From the NCBI RefSeq assembly GCF_009650215.1, contig NZ_CP045851.1, positions 759,189 through 783,188 of the forward strand: DNA of 24,000 nucleotides, read 5' to 3'. Positions 1-24,000 of the stretch are shown one piece after another. Source of the DNA: Actinomarinicola tropica. GTDB lineage: Bacteria > Actinomycetota > Acidimicrobiia > Acidimicrobiales > SKKL01. Numbering within the stretch: position 1 is the stretch's first letter; each line of letters opens with the position of its first letter. The translations under genes were made by a program, and so were the position numbers. The notes beneath the pieces are model-generated. The model was not told the DNA's origin, did no database searches, and worked only from the letters and a program-made list of their open reading frames with translations.

Positions 1-1
1 T

Positions 2-799
2 GGGGTCCGGATCGACTACGACGTGCACGGTCCGGAGGACGGCCGGGTGGTGCTGCTGCTCCACGGCTTCCCCGACGATCGCAGCCTCTGGCGCCACCAG
101 GTCGGCCCGCTGGTCGACGCCGGCTTCCGCGTCGTCGTGCCCGACCAGCGGGGCTACGGGCGCTCCGACAAGCCCGCCGAGGTCGACGCCTACAACCTCC
201 TGTTCCTCGCCGGCGACGCGCTGGCGGTGCTCGACGACGTCGGCGCCACCACGGCGTCGGTGGTCGGCCACGACTGGGGCGCGCCGGTCGCGTGGTCGCT
301 CGCGTCGATGGCCTCCGAGCGGGTCGACCGGTTGGTCGCGCTCTCCGTCGGGCACCCCACGGTGATGTCCGACCCGGGGTGGGAGCAGCGCCGCTGGTCC
401 TGGTACATGCTCCTCTTCCAGTTCGAGGACGTCGCCGAGCGCTGGATGACCGACGACGGCGGCGCCCGCTTCCTCGACTGGAGCAGCCACCCGGAGGGCG
501 CAGAGGTCGTCGACCGGCTCGTGGCGACCGGCTCGTTGACGCCGGCGCTGAACTGGTACCGGGCCAACGTCCACCCCCGCTCGATGCTCGAGCCGCCGCC
601 GGCCCTGCCGCCCGTGCAGGCACCCACCACCGGCGTGTGGTCGAGCGACGACATGGCCCTCACCGAGCAGCAGATGGTGCGCTCCGGCGAGCACTGCGCG
701 AACGGCTTCCGCTACGAGCGCTTCGACGGCATCGGTCACTGGATCCCGCTCGAGGCACCCGAGCGGCTGAACGCCCTCCTCCTCGACGTGCTGGCCTGA
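2..799 (+). CDS. alpha/beta-fold hydrolase (epoxide hydrolase / haloalkane dehalogenase-like); 5' end probably off-window
   Basis: Listed ORF 23..799. The frame stays open back to position 2 (GVRIDYDV precedes the listed start). Motifs: LLLHGFPD..W, PDQRGYGRSDKP, nucleophile elbow VVGHDWGA, C-terminal GIGHW. GC3 is high. Confidence 0.85.
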   Translation, partial: GVRIDYDVHGPEDGRVVLLLHGFPDDRSLWRHQVGPLVDAGFRVVVPDQRGYGRSDKPAEVDAYNLLFLAGDALAVLDDVGATTASVVGHDWGAPVAWSLASMASERVDRLVALSVGHPTVMSDPGWEQRRWSWYMLLFQFEDVAERWMTDDGGARFLDWSSHPEGAEVVDRLVATGSLTPALNWYRANVHPRSMLEPPPALPPVQAPTTGVWSSDDMALTEQQMVRSGEHCANGFRYERFDGIGHWIPLEAPERLNALLLDVLA

Positions 800-814
800 G
801 GCCGCCCGGCGGCG

Positions 815-1465
815 TCAGCGCCAGAGGTCGATGCGGCGGCCCTGGAGCTCGAAGCCGTGGTCGATCGCCCACAGCACGGCCTGCGTGCGGCTCGTGACGC
901 CCATCTTGGCGTAGGCCGTCCGGATGTAGGTCTTGATCGAGTTGACGCTGAGGTACGTGCGCTCGGCGATCTGGGCGTTGCTGAGGCCCTGGGCGATCAG
1001 GGCGACGACCTCCGCCTCGCGCTCGCTCAGGCCCTCCTCGCGCCCCGGCCAGTCCTGACCGACGGGCGTGCGGGCGGGCGGTGGGTCGCTCACGACGATC
1101 TCGCCGGCGGCGACGCGCTCGATCGCCTCGACGAGCTCGCCGGCGGGGAGCGTCTTCGCCAGGTAGCCCGAGGCGCCGACGTGGAGCGCCTCCTTCACCA
1201 CGACCTCGTCGAACACCCAGGTGTAGACGGCGACGTGACGTGCCGCAGGGTTCTCGACGAGCACCTGGAGGTCGCCGTCGCCCGCCTCCGGCTGGGCGAA
1301 GGTGTCGAGCAGGACGACGTCGACGTCGCCCTCCCCGAGCTCGCCGGTCGTCATCTCGACCACCTCGATGCGGTCGCGGTAGTGGTCGAACATGTGCGCC
1401 AGGCCGGCGATCACGACGTCGTAGTCGTCGACGATGGCGACGCGCACCGGGTGGTGTTCGCTCAT
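815..1465 (-). CDS. NarL/FixJ-type response regulator (receiver domain plus LuxR-family HTH)
   Basis: This is the C-terminal 216 aa of listed ORF 815..2257, starting at ATG 1465..1463 (MSEHHPVRVAIVDDYD). Receiver residues are present: DD, VVLLD, T (VAVYTW), K (GYLAK). The LuxR HTH reads LSEREAEVVALIAQGLSNAQIAERTYLSVNSIKTYIRTAY. The upstream part of the long ORF is antisense to the gene at 1520..2239. Confidence 0.85.
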   Translation of the reverse strand: MSEHHPVRVAIVDDYDVVIAGLAHMFDHYRDRIEVVEMTTGELGEGDVDVVLLDTFAQPEAGDGDLQVLVENPAARHVAVYTWVFDEVVVKEALHVGASGYLAKTLPAGELVEAIERVAAGEIVVSDPPPARTPVGQDWPGREEGLSEREAEVVALIAQGLSNAQIAERTYLSVNSIKTYIRTAYAKMGVTSRTQAVLWAIDHGFELQGRRIDLWR

Positions 1466-1519
1466 GACGAGGTCCCTCACCCCTCGCACGCCCGCCCAAA
1501 CGTCGGCTAGAGAGGGCGC

Positions 1520-2239
1520 ATGGCGAGCTTCGACCGTGACGGTGCCACGATCCACTACGACGACGAGGGCCGCGGCCACCCCGTGCTGCTCATCGCGCCC
1601 GGCGGGATGCGCTCCGCCAACGAGGTCTGGGGGAACATGCCGTGGAACCCGCGGACGGCCCTCGCCGACGGCTACCGGCTCATCGGCATGGACCAGCGCA
1701 ACGCCGGCCGCTCGACGGCCCCCGTCACCGGTGACGAGGGTTGGGCCACCTACGCCGCCGACCAGCTGGCGCTGCTCGACCACCTGGGGATCGAGCGCTG
1801 CCACGTCCTCGGCATGTGCATCGGCGGCCCGTACATCCTGGGGCTGCTCCAGGCCGCTCCCGACCGGTTCGACAGCGCGGTGCTGCTCCAGCCGGTCGGC
1901 ATCGACGACAACCGCGCGGCGCTCGAGGAGATGTTCGACGCCTGGCGGGCCGACATCGCCGACCGGCACCCCGAGGCCGACGACGCGGCGTGGGCCTCGT
2001 ACCGCTCGCACATGTGGGACGGCGAGTTCGTGCTCACGGCGTCGCCCGAGCAGGCGGCGGCGATCCGCACGCCGATCCTCCTGCTGAAGGGGAACGACCT
2101 GTACCACCCGGCGTCGACCTCGGACGCCCTGGCCGCCACGCTGCCCGACGTCACCTACGTCGAGCGGTGGAAGGACGACGAGAGCCTCCCGGCCACCGAC
2201 GCGACGATCAAGGAGTTCCTCGCCCGTCACACCCCCTGA
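1520..2239 (+). CDS. alpha/beta-fold hydrolase
   Basis: 239-aa ORF. Motifs: HPVLLIAPGG, MDQRNAGRS, nucleophile-elbow-like VLGMCIGG. GC3 is high. It is divergent from the response regulator across a 54-bp spacer. Confidence 0.8.
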   Translation: MASFDRDGATIHYDDEGRGHPVLLIAPGGMRSANEVWGNMPWNPRTALADGYRLIGMDQRNAGRSTAPVTGDEGWATYAADQLALLDHLGIERCHVLGMCIGGPYILGLLQAAPDRFDSAVLLQPVGIDDNRAALEEMFDAWRADIADRHPEADDAAWASYRSHMWDGEFVLTASPEQAAAIRTPILLLKGNDLYHPASTSDALAATLPDVTYVERWKDDESLPATDATIKEFLARHTP

Positions 2240-2285
2240 CGTCGGGGGTACGGTCACCTCGCGGGCCCGCCGAGGAGGTGCGCTG

Positions 2286-2684
2286 GTGGTCTACGAGGAG
2301 ACGGTCGTCCTGAGGGTGGGCTTCGACGAGGCCCTGGCCCAGGTGAAGGAGGCGTTCGCCGAGCAGGGCTTCGGCACGCTGACCGAGATCGACGTCCAGC
2401 AGGTCCTGCGGACGAAGATCGGCAAGGAGATGGGCCGCTACGTCATCGTCGGGGCCTGCAACCCGGAGCTGGCGTCGCAGGCGCTCGACGAGGTGCCCCA
2501 GATCGGCGTGCTCCTGCCCTGCAACGTGGTCGTGCGCGAGTCGCCCGACGGCGTGCTCGTCGAGGCGATGGACCCGGGGGTCATGGCGACGGTGACGGGG
2601 CACGAGGGGATGCGCCCCATCGCCGACGACGCCCGCCGCCGGGTGAGCGACGCGCTCGACCGCCTCCAGGCCACCGCTCTCTGA
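2286..2684 (+). CDS. DUF302 domain protein
   Basis: 132-aa ORF with a GTG start. GAGGAGG lies a few nt upstream. The pattern GFGTLTEIDVQQVL..K.G......Y.IVGACNP......AL...P.IGVLLPCNVVV....DG is typical of DUF302. Confidence 0.75.
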   Translation: MVYEETVVLRVGFDEALAQVKEAFAEQGFGTLTEIDVQQVLRTKIGKEMGRYVIVGACNPELASQALDEVPQIGVLLPCNVVVRESPDGVLVEAMDPGVMATVTGHEGMRPIADDARRRVSDALDRLQATAL

Positions 2685-2706
2685 CCGCCCTGTACGGTCT
2701 CCGCCC

Positions 2707-3561
2707 ATGACACGTGCGCTGGTGCTGGGCGGTGGCGGCCCCGTCGGGATCGCCTGGGAGTCGGGACTCGTCGTGGGTCTGGCCGAGCGGGGGATCGACC
2801 TGTCGGTCGCCGACCGCATCCTCGGGACCTCGGCCGGCTCGAACGTCGGGGCACGGCTCGCGCTGGGCCACGACCTGTCGACGGTCGCCCAGGCCCGGTC
2901 GACGCCGCAGCGGTCCGAGTCCGACGCCGTCGGCGGGCCGATGGGGGACCGCCTCGCCGGGCTGATGGAGGTCATGGCCCAGGCGATGGGCCACGAGGGC
3001 ACGCCCGAGGAGGCACGCGCGCTCATCGGCCGCTTCGCCCTCGACGCCGATCCGATGCCGGAGGAGCGGTTCACCGGCGTGTTCGCCGACCTCGCCGACC
3101 AGCCGTGGCCCGCGGCGTTCGCCTGCACCGCCATCCGCGCCCTCACCGGCGAGCTCGTCGTCTGGGACGCCGACGCCGGTGTCGACCTGCACCTGGCCGT
3201 GTCGTCGAGCTGCTCGGTCCCGGGCATCTTCCCGCCGATCACGATCGACGGAGAGCGCTACATCGACGGCGGCATGCGCTCGGCGCTCAACGCCGACCTG
3301 GTCGCGGGGGCGGATCGGGCCGTCGTCGTGTCGGTCATGCCCACGTCCATGGCCGGGTTCGCCGACGTCGGCGGCGAGCTGGCCGCGCTGCGCGGCAGCG
3401 GCACGACGGTCGAGGTCGTCGAGCCCGACGAGGCGTTCCTCGAGCTCGCCGGCATGGGCGCCCACCTGATGGATCTGCACCGCGGCCCGCAGGCCTACGA
3501 GCTCGGCCTCGCCCTCGCCGACCAGGTGGCCGACCGCGTCGGCGTCCACTGGGGCGGCTGA
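2707..3561 (+). CDS. patatin-like phospholipase family protein
   Basis: Oxyanion-hole motif LGGGGPVG, nucleophile GTSAG (G-x-S-x-G), and catalytic Asp in YIDGGM (DGG motif). Confidence 0.85.
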   Translation: MTRALVLGGGGPVGIAWESGLVVGLAERGIDLSVADRILGTSAGSNVGARLALGHDLSTVAQARSTPQRSESDAVGGPMGDRLAGLMEVMAQAMGHEGTPEEARALIGRFALDADPMPEERFTGVFADLADQPWPAAFACTAIRALTGELVVWDADAGVDLHLAVSSSCSVPGIFPPITIDGERYIDGGMRSALNADLVAGADRAVVVSVMPTSMAGFADVGGELAALRGSGTTVEVVEPDEAFLELAGMGAHLMDLHRGPQAYELGLALADQVADRVGVHWGG

Positions 3562-3576
3562 CGCCGGCGCATCCCG

Positions 3577-6300
3577 TCAGCCGGTGTTGCGCAGGCCGGC
3601 GGCGATGCCGTCGATCGTCAGCAGGAGCGCCCGGTCGGTGACGGGGTCGGTCTCGGTGGTCCGGCGGGTGCGCGACAGCAGCTCGACCTGGAGGGCGTGC
3701 ATCGGGTGCAGGTAGCGGTCGCGCACGTCGAGCGTCCGTTGCAGCACCGGGTGCTCCGACAGCGGACCGCGCCCCTCGGTGACCCACGCGAGCTGCTCGA
3801 CCGTCCTGGCGTGCTCGTCCTCGATCACGTCGAGCAGGTGGCGATGCTCGGTGGGCACCAACGCCTCGACGTAGCGGCGGGCGATGCCGAGGTCGGTCTT
3901 GGCCAGCGTCATCTCGACGTTGCTGAGCAGGGCCCGTAGGAACCACCAGTCCCGTGCCATCTGCCGCAGCCGGTCGCCGTGGCCCGCGTCGCGCGCTGCG
4001 GCCAGCCCGGTCCCGACGCCGAACCAGCCGGGCACGATCTGGCGGCTCTGGGTCCAGCCGAACACCCACGGGATGGCGCGCAGCGCGTCGAGCCCGGCGT
4101 TCGCCTCGGGCCGTGACGCCGGCCGGGAGCCGATGTTCAGCCGCCCCAGCTCCTGCACCGGTGTGGACGTGAGGAAGTAGTCGACGAGCGACGGGTCGTC
4201 GACCAGGCGCCGGTAGGCGGCGCGCGCCGCGTCGGAGGTGACGTCCATGACCTCGTCGTAGCCGGCGAGGGTGCTCTCCTCCTGGCGCGAGGTGGTGTGG
4301 AGCACGGTGGCCTCGAGCGTCGCGGCGACGAGCAGCTCGGCGTTGTGCCGGGCGAGGTGCGGCAGCAGGTACTTGTCGCTGATGACCTCGCCCTGCTCGG
4401 TGAGCTTCACCGCCCCCTCGACCGCCCCGTAGGGCTGGGCGAGGATCGCCTGGTGGGCGGGACCGCCGCCGCGGCCCACCGAACCGCCGCGGCCGTGGAA
4501 GAGGCGGAGCCGCACGCCGTGCTCCTGCGCCACGTCGCGCAGCATCCGGATCGCCCGCTGGATCGACCACTGCGAGGTGACGATGCCGCCGTCCTTGTTG
4601 GAGTCCGAGTAGCCGAGCATGACCTCCTGGACGTCGCCGCGGGCCCGCACGACCTCCCGGTAGCTCGGGGTCGACAGGAGGTCGCCGACGATGCGGTCGG
4701 CGTCGAGGAGCTCGTCGATCGTCTCGAGCAGCGGCACGAACGACAGACGGGCGACGCCGCGAGGGACGTCGACCAGTCCGGACTCGCGCGCCGCGACGAC
4801 CGCGGCGAGGACGTCGCTCGGCCCCCGGGTCATCGACACGATGAACGTGCGGATGACGTCGTCGCCGTAGCGGTCGAGGGCGTCGCGGATCACGCTGAAG
4901 GTGCGGGCGACCCTGGTGGCGGTCGGGGAGACCTCGGTCGTGAGGCTGCTGAGCGGGCGGGCCCCGGCGAGCTCGCCGTCGAGCAGGTCGCTGCGGCCCT
5001 CGTCGTCGCTCGGGTAGTCGATGCCGTTGAGCTGGCACAGCTCCTCCACCAGCGTGTGGAGGTTGCGGCTGTGGTCGCGCACGTCCATCTCCGCCAGGTG
5101 GAACCCCGACGCCGCGACGACCCGTCGGACGCCGTCGAGCCGGCCGACCGCGAGGTGGCCAGCTCGCTCGCGCAGCGAGCGACGGACGAGGTCGAGCTCG
5201 GCGAGTAGCTCGGTGGCGTCGCGGTAGTCGACCCCCGGCCGGTGCGGCGTGCCCGTCCGGTGTCGCTCCCTGGTGTTGAGCACGCGCTCGCGGCAGTAGG
5301 ACAGCTTGAGCCGGTAGGGCTCCTCGGCGTTGAGGTGGGCGAGCCGCTCCCAGACCTCGGGCAGCGCGGCCCGGTCGGCCTCCAGGCTGGCGACCAGCTC
5401 CGGGTCGTCCCCGACGATGAGCGACGACGGCGACAGCTCGGTGATGAGGTCGGCGAGGGCCCGCTCGATGAGGAGCAGCCCGCGGTCGTGCATCCACGCG
5501 AGGACCGCGGAGGTGACCTCCGGCGTCACGTTGGGGTTGCCGTCGCGGTCGCCGCCCACCCACGTGCCGAACCGCAGCGGCTGCGCGTCGAGGGGCAGCT
5601 CGACCCCGGCCCGGGCGAGGTGCGCCTCGAGGTCGACGAGCAGGTCGGGGAGCACGTTCCAGAGGACGGACTCCGCGTAGTACAGGGCCGACTGGGCCTC
5701 GTCGGTCGGACGGGGCGCGTTGACCCGCAGCTCGTCGGTGACCCACAGCAGGTCGATGAGCTCGGCGGCGCGCCGGTCGAGCCGCTCGTGCTCGTCGTCG
5801 CCGAGCCGCGGGTCGTGGCGGCGGTCGAGCAGCTCGGCGAGGTCGGCGAGCTTGGTGAGCACCGAGCGGCGCGACGACTCGGTGGGATGGGCGGTGAGCA
5901 CCGGTCGGACCTCGAGGCTCGCCACCGCGTCGGCCAGCTCGTCGGCGGGGAGGCCGGCGTCGGCGATGCGCTCGAACGTGGCGCGCATCCAGCCCCGCCC
6001 GCCGTCCTCGGGCCGGTTGGTGAGGCTGACGCGGTGCGCCTGCTCGGCGACGGTCGCCAGGTGGAAGTACGTGGTGAACGCCCGGGCGTAGAGGATCGCG
6101 TCGAGCGCCCCTGCGGCGGCCAGGCGGTCGGCCAGCTCGCGGCCCGCGGCGGCGTCGCCCTCGTCGGCTCGCCGGGAGAGCTGGCGGATCTCCTCCACGG
6201 CATCGAGGAGGTCCTGTCCGCCCTGGCGGACGAGCGCCCGCCCGAGCTCGTCGCCCAGGCGGCGGATGTCGGATCGGAGCGCGGCGTCGACGTCGTCCAT
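3577..6300 (-). CDS. ppc: phosphoenolpyruvate carboxylase
   Basis: 907-aa product starting at ATG 6300..6298 (MDDVDAALRSDIRRLGDELG). Hallmark motifs: VLTAHPTE, MLGYSDSNKDGG, FHGRGGSVGRGGGP, and the invariant C-terminus GLRNTG. The remainder of listed ORF 3577..7491 is an out-of-frame shadow over the upstream gene. Confidence 0.95.
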   Translation of the reverse strand: MDDVDAALRSDIRRLGDELGRALVRQGGQDLLDAVEEIRQLSRRADEGDAAAGRELADRLAAAGALDAILYARAFTTYFHLATVAEQAHRVSLTNRPEDGGRGWMRATFERIADAGLPADELADAVASLEVRPVLTAHPTESSRRSVLTKLADLAELLDRRHDPRLGDDEHERLDRRAAELIDLLWVTDELRVNAPRPTDEAQSALYYAESVLWNVLPDLLVDLEAHLARAGVELPLDAQPLRFGTWVGGDRDGNPNVTPEVTSAVLAWMHDRGLLLIERALADLITELSPSSLIVGDDPELVASLEADRAALPEVWERLAHLNAEEPYRLKLSYCRERVLNTRERHRTGTPHRPGVDYRDATELLAELDLVRRSLRERAGHLAVGRLDGVRRVVAASGFHLAEMDVRDHSRNLHTLVEELCQLNGIDYPSDDEGRSDLLDGELAGARPLSSLTTEVSPTATRVARTFSVIRDALDRYGDDVIRTFIVSMTRGPSDVLAAVVAARESGLVDVPRGVARLSFVPLLETIDELLDADRIVGDLLSTPSYREVVRARGDVQEVMLGYSDSNKDGGIVTSQWSIQRAIRMLRDVAQEHGVRLRLFHGRGGSVGRGGGPAHQAILAQPYGAVEGAVKLTEQGEVISDKYLLPHLARHNAELLVAATLEATVLHTTSRQEESTLAGYDEVMDVTSDAARAAYRRLVDDPSLVDYFLTSTPVQELGRLNIGSRPASRPEANAGLDALRAIPWVFGWTQSRQIVPGWFGVGTGLAAARDAGHGDRLRQMARDWWFLRALLSNVEMTLAKTDLGIARRYVEALVPTEHRHLLDVIEDEHARTVEQLAWVTEGRGPLSEHPVLQRTLDVRDRYLHPMHALQVELLSRTRRTTETDPVTDRALLLTIDGIAAGLRNTG

Positions 6301-7061
6301 CACACCAGTGTGTTCGCGAACACCTGCCATGCGAGGAGGCTCTTGGCCACGAGGCTGAGGACGATGTAGATCCGCTCGCCGCGGAGGTAGTCCGTCCAGC
6401 CGCCCCGCGCCCGGTACTGCAGCAGCTGCACCAGGGCGAAGCAGTTGAAGGCGACGAAGATCGTCACGAAGATCCCGTACACGAAGTTCGGCACCTCGTC
6501 GCCGGCGCCGAACAGGTAGATCGAGATGCCGATCCACGGGACGGCGCCGATGATCGAGCCGAACACGAACGGGCTCCAGTCGACTCGCTCGTCGGCCCGG
6601 TTCTTGGTCTCCATCTCCCAGCCGAAGAAGATCATCGCGGCGTTGGCGCCGAAGAGGCCGAGGAGCGCGACGGCGTCGGTGATGCCGGTGATGCCGGCGA
6701 TGAGCACGATCATCAGCGACGCCGACAGCGAGTACTCGACCCAGCGGAAGCGGTTGCGACCCTCGGACAGCTCGTGCTGGTAGCGGGACCATCCCGACGG
6801 GGACACGACGAGGAAGTGGAAGAACGCCGAGAGCAGGGAGAACGCCGCCACGGCCGGACCGAGCGGATAGCTGAACAGCTCCTCCAGCTGGTCGCCCGAC
6901 ACCGGGGTGCCCGGCGGGCCCGACGCGAACAGCGCGGTGACCGGGAGGGAGAAGTCGTTCGACAGGACGATGATGAGCGTGCCCTGGACCAGGTGGGCCA
7001 GGCCCGCCACCAGGTTGAAGGGGCGGAGGCGCGACAGGGCGCGGGCGTCGATCTCGGTCAT
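6300..7061 (-). CDS. heliorhodopsin (7-TM retinal-binding protein, inverted topology family)
   Basis: 253 aa with seven hydrophobic helices. From memory it aligns end to end with heliorhodopsin 48C12. Matching elements: FN..G.AHLVQG (His23), a long TM1-TM2 loop, SAFFHFLV (His82), RFRWVEYSLSAS (Glu109 at the counterion position), PNFVY, and TM7 LSLVAKSLLAWQVF with Lys240 (codon 6342..6344). An SD-like GAAGGGG lies 5 nt upstream of ATG 7061. Confidence 0.9.
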   Translation of the reverse strand: MTEIDARALSRLRPFNLVAGLAHLVQGTLIIVLSNDFSLPVTALFASGPPGTPVSGDQLEELFSYPLGPAVAAFSLLSAFFHFLVVSPSGWSRYQHELSEGRNRFRWVEYSLSASLMIVLIAGITGITDAVALLGLFGANAAMIFFGWEMETKNRADERVDWSPFVFGSIIGAVPWIGISIYLFGAGDEVPNFVYGIFVTIFVAFNCFALVQLLQYRARGGWTDYLRGERIYIVLSLVAKSLLAWQVFANTLV

Positions 7062-7144
7062 GTGGGCCCCTTCGTGGCGGGTCGTGCTGACGGATGCAGC
7101 GGTGGCGCCCTACCAGTCGCCGGCCGGCGGAAAACGGTGCGCGG

Positions 7145-8098
7145 TCAGCCGAGGAAGCGGCGGACGTCGTCGGCGTCGGCCCCGAGCGCGACCAGGGCGT
7201 CCGGTGCGATCGGTTCGAGGGGATCGATGTCGACGGCGCCGCGCTCCCACCGCCAGGTGGCGACGGCCCGGCCGTCGACGAGCGCGATGGCCCGGAAGAG
7301 CCCGTTCGTGGTGACGACGCCGCGGTGCGGTCCGGTGATGCGCGGGCGGTCCGTCCAGCCGTGCAGGAGGGGGTCGAACGGGCCGAGGAGACGCGGTGGC
7401 GGCGGGCGCGCGTCGCGGTGGTCGCGCCGGACGACGAGGTTGTCGTCGCCCCACGGCTCGGTCTCCTCGGCGATGGCGGCCAGACCGGCACGGGCGTCGC
7501 CGAGGGTGAGCCCGCTCCACGCGGCCAGGTCGCGCGCCGAGGCCGGCCCGTGGCCTCGCAGGTAGCGCCGGGCCAGCTCGGCGAGCGCGGCGTCGTGGTC
7601 GACGGGTGGCATCGGCCCGAGCCAGGACTCGACGTCGACGAAGGCGTGGCGACCGTCGACGACCGGGCCGCGGACGAGCGCGTGGCGCAGCGTCGCGGCC
7701 ATGAGGATGTGGACGATCGCCTGGCCGGCCGTGCGGATGCCGGCGGCGTCGACCCGGTCGCGCAGCTGCTCCCGGGTGAGCGGGCCCTCGGCCCGCACCG
7801 ACGACATCACCACCTCCACGGCCCGGTCGGCGTCGGCGGGCGGGACGCCCTCCTCGCCCAGCCGACGGGCGTTGTGGACGAGCTGGCGGGGGGCGGTGAG
7901 CGCGTGCAGCCAGTGGTGGTCGGCGGCGGGGACGAGGTGGAGCGTGCCCCGGTGGAGCCAGCTGACGACGAGGGCGCGGTCGACGGTGACCGGGCGGCGG
8001 TGACGGGGTCCATGGGCCGAGTGTGGCTGCTCCTGCGGACAGGATCCGACCGCGTTCGCGGCGAGCTTGCGACCTTCGGCCCTACCTCGTGGGTGCAC
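7145..8098 (-). CDS. winged-helix DNA-binding protein, AlkZ/YcaQ-like DNA glycosylase family (short N-terminus)
   Basis: 317-aa ORF with a GTG start at 8098. Family-typical blocks: LHRGTLHLVPAADHHWL, ELARRYLRGHGPASARDLAAWSGL, FDPLLHGWTDR, ALVDGRAVATWRW. A possible Q-x-Q catalytic motif (PQEQPHSA) lies near the N-terminus. The N-terminus looks about 15-20 aa shorter than I expect for the family. Confidence 0.7.
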   Translation of the reverse strand: MHPRGRAEGRKLAANAVGSCPQEQPHSAHGPRHRRPVTVDRALVVSWLHRGTLHLVPAADHHWLHALTAPRQLVHNARRLGEEGVPPADADRAVEVVMSSVRAEGPLTREQLRDRVDAAGIRTAGQAIVHILMAATLRHALVRGPVVDGRHAFVDVESWLGPMPPVDHDAALAELARRYLRGHGPASARDLAAWSGLTLGDARAGLAAIAEETEPWGDDNLVVRRDHRDARPPPPRLLGPFDPLLHGWTDRPRITGPHRGVVTTNGLFRAIALVDGRAVATWRWERGAVDIDPLEPIAPDALVALGADADDVRRFLG

Positions 8099-8118
8099 CG
8101 GCAGCGGATCCTCGGGGC

Positions 8119-9666
8119 ATGGGAGCCGAGGAGCACCGCCAGCGCGTCCGGTCGATCATCGAGGACCCGGCGCTGACCTACCGCCAACGGGTGTACGCCC
8201 TGGCCGGCGCGGCCGAGGACGCGCTCGACCCGCCGGCGGTGAGCGCCGCCTGTGCGCTCGCCCTCGACAAGGGCCTGATCTGCGACCTGGCCGAGGGGCA
8301 CGCGCCGTATCGTCCCCGCTACACGCTGCCCGACTACGCCCGGGCCCTGGCCCGGGGCAGCACGTTCCTCGAGCTGCCCCCGCCGACGACGTTCGACGAG
8401 GCGACCACGTTCCTGCTCGCGGCGTACGCCAACGTCCCGTCGATCACCGGCTACCCGGTCTGGTTCGGCGACCTCGACCGGCTGCTCGAGCCCTTCGCCG
8501 CCGATCTCGACGACGACGAGCTGCGCACACGCCTGCGTCGGTTCTGGGTCCTGCTCGACCGGCTGTTCCCCGACGCCTTCGCCCACGCCAACCTCGGGCC
8601 GGCCGACGGGCGCGTGGTCCGGGCCGCGCTCGGCGTCCACCGCGACGTCCACCAGGTGGTCCCGAACCTGACACTGCGGGTCGACCCCGACGTCACGCCC
8701 GACGACCTGCTGCTCGAGGCGGCCCGCACGATCGTCACCGTCGCCCAGCCCCACCTGGTGAACCACCCGATGATGGTCGCCGACCTCGGCGAGCGGTACG
8801 GCGTGGTGTCCTGCTACAACGCGCTGCCGGTCGGCGGGGGCTCCCACACGCTCGTGCGGCTCAACCTGCTGGAGGCGGCTCGCCGCCACTCGGGCTCGGC
8901 GGAGCGGTTCCTCGACACGACCCTCCCCGGCGCGATCGCCCTGACGGCGGAGCTGATGGAGGCCCGCATCCGGCACGTCGTCGAGCAGGCCCGCTTCTTC
9001 GAGTCCTCGTGGCTCGTCGACGAAGGGCTGCTCTCGCTCGACCGCTTCACCGCGATGTTCGGCATCGTCGGGTTGGCCGAGTGCGTGGAGCACCTGCTGC
9101 TGCTCGACGGCCGCGAGGGCCGCTACGGCCGCGACCGTGCCGCCGACGACCTGGCCCACGACATCGTCGAGCGCGCCGCGGCGATCGTCCACGCCCTCCC
9201 CATGCCCCATTGCGAGGCGACCGGCGGACACGCCCTCCTGCACTCGCAGGCCGGGCTCGACTCCGACGCGGGGTTCACCGCAGGGACCCGGGTCCGCGTC
9301 GGGGACGAGCCGGACCTCTACCGCCACCTCGCCGCGGTGGCGCCGAACCACGCGCACCTCCCGTCGGGCGTGAGCGACATCGTGCGCCTCGACGAGACCG
9401 TGGTCGACAACCCGGAGGCCGTCGTCGACGTGGCGCGGGGCGCGCTCGCGCTCGGGATGCGGGACGTCACGTTCGAGGTGGCGAACGGCGAGTTCGTCCG
9501 GGTGACCGGCTACCTGGTGAGGCGCAGCGAGATCGAGAAGGTGGCGGCGGCGGACGCCGTGCGGCACTCGAGCAGCGTCCTCGGCGCCGGATCGTTCGCC
9601 AACGCCGGGCTGGATCGCCGCACCGCTCAGCGGGTGCGGTCGCACGAGCGGACGGTCGGGACGTGA
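8119..9666 (+). CDS. yjjI: YjjI-family (DUF3029) glycyl-radical enzyme
   Basis: 515 aa from ATG 8119; as I recall, E. coli YjjI is of similar size. Blocks shared with E. coli YjjI as I remember it: ICD..EGHAPY.PRY.LPDYA, PDAF.HANLGP.D.RV, NLT...DP..TPDDLLL, GVVSCYN.LP.GGG..TLVRLNL. The glycyl-radical motif VRVTGYLVR has its Gly codon at 9508..9510. Confidence 0.85.
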   Translation: MGAEEHRQRVRSIIEDPALTYRQRVYALAGAAEDALDPPAVSAACALALDKGLICDLAEGHAPYRPRYTLPDYARALARGSTFLELPPPTTFDEATTFLLAAYANVPSITGYPVWFGDLDRLLEPFAADLDDDELRTRLRRFWVLLDRLFPDAFAHANLGPADGRVVRAALGVHRDVHQVVPNLTLRVDPDVTPDDLLLEAARTIVTVAQPHLVNHPMMVADLGERYGVVSCYNALPVGGGSHTLVRLNLLEAARRHSGSAERFLDTTLPGAIALTAELMEARIRHVVEQARFFESSWLVDEGLLSLDRFTAMFGIVGLAECVEHLLLLDGREGRYGRDRAADDLAHDIVERAAAIVHALPMPHCEATGGHALLHSQAGLDSDAGFTAGTRVRVGDEPDLYRHLAAVAPNHAHLPSGVSDIVRLDETVVDNPEAVVDVARGALALGMRDVTFEVANGEFVRVTGYLVRRSEIEKVAAADAVRHSSSVLGAGSFANAGLDRRTAQRVRSHERTVGT

Positions 9667-10406
9667 CGTCGCTGCGCGTCGCCGACGTGGTGCGCTCGTC
9701 GTACGTGGACGGACCGGGGCACCGCTACGCGCTGTTCCTCCAGGGCTGCACGTTCAACTGCCCGGGCTGCCACAACCCGCACACGATCGCCCCCCGCTCG
9801 CCCGACGCCCGGGACGTGCCGGTGGCGGAGATCGTGGCCGACGTGGCGGAGGTGGCGCCGTTCCTCACCGGGATCACGGTGTCGGGCGGCGAGGCCACCC
9901 TGCAGTGGGAGGCGGTGCACGCACTGTTCGAGGCGTTGGCCCTCGACCCGGCGACCTCGCGCCTCACCCGCCTCGTCGACACGAACGGCGACGCCGAGGC
10001 CGGGGTGTGGTCGGTCCTCGCGACGTCGATGCACGGCGCCATGGTCGACCTGAAGGCCCTCGACCCCCACGTCCACCGGGTGCTCACCGGCCGCACCAAC
10101 GATCGGGTCCTGCGCTCGATCCGCGACCTCGCGGCACGGCGGCGGCTGGACGAGGTGCGGCTTCTCGTCGTGCCGGGCGTGAACGACACCGCGGATCAGA
10201 TCGACGCCACCGGTCGGTGGTTGGCGTCGATCGATCCCGTTCCTCCCGTGGTGGCGCAGGGGTTCCGCCACCACGGGACCCGTCTGCGGGCCCGGGCGTG
10301 GGCCGAGGCCACCACGAGGGACCTCGAGCGGGTCGCCGACGGCCTCGCCGCCTACGGCCTGGACGTGCGCCGGCGCTCGCTGCCCGAGGTCGCCGTCGCG
10401 GTCTAG
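9663..10406 (+). CDS. yjjW: glycyl-radical enzyme activase, YjjW/PflA-like radical SAM protein
   Basis: The GTG start at 9663 overlaps the yjjI stop (GTGA). The N-terminus reads VDGPGHRYALFLQGCTFNCPGCHNP, giving a CX3CX2C cluster (Cys codons 9747, 9759, 9768). GGEAT is a SAM-binding motif. Only the last 247 aa of listed ORF 8067..10406 are real. Confidence 0.9.
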   Translation: MTSLRVADVVRSSYVDGPGHRYALFLQGCTFNCPGCHNPHTIAPRSPDARDVPVAEIVADVAEVAPFLTGITVSGGEATLQWEAVHALFEALALDPATSRLTRLVDTNGDAEAGVWSVLATSMHGAMVDLKALDPHVHRVLTGRTNDRVLRSIRDLAARRRLDEVRLLVVPGVNDTADQIDATGRWLASIDPVPPVVAQGFRHHGTRLRARAWAEATTRDLERVADGLAAYGLDVRRRSLPEVAVAV

Positions 10407-11269
10407 GGATCCACCCGGTGGTGGCGGAGGCGGTCGAGGGCGTCGACGGTGACCATGCCCCGCCACTCCCACACCGACGGCTCGGTCGGCGGCTCCCACC
10501 GGATGGGCCAGCCGCCGTCGGGCTGCTGCTCGGAGGCGAGCGCGTCGAGGTGGGCGGCGACGAGGTCGGCGTCGAACCAGCTGCGCCAGGTGCTGTCCGG
10601 TCGGGGGGCGATGTCGAGCGGGGTGAGGCCGTACTCGGGGTCGTCGGGGTCGGCACGGTAGTCGGGGGCGTCGACGAGCGCGGTGAGCACCTGTGGGGCG
10701 AGCCGCTCGGCCGTCGCCCGGTCGGGGAGGTGGGTGAGGAGCGTCAGCGCGCACAGGTGCACGTGGGCGTTGCCCTCGACACCGGCGGCGATGGCGTCGA
10801 GGCACCAGGCCGTGGCGTCGTCGAGCCAGGCGTGGCGCACCTGCTGTCCGTGCAGGAGCCCGGCGATCGCCGCCGTGGGGTTGAGGCCGGGCGGGAAGCT
10901 GGTGACCTCCTGCCAGTGGCTCGCCCGGGGGTGGTCGGCGAAGGACGGGAACATGATCGGCAGGGCGCCGGCGCGGTCGGCGACGCCGGCCAGGTGGTCG
11001 CAGAGCGATGCGGTCACGTCGTCGGGCAGGTGGGCGTCGACGCTCCCGACCGCCTCCAGGGCGACCTGGGCGTAGAGCGGTTGGCTGGCGGGGTCGCGGG
11101 TGTCGGGCTCGAGGCCGTGGCCGAACCCGCCGTCGGGGTTGCGGTAGGCGAGCACAGCGGCGACGACCGCGTCGGTCGGGCCGCCGTCGAGCAGGGCGAT
11201 GGCGCGGCGCTGGTCGAGGATGCGGGCGTGGGCGCGGATGAAGGCGCGTGCCGCGGGGATGTCGGGCAT
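10403..11269 (-). CDS. prenyltransferase/terpenoid-cyclase-like alpha/alpha-toroid repeat protein, function unknown
   Basis: 288 aa from ATG 11269 (MPDIPAARAF). QW-like repeats: YRNPDGGFGHGLEPD and EQQPDGGWPIRWEP. GAGGAG lies upstream and overlaps the stop of the WYL regulator. Its stop codon overlaps the yjjW stop in a palindromic CTAG (10403..10406). Confidence 0.65.
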   Translation of the reverse strand: MPDIPAARAFIRAHARILDQRRAIALLDGGPTDAVVAAVLAYRNPDGGFGHGLEPDTRDPASQPLYAQVALEAVGSVDAHLPDDVTASLCDHLAGVADRAGALPIMFPSFADHPRASHWQEVTSFPPGLNPTAAIAGLLHGQQVRHAWLDDATAWCLDAIAAGVEGNAHVHLCALTLLTHLPDRATAERLAPQVLTALVDAPDYRADPDDPEYGLTPLDIAPRPDSTWRSWFDADLVAAHLDALASEQQPDGGWPIRWEPPTEPSVWEWRGMVTVDALDRLRHHRVDP

Positions 11270-11280
11270 TCGGGAGCTCC

Positions 11281-11964
11281 TCAGGGGGCGATGGTGTCGA
11301 AGGGGACGTCGAGGACCTCGTCGAGGTCCCGGTGGGGGGCGACCTCGTCGGTGAGCTCGATCGTCTCGATGCGGTCGAGGCGGAAGACCCGGCCGTCGTC
11401 GCGGAGGCGGCACCAGCCGACGAGGTACGTCGCGTCGGCGTGGACGTGGAGGCCGTGGACCTCGACGGTGCGCTCGGTCCGGCGGTCGTGGCCGTCGGTG
11501 TAGGTGAGGGTGACGACCCGCCGGTCCCGCAGCGCGGCCTCGACGGCGCGGAGGACGGTGGCGTCGTGCGGCTCGGGCGGTCGAAGGCGCAGTCGCTGCG
11601 CGAGTTGCTCGGCGGCCGCGACCTGGTCGGGACGCATGGCGGCGAGCAGCTTCTGGCGGGCCCGGCGGCCCGCGTGGGCGAAGGGCGCGCTGGGCGCCGC
11701 TGCGAGGGCGAGCATGACCGCCAGCGCCTCGTCGGCTTCCAGGTTGAGCGGTGGCAGCGTGGCGCGGGCGTCGATGGCGTAGCCGCCCGTGCGGCCACGC
11801 TCGGCCCAGATCGGCACGCCGGACTGCTGGAGCGCGGCGATGTCGCGCTCGATCGTGCGCACGCTGACCTCGAACCGCTCGGCCAACCGGGTGGCCGACA
11901 GCGGACGCGGCGCGACGGCGCGCAGCTCCTCGACGAGGGCGTAGAGGCGGTCGGTCCGGTTCAT
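11281..11964 (-). CDS. YafY-family transcriptional regulator (HTH plus WYL domain)
   Basis: 227 aa from ATG 11964 (MNRTDRLYALVEELR). The DeoR/YafY-type HTH reads SATRLAERFEVSVRTIERDIAALQQSGVPI. The WYL region reads YLVGWCRLRDDGRVFRLDRI. Confidence 0.85.
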   Translation of the reverse strand: MNRTDRLYALVEELRAVAPRPLSATRLAERFEVSVRTIERDIAALQQSGVPIWAERGRTGGYAIDARATLPPLNLEADEALAVMLALAAAPSAPFAHAGRRARQKLLAAMRPDQVAAAEQLAQRLRLRPPEPHDATVLRAVEAALRDRRVVTLTYTDGHDRRTERTVEVHGLHVHADATYLVGWCRLRDDGRVFRLDRIETIELTDEVAPHRDLDEVLDVPFDTIAP

Positions 11965-12013
11965 CCACCCACCGAGCGTGCGTCGGTCACCCGACAACCC
12001 TATGTCGGGTATT

Positions 12014-13309
12014 TCAGGCGACCTCGGCGAGCTCGGCGAGGAGGGTGTCGCGGGCCCAGGCCGTGAGACGTTCGCCGGCCCCTCGTCGGCGTTGCCGTGC
12101 GCCCAGGCGTCGGCGGAGACCCGGTGTCGCGGGGTGTCGGGCGGACACCGATCGCCCGGCGGGATCGACGAGCTCCCATCGGTGCCGTCCCGGCGGGGGA
12201 TCGGCCGCCGGCCGGAGGTGGAGTTGGTTCCGGTGCACGACCCTGTGGTGGTGGCGGCACAGGAGGACCAGGTTGTCGAGCCGGGTCGGGCCACCGTCCG
12301 CCCAGTGGTGGATGTGGTGGGCGATCAGCCGACGGGTGGCCCCGCATCCGGGGTAGCAGCAGCCACCGTCGCGGGCGAGGAGAGCCCGCCGTTGCGCGGC
12401 CGTGGCGAAGCGGGTGGGCTCGGTGACGGCCACGGGCACGCCCCGCACCATCAGCGTCGTCGTGATGGGCCCCTGCTCAGCGAGCATCGGAAGCCACCAG
12501 TGGGGGACTGCGCCCGCCCCGGGGATGAACGCCCGGTCGATCACCAGGCCCTCCTCCACCTCCCGCGCGTGCACGACGACGTTCACGGTGGCCGTCTCGG
12601 GCGCGAACCCCACGTCGTTGGTCCTGGTGCTGGTGGCGCGCTCGCCGAGGGCGAGCAAGGCCTCGGCGCACGAGCGCTGGTGCGGCGGCGTCGGCCCCGT
12701 CTCGTCACGCCCGTCGAGGCGCTCGCGCTCGGATTCGAGCCAAGCCTGAAGCGCCGCACCGTCGGCGGCGTCGAAGTCGCCGCTCAGCTGGAAGCGACCG
12801 TCGCGCCAGTGCCAGCGTGCCCGCGAGGGGTCGGGCTCGTCGTCCTCGTCGGGCTCGGCGTCGTCGTCCTGCCGGCGGGCCGGCGCCGTGATGCGCGCGT
12901 GCTCCTGGAGCACGCGCTCGAGCTGGTTGCCGGTGAGCTCGCGCGTGGCCTCCAGGAGGGCAGCTTCGTTCTCCGGCGTGGCCCGCCGGGCGATGGCGAG
13001 CACCGACCGCAACGAGCGCTCGCCGCTGGACAGCACCTGACGTGTGAGCGGAAGCTCCGACAGGCGGTCGACGAGCTCGACCACCTCCCGGGCCTCGGCC
13101 CCTGTCATCCCCAACGCCCACGCGAGGTACGACGGCCACGGGTCGGCGCAGTTCGTCTCCATGAGCTCGGCAGTGCGGGCCACGAGCTGGGCCTGCCACG
13201 CCGCGACCTGCCCGGCGGCCTCGGTCGCGGCGGCGAGGAGCACCTCGTGCCGCGCCGCGTCGTCGCCAGGGTTCGGGGGTTCGGCCACCTGCAACTCGTT
13301 CGCCGCCAT
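12014..13309 (-). CDS. DUF222 / HNH endonuclease domain protein (actinobacterial 13E12-repeat type)
   Basis: 431-aa ORF. The N-terminal DUF222-like region includes AELMETNC...YLAWALGMTGAEAREVV. The C-terminal HNH region reads CCYPGCGATRRLIAHHIHHWADGGPTRLDNLVLLCRHHHRVVH. Confidence 0.85.
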   Translation of the reverse strand: MAANELQVAEPPNPGDDAARHEVLLAAATEAAGQVAAWQAQLVARTAELMETNCADPWPSYLAWALGMTGAEAREVVELVDRLSELPLTRQVLSSGERSLRSVLAIARRATPENEAALLEATRELTGNQLERVLQEHARITAPARRQDDDAEPDEDDEPDPSRARWHWRDGRFQLSGDFDAADGAALQAWLESERERLDGRDETGPTPPHQRSCAEALLALGERATSTRTNDVGFAPETATVNVVVHAREVEEGLVIDRAFIPGAGAVPHWWLPMLAEQGPITTTLMVRGVPVAVTEPTRFATAAQRRALLARDGGCCYPGCGATRRLIAHHIHHWADGGPTRLDNLVLLCRHHHRVVHRNQLHLRPAADPPPGRHRWELVDPAGRSVSARHPATPGLRRRLGARQRRRGAGERLTAWARDTLLAELAEVA

Positions 13310-13346
13310 GTCCCCATCATCCCCAGGGGGTGTGACAGCGAACGGG

Positions 13347-13739
13347 TCAGAGGTTGTTCTTGTGGAGCTTCTCCGGGGTGATCCTCACGATCGCCCGCTC
13401 GCTCTGGATCTGGGCCCCGTAGTCGTTGCCGGTGTAGCGGCGGGAGAGGGCGTCGATGTGGGTCCGGGCCTCGTCGCCCCGGACCGTCTCGGCGACCCGT
13501 CCCCGCACCTCCACGTACTGGTACGGGTTCTCGCCGTTGATGACGGTGATCGTCACCCGCGGGTCGCGCTCGATGTCCTTGAACTTCGCCCGGTGCACCT
13601 CGGTGTTGATGAGCACGTGCTCGTCGTCGGCGTCCACCCACATCACGTGGGTGCGGGGCTGGCCGTCGGCCGAGAGCGTGGTGAGGGCCGCGAAGTTCTT
13701 GGCGGTGGCGAGGTTCTTGAGGTCGGCGTCGATGGTCAT
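13347..13739 (-). CDS. PPOX-class (pyridoxamine 5'-phosphate oxidase fold) probable F420-dependent oxidoreductase
   Basis: 130 aa from ATG 13739 (MTIDADLKNLATAKNFAALTTLSADGQPRTHVMWV...RDPRVTITV). The upstream part of listed ORF 13347..14006 is Arg-rich shadow. Confidence 0.75.
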   Translation of the reverse strand: MTIDADLKNLATAKNFAALTTLSADGQPRTHVMWVDADDEHVLINTEVHRAKFKDIERDPRVTITVINGENPYQYVEVRGRVAETVRGDEARTHIDALSRRYTGNDYGAQIQSERAIVRITPEKLHKNNL

Positions 13740-13768
13740 GGGAGGTGCAACACCGCGAGGGCCGGTCG

Positions 13769-14314
13769 TCATCCCGCTCGGCGCAGCAGCTCGACGAACT
13801 CGGCCGCGGCGGCATCGACCCCTGCCTCGTCGTCGGTCGCGACGAGATCGAGCAGCAGGCCCCGGGTCACGGCGAGGACGAGCCGGATCCGCGCCCGGTC
13901 GACCGTGCCGCCCGAGGCCTCCGCGGCGGCGTCGAGCCACCCGTCGATCGCCGGCCCGAGCAGTCGGGTGAACGGCTCCTCGCCCTGCGCACCACGGGCG
14001 TAGCACTCGAAGAAGAGCCGCTCGAACGGCCGCAGCTCCCGCCGTCGGAGGTCGGCCCAGGAGGCGGCGACGGCTTCGGCCGGGTCGTCCGGCAGCTCGG
14101 TGAGCATCAGGACCTGGCGCCGCTCGACCTCCTCGACGATCGCGAGCAGCAGCTCGTCGCGCGAGCCGAGGTGGTGGATGAGCATCCGGTGGCTGGTCCC
14201 GACCGCCGCCGCGAGGTCCCGCAGCGACCGACCGCCGATGCCGTGCGCCGCGACCTCGTCGATCAGGGCGTCGAGCAGCTGGCGGCGCCGGGTGTCGTCA
14301 GGAGGCCGCGGCAT
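13769..14314 (-). CDS. TetR/AcrR family transcriptional regulator
   Basis: 181 aa from ATG 14314 (MPRPPDDTRRRQLLDALIDEVAAHGIGGRSLRDLAAAVGTSHRMLIHHLGSRDELL), which is a TetR N-terminal HTH. It overlaps the upstream SRPBCC gene by 17 nt. Confidence 0.85.
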   Translation of the reverse strand: MPRPPDDTRRRQLLDALIDEVAAHGIGGRSLRDLAAAVGTSHRMLIHHLGSRDELLLAIVEEVERRQVLMLTELPDDPAEAVAASWADLRRRELRPFERLFFECYARGAQGEEPFTRLLGPAIDGWLDAAAEASGGTVDRARIRLVLAVTRGLLLDLVATDDEAGVDAAAAEFVELLRRAG

Positions 14315-14747
14315 CGCGACCGTGGTGGAGAGCCTCGGCGCGTGCCCGCAGCCCCTCGGCCTCCATGCGGAGGAACCGGCGGGACGTGCGGCGCATCGCC
14401 AGCCCGACGAGCATGCCGAGCGGTCCGCGCTGGTCGACGCCCTGGCGGACCCGGGTGCGCCCGTCGTCGAGCGCGACGACCTCGTGGAACGCCGTGGTCC
14501 GCGCGCCGGGGGAGCTCTGGCTCCACACCCAACCTCGCCCCGGGTCGAGGGAGGCGATCTCCCACACGAGCCGCGGCATGCCCGGCTGGCGCAGCGCGAA
14601 CCGGCGGCCGACCGCGAGGTCGGACCCGTCGAGGGGCTCGACCGCCGTGACCGACTCGGTCCATGTGGGCCACCGCTCGACGTCGGCGAACACCCGCCAG
14701 ACCGTCGCCGCGGGCGCACCGATGTCGATGGACGTCTCCGTGATCAT
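14298..14747 (-). CDS. SRPBCC (polyketide cyclase/dehydrase, START-like) family protein
   Basis: 149 aa. The opening MITETSIDIGAPAATVWRVFADVERWPTWTESV is typical of SRPBCC proteins. Confidence 0.8.
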   Translation of the reverse strand: MITETSIDIGAPAATVWRVFADVERWPTWTESVTAVEPLDGSDLAVGRRFALRQPGMPRLVWEIASLDPGRGWVWSQSSPGARTTAFHEVVALDDGRTRVRQGVDQRGPLGMLVGLAMRRTSRRFLRMEAEGLRARAEALHHGRDAAAS

Positions 14748-14763
14748 GTACCAAGTGGTACAT
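14746..14763. promoter_or_regulatory. 18-bp perfect palindrome ATGTACCA-AG-TGGTACAT; candidate TetR operator abutting the SRPBCC start codon
   Basis: Read directly from the sequence. It has 8-nt perfectly complementary arms with a 2-nt spacer and is AT-rich in a GC-rich background. It overlaps ATG 14747..14745. A TTGACG hexamer on the minus strand lies at 14783..14778. Confidence 0.5.
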
Positions 14764-14786
14764 CAACGATGGCGAACCGTCAACGG

Positions 14787-15416
14787 TCAGCCGACCGGAC
14801 GCCGGCCCACCGCGAGGAAGAGAGGGAACGTGCCGTCCTCGCGCTCGACGTGGGTGCAGTCGCCGACCTCGACGTCGACGAACCCCGCGGCCTCCATCCG
14901 CCGCGCCAGGTCGTCCCGCTCGAAGCCGTGGTGGATCTCGCCGTGCCCGTGTCCCTCGCCGTGGAAGGACCCGTCCTCGGCGTCCAGGTCGACGATCGCC
15001 ACCCGCCCGCCCGGGTCGAGCAACGTCGCGACGTTGGCGAGCACGGCGTCGGTGTCGGGGATGTGGTGCAGCGCCATCATCGACACGACCAGGTCGAACC
15101 GGTCGTCGGGGATCGGGCCGCTCGCGAGGTCGAGGTCCCAGACCCGGGCGTCGGTGAGCTTGCCGGCGGCGATCTTGTCCTCCATCACCTGCCGCATCCC
15201 CGCCGAGGTGTCCGTCAGCGTGACCGGCCCCACGTGGGGACGCAGCGCCTGGGTGAGCAACCCGGTGCCGGCGCCCAGCTCGAGGACGCGCTGGGAGGGG
15301 TCGAGTGTGACCGCGGCGCGGATCGCCTCGGCCACCCGGCGCGCCCGGTCGACCTTGCCGGGGTCGTCCCACGTCGCCGCCCGGTCGTCGAAGCTGTGCC
15401 CGTGATCGTGATCCAT
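14787..15416 (-). CDS. class I SAM-dependent methyltransferase
   Basis: 209 aa. Motif I is VLELGAGTGLLT, followed by an acidic post-I residue and FDLVVSMMALHHI. Confidence 0.85.
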   Translation of the reverse strand: MDHDHGHSFDDRAATWDDPGKVDRARRVAEAIRAAVTLDPSQRVLELGAGTGLLTQALRPHVGPVTLTDTSAGMRQVMEDKIAAGKLTDARVWDLDLASGPIPDDRFDLVVSMMALHHIPDTDAVLANVATLLDPGGRVAIVDLDAEDGSFHGEGHGHGEIHHGFERDDLARRMEAAGFVDVEVGDCTHVEREDGTFPLFLAVGRRPVG

Positions 15417-15439
15417 CTCCGCACCCTACGGCCGCCGAC

Positions 15440-15691
15440 GTGACCGTCTACCTGGCCTACAGCGATGCCGTCGTCGACGAGGACGCGCAGGGCCCCTGGG
15501 ACGAGGTCGTCCTCCTCGAGCCGCACCTCGCGTTCGTGCGCAGCGAGCTCCACCGCTCGGCCGTCTACCACGGGCTGAAGGACGCGCTGCCGGCCGGTGC
15601 GTCGCTCCTCGTCGTCGAGCTCGACGAGGTCCCGAAGTTCAAGGGCATGGCGTCGGGCACCCTCGCCTGGGCCCGACGGCACATCCCCTAA
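15440..15691 (+). CDS. hypothetical protein (83 aa)
   Basis: GTG-start ORF with consistently high GC3 and a non-shadow-like composition. I recognise no family. It lies only 23 bp from the divergent methyltransferase start. Confidence 0.5.
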   Translation: MTVYLAYSDAVVDEDAQGPWDEVVLLEPHLAFVRSELHRSAVYHGLKDALPAGASLLVVELDEVPKFKGMASGTLAWARRHIP

Positions 15692-15788
15692 TTCGCTGGC
15701 CGGTGCACGCCGGGCTCCGTACGGTGCCCCGCCATGAAGCTGTGAGATCCCGCCACCGTTCCGACCGTGTCAGCAGGAAGGGGATCTC

Positions 15789-16010
15789 ATGTCATCCATG
15801 CCGCGCACCGGTGGACGCCGTCCCGGCTCCACCTCCAGCCGGGTCACGCCCAAGGGCACCCGCACCGCGGGCCCGTCGCGCCAGGCGCGTCGCACCGGGG
15901 CCGCAGTGACCGCCCAGCGCCCGGACCGAGGCGGCCGCTCCTGGCGGCCGCCCACCCGTGGTCAGGGGTTCAGCCCCGGCCACTCGGTCCGCTCCCGCGG
16001 GAACCGTTGA
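15789..16010 (+). CDS. candidate small Arg-rich basic protein (73 aa)
   Basis: A strong SD-like AGGAAGGGG (15775..15783) lies 5 nt before ATG 15789. GC3 is high. The composition (R/P/G/T-rich) also resembles a GC shadow ORF, so this call is uncertain. Confidence 0.3.
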   Translation: MSSMPRTGGRRPGSTSSRVTPKGTRTAGPSRQARRTGAAVTAQRPDRGGRSWRPPTRGQGFSPGHSVRSRGNR

Positions 16011-16074
16011 CCACCTGGGGTGGGCGGGTCTGCCATCATCCGTCGGACCCGTCCCACCCCAGGAGCCACGACCT

Positions 16075-17151
16075 GTGCCGACGCTTCGCCGCGCCCTCAT
16101 CCCTCTCTTCGCCCTCACCCTCGCCGCGACGGCGTGCGGCGACGACGACGGCGGCTCCGGCGACGGGCTGTCCGCGGGCGACGGGTTCTCGGTGGAGGGC
16201 GCGCTCGCCGAGCTGCCCGACCTGGGCGAGCCCGGCGCCATCGTCTCGGTCGCCGACCTCGACGCCGCCACGGAGCTGAGCGGCGCCGAGCGTCCGGACC
16301 CCGCTGACGCCGACGCGGTCCGTGAGTGGCTGATGGGCGTCTCCGGCGCCGACCGCGAGGCCGACGTGTTCGTGCCGATCGCCGAGACCCTCCAGCCGCA
16401 GGGCCGGATCGACGAGTTCGCCGCCGAGCTCGGGTGGAGCGTCGCCGACGTGTCGACCTTCGCCGAGACCTCCCTCCCGCCGCGGAGGGTGCTCGTCGTG
16501 AGCGGTGACGGGCTCGACGACGACGTCTTCGACGACGCCGACGTCGTCGAGCTGGAGGACGACATCGTCACCGCCGGCGAGGGCGAGGACCACGAGTCCG
16601 ACCTCGAGGGGACGACCGCGGCGCGTCCCATCGGCACTCCGCTGCGGATGGCCGCCGACGACGGTCGCCTCGTCGCGTCGCCGGTCACCGCGCTCGTGCG
16701 CGGCTGGCTCGACGACGACCTCGACACGCTCGCCGACGACGAGGCGCACGCCGCGGTCGCCGCGGCCCTCGACGGCGCCGACGTCTACGCCGCGGTGCTC
16801 TGGAGCCAGGAAGCCGGCAGCGGCTCGGGCGGGTCCGACGGCCCGGGGCTGACGGCGTCGTTCGACGTGGTGGGCATCGGGTGGTCGATCGTCGGCGGCG
16901 AGCCGGTCGTCACCATCGCCCACCACTTCGCGGACGAGGCCACCGCCGAGGAGCAGGCCGAGCGGATCCGCGCCATCCTCGAGGAGGGCAAGAGCCTCGT
17001 GACGGCCCAGCCCATGAGCGACGTCCTGTCGCTCGACGAGGTCACGACCGACGGCGCGGTGACGGTGGCGACCGTGCGACCGGCCGAGGGGGGCTTCCTC
17101 GGCACGCCGATGCAGATGCTGATGCAGCGCGACGTCCTGTTCGTCGGCTGA
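16075..17151 (+). CDS. acidic secreted lipoprotein, function unknown
   Basis: AGGAG (16061..16065) lies 9 nt before GTG 16075. The signal peptide VPTLRRALIPLFALTLAATAC ends in a lipobox-like Cys, followed by a DDDGGSG linker. The mature part is strongly Asp/Glu-rich. Confidence 0.7.
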   Translation: MPTLRRALIPLFALTLAATACGDDDGGSGDGLSAGDGFSVEGALAELPDLGEPGAIVSVADLDAATELSGAERPDPADADAVREWLMGVSGADREADVFVPIAETLQPQGRIDEFAAELGWSVADVSTFAETSLPPRRVLVVSGDGLDDDVFDDADVVELEDDIVTAGEGEDHESDLEGTTAARPIGTPLRMAADDGRLVASPVTALVRGWLDDDLDTLADDEAHAAVAAALDGADVYAAVLWSQEAGSGSGGSDGPGLTASFDVVGIGWSIVGGEPVVTIAHHFADEATAEEQAERIRAILEEGKSLVTAQPMSDVLSLDEVTTDGAVTVATVRPAEGGFLGTPMQMLMQRDVLFVG

Positions 17152-17183
17152 CCGTCGAGGCGCCGGCCGGTTGGTCGCCGACC

Positions 17184-18308
17184 TCAGCTCGGCGGTGACG
17201 GCACGACGGCGAGCATGCCCTCGACGATGAGGCGCCGGGCGAGGGTCACGCGGCTCTGTTCGTCGATCCCGGGGAGGTCACCGACGCGGACAGGTCCGCC
17301 GGTCGCCAGCTTCTCCACCGCGACCCGACCGACGGCGGGCAGCTGGAGGGTGCGGTCGTCGAGGACCAGCCGGATCCGGTGGGCGTCGTCGCCGTCGGCC
17401 ACACGGGCGACGGTGCCGGGACGCAGCTGGACGACGTCGTCGAGGGTGAGGGCGGCGCCGTGCACGAGCGCGGCGAGGCGGCCGCGGTGGTCGGGCCGGG
17501 CCCGTCGGCGGGAGCGCTCGTGGGCCGCGACGTCGGCGGGATCGGTCGCGTCGAGGTGCGCAGCGACCGTCCGCAACACCGGCGCCAGTCCGTCAGCGAG
17601 GTCGTCGCCGCCCTCGGCCCACCCGAGGGGCAACGGGTCGTCGAGCGCCTCGACGGTGTCGAGCACCCGTCGCAGCACGTCGCGGTAGGTGATGCGGAGG
17701 ATGCCGATGGTGAGGTGCAACGACGTCGCGTCGTTGGCGCGGGCACTGTGCTCGGTGCCTGTCGGCATGTAGAGCGCGTCGCCCGGCGTGAGCTCGAGCT
17801 CGCCGAGCCCTGCGACGTGCCAGTGCTTGGTGCCGTGGAGCTGCCGGACGATCACGTCGTGGCGGTCGGCGTGGGGGCGCAGCCCTGCGGCGCCGGGAGG
17901 GGTCAGGTAGGCGTTGACCTGGACGGGGTGGGAGATGGCGCGCTCGAGCAGGGCGGCGAGGTGCCCGACCGCGGGGTGGGTGCGGTGGAGGGACTGGAGG
18001 ACGATCGTGTCGCCGCCGGCGAAGCGCTCCGCGAGCTTGGCGGGATCGACGACGCCCTCGGTGGGCCGACCGCCGAGACGGACGGGCGTGCAGTAGTCGC
18101 TCTCGGGCAGCGTGCGGCCGTCACGCACGACGCGGATCTCCGGGCGTCGAGCGGCGCTGATGAGCACGGCGTCGACATCGTCGACCGACAGGACGTCGGC
18201 GAGGACGTCGTCGGTGCGGAGGACGAGGGGGCGACGCCCCCAGTGCTGCGCGGCGAACGCTGCCGTGTCGCCGACGCAGCGCTGGAGGACGTCGTGGTGG
18301 TGGGTCAA
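17184..18308 (-). CDS. JmjC / cupin-4 family 2-oxoglutarate/Fe(II) oxygenase (ribosomal-oxygenase-like)
   Basis: The HxD...H triad context reads RPHADRHDVIVRQLHGTKHWHV ... LTPGDALYMPTGTEHSA ... SLHLTIG. The C-terminus is winged-helix-like. The start is uncertain. I chose TTG 18308 because the upstream S/T/P/R-rich part of listed ORF 17184..18485 has poorer GC3 and overlaps a better-coding small ORF in another frame. Confidence 0.7.
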   Translation of the reverse strand: MTHHHDVLQRCVGDTAAFAAQHWGRRPLVLRTDDVLADVLSVDDVDAVLISAARRPEIRVVRDGRTLPESDYCTPVRLGGRPTEGVVDPAKLAERFAGGDTIVLQSLHRTHPAVGHLAALLERAISHPVQVNAYLTPPGAAGLRPHADRHDVIVRQLHGTKHWHVAGLGELELTPGDALYMPTGTEHSARANDATSLHLTIGILRITYRDVLRRVLDTVEALDDPLPLGWAEGGDDLADGLAPVLRTVAAHLDATDPADVAAHERSRRRARPDHRGRLAALVHGAALTLDDVVQLRPGTVARVADGDDAHRIRLVLDDRTLQLPAVGRVAVEKLATGGPVRVGDLPGIDEQSRVTLARRLIVEGMLAVVPSPPS

Positions 18309-18318
18309 CGGTCGGGGG

Positions 18319-18489
18319 TCAGGCCTCGTCGCCGGTGTCGAGCGGACCCTCCCCTCCGCCGTCGAGGTTCTCGTCGGCTTCGGTCGGCTCGTCGCCGGTG
18401 TCCTTGCCGCTCTGGCCGCCCGTGTCGAGGTTCTCGTCGTCCTCGGTGGGCTTGTCGCGGGTGATGTCGTCGTCGTTGATGTCACTCAT
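18319..18489 (-). CDS. small hyper-acidic repeat protein (56 aa)
   Basis: Sequence: MSDINDDDITRDKPTEDDENLDTGGQSGKDTGDEPTEADENLDGGGEGPLDTGDEA. GC3 is about 52 of 56 codons by hand count, clearly better than the overlapping frame. It is the C-terminal part of listed ORF 18319..18936. Confidence 0.6.
   Translation of the reverse strand: MSDINDDDITRDKPTEDDENLDTGGQSGKDTGDEPTEADENLDGGGEGPLDTGDEA
18325..18450 (-). repeat. in-frame 2 x 63-bp tandem repeat encoding PTE(D/A)DENLD......DTGDE
   Basis: Unit 1 is 18388..18450 and unit 2 is 18325..18387. By hand alignment, 46 of 63 nt and 15 of 21 aa are identical. The unit ends are nearly perfect and the centres diverge. Confidence 0.7.
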
Positions 18490-18538
18490 GGCCGACGCAG
18501 TACCACCGTGCGGCGCTCGCCAACCCGAGTGGCGCGCC

Positions 18539-18814
18539 TCAGTCGCCGCGTCGGGGCTCGAACAGCTCGATCGGGTTGCCCGACGGGTCGTCGGCGACGA
18601 CCTGCCGGCCACCGTTGCCCTGGATGATCTCGCTGCGGAGCGCGATGTCGTGGCGGCGCAGCGCGTCGACGGTGGCGTCGAGGTCGTCGACCTCGATCTG
18701 GATGCGGTTCCAGCCCCCGGGTACGGGCATCGTGCCGTCGCGCATGGGTTGGCCGGCGCCGCCGCCTCCTCCCGGTGTGTTGAGCAGCAGCCGCAGGTCG
18801 TCGCGCCGGAGCAT
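18539..18814 (-). CDS. VOC (glyoxalase/bleomycin-resistance fold) family protein; N-terminal module apparently missing
   Basis: The 91-aa ORF contains FAMLRRDDLRLLLN...PVPGGWNRIQIEVDDLDATV..L......RSEIIQGNGGRQVVADDPSGNPIELFEP. Family members I recall are about 125-135 aa, beginning with a beta-alpha unit (..V.D...S..FY...LGF..) that is absent here. Confidence 0.55.
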   Translation of the reverse strand: MLRRDDLRLLLNTPGGGGGAGQPMRDGTMPVPGGWNRIQIEVDDLDATVDALRRHDIALRSEIIQGNGGRQVVADDPSGNPIELFEPRRGD

Positions 18815-19007
18815 GGCGAACCCCGGACCGGGGTGGGCGCCTCGTTCGGGCGCGCTCGGTCCGCTCGACCTGTTCTCCGAACGTGCGGCGACGGATGTCG
18901 CGCGGGAGCTCGGCCTGATCGTCGACTAGCGCGCATCTGGCTCGGCGCGTATCTGGGCGGCCTCCGCGACGTCCTGTTCTGCGCGGGTCGACGCCGGGAG
19001 GTGCGCC

Positions 19008-20117
19008 ATGCCGGACGAGAACGTGATCATCGCCGTACCCACCGAGGTGGGACCGGAGGAGCGGGCCGCGGTGGGCTTCGACGACGGGAGCCGGGCCCGG
19101 ATCGACCTGACCGACGAACGGGCTGCCGGGCTCGCCGAGATCCTCGCCGGGCTGCGCGACCTCCGCCGGCCCGCCTACGTCGAGCTCGACGCGGCGACGG
19201 GCGCGGTGGTCGAGCTGCGCATCCCGCACGTGTCGCGGGTGGCGCGGGTCATGACGCTCGACGAGGACGTGGTCGCCGTGCAGCTCGAGCTGTCGCACGC
19301 CCGCCACCTGCTGCGTGCCGACACCGACGGGTACGAGGGGATGCGAGACCTGCTCCGTCGATCGGTCGAGGACGGGACGGTGCTCGTCGTCACCGAGGAC
19401 GACCGGCACCACATCATCGACGTTCGCCCGTCGAGGTGGGAGATCGAGTGGCCGCCGCCGGTGCGCCAGCAGCTGCCCCGGTGGTTGCGGTGGGTGCCTG
19501 AACCGCTCGTCCCCGTCGTGCGGCGGGTGTTCCACCTCTCGGAGGACGCCCTGTCGTGGCTGCTGTGGTGGCTGTTCCCGGTGTCGGGAGCGAAGGCCCG
19601 TCAGGTGTTCGACGCGCTGAACACGTTGAGCTGCCACCCGGTGAACGTGCCGGTGCCGTGCATCCCCTTCCTCTACCCGGACGACGGCTGCTGGGGCCGA
19701 GCGCACGAGATGACCCGGCTGATGAAGGGCATGAGCGTGCGCCCCCGGAAGGTGTGGATCGAGGGGTGGTTGGGTCCGGCGACCCGGAACAACCCGAGCT
19801 GCGAGGTGTTCTGGGGTTGGCACGTGGCGCCCACGCTGCGTGTGCGGCGGTGGCTCTGGATCTTCATGGCTCGCACCGAGGTGATCGATCCGGCCCTCTT
19901 CGGCGGCCCGGTCGCGCAGAGCACCTGGAAGAGCGTGCAGAACGACCCGAACGCCACGCTGACCCCGTCGAGCGCGTCGATCTTCTACCTCTGGGGGTCG
20001 GTCACGGACCCTGACAACTCCCAGACCGAGGGTGTGCTGGCCACCTACCGGCTGCACCTGCGGAACCGTTCGCTCTCGCCGTCGGGTCCGCCGCCCTACG
20101 CCCACTGCCCGGTGTGA
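19008..20117 (+). CDS. protein-glutamine glutaminase (protein deamidase) domain protein with a novel N-terminal domain
   Basis: GGGAGG lies 6 nt before ATG 19008. The C-terminal roughly 150 aa match the Chryseobacterium protein-glutaminase core as I remember it. Pairs are given as here / Chryseobacterium: CIPFLYPDDGCWGRAHEM / CITFRYPVDGCYARAHKM; VFWGWHVAP / VAWSYHVA; VIDPALFGGPV...W / IIDPSLFSSGPVTDTAW. Triad codons: Cys228 at 19689..19691, His272 at 19821..19823, Asp294 at 19887..19889. There is no N-terminal signal peptide. Confidence 0.75.
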   Translation: MPDENVIIAVPTEVGPEERAAVGFDDGSRARIDLTDERAAGLAEILAGLRDLRRPAYVELDAATGAVVELRIPHVSRVARVMTLDEDVVAVQLELSHARHLLRADTDGYEGMRDLLRRSVEDGTVLVVTEDDRHHIIDVRPSRWEIEWPPPVRQQLPRWLRWVPEPLVPVVRRVFHLSEDALSWLLWWLFPVSGAKARQVFDALNTLSCHPVNVPVPCIPFLYPDDGCWGRAHEMTRLMKGMSVRPRKVWIEGWLGPATRNNPSCEVFWGWHVAPTLRVRRWLWIFMARTEVIDPALFGGPVAQSTWKSVQNDPNATLTPSSASIFYLWGSVTDPDNSQTEGVLATYRLHLRNRSLSPSGPPPYAHCPV

Positions 20118-20168
20118 GGTCCGCGTTGCCTCGACAGCTCGGACCCTTGTCGAGGCAACGCGGACCTC
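20116..20168. terminator. 20-bp perfect-stem hairpin between convergent genes (probable bidirectional intrinsic terminator, no U-tract)
   Basis: GAGGTCCGCGTTGCCTCGAC (20116..20135) pairs with GTCGAGGCAACGCGGACCTC (20149..20168) around a 13-nt loop. The left arm overlaps the TGA of the upstream gene. Confidence 0.7.
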
Positions 20169-20207
20169 GGAGCGGCTCGAGCTGCCGGTCGGCCGGCCGG
20201 GGTCCGC

Positions 20208-21146
20208 TCATGACACGAGCGCGGCGGTGATCGACTCGGCGTTCGTGCGCATCATCCCGAGGTAGGAGTCCGCCGATGAGCCGGGCGGACCGAGCGACTC
20301 GGTGTGCAGGCTCACCACGTCGATGTCGAGACCCGACTCGACGGCCAGGACCTCCGCGAGCCGGGTCGGCTGCGACGTCTCGGCGAAGATCGCCCGGACG
20401 TCGGAGGTCCGCAGGACGGTGGTGAGGTCGGCGAGGTCCCTCGCGCTGGGGCTCGCCAGGGTGCTGCCGGACGGGATGACGGCGCCGAGGACCTCGAACC
20501 CGTAGCGATCGGCGAAGTACCCGAACACGTGGTGGTTGGTGACGAGCCGCCGTCGCTCCGGCGGGATCGTCCCCACCATGTCCTCGATCTCGCTGTCGAG
20601 CGCCTCCAGCCGTCGGCGGTAGTCCTCCTGTCGGCCACGCACGTCGTCGGCTGCCGCATCGGTGACCAGCTCCGCCAGGTGATCGCCGATGAGGTCGGAC
20701 GCGGTGGCCATACGGCGCGGATCGGTCCACACGTGTGGGTCGAGGTCGGGCCCGCGGGCGGCCACGGTGCCGGCGTAGCCGAGTGGGTCCAGCGCCGGTC
20801 CCACCTCGAGCACCGGGACACCCTCGCGGCGGGCCGCGGCGAGCACGTCGACGAGGCCCTCCTCGAGCCCGAGCCCGTTGGCGATCACGAGGTCCGCGTC
20901 GAGCAGCCGCTCGGCCTCCGCTGCCGACAGCGCGAGGCCGTGGGGGTCGGCACCGGGGGGCATGAGGTCGATCACCTCGATCGCGTCACCGCCGATCGCC
21001 GCGGTGACGTCGGCGAGGATGTTGGTGGTCACCGCCACCGTGGGCACCCGCCCCTCCTCGTGCGCGGAGGAGGAACGGGTGCACGCCGTGGCGACGAGGA
21101 GGACGGCGCTGACCGTCAGGGCCAGCGCCGCTCGGCGTCCGAGCAC
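20208..21146 (-). CDS. metal ABC-transporter substrate-binding lipoprotein (cluster A-I; ZnuA/TroA/AztC-like)
   Basis: 312 aa from GTG 21146. The signal/lipobox reads VLGRRAALALTVSAVLLVATAC. Metal-ligand blocks: GADPHG, DPHVWTDP, NHHVFGYFADRYG (His at the third ligand position, which suggests Zn/TroA-type rather than Mn-type), IFAETS. Only the last third of listed ORF 20208..23147 is real. Confidence 0.85.
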   Translation of the reverse strand: MLGRRAALALTVSAVLLVATACTRSSSAHEEGRVPTVAVTTNILADVTAAIGGDAIEVIDLMPPGADPHGLALSAAEAERLLDADLVIANGLGLEEGLVDVLAAARREGVPVLEVGPALDPLGYAGTVAARGPDLDPHVWTDPRRMATASDLIGDHLAELVTDAAADDVRGRQEDYRRRLEALDSEIEDMVGTIPPERRRLVTNHHVFGYFADRYGFEVLGAVIPSGSTLASPSARDLADLTTVLRTSDVRAIFAETSQPTRLAEVLAVESGLDIDVVSLHTESLGPPGSSADSYLGMMRTNAESITAALVS

Positions 21147-21151
21147 GTGGT

Positions 21152-21571
21152 TCAGTCGTGGGTCGTCGGCGCGAGCCCGACGACCGCGACGCCGGCCGGG
21201 TTGCCACCCACCGCGATCTCCCGCGCGACGCGCAGCTCGTCGGCGATGCCGAGCTCGACGACGCGGCCGCCGTCGGGATCGGTGACGTAGGCGCGATCGC
21301 CGGCGACGAGGACGGTCGGGACGGGCGGACCGCCGTGGCCGTCGGGAAGCTCGATGGTGTCGAGGACGGGGGTGGACTGGAGCACCTCGCCCGTGGCGGG
21401 GTCGATCCGGTGGACCTGGCCGTCGTCGGTGAGGGCGACGATCACCTCGTGCTCCTCGTCGAAGGCCATGGCGACCAGGGCGGCGGGGAGCGGGATCATG
21501 GCCGAGGTGCCGGCCTCGATGTCGATGCGGACGACGGCCTCGTCGGCGAGGGTGCCGATGGCGCCGTCCCT
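21152..21571 (-). pseudogene. beta-propeller repeat protein, C-terminal fragment (YVTN/AztD-like), 5' portion missing
   Basis: The protein-like sequence RDGAIGTLADEAVVRIDIEAG...LVAGDRAYVTDPDGGRVVELGIADELRVAREIAVGGNPAGVAVVG shows typical propeller-blade repeats. Upstream in frame it degenerates to Arg-rich shadow. The first in-frame ATG is at 21499. Its stop lies 5 nt before the SBP start. Confidence 0.45.
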
Positions 21572-21591
21572 GGCCGGAGAAGGGCTCGGCG

Positions 21592-21936
21592 GTGTCGAGC
21601 CGACCCACGTGGTACGGCGAGCTGGCCACCCACGACGCCGCCGTGTTCGGCTGCACCGACGGGGTGCTCGTGCTCGAGTCCCACGGCGACCACTGGGACG
21701 CCACCAAGATCGCCAACCCCGACGGCGCACCCGAGGACGCCCGCACCGGTTCGTTCGTCGGCGGGCACGACCTGCCCGAGCTGGACGAGATCCTCGTGAT
21801 CGTGGCGCCGGTGCTGCTCGGCGGCGGCACCCGCATGTTCGACCTGCGGGGCCGGCCCGACGTCGACCTCGAGACGATCTCGGTCACCCACACGCCGCTG
21901 GCGACCAACATGCACTTCCGCGTCCGCTCGCGCTGA
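21592..21936 (+). pseudogene. RibD_C / dihydrofolate-reductase-like family protein, C-terminal fragment
   Basis: The C-terminal block LDEILVIVAPVLLGGGTRMFDL...LE...V.HTPLATNMHFRV is typical of the family. Members I recall are about 180-200 aa. The N-terminal half is absent and the middle part looks degenerate. Confidence 0.45.
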
Positions 21937-21943
21937 GCGGCGC

Positions 21944-23179
21944 TCAGGCGTCGTGGAAGGTGACTCGGGCGACGGTCGACAACGACACGAAGTAGTGGTC
22001 CCGGCGGGTACCGGGGGCGCCGAACACGACGGACTGCGCCGGGCTCCCGACGGCACAGCGGGTGCGCACGCCGCCCGTCGCCACGTCGACGACCACGAGC
22101 GCGTCGCCGGTGGCCGGGTCGTGGTCGTCGGCGATCAGCTCGCCGGTGTCGGGGAAGAGGACGAGGTGCTGGGCGGTGCGCAGCTCGGTGCGCCACCTCG
22201 GGGACAGGTCGTCGACGTCGAACGCCGCGGCGACGCCGTTGGCCGAGTCGTACGCCACGACGAGCCCACGGGTCGGGTCGACGATCGGCGGGTTGGTGAC
22301 CGCACCGCCCGGCCGGCCGCTGATCTCGACCCACGCCGGCGCCGCGCCGTCGAGCGGGAACCTCCACAGGCGGTTCGCCCCGGGGGCGACGCCGTTGCCG
22401 AGCATCGTCATGCCCTCGGCGAAGGTGTGGTCGCCGCCGTCCATCCACCAGATCGCTCCGGCGTCGACCACCGGGTCCCACCCGAACGAGTGGACCTCGT
22501 CGTCGAGGTAGGTGACCGACGGCGCGGCCGGGGCGAGCGTGCCGGCGGCCGGCTCCCACGCGAGGCGGTGCAGCGCGGTGACGCCGACGACGACGATCGT
22601 GCTCCCGTCGGCGGAGAGCCGGGCGACGCTCGGCTCGGGCAGCACGAGCGGTGCGGCCCGGTCTTCGAGGGTCACGGGGTCGAGGATCGACAGCGTCGAC
22701 GGCGGACCGCCGGGACGCTGTAGGTCCTTGGTGGCGAGCGATCCGTCGTCGAGGACGACGAAGGAGTTGTGCGGCGCGTCGACGGGCAGCCGGCGGGCCC
22801 GCACGACGGACAGGTCGGGTGCGAGTCGGTGCGCCCACGCGCCCTGGACCACGACGATCGCGCCGTCGGCGAGCACCGCCATCCCGCCGGGCCAGAACGG
22901 ACCGGTCGGCAGGTCGGGGGAGCGTCGTACCGGTTCGAGTGAGTCCGGGTCGATCTCCTCGACCCACGTGGGTCCGTCGTCGCCGATCTCCCGGCGGAGG
23001 AGCAGCACCCGGTCGTCGGGTGCGAGCACGGCCATGATGCTGAGGGGTGCGAGGCGGCTGGCGGCCAGCTCGGCCCGTCCGGCTCGGGGCCCGGGGATCC
23101 CGTGGGGTCGCTGCTGGCGGCGCGGTCCGCCGTCCTCGGCCGGCCACGGCGTGGCCGCGAGCTGCGGGTGCGCGCTCAC
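21944..23179 (-). CDS. hypothetical protein, probable beta-propeller fold
   Basis: The C-terminal part of listed ORF 21944..23782 has high GC3 and repeated strand-turn segments ([45 protein letters not shown]). The start is taken as GTG 23179, which overlaps the upstream stop (GTGA). An alternative ATG (MAVLAPDD) lies about 140 nt further in. Confidence 0.6.
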
Positions 23180-24000
23180 GGGCGTGGCCCGGCCATCACG
23201 GACGTGAGGTCCGGGCCGATGACGACCTCGCCGTCGAAGTGGGCGGCGGCGAGCGCCCGCCACTCGTCCTCGGTGCCCGGGGCCGGCGCCGGCACGTAGT
23301 GGGTGAGGACGAGCGTGCGTACCCGGGCGCGGGCCGCGGTCTGCGCCGCCTGCTCGACCGTCGAGTGGTAGTCGCAGATGTCGTGGAGCCGCTCGCTCGG
23401 GATGAGCGCGACGAGGTCGTCGCGGATCACCGTCTGCACGTAGAGGTCGGCGCCGGCGCAGAGGACGTCGAGCTCCGGGCACGGCACCGAGTCGCCGGCG
23501 AGCGCGGCCACCGTCTCGTCGTGCTCGATCCTGTAGCCGACGGTCGGCTCGACCGGGCGGTGGTCGGTGCGGTGGACCGAGATGGTCGTCGCCGCGAGCG
23601 TGAGCTCGTCGCCGGGCCGCACCTCGGTCACCTCGAGCGACGGCGGGTACTGGAGGTCGTCGTGGTGGGCGTGGCGGTAGCCGAGGTCGCGGCTCAGCAT
23701 CGCCAGCACGGCGTCGACCACCTCGCCGGTGCCGGGCGGCCCGATCACCGGCAACGGCGTCGGCGCGGTCGACATCACCCACTGGGTGGTGATCACGTCG
23801 TTCAGGTCGGTGATGTGGTCGCTGTGCAGGTGCGTGAGCAGCACGGCCGACAGTCCGATCGGGAGCACGCCGGCGCCGGCGAGGCGCATGACGACGCCAC
23901 GGCCGCAGTCGACGAGGAGCGTGGCGTCGCCGGTGCGGACGAGCGTGGACGGGCCGGCCCGGTCGGGCGACGGCAGCGGGCTGCCGGTGCCGAGGAGCGT
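23176..24000 (-). CDS. MBL-fold metallo-hydrolase (RNase Z/ElaC-like); 5' end off-window
   Basis: Contains the HLHSDH (HxHxDH) motif. The frame stays open to the window edge, with an N-terminal-type [34 protein letters not shown] upstream of the listed Met. Confidence 0.85.

Follow-up and report, generated by a model that had tools for sequence, protein, structure and literature searches.

A heliorhodopsin gene overlapping the phosphoenolpyruvate carboxylase gene in Actinomarinicola tropica, with candidate partners at the locus

Heliorhodopsins (HeRs) are abundant, and physiological roles are known in three cases only, each traced through an adjacent gene. What, then, do the neighbors of the HeR gene of Actinomarinicola tropica say about its function? 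We analyzed a window of 24,000 nucleotides around this gene. The host is a marine member of the Actinomycetota (Acidimicrobiia, Iamiaceae) and is monoderm, that is, single-membraned, in keeping with the restriction of HeRs to monoderm organisms (Bulzu 2021). The type strain, SCSIO 58843T, is in culture, and its genome is complete.

The original prediction had placed in this window a 253-aa heliorhodopsin, as distinct from a type-1 rhodopsin, and the reading frame is indeed present, running from an ATG to a TGA (Table 1). Two family models agree on its class: Pfam PF18761 matched the protein at 317.8 bits (cutoff 26.7; E 5e-95) over its entire profile (1–242 of 242), and the NCBIfam equivalog NF038020 ('HeR') matched at 303.5 bits, where the cutoff is 100. 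Sequence comparison with HeRs of solved structure, proposed along with the profile search as a check, gave E 5e-76 for 48C12 (54% identity across 244 aligned residues) and E 1.6e-58 for TaHeR. Codon usage (GC3 0.96) carries the native signature of the genome and is similar to that of the adjoining genes. The gene itself is not new, because its product matches NCBI QGG94306.1 ("heliorhodopsin HeR [Actinomarinicola tropica]") at 100% identity; the NCBI and UniProt records (QGG94306.1 / WP_153758412.1 / A0A5Q2RIU4) are already correctly named.

Table 1. Features of the HeR locus, in window coordinates
Feature	Position	Strand	Remarks
ppc, phosphoenolpyruvate carboxylase	3577..6300	-	907 aa, QGG94305.1; PF00311, 974 bits
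TGATG junction	6298..6302	-	HeR stop TGA (6302..6300) and ppc ATG (6300..6298), one base shared
HeR CDS	6300..7061	-	253 aa plus TGA stop, ATG start; identical to QGG94306.1 of A. tropica
Lys240 codon AAG, retinal Schiff-base lysine	6342..6344	-	K241 of 48C12; in S236-x-x-x-K240 motif
Glu109 codon, Schiff-base counterion	6735..6737	-	E107 of 48C12
His82 codon, Schiff-base cavity lining	6816..6818	-	H80 of 48C12
His23 codon, Schiff-base cavity lining	6993..6995	-	H23 of 48C12
AlkZ-HeR spacer, 83 bp	7062..7144	-	Contains RBS GAAGGGG and TGGTAGGGC motif
RBS GAAGGGG of HeR	7073..7067	-	5 nt upstream of ATG
TGGTAGGGC motif	7115..7107	-	Kept 32-45 nt upstream of HeR ATG in 4/5 relatives
AlkZ-like DNA glycosylase gene	7145..8098	-	PF06224; upstream of HeR, same strand; start uncertain

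The four residues that the prediction had singled out all occupy the positions it gave them: His23 in AGLAHLVQG, His82 in FFHFLV, Glu109 in RWVEY and Lys240 in LSLVAKSLLAWQVF. Lys240, in helix G, and Glu109, the single Glu counterion of helix C, align to the chromophore pocket of 48C12, as anticipated. Within S236-L-V-A-K240, the serine and the lysine align to S237 and K241 of 48C12, and both are invariant in 41 homologues. Other cavity residues identical to 48C12 are N16, Y94, N103, R106, Y110 and E229. We checked by pairwise alignment 32 pocket and cavity residues of 48C12, the majority of them termed structurally important by Kovalev 2020 (PMC7049168), and 30 were identical. The two exceptions were L202, which corresponds to I201, and E149, which corresponds in the HMMER alignment to the invariant E151. 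A pairwise alignment made with Biopython had paired E149 with T152 instead, an artefact of gap placement, as is clear from the HMMER alignment and from the fact that E151 never varies among the 41 aligned sequences. Eighty invariant columns are common to the A. tropica HeR and 40 homologues.

An AlphaFold2 model (pLDDT 84.8, pTM 0.82) has seven helices and a long A–B (TM1–TM2) loop, both foreseen from the sequence, and the loop forms a beta-hairpin (strands 40–46 and 59–66). Foldseek matched the model to 48C12 (6su3) with E 1.6e-18 and TM 0.85, whereas the best type-1 rhodopsin reached only E 2e-4 and TM ∼0.6. Lys and Arg numbered 11 on the N-terminal face (N-terminus and the B–C, D–E and F–G loops) and 0 on the opposite face. 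By the positive-inside count, this predicts a cytoplasmic N-terminus, the inverted topology that had been put forward for checking. The positive charges of the cytoplasmic loops are R93, R102, R104, R106, K153, R155, R159, R217, R219, R227 and R230.

Might the gene nonetheless encode a type-1 rhodopsin (a pump or a sensor), or an opsin that has decayed and lost its function? A generic seven-helix retinal-protein fold (the TM of ∼0.6 above) would suit that reading, as would the lack of retinal-biosynthesis genes in the window; Pfam scans of its 26 GC3-supported ORFs yielded no SQS_PSY, Amino_oxidase, lycopene cyclase or BCD/Blh, just as the prediction had it. Yet a Pfam match to Bac_rhodopsin was absent even at E ≤ 1, and helix G carries SxxxK, not DxxxK (a Ser stands where type-1 rhodopsins have Asp212); an inverted topology is predicted as well. 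Decay is countered by the intact reading frame, by the 80 columns shared with 40 homologues, and by dN/dS values of 0.21–0.26 in comparison with four relatives, which show purifying selection on the gene. We give a type-1 rhodopsin or pseudogene practically no credence; Pfam, Foldseek, motif, topology and dN/dS rule it out as far as sequence analysis goes. Family membership, residue conservation and fold confirm that this is a genuine, intact heliorhodopsin. Elsewhere, no non-coding RNA families (Rfam) and no tRNA (ARAGORN) were found across the window.

The genomic context had been called informative in advance. This held in that a ppc overlap and an AlkZ-like neighbor exist, although neither had been read out; they are the only non-routine content of the locus. 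The downstream gene has the ppc motifs TAHPT, GYSDSNKDGG, FHGRGGSVGRGG and a C-terminal RNTG, and its N-terminus, MDDVDAALRSDIRRLG, is confirmed by a relative (L174) and by the 907-aa NCBI protein. HeR and ppc lie on the same strand with a 1-nt overlap, inside the <10 bp same-strand spacing that serves as the operon criterion of Bulzu 2021, and are likely co-transcribed. Translational coupling from HeR to ppc might take place at the shared TGATG. Because the genes overlap, ppc expression in A. tropica would depend on HeR transcription. The junction is identical in another relative, L081, while L174 has a 70-bp HeR–ppc spacer in which TAGGGT precedes the ppc start codon by 8 nt. The window has no such spacer, and reading the last ∼170 nt of its HeR gene turned up no TANNNT, as would suit an operon. 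A scan of positions 3300–8400 gave no promoter or terminator consensus, but it was probably uninformative, because it was tuned to sigma-70/E. coli-type signals and the genome is 73% G+C; ppc may still have an internal promoter within HeR.

How far does this arrangement extend? In a close clade of five lineages (HeRs 81–89% identical; dS 0.36–0.51), HeR–ppc adjacency occurs in three (the window, L081/L083 and L174) and same-strand AlkZ–HeR adjacency in four (the window, L174, L084 and L085). L084 lacks ppc, its AlkZ–HeR pair being followed directly by a patatin gene, and in L081 the gene upstream of HeR encodes an ankyrin-repeat protein, with the near-upstream sequence and its GGTAGGG motif kept. 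Neither adjacency was found by tblastn with the window genes at 159 more distant HeR loci (80 from genomes and 79 from metagenomes). HeR–ppc was likewise not found at loci of HeRs 74–80% identical, and HeR adjoined the next-closest ppc genes at 0 of 2 loci. Among 86 co-directional downstream ORFs classified with Pfam, no family was dominant, and PEPcase appeared only in the two close relatives. Together with the 159 loci, this census rules out either adjacency as a general HeR feature. HeR–ppc may be an inherited gene order without selection, because it is absent beyond one shallow clade.

Such a pattern is what would be expected if the neighbors were incidental. The HeR would then be a stand-alone photosensor acting on unlinked partners (histidine kinases, oxidative-stress systems), and ppc would have come onto its transcript only through deletion of the 70-bp spacer. 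The surroundings of HeR genes are very fluid even at 74–89% identity, where neighbors include Ank, SNase, Pyrid_ox_like, Usp, Epimerase_2, Pyr_redox_2 and HATPase_c_2; the downstream census, the spacer retained in L174 and the missing ppc of L084 point the same way, as does the description of HeRs as promiscuous switches (Bulzu 2021). We lean slightly towards incidental neighbors, at somewhat better than an even chance. What holds us back is that a central anaplerotic enzyme is unlikely to depend on HeR transcription without selective consequence, and that clade-restricted adjacency of this very kind led to each of the three HeR partners with experimental support.

The upstream gene offers a different partner: HeR might work with the AlkZ-like DNA glycosylase as a light-dependent DNA-repair helper, parallel to the HeR–photolyase pair. 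Of the adjacencies in the clade, AlkZ-like followed by HeR is the best conserved (four of five lineages), and no stable hairpin or terminator was found in the 83-bp spacer, whose folding is weaker than that of shuffled sequence (z = +1.59). The substrate of AlkZ, however, is interstrand crosslinks, which are no light-specific lesion, and none of the 159 more distant loci has AlkZ–HeR. Because L081 keeps the GGTAGGG region despite its different upstream gene, the comparison suggests that HeR has its own promoter. There is a precedent in TfHeR, which enhances the DNA-repair enzyme photolyase (Shim 2022, PMC9769723); here the 83-bp gap lies outside the strict <10 bp operon spacing (Bulzu 2021). 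A search of the literature for links of HeR to DNA glycosylase, PEP carboxylase or anaplerotic metabolism returned incidental co-mentions only. We regard an AlkZ-like partner as quite improbable.

Taking these lines together, we are highly confident in a joint reading of the locus as a functional 48C12-type HeR, probably a slow sensor or regulator, that is co-expressed with ppc, PEP carboxylase (PEPC) being the leading candidate partner. The HeR would insert with its N-terminus in the cytoplasm, K240 would bind all-trans-retinal with E109 as its counterion, and S236, S78 and S113 would stabilize the Schiff base. The protein keeps the water-filled cytoplasmic Schiff-base cavity (N16, H23, H82, Y94, N103, R106, Y110, E229), and its extracellular half is hydrophobic; because of these features, it would be expected to act as a slow-cycling light sensor or regulator, like other bacterial HeRs, and not as an ion pump. 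HeR and ppc would most likely be on one transcript, and the TGATG overlap probably couples the translation of ppc to the termination of HeR. As its output, the HeR would most plausibly make protein–protein contacts through the arginine-rich cytoplasmic loops, as has been shown with the glutamine synthetase, photolyase and ABC transporter partners.

A functional HeR–PEPC link is speculative. In its full form, a light-activated HeR of Actinomarinicola and its closest relatives, cotranscribed and translation-coupled with ppc, would bind PEPC through its Arg-rich loops and stimulate anaplerotic bicarbonate fixation, to which the Schiff-base cavity, of a size to take bicarbonate, might contribute; we think this unlikely. 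Bicarbonate is the substrate of PEPC, which lends some appeal to a more direct role in carbon chemistry, in which the Schiff-base cavity binds bicarbonate or carbonate and delivers or activates it for the co-expressed enzyme. The idea comes from Kovalev 2020 (PMC7049168), where a planar triangular anion was fitted in the cavity, bicarbonate was considered to fit and a role in carbon fixation was suggested. The cavity-lining residues are all conserved in the A. tropica HeR, but conservation of these residues is near-universal among HeRs, and ppc lies beside HeR in one small clade only. Moreover, the anion appeared only under acidic conditions, where it was modeled as acetate, and no HeR is known to have catalytic activity (PMC7049168). 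We judge this direct chemical role very improbable indeed.

New here is the overlap of the HeR stop with the ppc start, a linkage seen only in the closest relatives of A. tropica. It would make PEPC, the main anaplerotic CO2-fixing enzyme, a further candidate HeR partner beyond those of published surveys: neither PEPC nor an AlkZ-like glycosylase appears among the ten operon groups of PMC11109279 or the neighbors named in the text of Bulzu 2021. Because A. tropica is available as a cultured type strain and its genome is complete, light-regulated bicarbonate assimilation via HeR can be tested directly. The locus is also relevant to the speculation, drawn from structures, that carbonate binds to HeRs. 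The HeR–PEPC link, if true, would connect HeR genetically to carbon fixation for the first time, an idea raised in 2020 by Kovalev et al. from structure alone. Should the link not be real, the locus simply adds another HeR, correctly annotated, to the thousands already known.

Among known systems, the closest is 48C12 (PDB 6su3, 6su4, 6uh3; Pushkarev 2018, Kovalev 2020), likewise from Actinomycetota. The two have in common the Schiff-base lysine, Glu counterion, two His, SxxxK, cavity residues, A–B beta-hairpin and seven-helix fold. The A. tropica HeR differs by a 2-residue insertion in the A–B loop, an E–F loop shorter by 4 residues and the Ile in place of L202, and it overlaps ppc, whereas 48C12 lies near glutamine synthetase (PMC9529153). 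TaHeR, from a Thermoplasmatales archaeon (PDB 6is6), has the same key residues and 44–45% identity in structural alignment (TM 0.81), but is archaeal, more distant and different in A–B loop sequence. The viral proton-transporting HeRs (V2HeR3, cited in PMC11109279) belong to the same family but are of giant-virus origin and have no operon partners; ion transport is not expected of the A. tropica HeR, a typical bacterial 48C12-type protein with a hydrophobic extracellular half.

The most instructive parallel is with the regulatory 'helper' HeRs, namely AbHeR with glutamine synthetase (PMC9529153), TfHeR with photolyase (PMC9769723) and OcHeR with the OmrDE ABC transporter (Nat Commun 2024, PMC11109279). 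In all three the binding determinants are positively charged residues of the intracellular loops (PMC9529153, PMC9769723, PMC11109279), and the group linked to glutamine synthetase spans 74–92% similarity (Cho 2022, PMC9529153). The A. tropica HeR is set apart by having PEP carboxylase downstream with a 1-nt overlap and an AlkZ-like gene upstream. It shares with the helpers a predicted operon with an enzyme or transporter gene, an adjacency held within a narrow clade, and positively charged cytoplasmic loops.

The predicted heliorhodopsin (HeR) gene was borne out as an open reading frame of 253 aa with an ATG start, a TGA stop and a ribosome-binding site (GAAGGGG) 5 nt 5′ of the ATG. In a window of 69–77% G+C, its GC3 of 0.96 matches that of its neighbors, a codon usage which by GC3 frame analysis marks it as a genuine gene of the A. 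tropica genome. The residues singled out in the original prediction (H23, H82, E109 and K240) all lie where it had placed them, K240 being encoded by AAG at 6344..6342.

The product matched Pfam profile PF18761 (Heliorhodopsin) over positions 1–242 of 242 with 317.8 bits (E 5e-95; cutoff 26.7), and the NCBIfam equivalog NF038020, "heliorhodopsin HeR", with 303.5 bits (cutoff 100). No type-1 rhodopsin model was returned for this protein at E ≤ 1 in the Pfam search. Comparison with the two heliorhodopsins of solved structure, 48C12 and TaHeR, gave E-values of 5e-76 and 1.6e-58; identity to 48C12 was 54%. The chromophore-site and Schiff-base-cavity residues that define HeRs were listed by Kovalev et al. 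2020 (PMC7049168), and we mapped them through 48C12. K240 and E109 are both among them, as had been proposed. Identical to 48C12 were N16, H23, Q26, F74, S78, H82, Y94, L98, N103, R106, W107, E109, Y110, S113, M117, N140, M143, E151, P175, F205, Q212, Q215, Y216, Y225, L226, E229, S236, K240, S241 and W245; the sole exception among the mapped residues was L202 of 48C12, which is I201 here. E151 pairs with 48C12 E149 in the HMMER alignment and was invariant among 41 homologs.

An AlphaFold2 model (pLDDT 84.8, pTM 0.82) showed seven helices and an A–B beta-hairpin. With this model Foldseek retrieved 48C12 (E 1.6e-18, TM 0.85) and TaHeR (TM 0.81), with type-1 rhodopsins far behind (E of at least 2e-4, TM about 0.6). 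The inverted topology, N-terminus inside, is likewise predicted, because 11 Lys/Arg lie in the N-terminus and the B–C, D–E and F–G loops and none on the other face. HeR dN/dS against four relatives was 0.21–0.26. Profile, residue, fold, topology and dN/dS results thus agree in supporting the original interpretation, and the gene almost certainly encodes a heliorhodopsin.

As a gene call this is routine: the protein is an uncharacterized new member of a known family that had been correctly annotated beforehand. It is 100% identical to QGG94306.1 / WP_153758412.1 / UniProt A0A5Q2RIU4, "heliorhodopsin HeR [Actinomarinicola tropica]", encoded on a 3.7-Mb contig, and over 6,300 proteins in the database match it at E ≤ 1e-10. 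What the analysis adds is a stop/start overlap, not remarked on before, with the gene for phosphoenolpyruvate carboxylase (ppc; product PEPC) in a culturable organism, a type strain that comes from sediment of the South China Sea (Actinomycetota, Acidimicrobiia, Iamiaceae; assembly GCA_009650215.1). The overlap is a cheap, testable lead on HeR function, and its comparative support is thin.

The gene map was built from GC3 frame analysis and Pfam. Beyond the radical-SAM activase lie regulators, an HNH endonuclease, a PNPOx gene, a methyltransferase, ZnuA and others. By Pfam, no carotenoid or retinal genes were seen within the window, so the earlier statement to that effect holds for it.

Features of the window and of homologous HeR loci (L numbers)
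Locus	Feature	Position	Strand
window	alpha/beta hydrolase	23–799	+
window	LuxR-type response regulator	815–1489	-
window	alpha/beta hydrolase	1520–2239	+
window	DUF302	2286–2684	+
window	patatin	2707–3561	+
window	ppc (PEP carboxylase)	3577–6300	-
window	HeR	6300–7061	-
window	TGGTAG(G/A)G motif	7107–7115	-
window	AlkZ-like DNA glycosylase	7145–8098	-
window	YjjI-like glycyl-radical enzyme	8119–9666	+
window	radical-SAM activase	9663–10406	+
window	split-barrel flavoprotein	13347–13772	-
L084	region compared with window 3561–6300	2682–3137	
L086	split-barrel flavoprotein	2337–3340	
L086	split-barrel flavoprotein	4997–5413	
L168	split-barrel flavoprotein	1452–1904	
L169	split-barrel flavoprotein	1095–1646	
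L174	HeR–ppc spacer	5931–6000	

The HeR stop TGA (6302..6300) and the ppc ATG (6300..6298) share one A, in the sequence ...CTG GTG TGA TGG ACG.... We take this ATG as the true ppc start on sequence grounds, because the NCBI protein is 907 aa long and its N-terminus MDDVDAALRSDIRRLG is common to relatives. In the related locus L174, the same N-terminus is preceded by an in-frame stop. The ppc product scored 974 bits against PF00311 and has all catalytic motifs (TAHPT, GYSDSNKDGG, FHGRGGSVGRGG and RNTG).

In a distant sample of 80 genome loci (HeR 41–65% identical) and 79 metagenome loci, tblastn found neither ppc nor the AlkZ-like glycosylase gene (PF06224) near HeR. Closest relatives were found through exact-protein look-ups. 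Loci L081 and L083 (HeR 89% identical) have the order Ank-repeat, HeR, ppc, with the identical GTGTGATGG overlap. L174 (HeR 84–86%) has the whole window block, with divergent rSAM and YjjI genes, AlkZ, HeR, ppc and convergent patatin and DUF302 genes, but its HeR–ppc spacer is 70 bp. L084 (HeR 86%) has AlkZ, HeR and a convergent patatin gene without ppc, and L085 (HeR 81–82%) has AlkZ, HeR and Epimerase_2. HeRs of 74–80% identity have unrelated neighbors (SNase, Pyrid_ox_like, Usp, Pyr_redox_2, HATPase_c_2), and no HeR was found near the next-closest ppc genes (74–75% identical). Among 86 co-directional ORFs lying just downstream of HeR (loci L001–L165), a Pfam census revealed no dominant partner: NAD-epimerase/SDR occurred 7 times, threonyl-tRNA synthetase 6–7 times, prokaryotic phospholipase A2 5 times, and PEPcase in two close relatives only. 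HeR–ppc therefore belongs to one shallow clade, in 3 of its 5 lineages, as does AlkZ–HeR, in 4 of 5. Since dS between clade members is 0.36–0.51, shared ancestry alone could explain both adjacencies. That the neighbors of HeR are incidental is somewhat probable; that HeR is linked to the AlkZ-like glycosylase is unlikely.

In L084 the patatin gene, 65% identical to that of the window, comes 24 bp after the HeR stop; in the window the 2.7-kb ppc sits exactly between HeR and patatin (3561–6300). At this site ppc has come or gone as an exact one-gene unit. One phytoene/squalene synthase gene also turned up in the census, as did two of amine-oxidase (phytoene-desaturase-like) type; carotenoid genes thus adjoin a small number of HeRs. 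Split-barrel flavoprotein genes (PNPOx / Pyridox_ox_2 / Pyrid_ox_like) lie near HeR in several of the relatives, and in L168 the end of one is separated from the HeR start by 2 bp. As the family is large in Actinomycetota, this recurrence could be chance.

The YjjI-like enzyme (PF11230, 622 bits), an oxygen-sensitive type of enzyme here found in a marine actinobacterium, is encoded with its activase divergently from AlkZ–HeR–ppc, and the pair is kept in L174 (80% and 69% identity). Between the activase and a TetR/Polyketide_cyc2 pair, the window has a 288-aa ORF, a WYL/HTH regulator, an HNH endonuclease and a PNPOx-like protein (10403–13772); in the otherwise syntenic L174 (1243–2477), TetR/Polyketide_cyc2 directly follows the activase. 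The two differ there by an indel of roughly 3.4 kb that may be mobile. The N-terminus of the AlkZ-like protein is uncertain, because its first possible start, GTG at 8098, lies just 20 bp away from the ATG of the divergent YjjI gene (8119), the Pfam match begins at position 37 of the profile, and the alignment to relatives does not start until residue 35. In characterized AlkZ/YcaQ enzymes the catalytic motif sits in the N-terminus.

A scan with an E. coli-type consensus found no promoter or terminator across 3300–8400 of the window; there was no stable hairpin in the AlkZ–HeR spacer and no Rfam element in the window. The motif TGGTAG(G/A)G occurs 32–45 nt 5′ of the HeR ATG in the window, L081, L174 and L084 (four of the five close lineages). 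It is a candidate -10-like element, and hints at a promoter of HeR's own because it is kept whether an AlkZ or an ankyrin gene lies upstream. A GCATCC motif upstream of HeR is common to the window, L081 and L085. In the L174 spacer a TAGGGT stands 8 nt 5′ of the ppc ATG, as would fit a leaderless promoter of actinobacterial type. The spacer as a whole has been lost from the window and from L081, and by eye the final ~170 nt or so of the window HeR showed no TANNNT; for these reasons ppc in the window most likely relies on HeR being transcribed and on termination-reinitiation at TGATG. Judged from sequence, cotranscription of HeR with ppc is quite likely.

On the reading with the best support, HeR would act as a 48C12-type light sensor without ion pumping, its arginine-rich cytoplasmic loops offering a possible partner-binding face. 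PEPC consumes bicarbonate, an anion that the HeR cavity could hold, which makes the juxtaposition with ppc suggestive. Kovalev et al. 2020 (PMC7049168) pointed out that there is room in the cavity for a triangular anion, bicarbonate for example, and suggested a part in carbon fixation. The argument is weak, since the cavity is shared by all HeRs whereas ppc adjacency is not. PEPC is absent from the ten operon groups in PMC11109279 and from the neighbors that Bulzu 2021 discusses, and our literature search found no papers linking HeR to PEPC. A real functional link between the two is unlikely. Three HeR–partner pairs have experimental support: with glutamine synthetase (Kd 6 µM; PMC9529153), with class-2 CPD photolyase (Kd about 22 µM; PMC9769723) and with the ABC transporter OmrDE (PMC11109279). 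In all three, HeR loops rich in positive charge are binding determinants. All three were found via clade-restricted operon adjacency, which makes PEPC a legitimate candidate partner of HeR here.

Follow-up and report, generated by a model that had tools for sequence, protein, structure and literature searches.

Heliorhodopsin and PEP carboxylase genes overlapping by one base in Actinomarinicola tropica: a narrowly distributed pair that resembles a young operon fusion

Heliorhodopsins (HeRs) form an abundant class of photoreceptors with mostly obscure cellular roles, and the partners identified so far came from tests of the neighbouring gene. The window analysed here, a stretch of DNA of 24,000 nucleotides, comes from Actinomarinicola tropica (Acidimicrobiia, Iamiaceae). 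Within it a HeR gene runs head to tail into ppc, the gene of PEP carboxylase (PEPC), which raises the question whether the two constitute a light-linked anaplerotic module, as an earlier note on this DNA had proposed, or an operon fusion that needs no dedicated partnership between the two proteins.

Two intact genes sharing one base

The upstream gene (6300..7061, minus strand) encodes an intact, full-length protein of 253 amino acids that is 100% identical to the NCBI entry 'heliorhodopsin HeR [Actinomarinicola tropica]'. It matches Pfam PF18761 over profile positions 1-242 of 242 (E 5e-95, 317.8 bits against a cut-off of 26.7) and the NCBIfam HeR equivalog NF038020 with 303.5 bits (cut-off 100), and it aligns with the solved 48C12 HeR at E 5e-76. 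The retinal-lysine motif SxxxK is present as S236-LVA-K240 and the counterion E109 lies within RWVE109YS and corresponds in alignment to the Glu that the solved HeR 9ljj has at chain position 107; K240, E109, H23 and H82 are all invariant in an alignment of 31 HeR sequences. The full-length profile match above the cut-offs, together with the retinal Lys in TM7 and the Glu counterion in TM3, identifies the protein as a heliorhodopsin. Likewise, the downstream gene (3577..6300, minus strand) is an intact, full-length ppc of 907 amino acids, whose product is 100% identical to the NCBI PEPC of A. tropica and matches PF00311 from residue 8 onward across profile positions 1-919 of 919 (E 2e-293, 976 bits), as well as the NCBIfam PEPC equivalog NF000584 (885 bits, cut-off 815). 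Its translation contains the PEPC motifs VLTAHPTES (TAHPTE), GYSDSNKDGG, FHGRGGSVGRGGGP and the C-terminal NTG, and these catalytic motifs, added to a full-length match above the equivalog cut-off, place it among the PEPCs. Both gene assignments of the earlier note are thus confirmed.

On the minus strand the junction reads ...ACA CTG GTG TGA TGG ACG..., with the HeR TGA at 6302..6300 and the ppc ATG at 6300..6298, so that base 6300 is common to both codons of the TGATG (6298..6302) and there is no spacer, exactly as had been claimed. The resulting gap of -1 nt on the same strand falls within the <10 bp same-strand criterion used for HeR neighbours (PMC8612252). The ppc start at 6300 is firm, because the N-terminus MDDVDAALRSDIRRLGDELG is conserved in two related loci (L081 and L165) and the L165 ppc frame has stop codons upstream, with no alternative start before its ATG. 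An upstream ppc start inside HeR was considered, since the frame is open to 7491, and was ruled out by the L165 in-frame stops and the GC3 periodicity of the HeR frame; an in-frame GTG immediately 5' of the ppc ATG (6303..6301) could serve as an alternative start.

The 20 nt that precede the ppc ATG (TTCGCGAACACACTGGTGTG) lack GGAGG, GAGG and AGGA, which bears out the missing canonical Shine-Dalgarno (SD) sequence, and the stop/start overlap without a ribosome-binding site of its own within 20 nt upstream is the arrangement of a translationally coupled pair. For HeR, an SD-like GAAGGGG (7067..7073, minus strand) lies 5 nt before the ATG, and the upstream alignment of relatives has GAAGGAG, GGAAGG or GAAGGGG at the equivalent position. 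The pair resembles generic TGATG/ATGA coupled pairs, in which a one-base overlap and a distal gene without SD suggest termination-reinitiation, but such pairs are usually conserved and encode subunits or pathway partners, whereas here a recent deletion has brought together the genes of a photoreceptor and of a housekeeping enzyme. One-nucleotide TGATG overlaps are among the commonest junctions of co-directional prokaryotic genes, and the overlap in A. tropica is therefore real, yet statistically not unusual by itself. Moreover, RNA folding of the window and L165 revealed no stable or conserved hairpin at the junction: 198 of 200 shuffled sequences were more structured than the window RNA (z = +1.95), and that of L165 was unremarkable (z = -0.35). 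Folding lends no support to structure-melting coupling or to a terminator, and no terminator-like hairpin was found between HeR and ppc.

A narrow and patchy distribution among relatives

The HeR-ppc adjacency is shared by three related lineages, namely the window, L081 and L165, and the PEPCs of these lineages have drifted apart to 76-80% identity. Among these the TGATG overlap is found only in the window and L081, and a junction identical to that of the window was read in both L081 and L083. The L165 locus consists of a YjjI-like gene on the opposite strand, an AlkZ-like gene, HeR, a spacer of 70 nt and ppc, followed by patatin and DUF302 genes that again lie on the opposite strand. Alignment with L165 reveals the deletion behind the overlap of the window and L081, and because L165 keeps the 70-nt spacer, the overlap can be traced to a loss of ~72 nt.

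The genes on either side are informative about the stability of the locus. An AlkZ-like DNA glycosylase gene (7145..8098, minus strand; PF06224, E 6e-51) sits 83 nt ahead of HeR and shares its strand. L165, L084 and L085 also have this gene upstream of HeR, ~165 other HeR loci all lack it there, and within the clade it is the more stable neighbour of HeR. A patatin-like phospholipase gene (2707..3561, plus strand; PF01734, E 6e-18) converges on ppc with 15 nt between the stops, and here the HeR-ppc unit ends. This gene is syntenic in L165, and in L084, whose HeR is 86% identical, it follows HeR directly, so that the flanks match (AlkZ-like, HeR, convergent patatin) with ppc absent from between them. 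In L085 the AlkZ-like gene and HeR are followed on the same strand by an epimerase gene, without ppc, and unrelated neighbours were found for this HeR and for six more, the six at 74-80% identity.

Farther afield, no ppc was detected within 5-6 kb of HeR in 80 genome loci or in 79 metagenome loci, which amounts to none of the ~128 more distant loci with enough downstream DNA (68 with at least 1.5 kb and 60 with at least 600 nt). The genome scan covered the best 80 of at least 572 HeR loci, A. tropica's own genome not being among these, and could have missed separate HeR-ppc pairs elsewhere; the metagenome scan, based on a single HeR protein, yielded no relative above 61% identity and thus provides breadth, with no close relatives. 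Clustering of the neighbours of ~165 HeR loci yielded recurrent ones exclusively in other clades, among them an SDR, an ATPase-like protein and a carbon-nitrogen hydrolase, these names coming from a reading of the sequences and not from Pfam. Several of the neighbour clusters consisted of antisense shadow ORFs.

The earlier note had held that an adjacency unique to this genome would refute the module. Three lineages share the pair, so this part of the objection does not apply, but conservation ends there, and the adjacency does not recur across a wider group of HeR lineages. An enrichment of ppc among the downstream genes would, according to the earlier note, have supported a functional unit; ppc was absent beside HeR in L084, L085, the six HeRs at 74-80% identity and the ~128 distant loci. 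In addition, no residue was specific to ppc-linked HeRs, a comparison of 3 linked with 16 unlinked proteins that, as a small sample, carries little weight. Together with the L165 spacer and the same-flank L084 locus, these results argue against a conserved functional unit. As to whether ppc was gained or lost, the markers conflict. The HeR quartet grouped as (window, L084)|(L165, L085) in 290 of 300 bootstrap replicates, a topology that requires two or more events of ppc gain or loss. By patatin identity, however, L084 falls outside a group of the window plus L165, and AlkZ gives no resolved placement.

Expression of the pair

The explanation that we favor, with a probability of roughly 0.6, is a lineage-restricted operon fusion of an intact HeR gene and the organism's ordinary ppc, placed head to tail, for which no dedicated partnership would be needed. 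The pairing, limited to a few close relatives, looks like a young fusion. The ~72-nt deletion, shared by A. tropica and one close relative, took out the 70-nt spacer together with the final codon of HeR and its former stop, leaving the TGATG; ppc would then most probably be transcribed from the HeR promoter region, and ribosomes ending at the HeR stop would most probably re-initiate at the overlapping ppc ATG. The promoter region in question contains a conserved motif, TGGTAGGGCGCC (7104..7115, minus strand), ~45 nt upstream of the HeR ATG and including a -10-like TAGGGC (7112..7107). Alignment of the upstream regions places this motif before HeR in the window, L081, L165 and L084, and L081 keeps it despite a different upstream gene (an ankyrin-repeat protein instead of the AlkZ-like one), making it a candidate promoter or regulatory element of HeR.

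Co-transcription with termination-reinitiation coupling is likely in A. tropica, and it is a reasonable expectation because there is no intergenic space and because no TANNNT -10-like hexamer occurs in the HeR gene or its upstream region, in either the window or L081. The co-transcription and coupling proposed in the earlier note can thus be retained, but its term 'obligate' is too strong, since a promoter internal to HeR is possible. Against the fusion reading stand the persistence of the adjacency in three lineages with PEPCs as divergent as these, the shrinkage of the spacing from +70 to -1 nt, possibly a sign of selection for co-expression, and, by analogy, the fact that validated HeR partners were nominated from just such same-operon adjacency. 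Besides, HeR neighbourhoods have been termed 'promiscuous' (PMC8612252), so a narrow distribution is still compatible with function.

Much less probable, though the best placed of the alternatives, is that the two genes are adjacent but independently expressed, with a promoter in the 3' coding part of HeR driving ppc and the overlap being a neutral by-product of deletion in a compact high-GC genome. In its favour, ppc is a housekeeping gene: in L166 and L167, whose PEPCs (~75% identity) are not beside HeR and have other upstream genes, a TAGCGT box and a GAGG SD precede it as a candidate promoter and ribosome-binding site, and in L165 the only TANNNT, a -10-like TAGGGT that sits in the 70-nt spacer 8 nt before the ppc ATG, is possibly a promoter of ppc. 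Consensus scans capture actinobacterial promoters poorly, and our promoter and terminator scan of 3300-8400 on both strands found nothing anywhere, a result that is uninformative for an actinobacterium of 73% GC. Such a promoter within HeR is harder to reconcile with the lack of any TANNNT hexamer in the HeR genes of the window and L081, and with the last 45 nt of HeR, which are 98% identical between the two (average ~86%, with other segments reaching 100%) and in this respect compatible with a constrained junction.

Comparison with known heliorhodopsin partners

The partners reported for HeRs are glutamine synthetase (GS; PMC9529153) and a photolyase (PMC9769723), both correctly named in the earlier note, and later an ABC transporter (PMC11109279), all three nominated from same-operon adjacency. 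The HeR-GS operon of Actinobacteria bacterium IMCC26103 (Cho et al. 2022, PMC9529153) is like the HeR-ppc pair in that the gene of a soluble central-metabolism enzyme lies on the same strand, a single shared promoter is predicted and the enzyme stands at the carbon/nitrogen interface. It differs in that binding (micromolar Kd) and light-dependent up-regulation were measured for GS, and in that the HeR-GS adjacency recurs in a phylogenetic 'GS group' with polycistronic metatranscripts (PMC8612252), whereas HeR-ppc is present in three close relatives and absent in a fourth. The HeR-photolyase pair of Trichococcus flocculiformis (PMC9769723) and the pairing of HeR with the ABC transporter OmrDE (PMC11109279) also started from a same-operon candidate, but they are experimentally supported and belong to the ten recurrent neighbour groups of a survey of 448 HeRs. 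PEPC does not appear among these groups, and the supplements of the survey do not contain the word 'phosphoenolpyruvate'. In agreement with the earlier note, the available literature, published neighbour surveys included, yielded no HeR-PEPC pairing.

A true light-linked anaplerotic module, in which the cytoplasmic face of HeR would bind PEPC at the membrane and modulate its activity in light, much as has been reported for HeR and GS, while the overlap secures joint production, is in our judgment improbable. It could draw on the same-strand overlap without SD for ppc, on an adjacency that was kept in three lineages and tightened over time, and on the precedent of HeRs regulating the enzyme of the adjoining gene (PMC9529153, PMC9769723, PMC11109279). 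A speculative link is that PEPC uses bicarbonate: the discussion of the GS study refers to a proposal that triangular anions, carbonate for instance, could be accommodated in the cytoplasmic cavity of HeR (PMC9529153). These points are set against the HeRs of L084 and L085 without an adjoining ppc, the ~128 other loci that lack it, the L165 spacer with its possible ppc promoter, a linkage that is tracked by no HeR residue and the place of PEPC outside the recurrent neighbour groups, so that a dedicated light-to-PEPC module, undescribed so far, is weakly supported. More doubtful still is the fuller scenario for Actinomarinicola and its closest relatives, in which HeR would have recruited PEPC, would bind it at the membrane and would tune anaplerotic bicarbonate fixation in light, possibly through the cytoplasmic anion cavity, the spacer shrinkage then representing selection for coupled stoichiometric production. 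Equally doubtful is a purely transcriptional link, in which ppc, once behind the HeR promoter, took on HeR regulation (e.g., by light or stress) without protein contact. The motif conserved upstream of HeR in four relatives and the disappearance of the putative ppc promoter together with the spacer would fit it, but no light-responsive regulator and no retinal or carotenoid gene was found within the 24-kb window.

Altogether, the comparative data lower the prior for a light module, because HeR neighbourhoods in the Iamiaceae turn over rapidly and the junction is the product of a recent deletion, and the history of this junction is a caution against inferring function from one tight overlap. 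The HeR-PEPC pair is new relative to published neighbour surveys and, if the module were true in A. tropica, which we take to be a cultured isolate, light sensing would feed into anaplerotic CO2/HCO3- fixation.

Gene content and the HeR-ppc junction

The heliorhodopsin (HeR) gene (6300..7061, minus strand) encodes a full-length protein of 253 aa that covered the whole of PF18761 (E 5e-95, profile positions 1-242 of 242), scored 303 bits against the NCBIfam HeR equivalog (cut-off 100) and matched the solved 48C12 HeR (E 5e-76). Across 31 homologues, S236 and the retinal-binding K240 of the SxxxK motif, the glutamate E109 in TM3, H23 and H82 were invariant. The PEP carboxylase gene ppc (3577..6300, minus strand) also encodes a full-length protein (PEPC, 907 aa), as indicated by PF00311 (E 2e-293, profile positions 1-919 of 919, from residue 8), by the NCBIfam equivalog (885 bits; cut-off 815) and by the motifs TAHPTE, GYSDSNKDGG and FHGRGGSVGRGGGP with a C-terminal NTG. 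Both proteins are 100% identical to an NCBI entry of Actinomarinicola tropica (Acidimicrobiia, Acidimicrobiales, Iamiaceae).

Direct reading of the minus strand (...ACA CTG GTG TGA TGG ACG ACG...) confirmed the observation of an earlier note that the HeR stop TGA (6302..6300) and the ppc start ATG (6300..6298) share nucleotide 6300, a 1-nt TGATG overlap of a type often met. It was likewise correct that ppc has no separate Shine-Dalgarno sequence (SD), since no GGAGG-like element occurs within 20 nt 5' of its ATG; HeR has its own SD-like GAAGGGG 5 nt 5' of the HeR ATG. No terminator-like hairpin was found between the two genes, and the structure of the junction RNA was weaker than that of 198 of 200 shuffles. 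The ppc frame is uninterrupted across the entire HeR gene (1304-aa ORF, 3577..7491, minus strand). A ppc start further upstream, within HeR, was ruled out by GC3, which tracks the HeR frame and not the extended ppc frame in the HeR region, and by L165 (a locus of a close HeR relative), where the ppc frame carries stop codons 5' of the conserved MDDVDAALR and no alternative start. The 1304-codon open frame is a high-GC artefact, which could mislead ORF callers on the ppc start.

The 24 kb yielded no gene for retinal or carotenoid functions or for a light regulator. A convergent patatin-like gene (2707..3561, plus strand) has its stop codon 15 nt from that of ppc, and an AlkZ-like DNA glycosylase gene (PF06224; 7145..8098, minus strand) precedes HeR with an 83-nt gap. 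Genes for a YjjI-like glycyl-radical enzyme (8023..9666, plus strand; PF11230, E 6e-187) and, next to it, a radical-SAM activase (~9645..10406, plus strand) diverge from the AlkZ-like gene and are syntenic in L165; the YjjI-like enzyme is of an oxygen-sensitive type, and the host is presumably an aerobic marine actinobacterium. The ORF at 9627..11798 (minus strand) lies antisense to the radical-SAM gene and was rejected as its shadow; it matches L165, read on the opposite strand, at 50% identity. Further away lie genes for an HNH-endonuclease-domain protein (PF01844; 12014..13309, minus strand) and a Gln_deamidase_2-domain protein (19008..20117, plus strand), and a 979-aa ORF (20208..23147, minus strand) whose C-terminal 270 aa form a ZnuA-type metal-binding domain and whose long N-terminal part is probably an over-extension. 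In the unrelated Iamiaceae MAG L027, a 61-aa stretch of the HNH protein recurs with 62% identity ~1.3 kb 3' of HeR, probably by coincidence.

Distribution of the pairing among HeR loci

Close relatives were retrieved via exact-protein look-ups. In L081/L083 the HeR is 89% and the PEPC N-terminus 76% identical to the window, the GTGTGATGGACGACG junction is the same, and the 5' gene encodes an ankyrin-repeat protein, not AlkZ. L165 (HeR 84-86%, PEPC 80% identical) shows full synteny (rSAM, YjjI <- / AlkZ -> HeR -> ppc <- patatin <- DUF302), the HeR-ppc spacer measuring 70 nt. L084 (HeR 86%) has AlkZ-like -> HeR <- patatin, 25 nt apart, without ppc, and L085 (82%) has AlkZ-like -> HeR -> UDP-GlcNAc-2-epimerase-like. 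Six loci with HeRs of 74-80% identity (L168, L170, L172, L173, L174 and L001) have differing, unrelated neighbourhoods. Using tblastn (E <= 1e-3), PEPC was found near HeR in none of 80 species-representative genome loci (HeR 51-74% identity; 68 with at least 1.5 kb downstream) and in none of 79 metagenome loci (60 with at least 600 nt downstream). Of at least 572 genome loci, this set comprises the best 80 and does not include the A. tropica genome; the absence of ppc elsewhere therefore rests on a sample and is not exhaustive. No residue was found that sets ppc-linked HeRs apart from unlinked ones.

In four of the five closest relatives, the window included (window; L165, 6083..7084; L084, 803..1852; L085, 3..422), the AlkZ-like gene lies 54-87 nt 5' of HeR and shares its strand; it occurs in none of ~165 other HeR loci. 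Of the two HeR neighbours, ppc is the less stable in this clade. As a DNA-repair gene, the AlkZ-like gene calls to mind the HeR-photolyase link already published, and none of the ten published HeR neighbour groups contains it.

History of the junction and candidate promoters

When the window, L081, L165 and L084 are aligned, HeR ends in ...TLVE* in L165 and ...TLVD* in L084, and the window and L081 miss ~72 nt comprising the last HeR codon, the former stop and the whole spacer, leaving CTGGTG-TGATG-GAC; the TGATG overlap is therefore derived. HeR quartet bootstraps supported (window, L084)/(L165, L085) in 290 of 300 replicates, and therefore at least two ppc gain or loss events; patatin identities, at odds with this quartet, place L084 outside the window and L165, and AlkZ resolves no grouping. 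Whether ppc was inserted or lost, its adjacency to HeR changes easily within a short evolutionary distance.

TANNNT boxes were read according to the actinobacterial promoter pattern. The only one in the HeR gene and spacer of L165 is TAGGGT (7987..7992), 8 nt 5' of the ppc ATG, a position that would suit a ppc mRNA with little or no leader. This suggests that ppc in L165 may have its own, possibly leaderless, promoter, which would have been deleted in the A. tropica lineage. The nearest other PEPCs (~75% identity; L166 and L167) have differing 5' genes, e.g., methylmalonyl-CoA mutase, and a TAGCGT -10-like box ~40 nt 5' of the ATG and, after the box, a GAGG SD. Independent expression of the A. 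tropica ppc from an internal promoter is unlikely; in the window and L081, neither the HeR gene nor the region 5' of it contains a TANNNT. The motif TGGTAGGGCGCC (7115..7104, minus strand), ~45 nt 5' of the HeR ATG, is kept in the window, L081, L165 and L084 despite the differing 5' gene in L081, and is a candidate HeR-proximal promoter or operator. A TAGGG core related to TGGTAGGGCGCC precedes ppc in the L165 spacer.

Probable co-expression and comparison with known HeR partners

We favour, with a probability of roughly 0.6, a young operon fusion that co-expresses HeR and ppc and needs no dedicated protein partnership. Under this reading, ppc would be transcribed together with HeR from an HeR-proximal promoter and translated via termination-reinitiation. 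Co-expression in the A. tropica genome is likely; the intact genes, the overlap and the lack of an SD and a hairpin agree with the translational coupling and co-transcription proposed in the earlier note, whereas joint transcription and reinitiation are steps that we infer.

Established HeR partners are glutamine synthetase (GS; PMC9529153), a photolyase (PMC9769723) and the ABC transporter OmrDE (PMC11109279), each picked because it lies in the same operon as HeR. Bulzu et al. applied a <10 bp same-strand criterion and called HeR neighbourhoods promiscuous (PMC8612252), and a survey of 448 HeRs described ten recurrent neighbour groups, none with PEPC; the terms 'Phosphoenolpyruvate' and 'Actinomarinicola' are absent from its supplements. 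With an enzyme gene adjoining HeR, the HeR-ppc pair qualifies as a predicted operon like the known cases, and differs from the recurrent groups in its lack of recurrence. That HeR physically regulates PEPC in the light is distinctly improbable. A speculative point in favour of such a link is that the HeR cytoplasmic cavity has been proposed to take triangular anions such as carbonate (discussion of PMC9529153); PEPC consumes bicarbonate. A purely transcriptional HeR-ppc link is about equally improbable.

Our full-text literature search returned no paper linking heliorhodopsin with phosphoenolpyruvate carboxylase or carboxylase. The earlier note was right in regarding the pairing as undescribed. 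Its 'light-linked anaplerotic module' has weak comparative support and stands as an undescribed hypothesis that is cheaply testable.

Follow-up and report, generated by a model that had tools for sequence, protein, structure and literature searches.

The gene studied here encodes a protein whose C-terminal 173 residues form the catalytic core of a protein-glutaminase (PG), with a Cys228-His272-Asp294 triad, and whose N-terminal 142 residues are a tandem duplication of a strand-strand-helix-hairpin unit of ca 53 residues, homologous to the pro-region of secreted PG. Its position in the window, by which we mean the whole stretch of 24,000 nucleotides that was analysed, is given in Table 1 together with those of the other features. 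We consider it somewhat more probable than the opposite that the protein is cytoplasmic, or at least not exported by the Sec or Tat pathway, and that it is a latent, zymogen-like protein-glutamine deamidase.

To our knowledge, PG is known only as a secreted enzyme of Bacteroidota, and it is valued in food processing. Within its family the window gene is unremarkable, and the interest lies in the family rather than in the locus. It is a large, phylogenetically scattered clade in which the pro-domain has been kept and duplicated, while the export signal has apparently been lost. A pro-domain retained without an export signal suggests that soil bacteria use protein Gln deamidation as a regulated activity inside the cell. 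To enzymologists the clade brings new PG scaffolds, as well as a two-subunit system made by nature (pro-domain plus core) in which inhibition and folding can be studied, and to microbiologists a candidate latent protein-modifying enzyme that can be tested.

Table 1. Features of the gene and its surroundings, with positions in the window.
Feature	Position	Strand	Evidence
5'-truncated glyoxalase/VOC remnant, divergent upstream neighbour	18539..18925	-	Pfam Glyoxalase match, profile positions 38-121 only
Shine-Dalgarno sequence GGGAGG	18996..19001	+	seen in sequence, 6 nt 5' of ATG
CDS, 369 aa + stop, signal-less pro-protein-glutaminase-like protein	19008..20117	+	ORF call
N-domain, aa 1-142, beta-rich with two helices, PG pro-region homologue	19008..19433	+	AF2 (pLDDT mostly >90), Foldseek, hhalign
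Repeat unit 1, aa 20-72 (strand, strand, helix, hairpin)	19065..19223	+	hhalign, unit 1 vs unit 2
Conserved segment I-P73-H-V-S76-R77-V	19221..19241	+	aligned to pro-PG L45-T46-A47-Q48-F49, low-confidence at residue level
Repeat unit 2, aa 89-141, with S96-H-A-R-H100 and T129-E-D-D-x-H-x-I-I-D-V-R140 motifs	19272..19430	+	conservation
Pro/Trp/Arg/Leu-rich linker, ~53 aa (aa 143-196), joining N-domain to core	19434..19595	+	family composition
Trp-rich helix LSWLLWWLFPVSG, aa 182-194	19551-19589	+	in linker
PG catalytic core, aa 197-369, papain-like	19596..20114	+	PF18626, hhalign, Foldseek
Catalytic Cys228 codon TGC	19689..19691	+	aligned to Cys42 of 2ksv/2zk9
His272 codon CAC	19821..19823	+	aligned to His83
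Asp294 codon GAT	19887..19889	+	aligned to Asp103
Hairpin with 23-bp stem, beginning inside the stop codon, between convergent genes	20115..20169	.	dG -46.8 kcal/mol, z -7.6
ZnuA-type metal-binding lipoprotein gene, convergent downstream neighbour	20208..21200	-	PF01297, 3.2e-68

Gene and catalytic core

The ATG at 19008 is the earliest usable start downstream of an in-frame stop (18927-18929), no upstream in-frame start is possible, and the encoded N-terminus, MPDENV, lines up with the conserved MPNPNA start in an alignment of 51 homologues. With a GC3 of 0.93, the coding sequence resembles the native genes of the window (73% GC). Both neighbours lie on the opposite strand, and the gene has its own Shine-Dalgarno sequence, which bears out the monocistronic layout proposed in an earlier note on this DNA. 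The decayed upstream gene of that note is likewise recovered: the VOC remnant matches only part of its Pfam profile, comprises 91 residues from its first start codon, and is preceded by in-frame codons that are not VOC-like and contain no further start. The downstream hairpin was found directly after the stop as described, with a computed stem of 23 bp rather than the 20 bp given. It lacks a U-tract and is probably a bidirectional terminator of that kind. A scan for promoter and terminator consensus sequences gave no match, as expected in 73% GC DNA and, for the terminator, because there is no T-run at the hairpin. An exact-sequence look-up of the protein found no record.

We now turn to the core. 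The PG-type C-terminal domain suggested earlier is confirmed by the family HMM, since PF18626 (Gln_deamidase_2) matches residues 198-309 with 88.8 bits (Pfam cutoff 25), and by sequence matches in the PDB to 8z3i (2.5e-16) and to 2ksv, 2zk9 and 3a54 (~1e-13). The alignment of the core with pro-PG by hhalign has a probability of 99% (E 5.7e-18). A Foldseek search with the AF2 model returned 3a56_B (E 2.3e-16) and 2zk9 (E 8.9e-11, TMt 0.68), and PG chains are the only matches with E<=0.001. The motifs DGCWGRAH, WHVAP and VIDPA stand at residues 226, 271 and 292, where they had been reported. The triad, previously described as intact, aligns with Cys42, His83 and Asp103, which are the published triad of the mature Chryseobacterium enzyme (PMC3498931). 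All three residues are invariant among the 51 homologues, and the sequences around them (YP-x-DGC-W/Y-x-RAH, W-x-W/Y-HVAP and IDPSLF) are common to PG. The match to NF040782, the NCBIfam equivalog for secreted prepro-PG, covers only model positions 150-271 of 321 and scores 60.5 bits, where the cutoff is 250.

On inspection of N-terminal sequence and hydropathy, neither the window protein nor any of the 51 homologues aligned with it showed an export signal. The window protein starts with an acidic segment that has no h-region, and its longest hydrophobic run is VIIAV. Together with the conserved MPNPNA-type start, these features agree with the earlier claim that the protein lacks a signal peptide, as judged from the sequence. 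A few relatives have apparent lipoprotein (lipobox) or signal-like N-termini. It is also important to point out that four non-catalytic cysteines (Cys209, Cys218, Cys265 and Cys367) are invariant in the family and that the first three of these occur in secreted PG as well; such cysteines would be in keeping with an oxidising compartment.

N-domain, linker and proposed latency

The two halves of the N-domain align with each other by hhalign with E 6.4e-4 and a score of 20.0, compared to 9.8+-2.0 for column shuffles. In some genomes the N-domain is a separate protein (see below), and the AF2 model of this stand-alone form, in which the PG core is absent, superposes on pro-PG (3a56/3a54) with a Foldseek probability of 1.0 and an rmsd of 1.7-1.8 Å over 75 columns. 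The merged N-domain profile aligns with residues 19-99 of pro-PG with P 0.011, the score of 21.4 comparing with 11.5+-1.8 for shuffles, none of which (0/60) reached it; the residue-level alignment is of low confidence (hhalign probability <5%). The N-domain is thus homologous to the PG pro-region structurally and, weakly, in sequence.

This kinship is visible only by structure and hhalign. Pfam gave no match to the N-terminal 194 residues even at E<=10, the sequence profile of the stand-alone N-domain found only chance matches in the PDB (L24, adenylate kinase), a homology search with the pro-region of C. proteolyticum PG as query had no matches, and among viral structures Foldseek matched the N-domain only to generic OB folds. 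The unknown N-terminal domain of about 200 residues in the earlier note is indeed absent from Pfam, but it resolves into a fold of 142 residues plus the linker and can be identified as a pro-region homologue. In the same way, the contrast drawn there with the prepro-enzyme stands as far as the apparently missing signal peptide is concerned, while the protein as a whole is essentially a pro-PG minus the "pre", with its pro-domain duplicated. The guess that the N-domain is the counterpart of the pro-peptide has thus gained structural and weak sequence homology in its favour.

The N-domain is conserved much more than a typical propeptide. In the 51-homologue alignment, S96 and H100 are invariant and H97, R99, T129, E130, D132, H134, D138 and R140 are at least 90% conserved, and the unit-2 motifs recur in the stand-alone N-domain family. 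This conservation and the polar motifs (S96, H100, E130, H134 and D138) suggest that the N-domain has a function of its own. Between the two units, P73 is invariant and R77 at least 90% conserved. In pro-PG, as the titles of the PDB entries also indicate, the pro-region covers the active site and its Ala47 loop, L45 to F49, lies over the catalytic Cys; Ala47 itself was placed by means of the A47Q chain 3a54.

The Trp-rich hydrophobic stretch pointed out earlier was located in the linker, whose composition across the family is 20% P, 15% W, 10% R and 10% L. AF2 predicts a helix at residues 165-189 with a pLDDT of 90-95. Over 19 residues, Kyte-Doolittle hydropathy peaks at 0.98 in the window protein; only 4 of the 51 homologues reach 1.6. 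On the Wimley-White octanol scale, the best 19-residue window of the family falls in the linker with a median of ca -14 kcal/mol, and is strongly favourable in many homologues. The linker is missing in the split form and in the protein P0253. The Trp-rich stretch thus belongs to a Pro/Trp/Arg linker specific to the clade and is probably not a classical transmembrane helix.

The full-length AF2 model (pLDDT 89, pTM 0.86) aligns by Foldseek with whole pro-PG chains over 307-324 columns (TMt 0.64-0.65), compared to 200 columns for the mature enzyme. Since the alignment extends beyond the core's own share, it points to a pro-PG-like domain arrangement. In this model, the N-domain would pack on the core in roughly the manner of pro-PG, and the I-P-H-V-S/T-R-V segment may take the place of the Ala47 loop over the catalytic Cys.

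By analogy with pro-PG, the enzyme would show little or no activity for as long as the N-domain stays in place. Displacement could follow from a cut in the exposed, Pro-rich segment of the linker (residues 143-160) or from the action of a ligand or a membrane on the Trp/Arg-rich helix, and the active enzyme would then convert Gln side chains of proteins to Glu. Among the secreted enzymes, the Chryseobacterium pro-PG is inactive, that from Bacteroides has ca 17-fold lower activity, and the cleaved propeptide remains bound until 4 M urea (PMC13139226). The B. helcogenes pro-PG, however, is active without cleavage, with the propeptide attached (PMC13139226), so that the presence of a pro-like domain does not by itself imply a silent enzyme.

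Distribution and rival explanations

Over 1,300 proteins in the databases, of ca 370 residues each, have the same architecture. They are spread over at least 10 phyla (166 species genomes) and carry the NCBI label "protein-glutamine glutaminase family protein". Profiling of genomes thus removes the impression of a peculiar fusion given in the earlier note: the architecture is the standard form of a large, already-named, uncharacterised family, and the window protein retains 109 of the 114 positions that are at least 90% conserved in it. The label UPF0216, given to some homologues by JGI, has no Pfam support and was discarded. An all-vs-all blastp of flanking ORFs from 80 loci gave no conserved neighbour of the fused gene. 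In Pfam searches of the 140 nearest ORFs, the commonest family occurred 3 times and there was no enrichment of defence, mobile or toxin-system genes. No immunity, secretion, trafficking, chemotaxis or defence partner was found in these neighbourhoods, and the context in the window consists of housekeeping genes. The regulator or toxin role that the earlier note had in mind thus has no backing from the genomic setting. PADLOC-DB v2 had no family (0) matching the window protein, and one non-significant match (E 0.049) for the split-form proteins.

At least 5 independent contigs carry a split version, a four-gene cassette in which an N-domain gene encoding 162-169 residues lies 7-160 bp upstream of a PF18626 gene, accompanied by two small genes. 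Pfam had no match for the products of the latter (84 and ca 100 residues) or for the N-domain. The position of the N-domain gene directly upstream of the PG gene indicates that the two parts work together, and the occurrence of the N-domain as a separate subunit indicates that it persists as a regulator or chaperone and is not a leader to be discarded. Some split loci adjoin genes for TIR, STAND-NTPase, PIN or patatin proteins.

These data have to be weighed against other explanations. The protein could be a constitutively active cytoplasmic deamidase, whose N-domain is no inhibitor but a substrate-recognition or intramolecular chaperone module; the OB-like barrels with the S-H-x-R-H and T-E-D-D-x-H motifs would then bind protein, nucleic acid or metal and steer the core to one Gln, cf. 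CheD and Cif. The strong conservation of the N-domain, its invariant polar residues and its autonomy in the split form speak for this, as do the OB-fold-like matches to AB5 B subunits, eIF5A and HIN and the activity of the B. helcogenes pro-PG with its propeptide on. We nevertheless place it on the unlikely side, because the homologous pro-region is inhibitory in two characterised enzymes, the OB matches are generic (E 0.03-0.3), and the neighbouring genes, none of them conserved, give no clue to a dedicated substrate. Another chemistry on the same Cys-His-Asp fold, that is, transglutaminase cross-linking, peptidase or small-molecule amidase activity, appears very improbable. Papain-like and transglutaminase-like folds do switch among such activities (PMC10318531; PMC3498931), and the score is far below the NCBIfam equivalog cutoff, but the triad-flanking motifs are shared with PG and the significant structural matches are PG chains only.

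Two further scenarios concern the linker and the genomic setting. If the Trp-rich segment were an internal signal-anchor or interfacial anchor, the protein would be membrane-anchored or non-classically exported, with the PG core at work outside the cytoplasm, as in classical PG. We assign this a low probability. The octanol-scale values in the linker, the invariant Cys209, Cys218 and Cys265 common to secreted PG, and the lipobox- or signal-like N-termini of some relatives would fit. However, the Kyte-Doolittle values are modest, the segment contains Arg, His, Glu and Asp, and in the AF2 model it is a packed helix (pLDDT >90). Moreover, a transmembrane helix would part two domains whose homologues are in contact in pro-PG, and the split form and P0253 have neither the segment nor signal peptides. 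It is also improbable that the gene is a conflict module, in which an antitoxin or immunity N-domain is fused to a PG-core toxin and a phage or stress cue frees the deamidase to shut down the cell. The order of the split form (inhibitor, then enzyme, with short gaps), the genes beside some of its loci, and the sparse, patchy spread, suggestive of horizontal transfer, over at least 10 phyla are consistent with this, while the lack of a PADLOC match, of enrichment among the 140 nearest neighbours and of any conserved neighbour, and the housekeeping context, argue against it. A self-contained, autoinhibited cytoplasmic class akin to a fused toxin-antitoxin, in which the duplicated N-domain would restrain a promiscuous glutaminase until a specific cue (a protease, a protein of phage or stress origin, or membrane damage perceived through the Trp/Arg-rich linker) frees the core for mass deamidation of cellular proteins, and in which the split cassette would be a multi-subunit switch, is in our view doubtful. 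The latent cytoplasmic deamidase is the reading that we prefer.

Comparison with known systems

The protein does not group with the secreted or injected deamidase toxins (CNF1, PMT, Cif, T6SS and eCIS effectors), PF18626 being its only Pfam match. A paper on eCIS toxins mentions PG in general terms only. Pasteurella PMT C3, Salmonella SseI and CheD have a Cys-His-Asp triad, a related fold and intracellular protein targets (PMC3498931), but the window protein has no Pfam or NCBIfam match to these families, and neither a translocation or secretion domain nor such neighbours.

The closest relatives are secreted. Chryseobacterium proteolyticum prepro-PG (EC 3.5.1.44; pro-form 3A56/3A54, mature form 2ZK9/2KSV) has the same papain-like core, triad and active-site motifs; there, too, a homologous domain precedes the core, and the overall arrangement is predicted to be similar. 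The core identity is only ca 28%, however, and the host is a Bacteroidota species, whereas the present genome is high-GC and actinobacterium-like. The C. proteolyticum enzyme has a Sec signal peptide of 21 residues (PMC6132073), which the window protein appears to lack. Its pro-region has 114 residues, compared to 142 in the duplicated domain here, and the S-H-x-R-H and T-E-D-D-x-H motifs and the 53-residue Pro/Trp/Arg linker are additional in the window protein. The Flavobacterium sp. enzyme FBPG (8Z3I) is the top PDB sequence match and has a whole-chain Foldseek E of 3.7e-15. In FBPG and in PGB from Bacteroides helcogenes, the propeptide modulates the activity without a full block. Unlike the window protein, both are secreted, with a signal peptide, a single pro-region and activation by extracellular protease.

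Finally, the intracellular subtilisin proteases (ISPs) differ in fold and chemistry (they are serine proteases) and their pro-peptide is short, so the likeness is a functional analogy and not homology. They are nevertheless signal-less relatives of secreted hydrolases that are restrained by an N-terminal pro-sequence (PMC6220982).

Gene and catalytic core

The open reading frame was recovered exactly as the earlier note had placed it, together with its Shine-Dalgarno sequence (see Table), and its ATG is the first start codon downstream of an in-frame stop (18927-18929). The GC content by codon position (0.69/0.52/0.93) is typical of real genes in this window of 73.4% GC. The decayed upstream gene is a glyoxalase/VOC remnant, whose Pfam match is restricted to profile positions 38-121 and which has no start codon upstream. 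Since this remnant and the ZnuA gene are both oppositely oriented, the gene is monocistronic, as had been proposed. The hairpin is indeed located directly at the stop codon, but with a 23-bp stem instead of 20 bp, and has no T-run.

Features of the window protein, its surroundings and the split cassette (L-numbers are genomic loci of relatives)
Feature	Position	Strand	Details
Window-protein CDS	19008..20117	+	369 aa
Shine-Dalgarno GGGAGG	18996-19001	+	6 nt 5' of ATG 19008
Invariant non-catalytic Cys 209, 218, 265, 367	19632-19634, 19659-19661, 19800-19802, 20106-20108
Linker	aa 143-196		family composition P 20%, W 15%, R 10%, L 10%
Hairpin	20115-20169		dG -46.8 kcal/mol, z -7.6; begins within stop codon
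Glyoxalase/VOC remnant	upstream neighbour	opposite	Pfam match
ZnuA gene	downstream neighbour	convergent
PEP carboxylase gene	3577-~6280	-
Heliorhodopsin gene	6300-7061	-	PF18761, 5.2e-95
AlkZ-like DNA glycosylase gene	7145-8098	-
YjjI-like glycyl-radical enzyme gene	8023-9666	+	PF11230, 6e-187
JmjC/cupin gene as called	17184-18485
Acidic reading frame	~18319-18489	-	MSDINDDDITRDKPTEDDENLDTGGQSGKDTGDEPTEADENLDGGGEGPLDTGDEA
Cassette gene 1			stand-alone N-domain, 162-169 aa
Cassette gene 2			PF18626 protein-glutaminase, 220-273 aa; extra C-terminal domain of ~85 aa
Cassette gene 3			84-aa paralogue of the extra domain; MWTGVQW..WFTWGWP..WDVAVERAN..CTYWITVKNLT..FEGRYAVLS
Cassette gene 4			~96-114 aa; starts MRIVIDIDG; basic tail
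Cassette, L082	5001-6882
Cassette, L084	4001-5942
Cassette, L085	4001-5989
Cassette, L087	4001-5928
Cassette, L081	5001-6922
Cassette, L075	~6000-7800

The rest of the window holds housekeeping and accessory genes. A full-length heliorhodopsin gene adjoins the PEP carboxylase gene, and the AlkZ-like gene lies upstream of the YjjI-like one. At the point where the best GC3 frame changes there is a short and highly acidic reading frame. It overlaps the JmjC/cupin ORF, as called, at its low-complexity 5' end, so that the JmjC gene may in fact start farther downstream.

The C-terminal domain was confirmed as a protein-glutaminase (PG) core. PF18626 (Gln_deamidase_2) is the sole Pfam family in the protein, with 88.8 bits (cutoff 25) for aa 198-309, and a PDB sequence search returned protein-glutaminases only (8z3i at 2.5e-16; 2ksv, 2zk9 and 3a54 at ca 1e-13). 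Counted along that alignment, C228, H272 and D294 pair with Cys42, His83 and Asp103 of the mature enzyme, the published triad of 2zk9 (PMC3498931). Residues 226, 271 and 292 are the first of the three core motifs quoted in the earlier note; its Trp-rich stretch spans aa 182-194. Both the family of the core and its intact triad are thus established. Three of the four invariant non-catalytic cysteines align with cysteines of the secreted enzyme, and the fifth conserved cysteine of the family, at position 236, is a threonine in the window copy.

The N-terminal domain as an enlarged, duplicated pro-domain

The N-terminal part had been described as an unknown domain of about 200 aa. The extra part is real, but it is identifiable: aa 1-142, followed by a linker, are homologous to the pro-region of PG, which supports the earlier guess of a pro-peptide. 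An AF2 model of the whole protein, computed from the family alignment, is confident (pLDDT 89.2, pTM 0.86). From N- to C-terminus it shows a beta-rich domain containing two helices (aa 1-142), a Pro-rich stretch of lower confidence (aa 143-160), a long helix (aa 165-189) and the core.

When aa 1-194 were compared by unfiltered phmmer with 1.84 billion representatives, 286 clusters were found. Many matches are proteins complete at 155-170 aa, terminating just past an IIDVR motif. Ten longer matches were checked, and all also carry PF18626 save one apparently truncated protein. Judging from these sequences, the N-domain appears never to occur without a PG partner. The AF2 model of the stand-alone family (pLDDT 89) contains no glutaminase core, and its top-probability PDB matches are nevertheless the PG pro-forms 3a56_A, 3a54_A and 3a56_B (prob 1.00, rmsd 1.7-1.8 Å, 75 columns); the other fold matches (AB5 B subunits, eIF5A, HIN) reflect a generic OB-like barrel.

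The profile comparison points the same way. For this, 137 N-domains, both fused and stand-alone, were combined in a profile and aligned by hhalign to the pro-region of pro-PG, the Chryseobacterium proteolyticum proenzyme (sequence identical to 3a56_A residues 1-299; pro-region 1-114). Pro-PG residues 19-99 pair with window aa 47-145, in which aa 88-109 form an insertion (P 0.011; score 21.4 versus 11.5±1.8, maximum 15.6, in 60 shuffles). In addition, aa 20-72 match aa 89-141 (E 6.4e-4; score 20.0 versus 9.8±2.0 for column shuffles). The structure matches, the profile alignment and this internal duplication together identify the domain as a pro-domain that has been enlarged and duplicated, and the window protein is in effect a pro-PG minus the "pre", the export signal.

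The full-length model aligns with whole pro-PG chains over 307-324 columns (TMt 0.64-0.65) and with the mature enzyme over 200 columns (TMt 0.68). A rough estimate puts a core-only superposition at no more than about 0.5 for the 281-residue chain; the pro-like domain must therefore be superposed in part, within the same frame. This suggests that the domain may sit over the cleft as in pro-PG. Ala47 of pro-PG, located via the A47Q chain, falls opposite S76, within the conserved I-P73-H-V-S/T-R77-V segment, in a low-confidence residue alignment.

Fused family and split cassette

A search of 5.8 billion proteins yielded at least 1,355 matches to the window protein among 8,000 scored candidates. 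The best 120 are all of 348-447 aa, with 90-100% query coverage and 43-70% identity, and NCBI calls them, where a name is given, "protein-glutamine glutaminase family protein". With each species represented by one genome, 166 loci were confirmed, in Gemmatimonadota, Chloroflexota, Alpha-, Beta- and Gammaproteobacteria (including Ensifer/Sinorhizobium, with one intact copy on a Sinorhizobium megaplasmid, and Sphingomonas), Bacteroidota, Planctomycetota, Actinomycetota, Acidobacteriota and Verrucomicrobiota. The fusion is thus not an isolated case but a large family, already labelled yet uncharacterised, of which the window protein is a typical member; a literature search found no publications on the fused clade. 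Of the columns in an alignment of 51 sequences, 55 are invariant, the triad among them, and because the window copy retains 109 of the 114 positions conserved at ≥90%, it looks functional.

Some relatives deviate. P0168 (596 aa) has DUF5648 repeats C-terminal to the N-domain and core, and in P0253 (373 aa), which is also fused, the linker is short, acidic and without Trp. A minority of N-domain relatives (P0235, P0149, P0248, P0122, P0140, P0171) begin with an extension that resembles a lipoprotein signal, a signal peptide or a transmembrane segment (MKSNVAVFMMAAWIGIGFISC is one example). An internal MPNPNA is retained in several of them, and some starts may be mis-called; if real, the extensions would mean export of the system in some clades.

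The fused genes stand by themselves. In an all-vs-all blastp comparison of the ORFs flanking 80 loci, Ensifer/Sinorhizobium synteny was the only conserved neighbourhood; Pfam placed no family in more than 3 of the 140 nearest ORFs, and PADLOC was negative for the window protein. The split form, on the other hand, is a four-gene operon, found at L082, L084, L085, L087, L075 and on one JGI contig; at L081 its PG gene is frameshifted. Its small proteins have no Pfam or PADLOC match and are absent from the window and from the surroundings of the other 79 fused-type loci. The existence of both split and fused forms is Rosetta-stone evidence that N-domain and core act together. The sole archaeal-labelled locus is L075 (JAENYU010000027.1, labelled Methanobacteriota archaeon MAG), a split-type locus that has both small partners; horizontal transfer or a binning error could account for it.

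Proposed latency and alternative explanations

The protein has no export signal, as the earlier note had stated, and would be cytoplasmic. A latent, self-inhibited enzyme with an occluded active site is the most economical reading, because a free non-specific protein deamidase would be expected to harm the cytoplasm. Known proenzymes behave in this way: Chryseobacterium pro-PG is inactive before extracellular proteases strip the propeptide, in the Bacteroides enzyme the pro-form falls about 17-fold short of the mature form in activity, and the propeptide, once cleaved, remains bound until 4 M urea (PMC13139226). The N-domain would be a durable regulatory or chaperone partner of the core, and release could be by cleavage within the exposed Pro-rich linker or by displacement of the Trp/Arg helix.

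Membrane anchoring or export, a less likely reading, would act through the linker, which is favourable on the Wimley-White scale in many homologues. Its Kyte-Doolittle value of 0.98 in the window protein is short of the transmembrane criterion (1.6 is attained by 4 of 51 homologues), and its helix is well packed in the AF2 model. The linker is present neither in the split form nor in P0253, and is therefore clade-specific. A toxin-antitoxin-like module is likewise a less likely reading of the protein. The same fold might also support a different chemistry: the NCBIfam equivalog for Chryseobacterium-type PG scores the window protein at 60.5, far below its cutoff of 250.

Finally, the N-domain could serve targeting or chaperoning, with the enzyme constitutively active.
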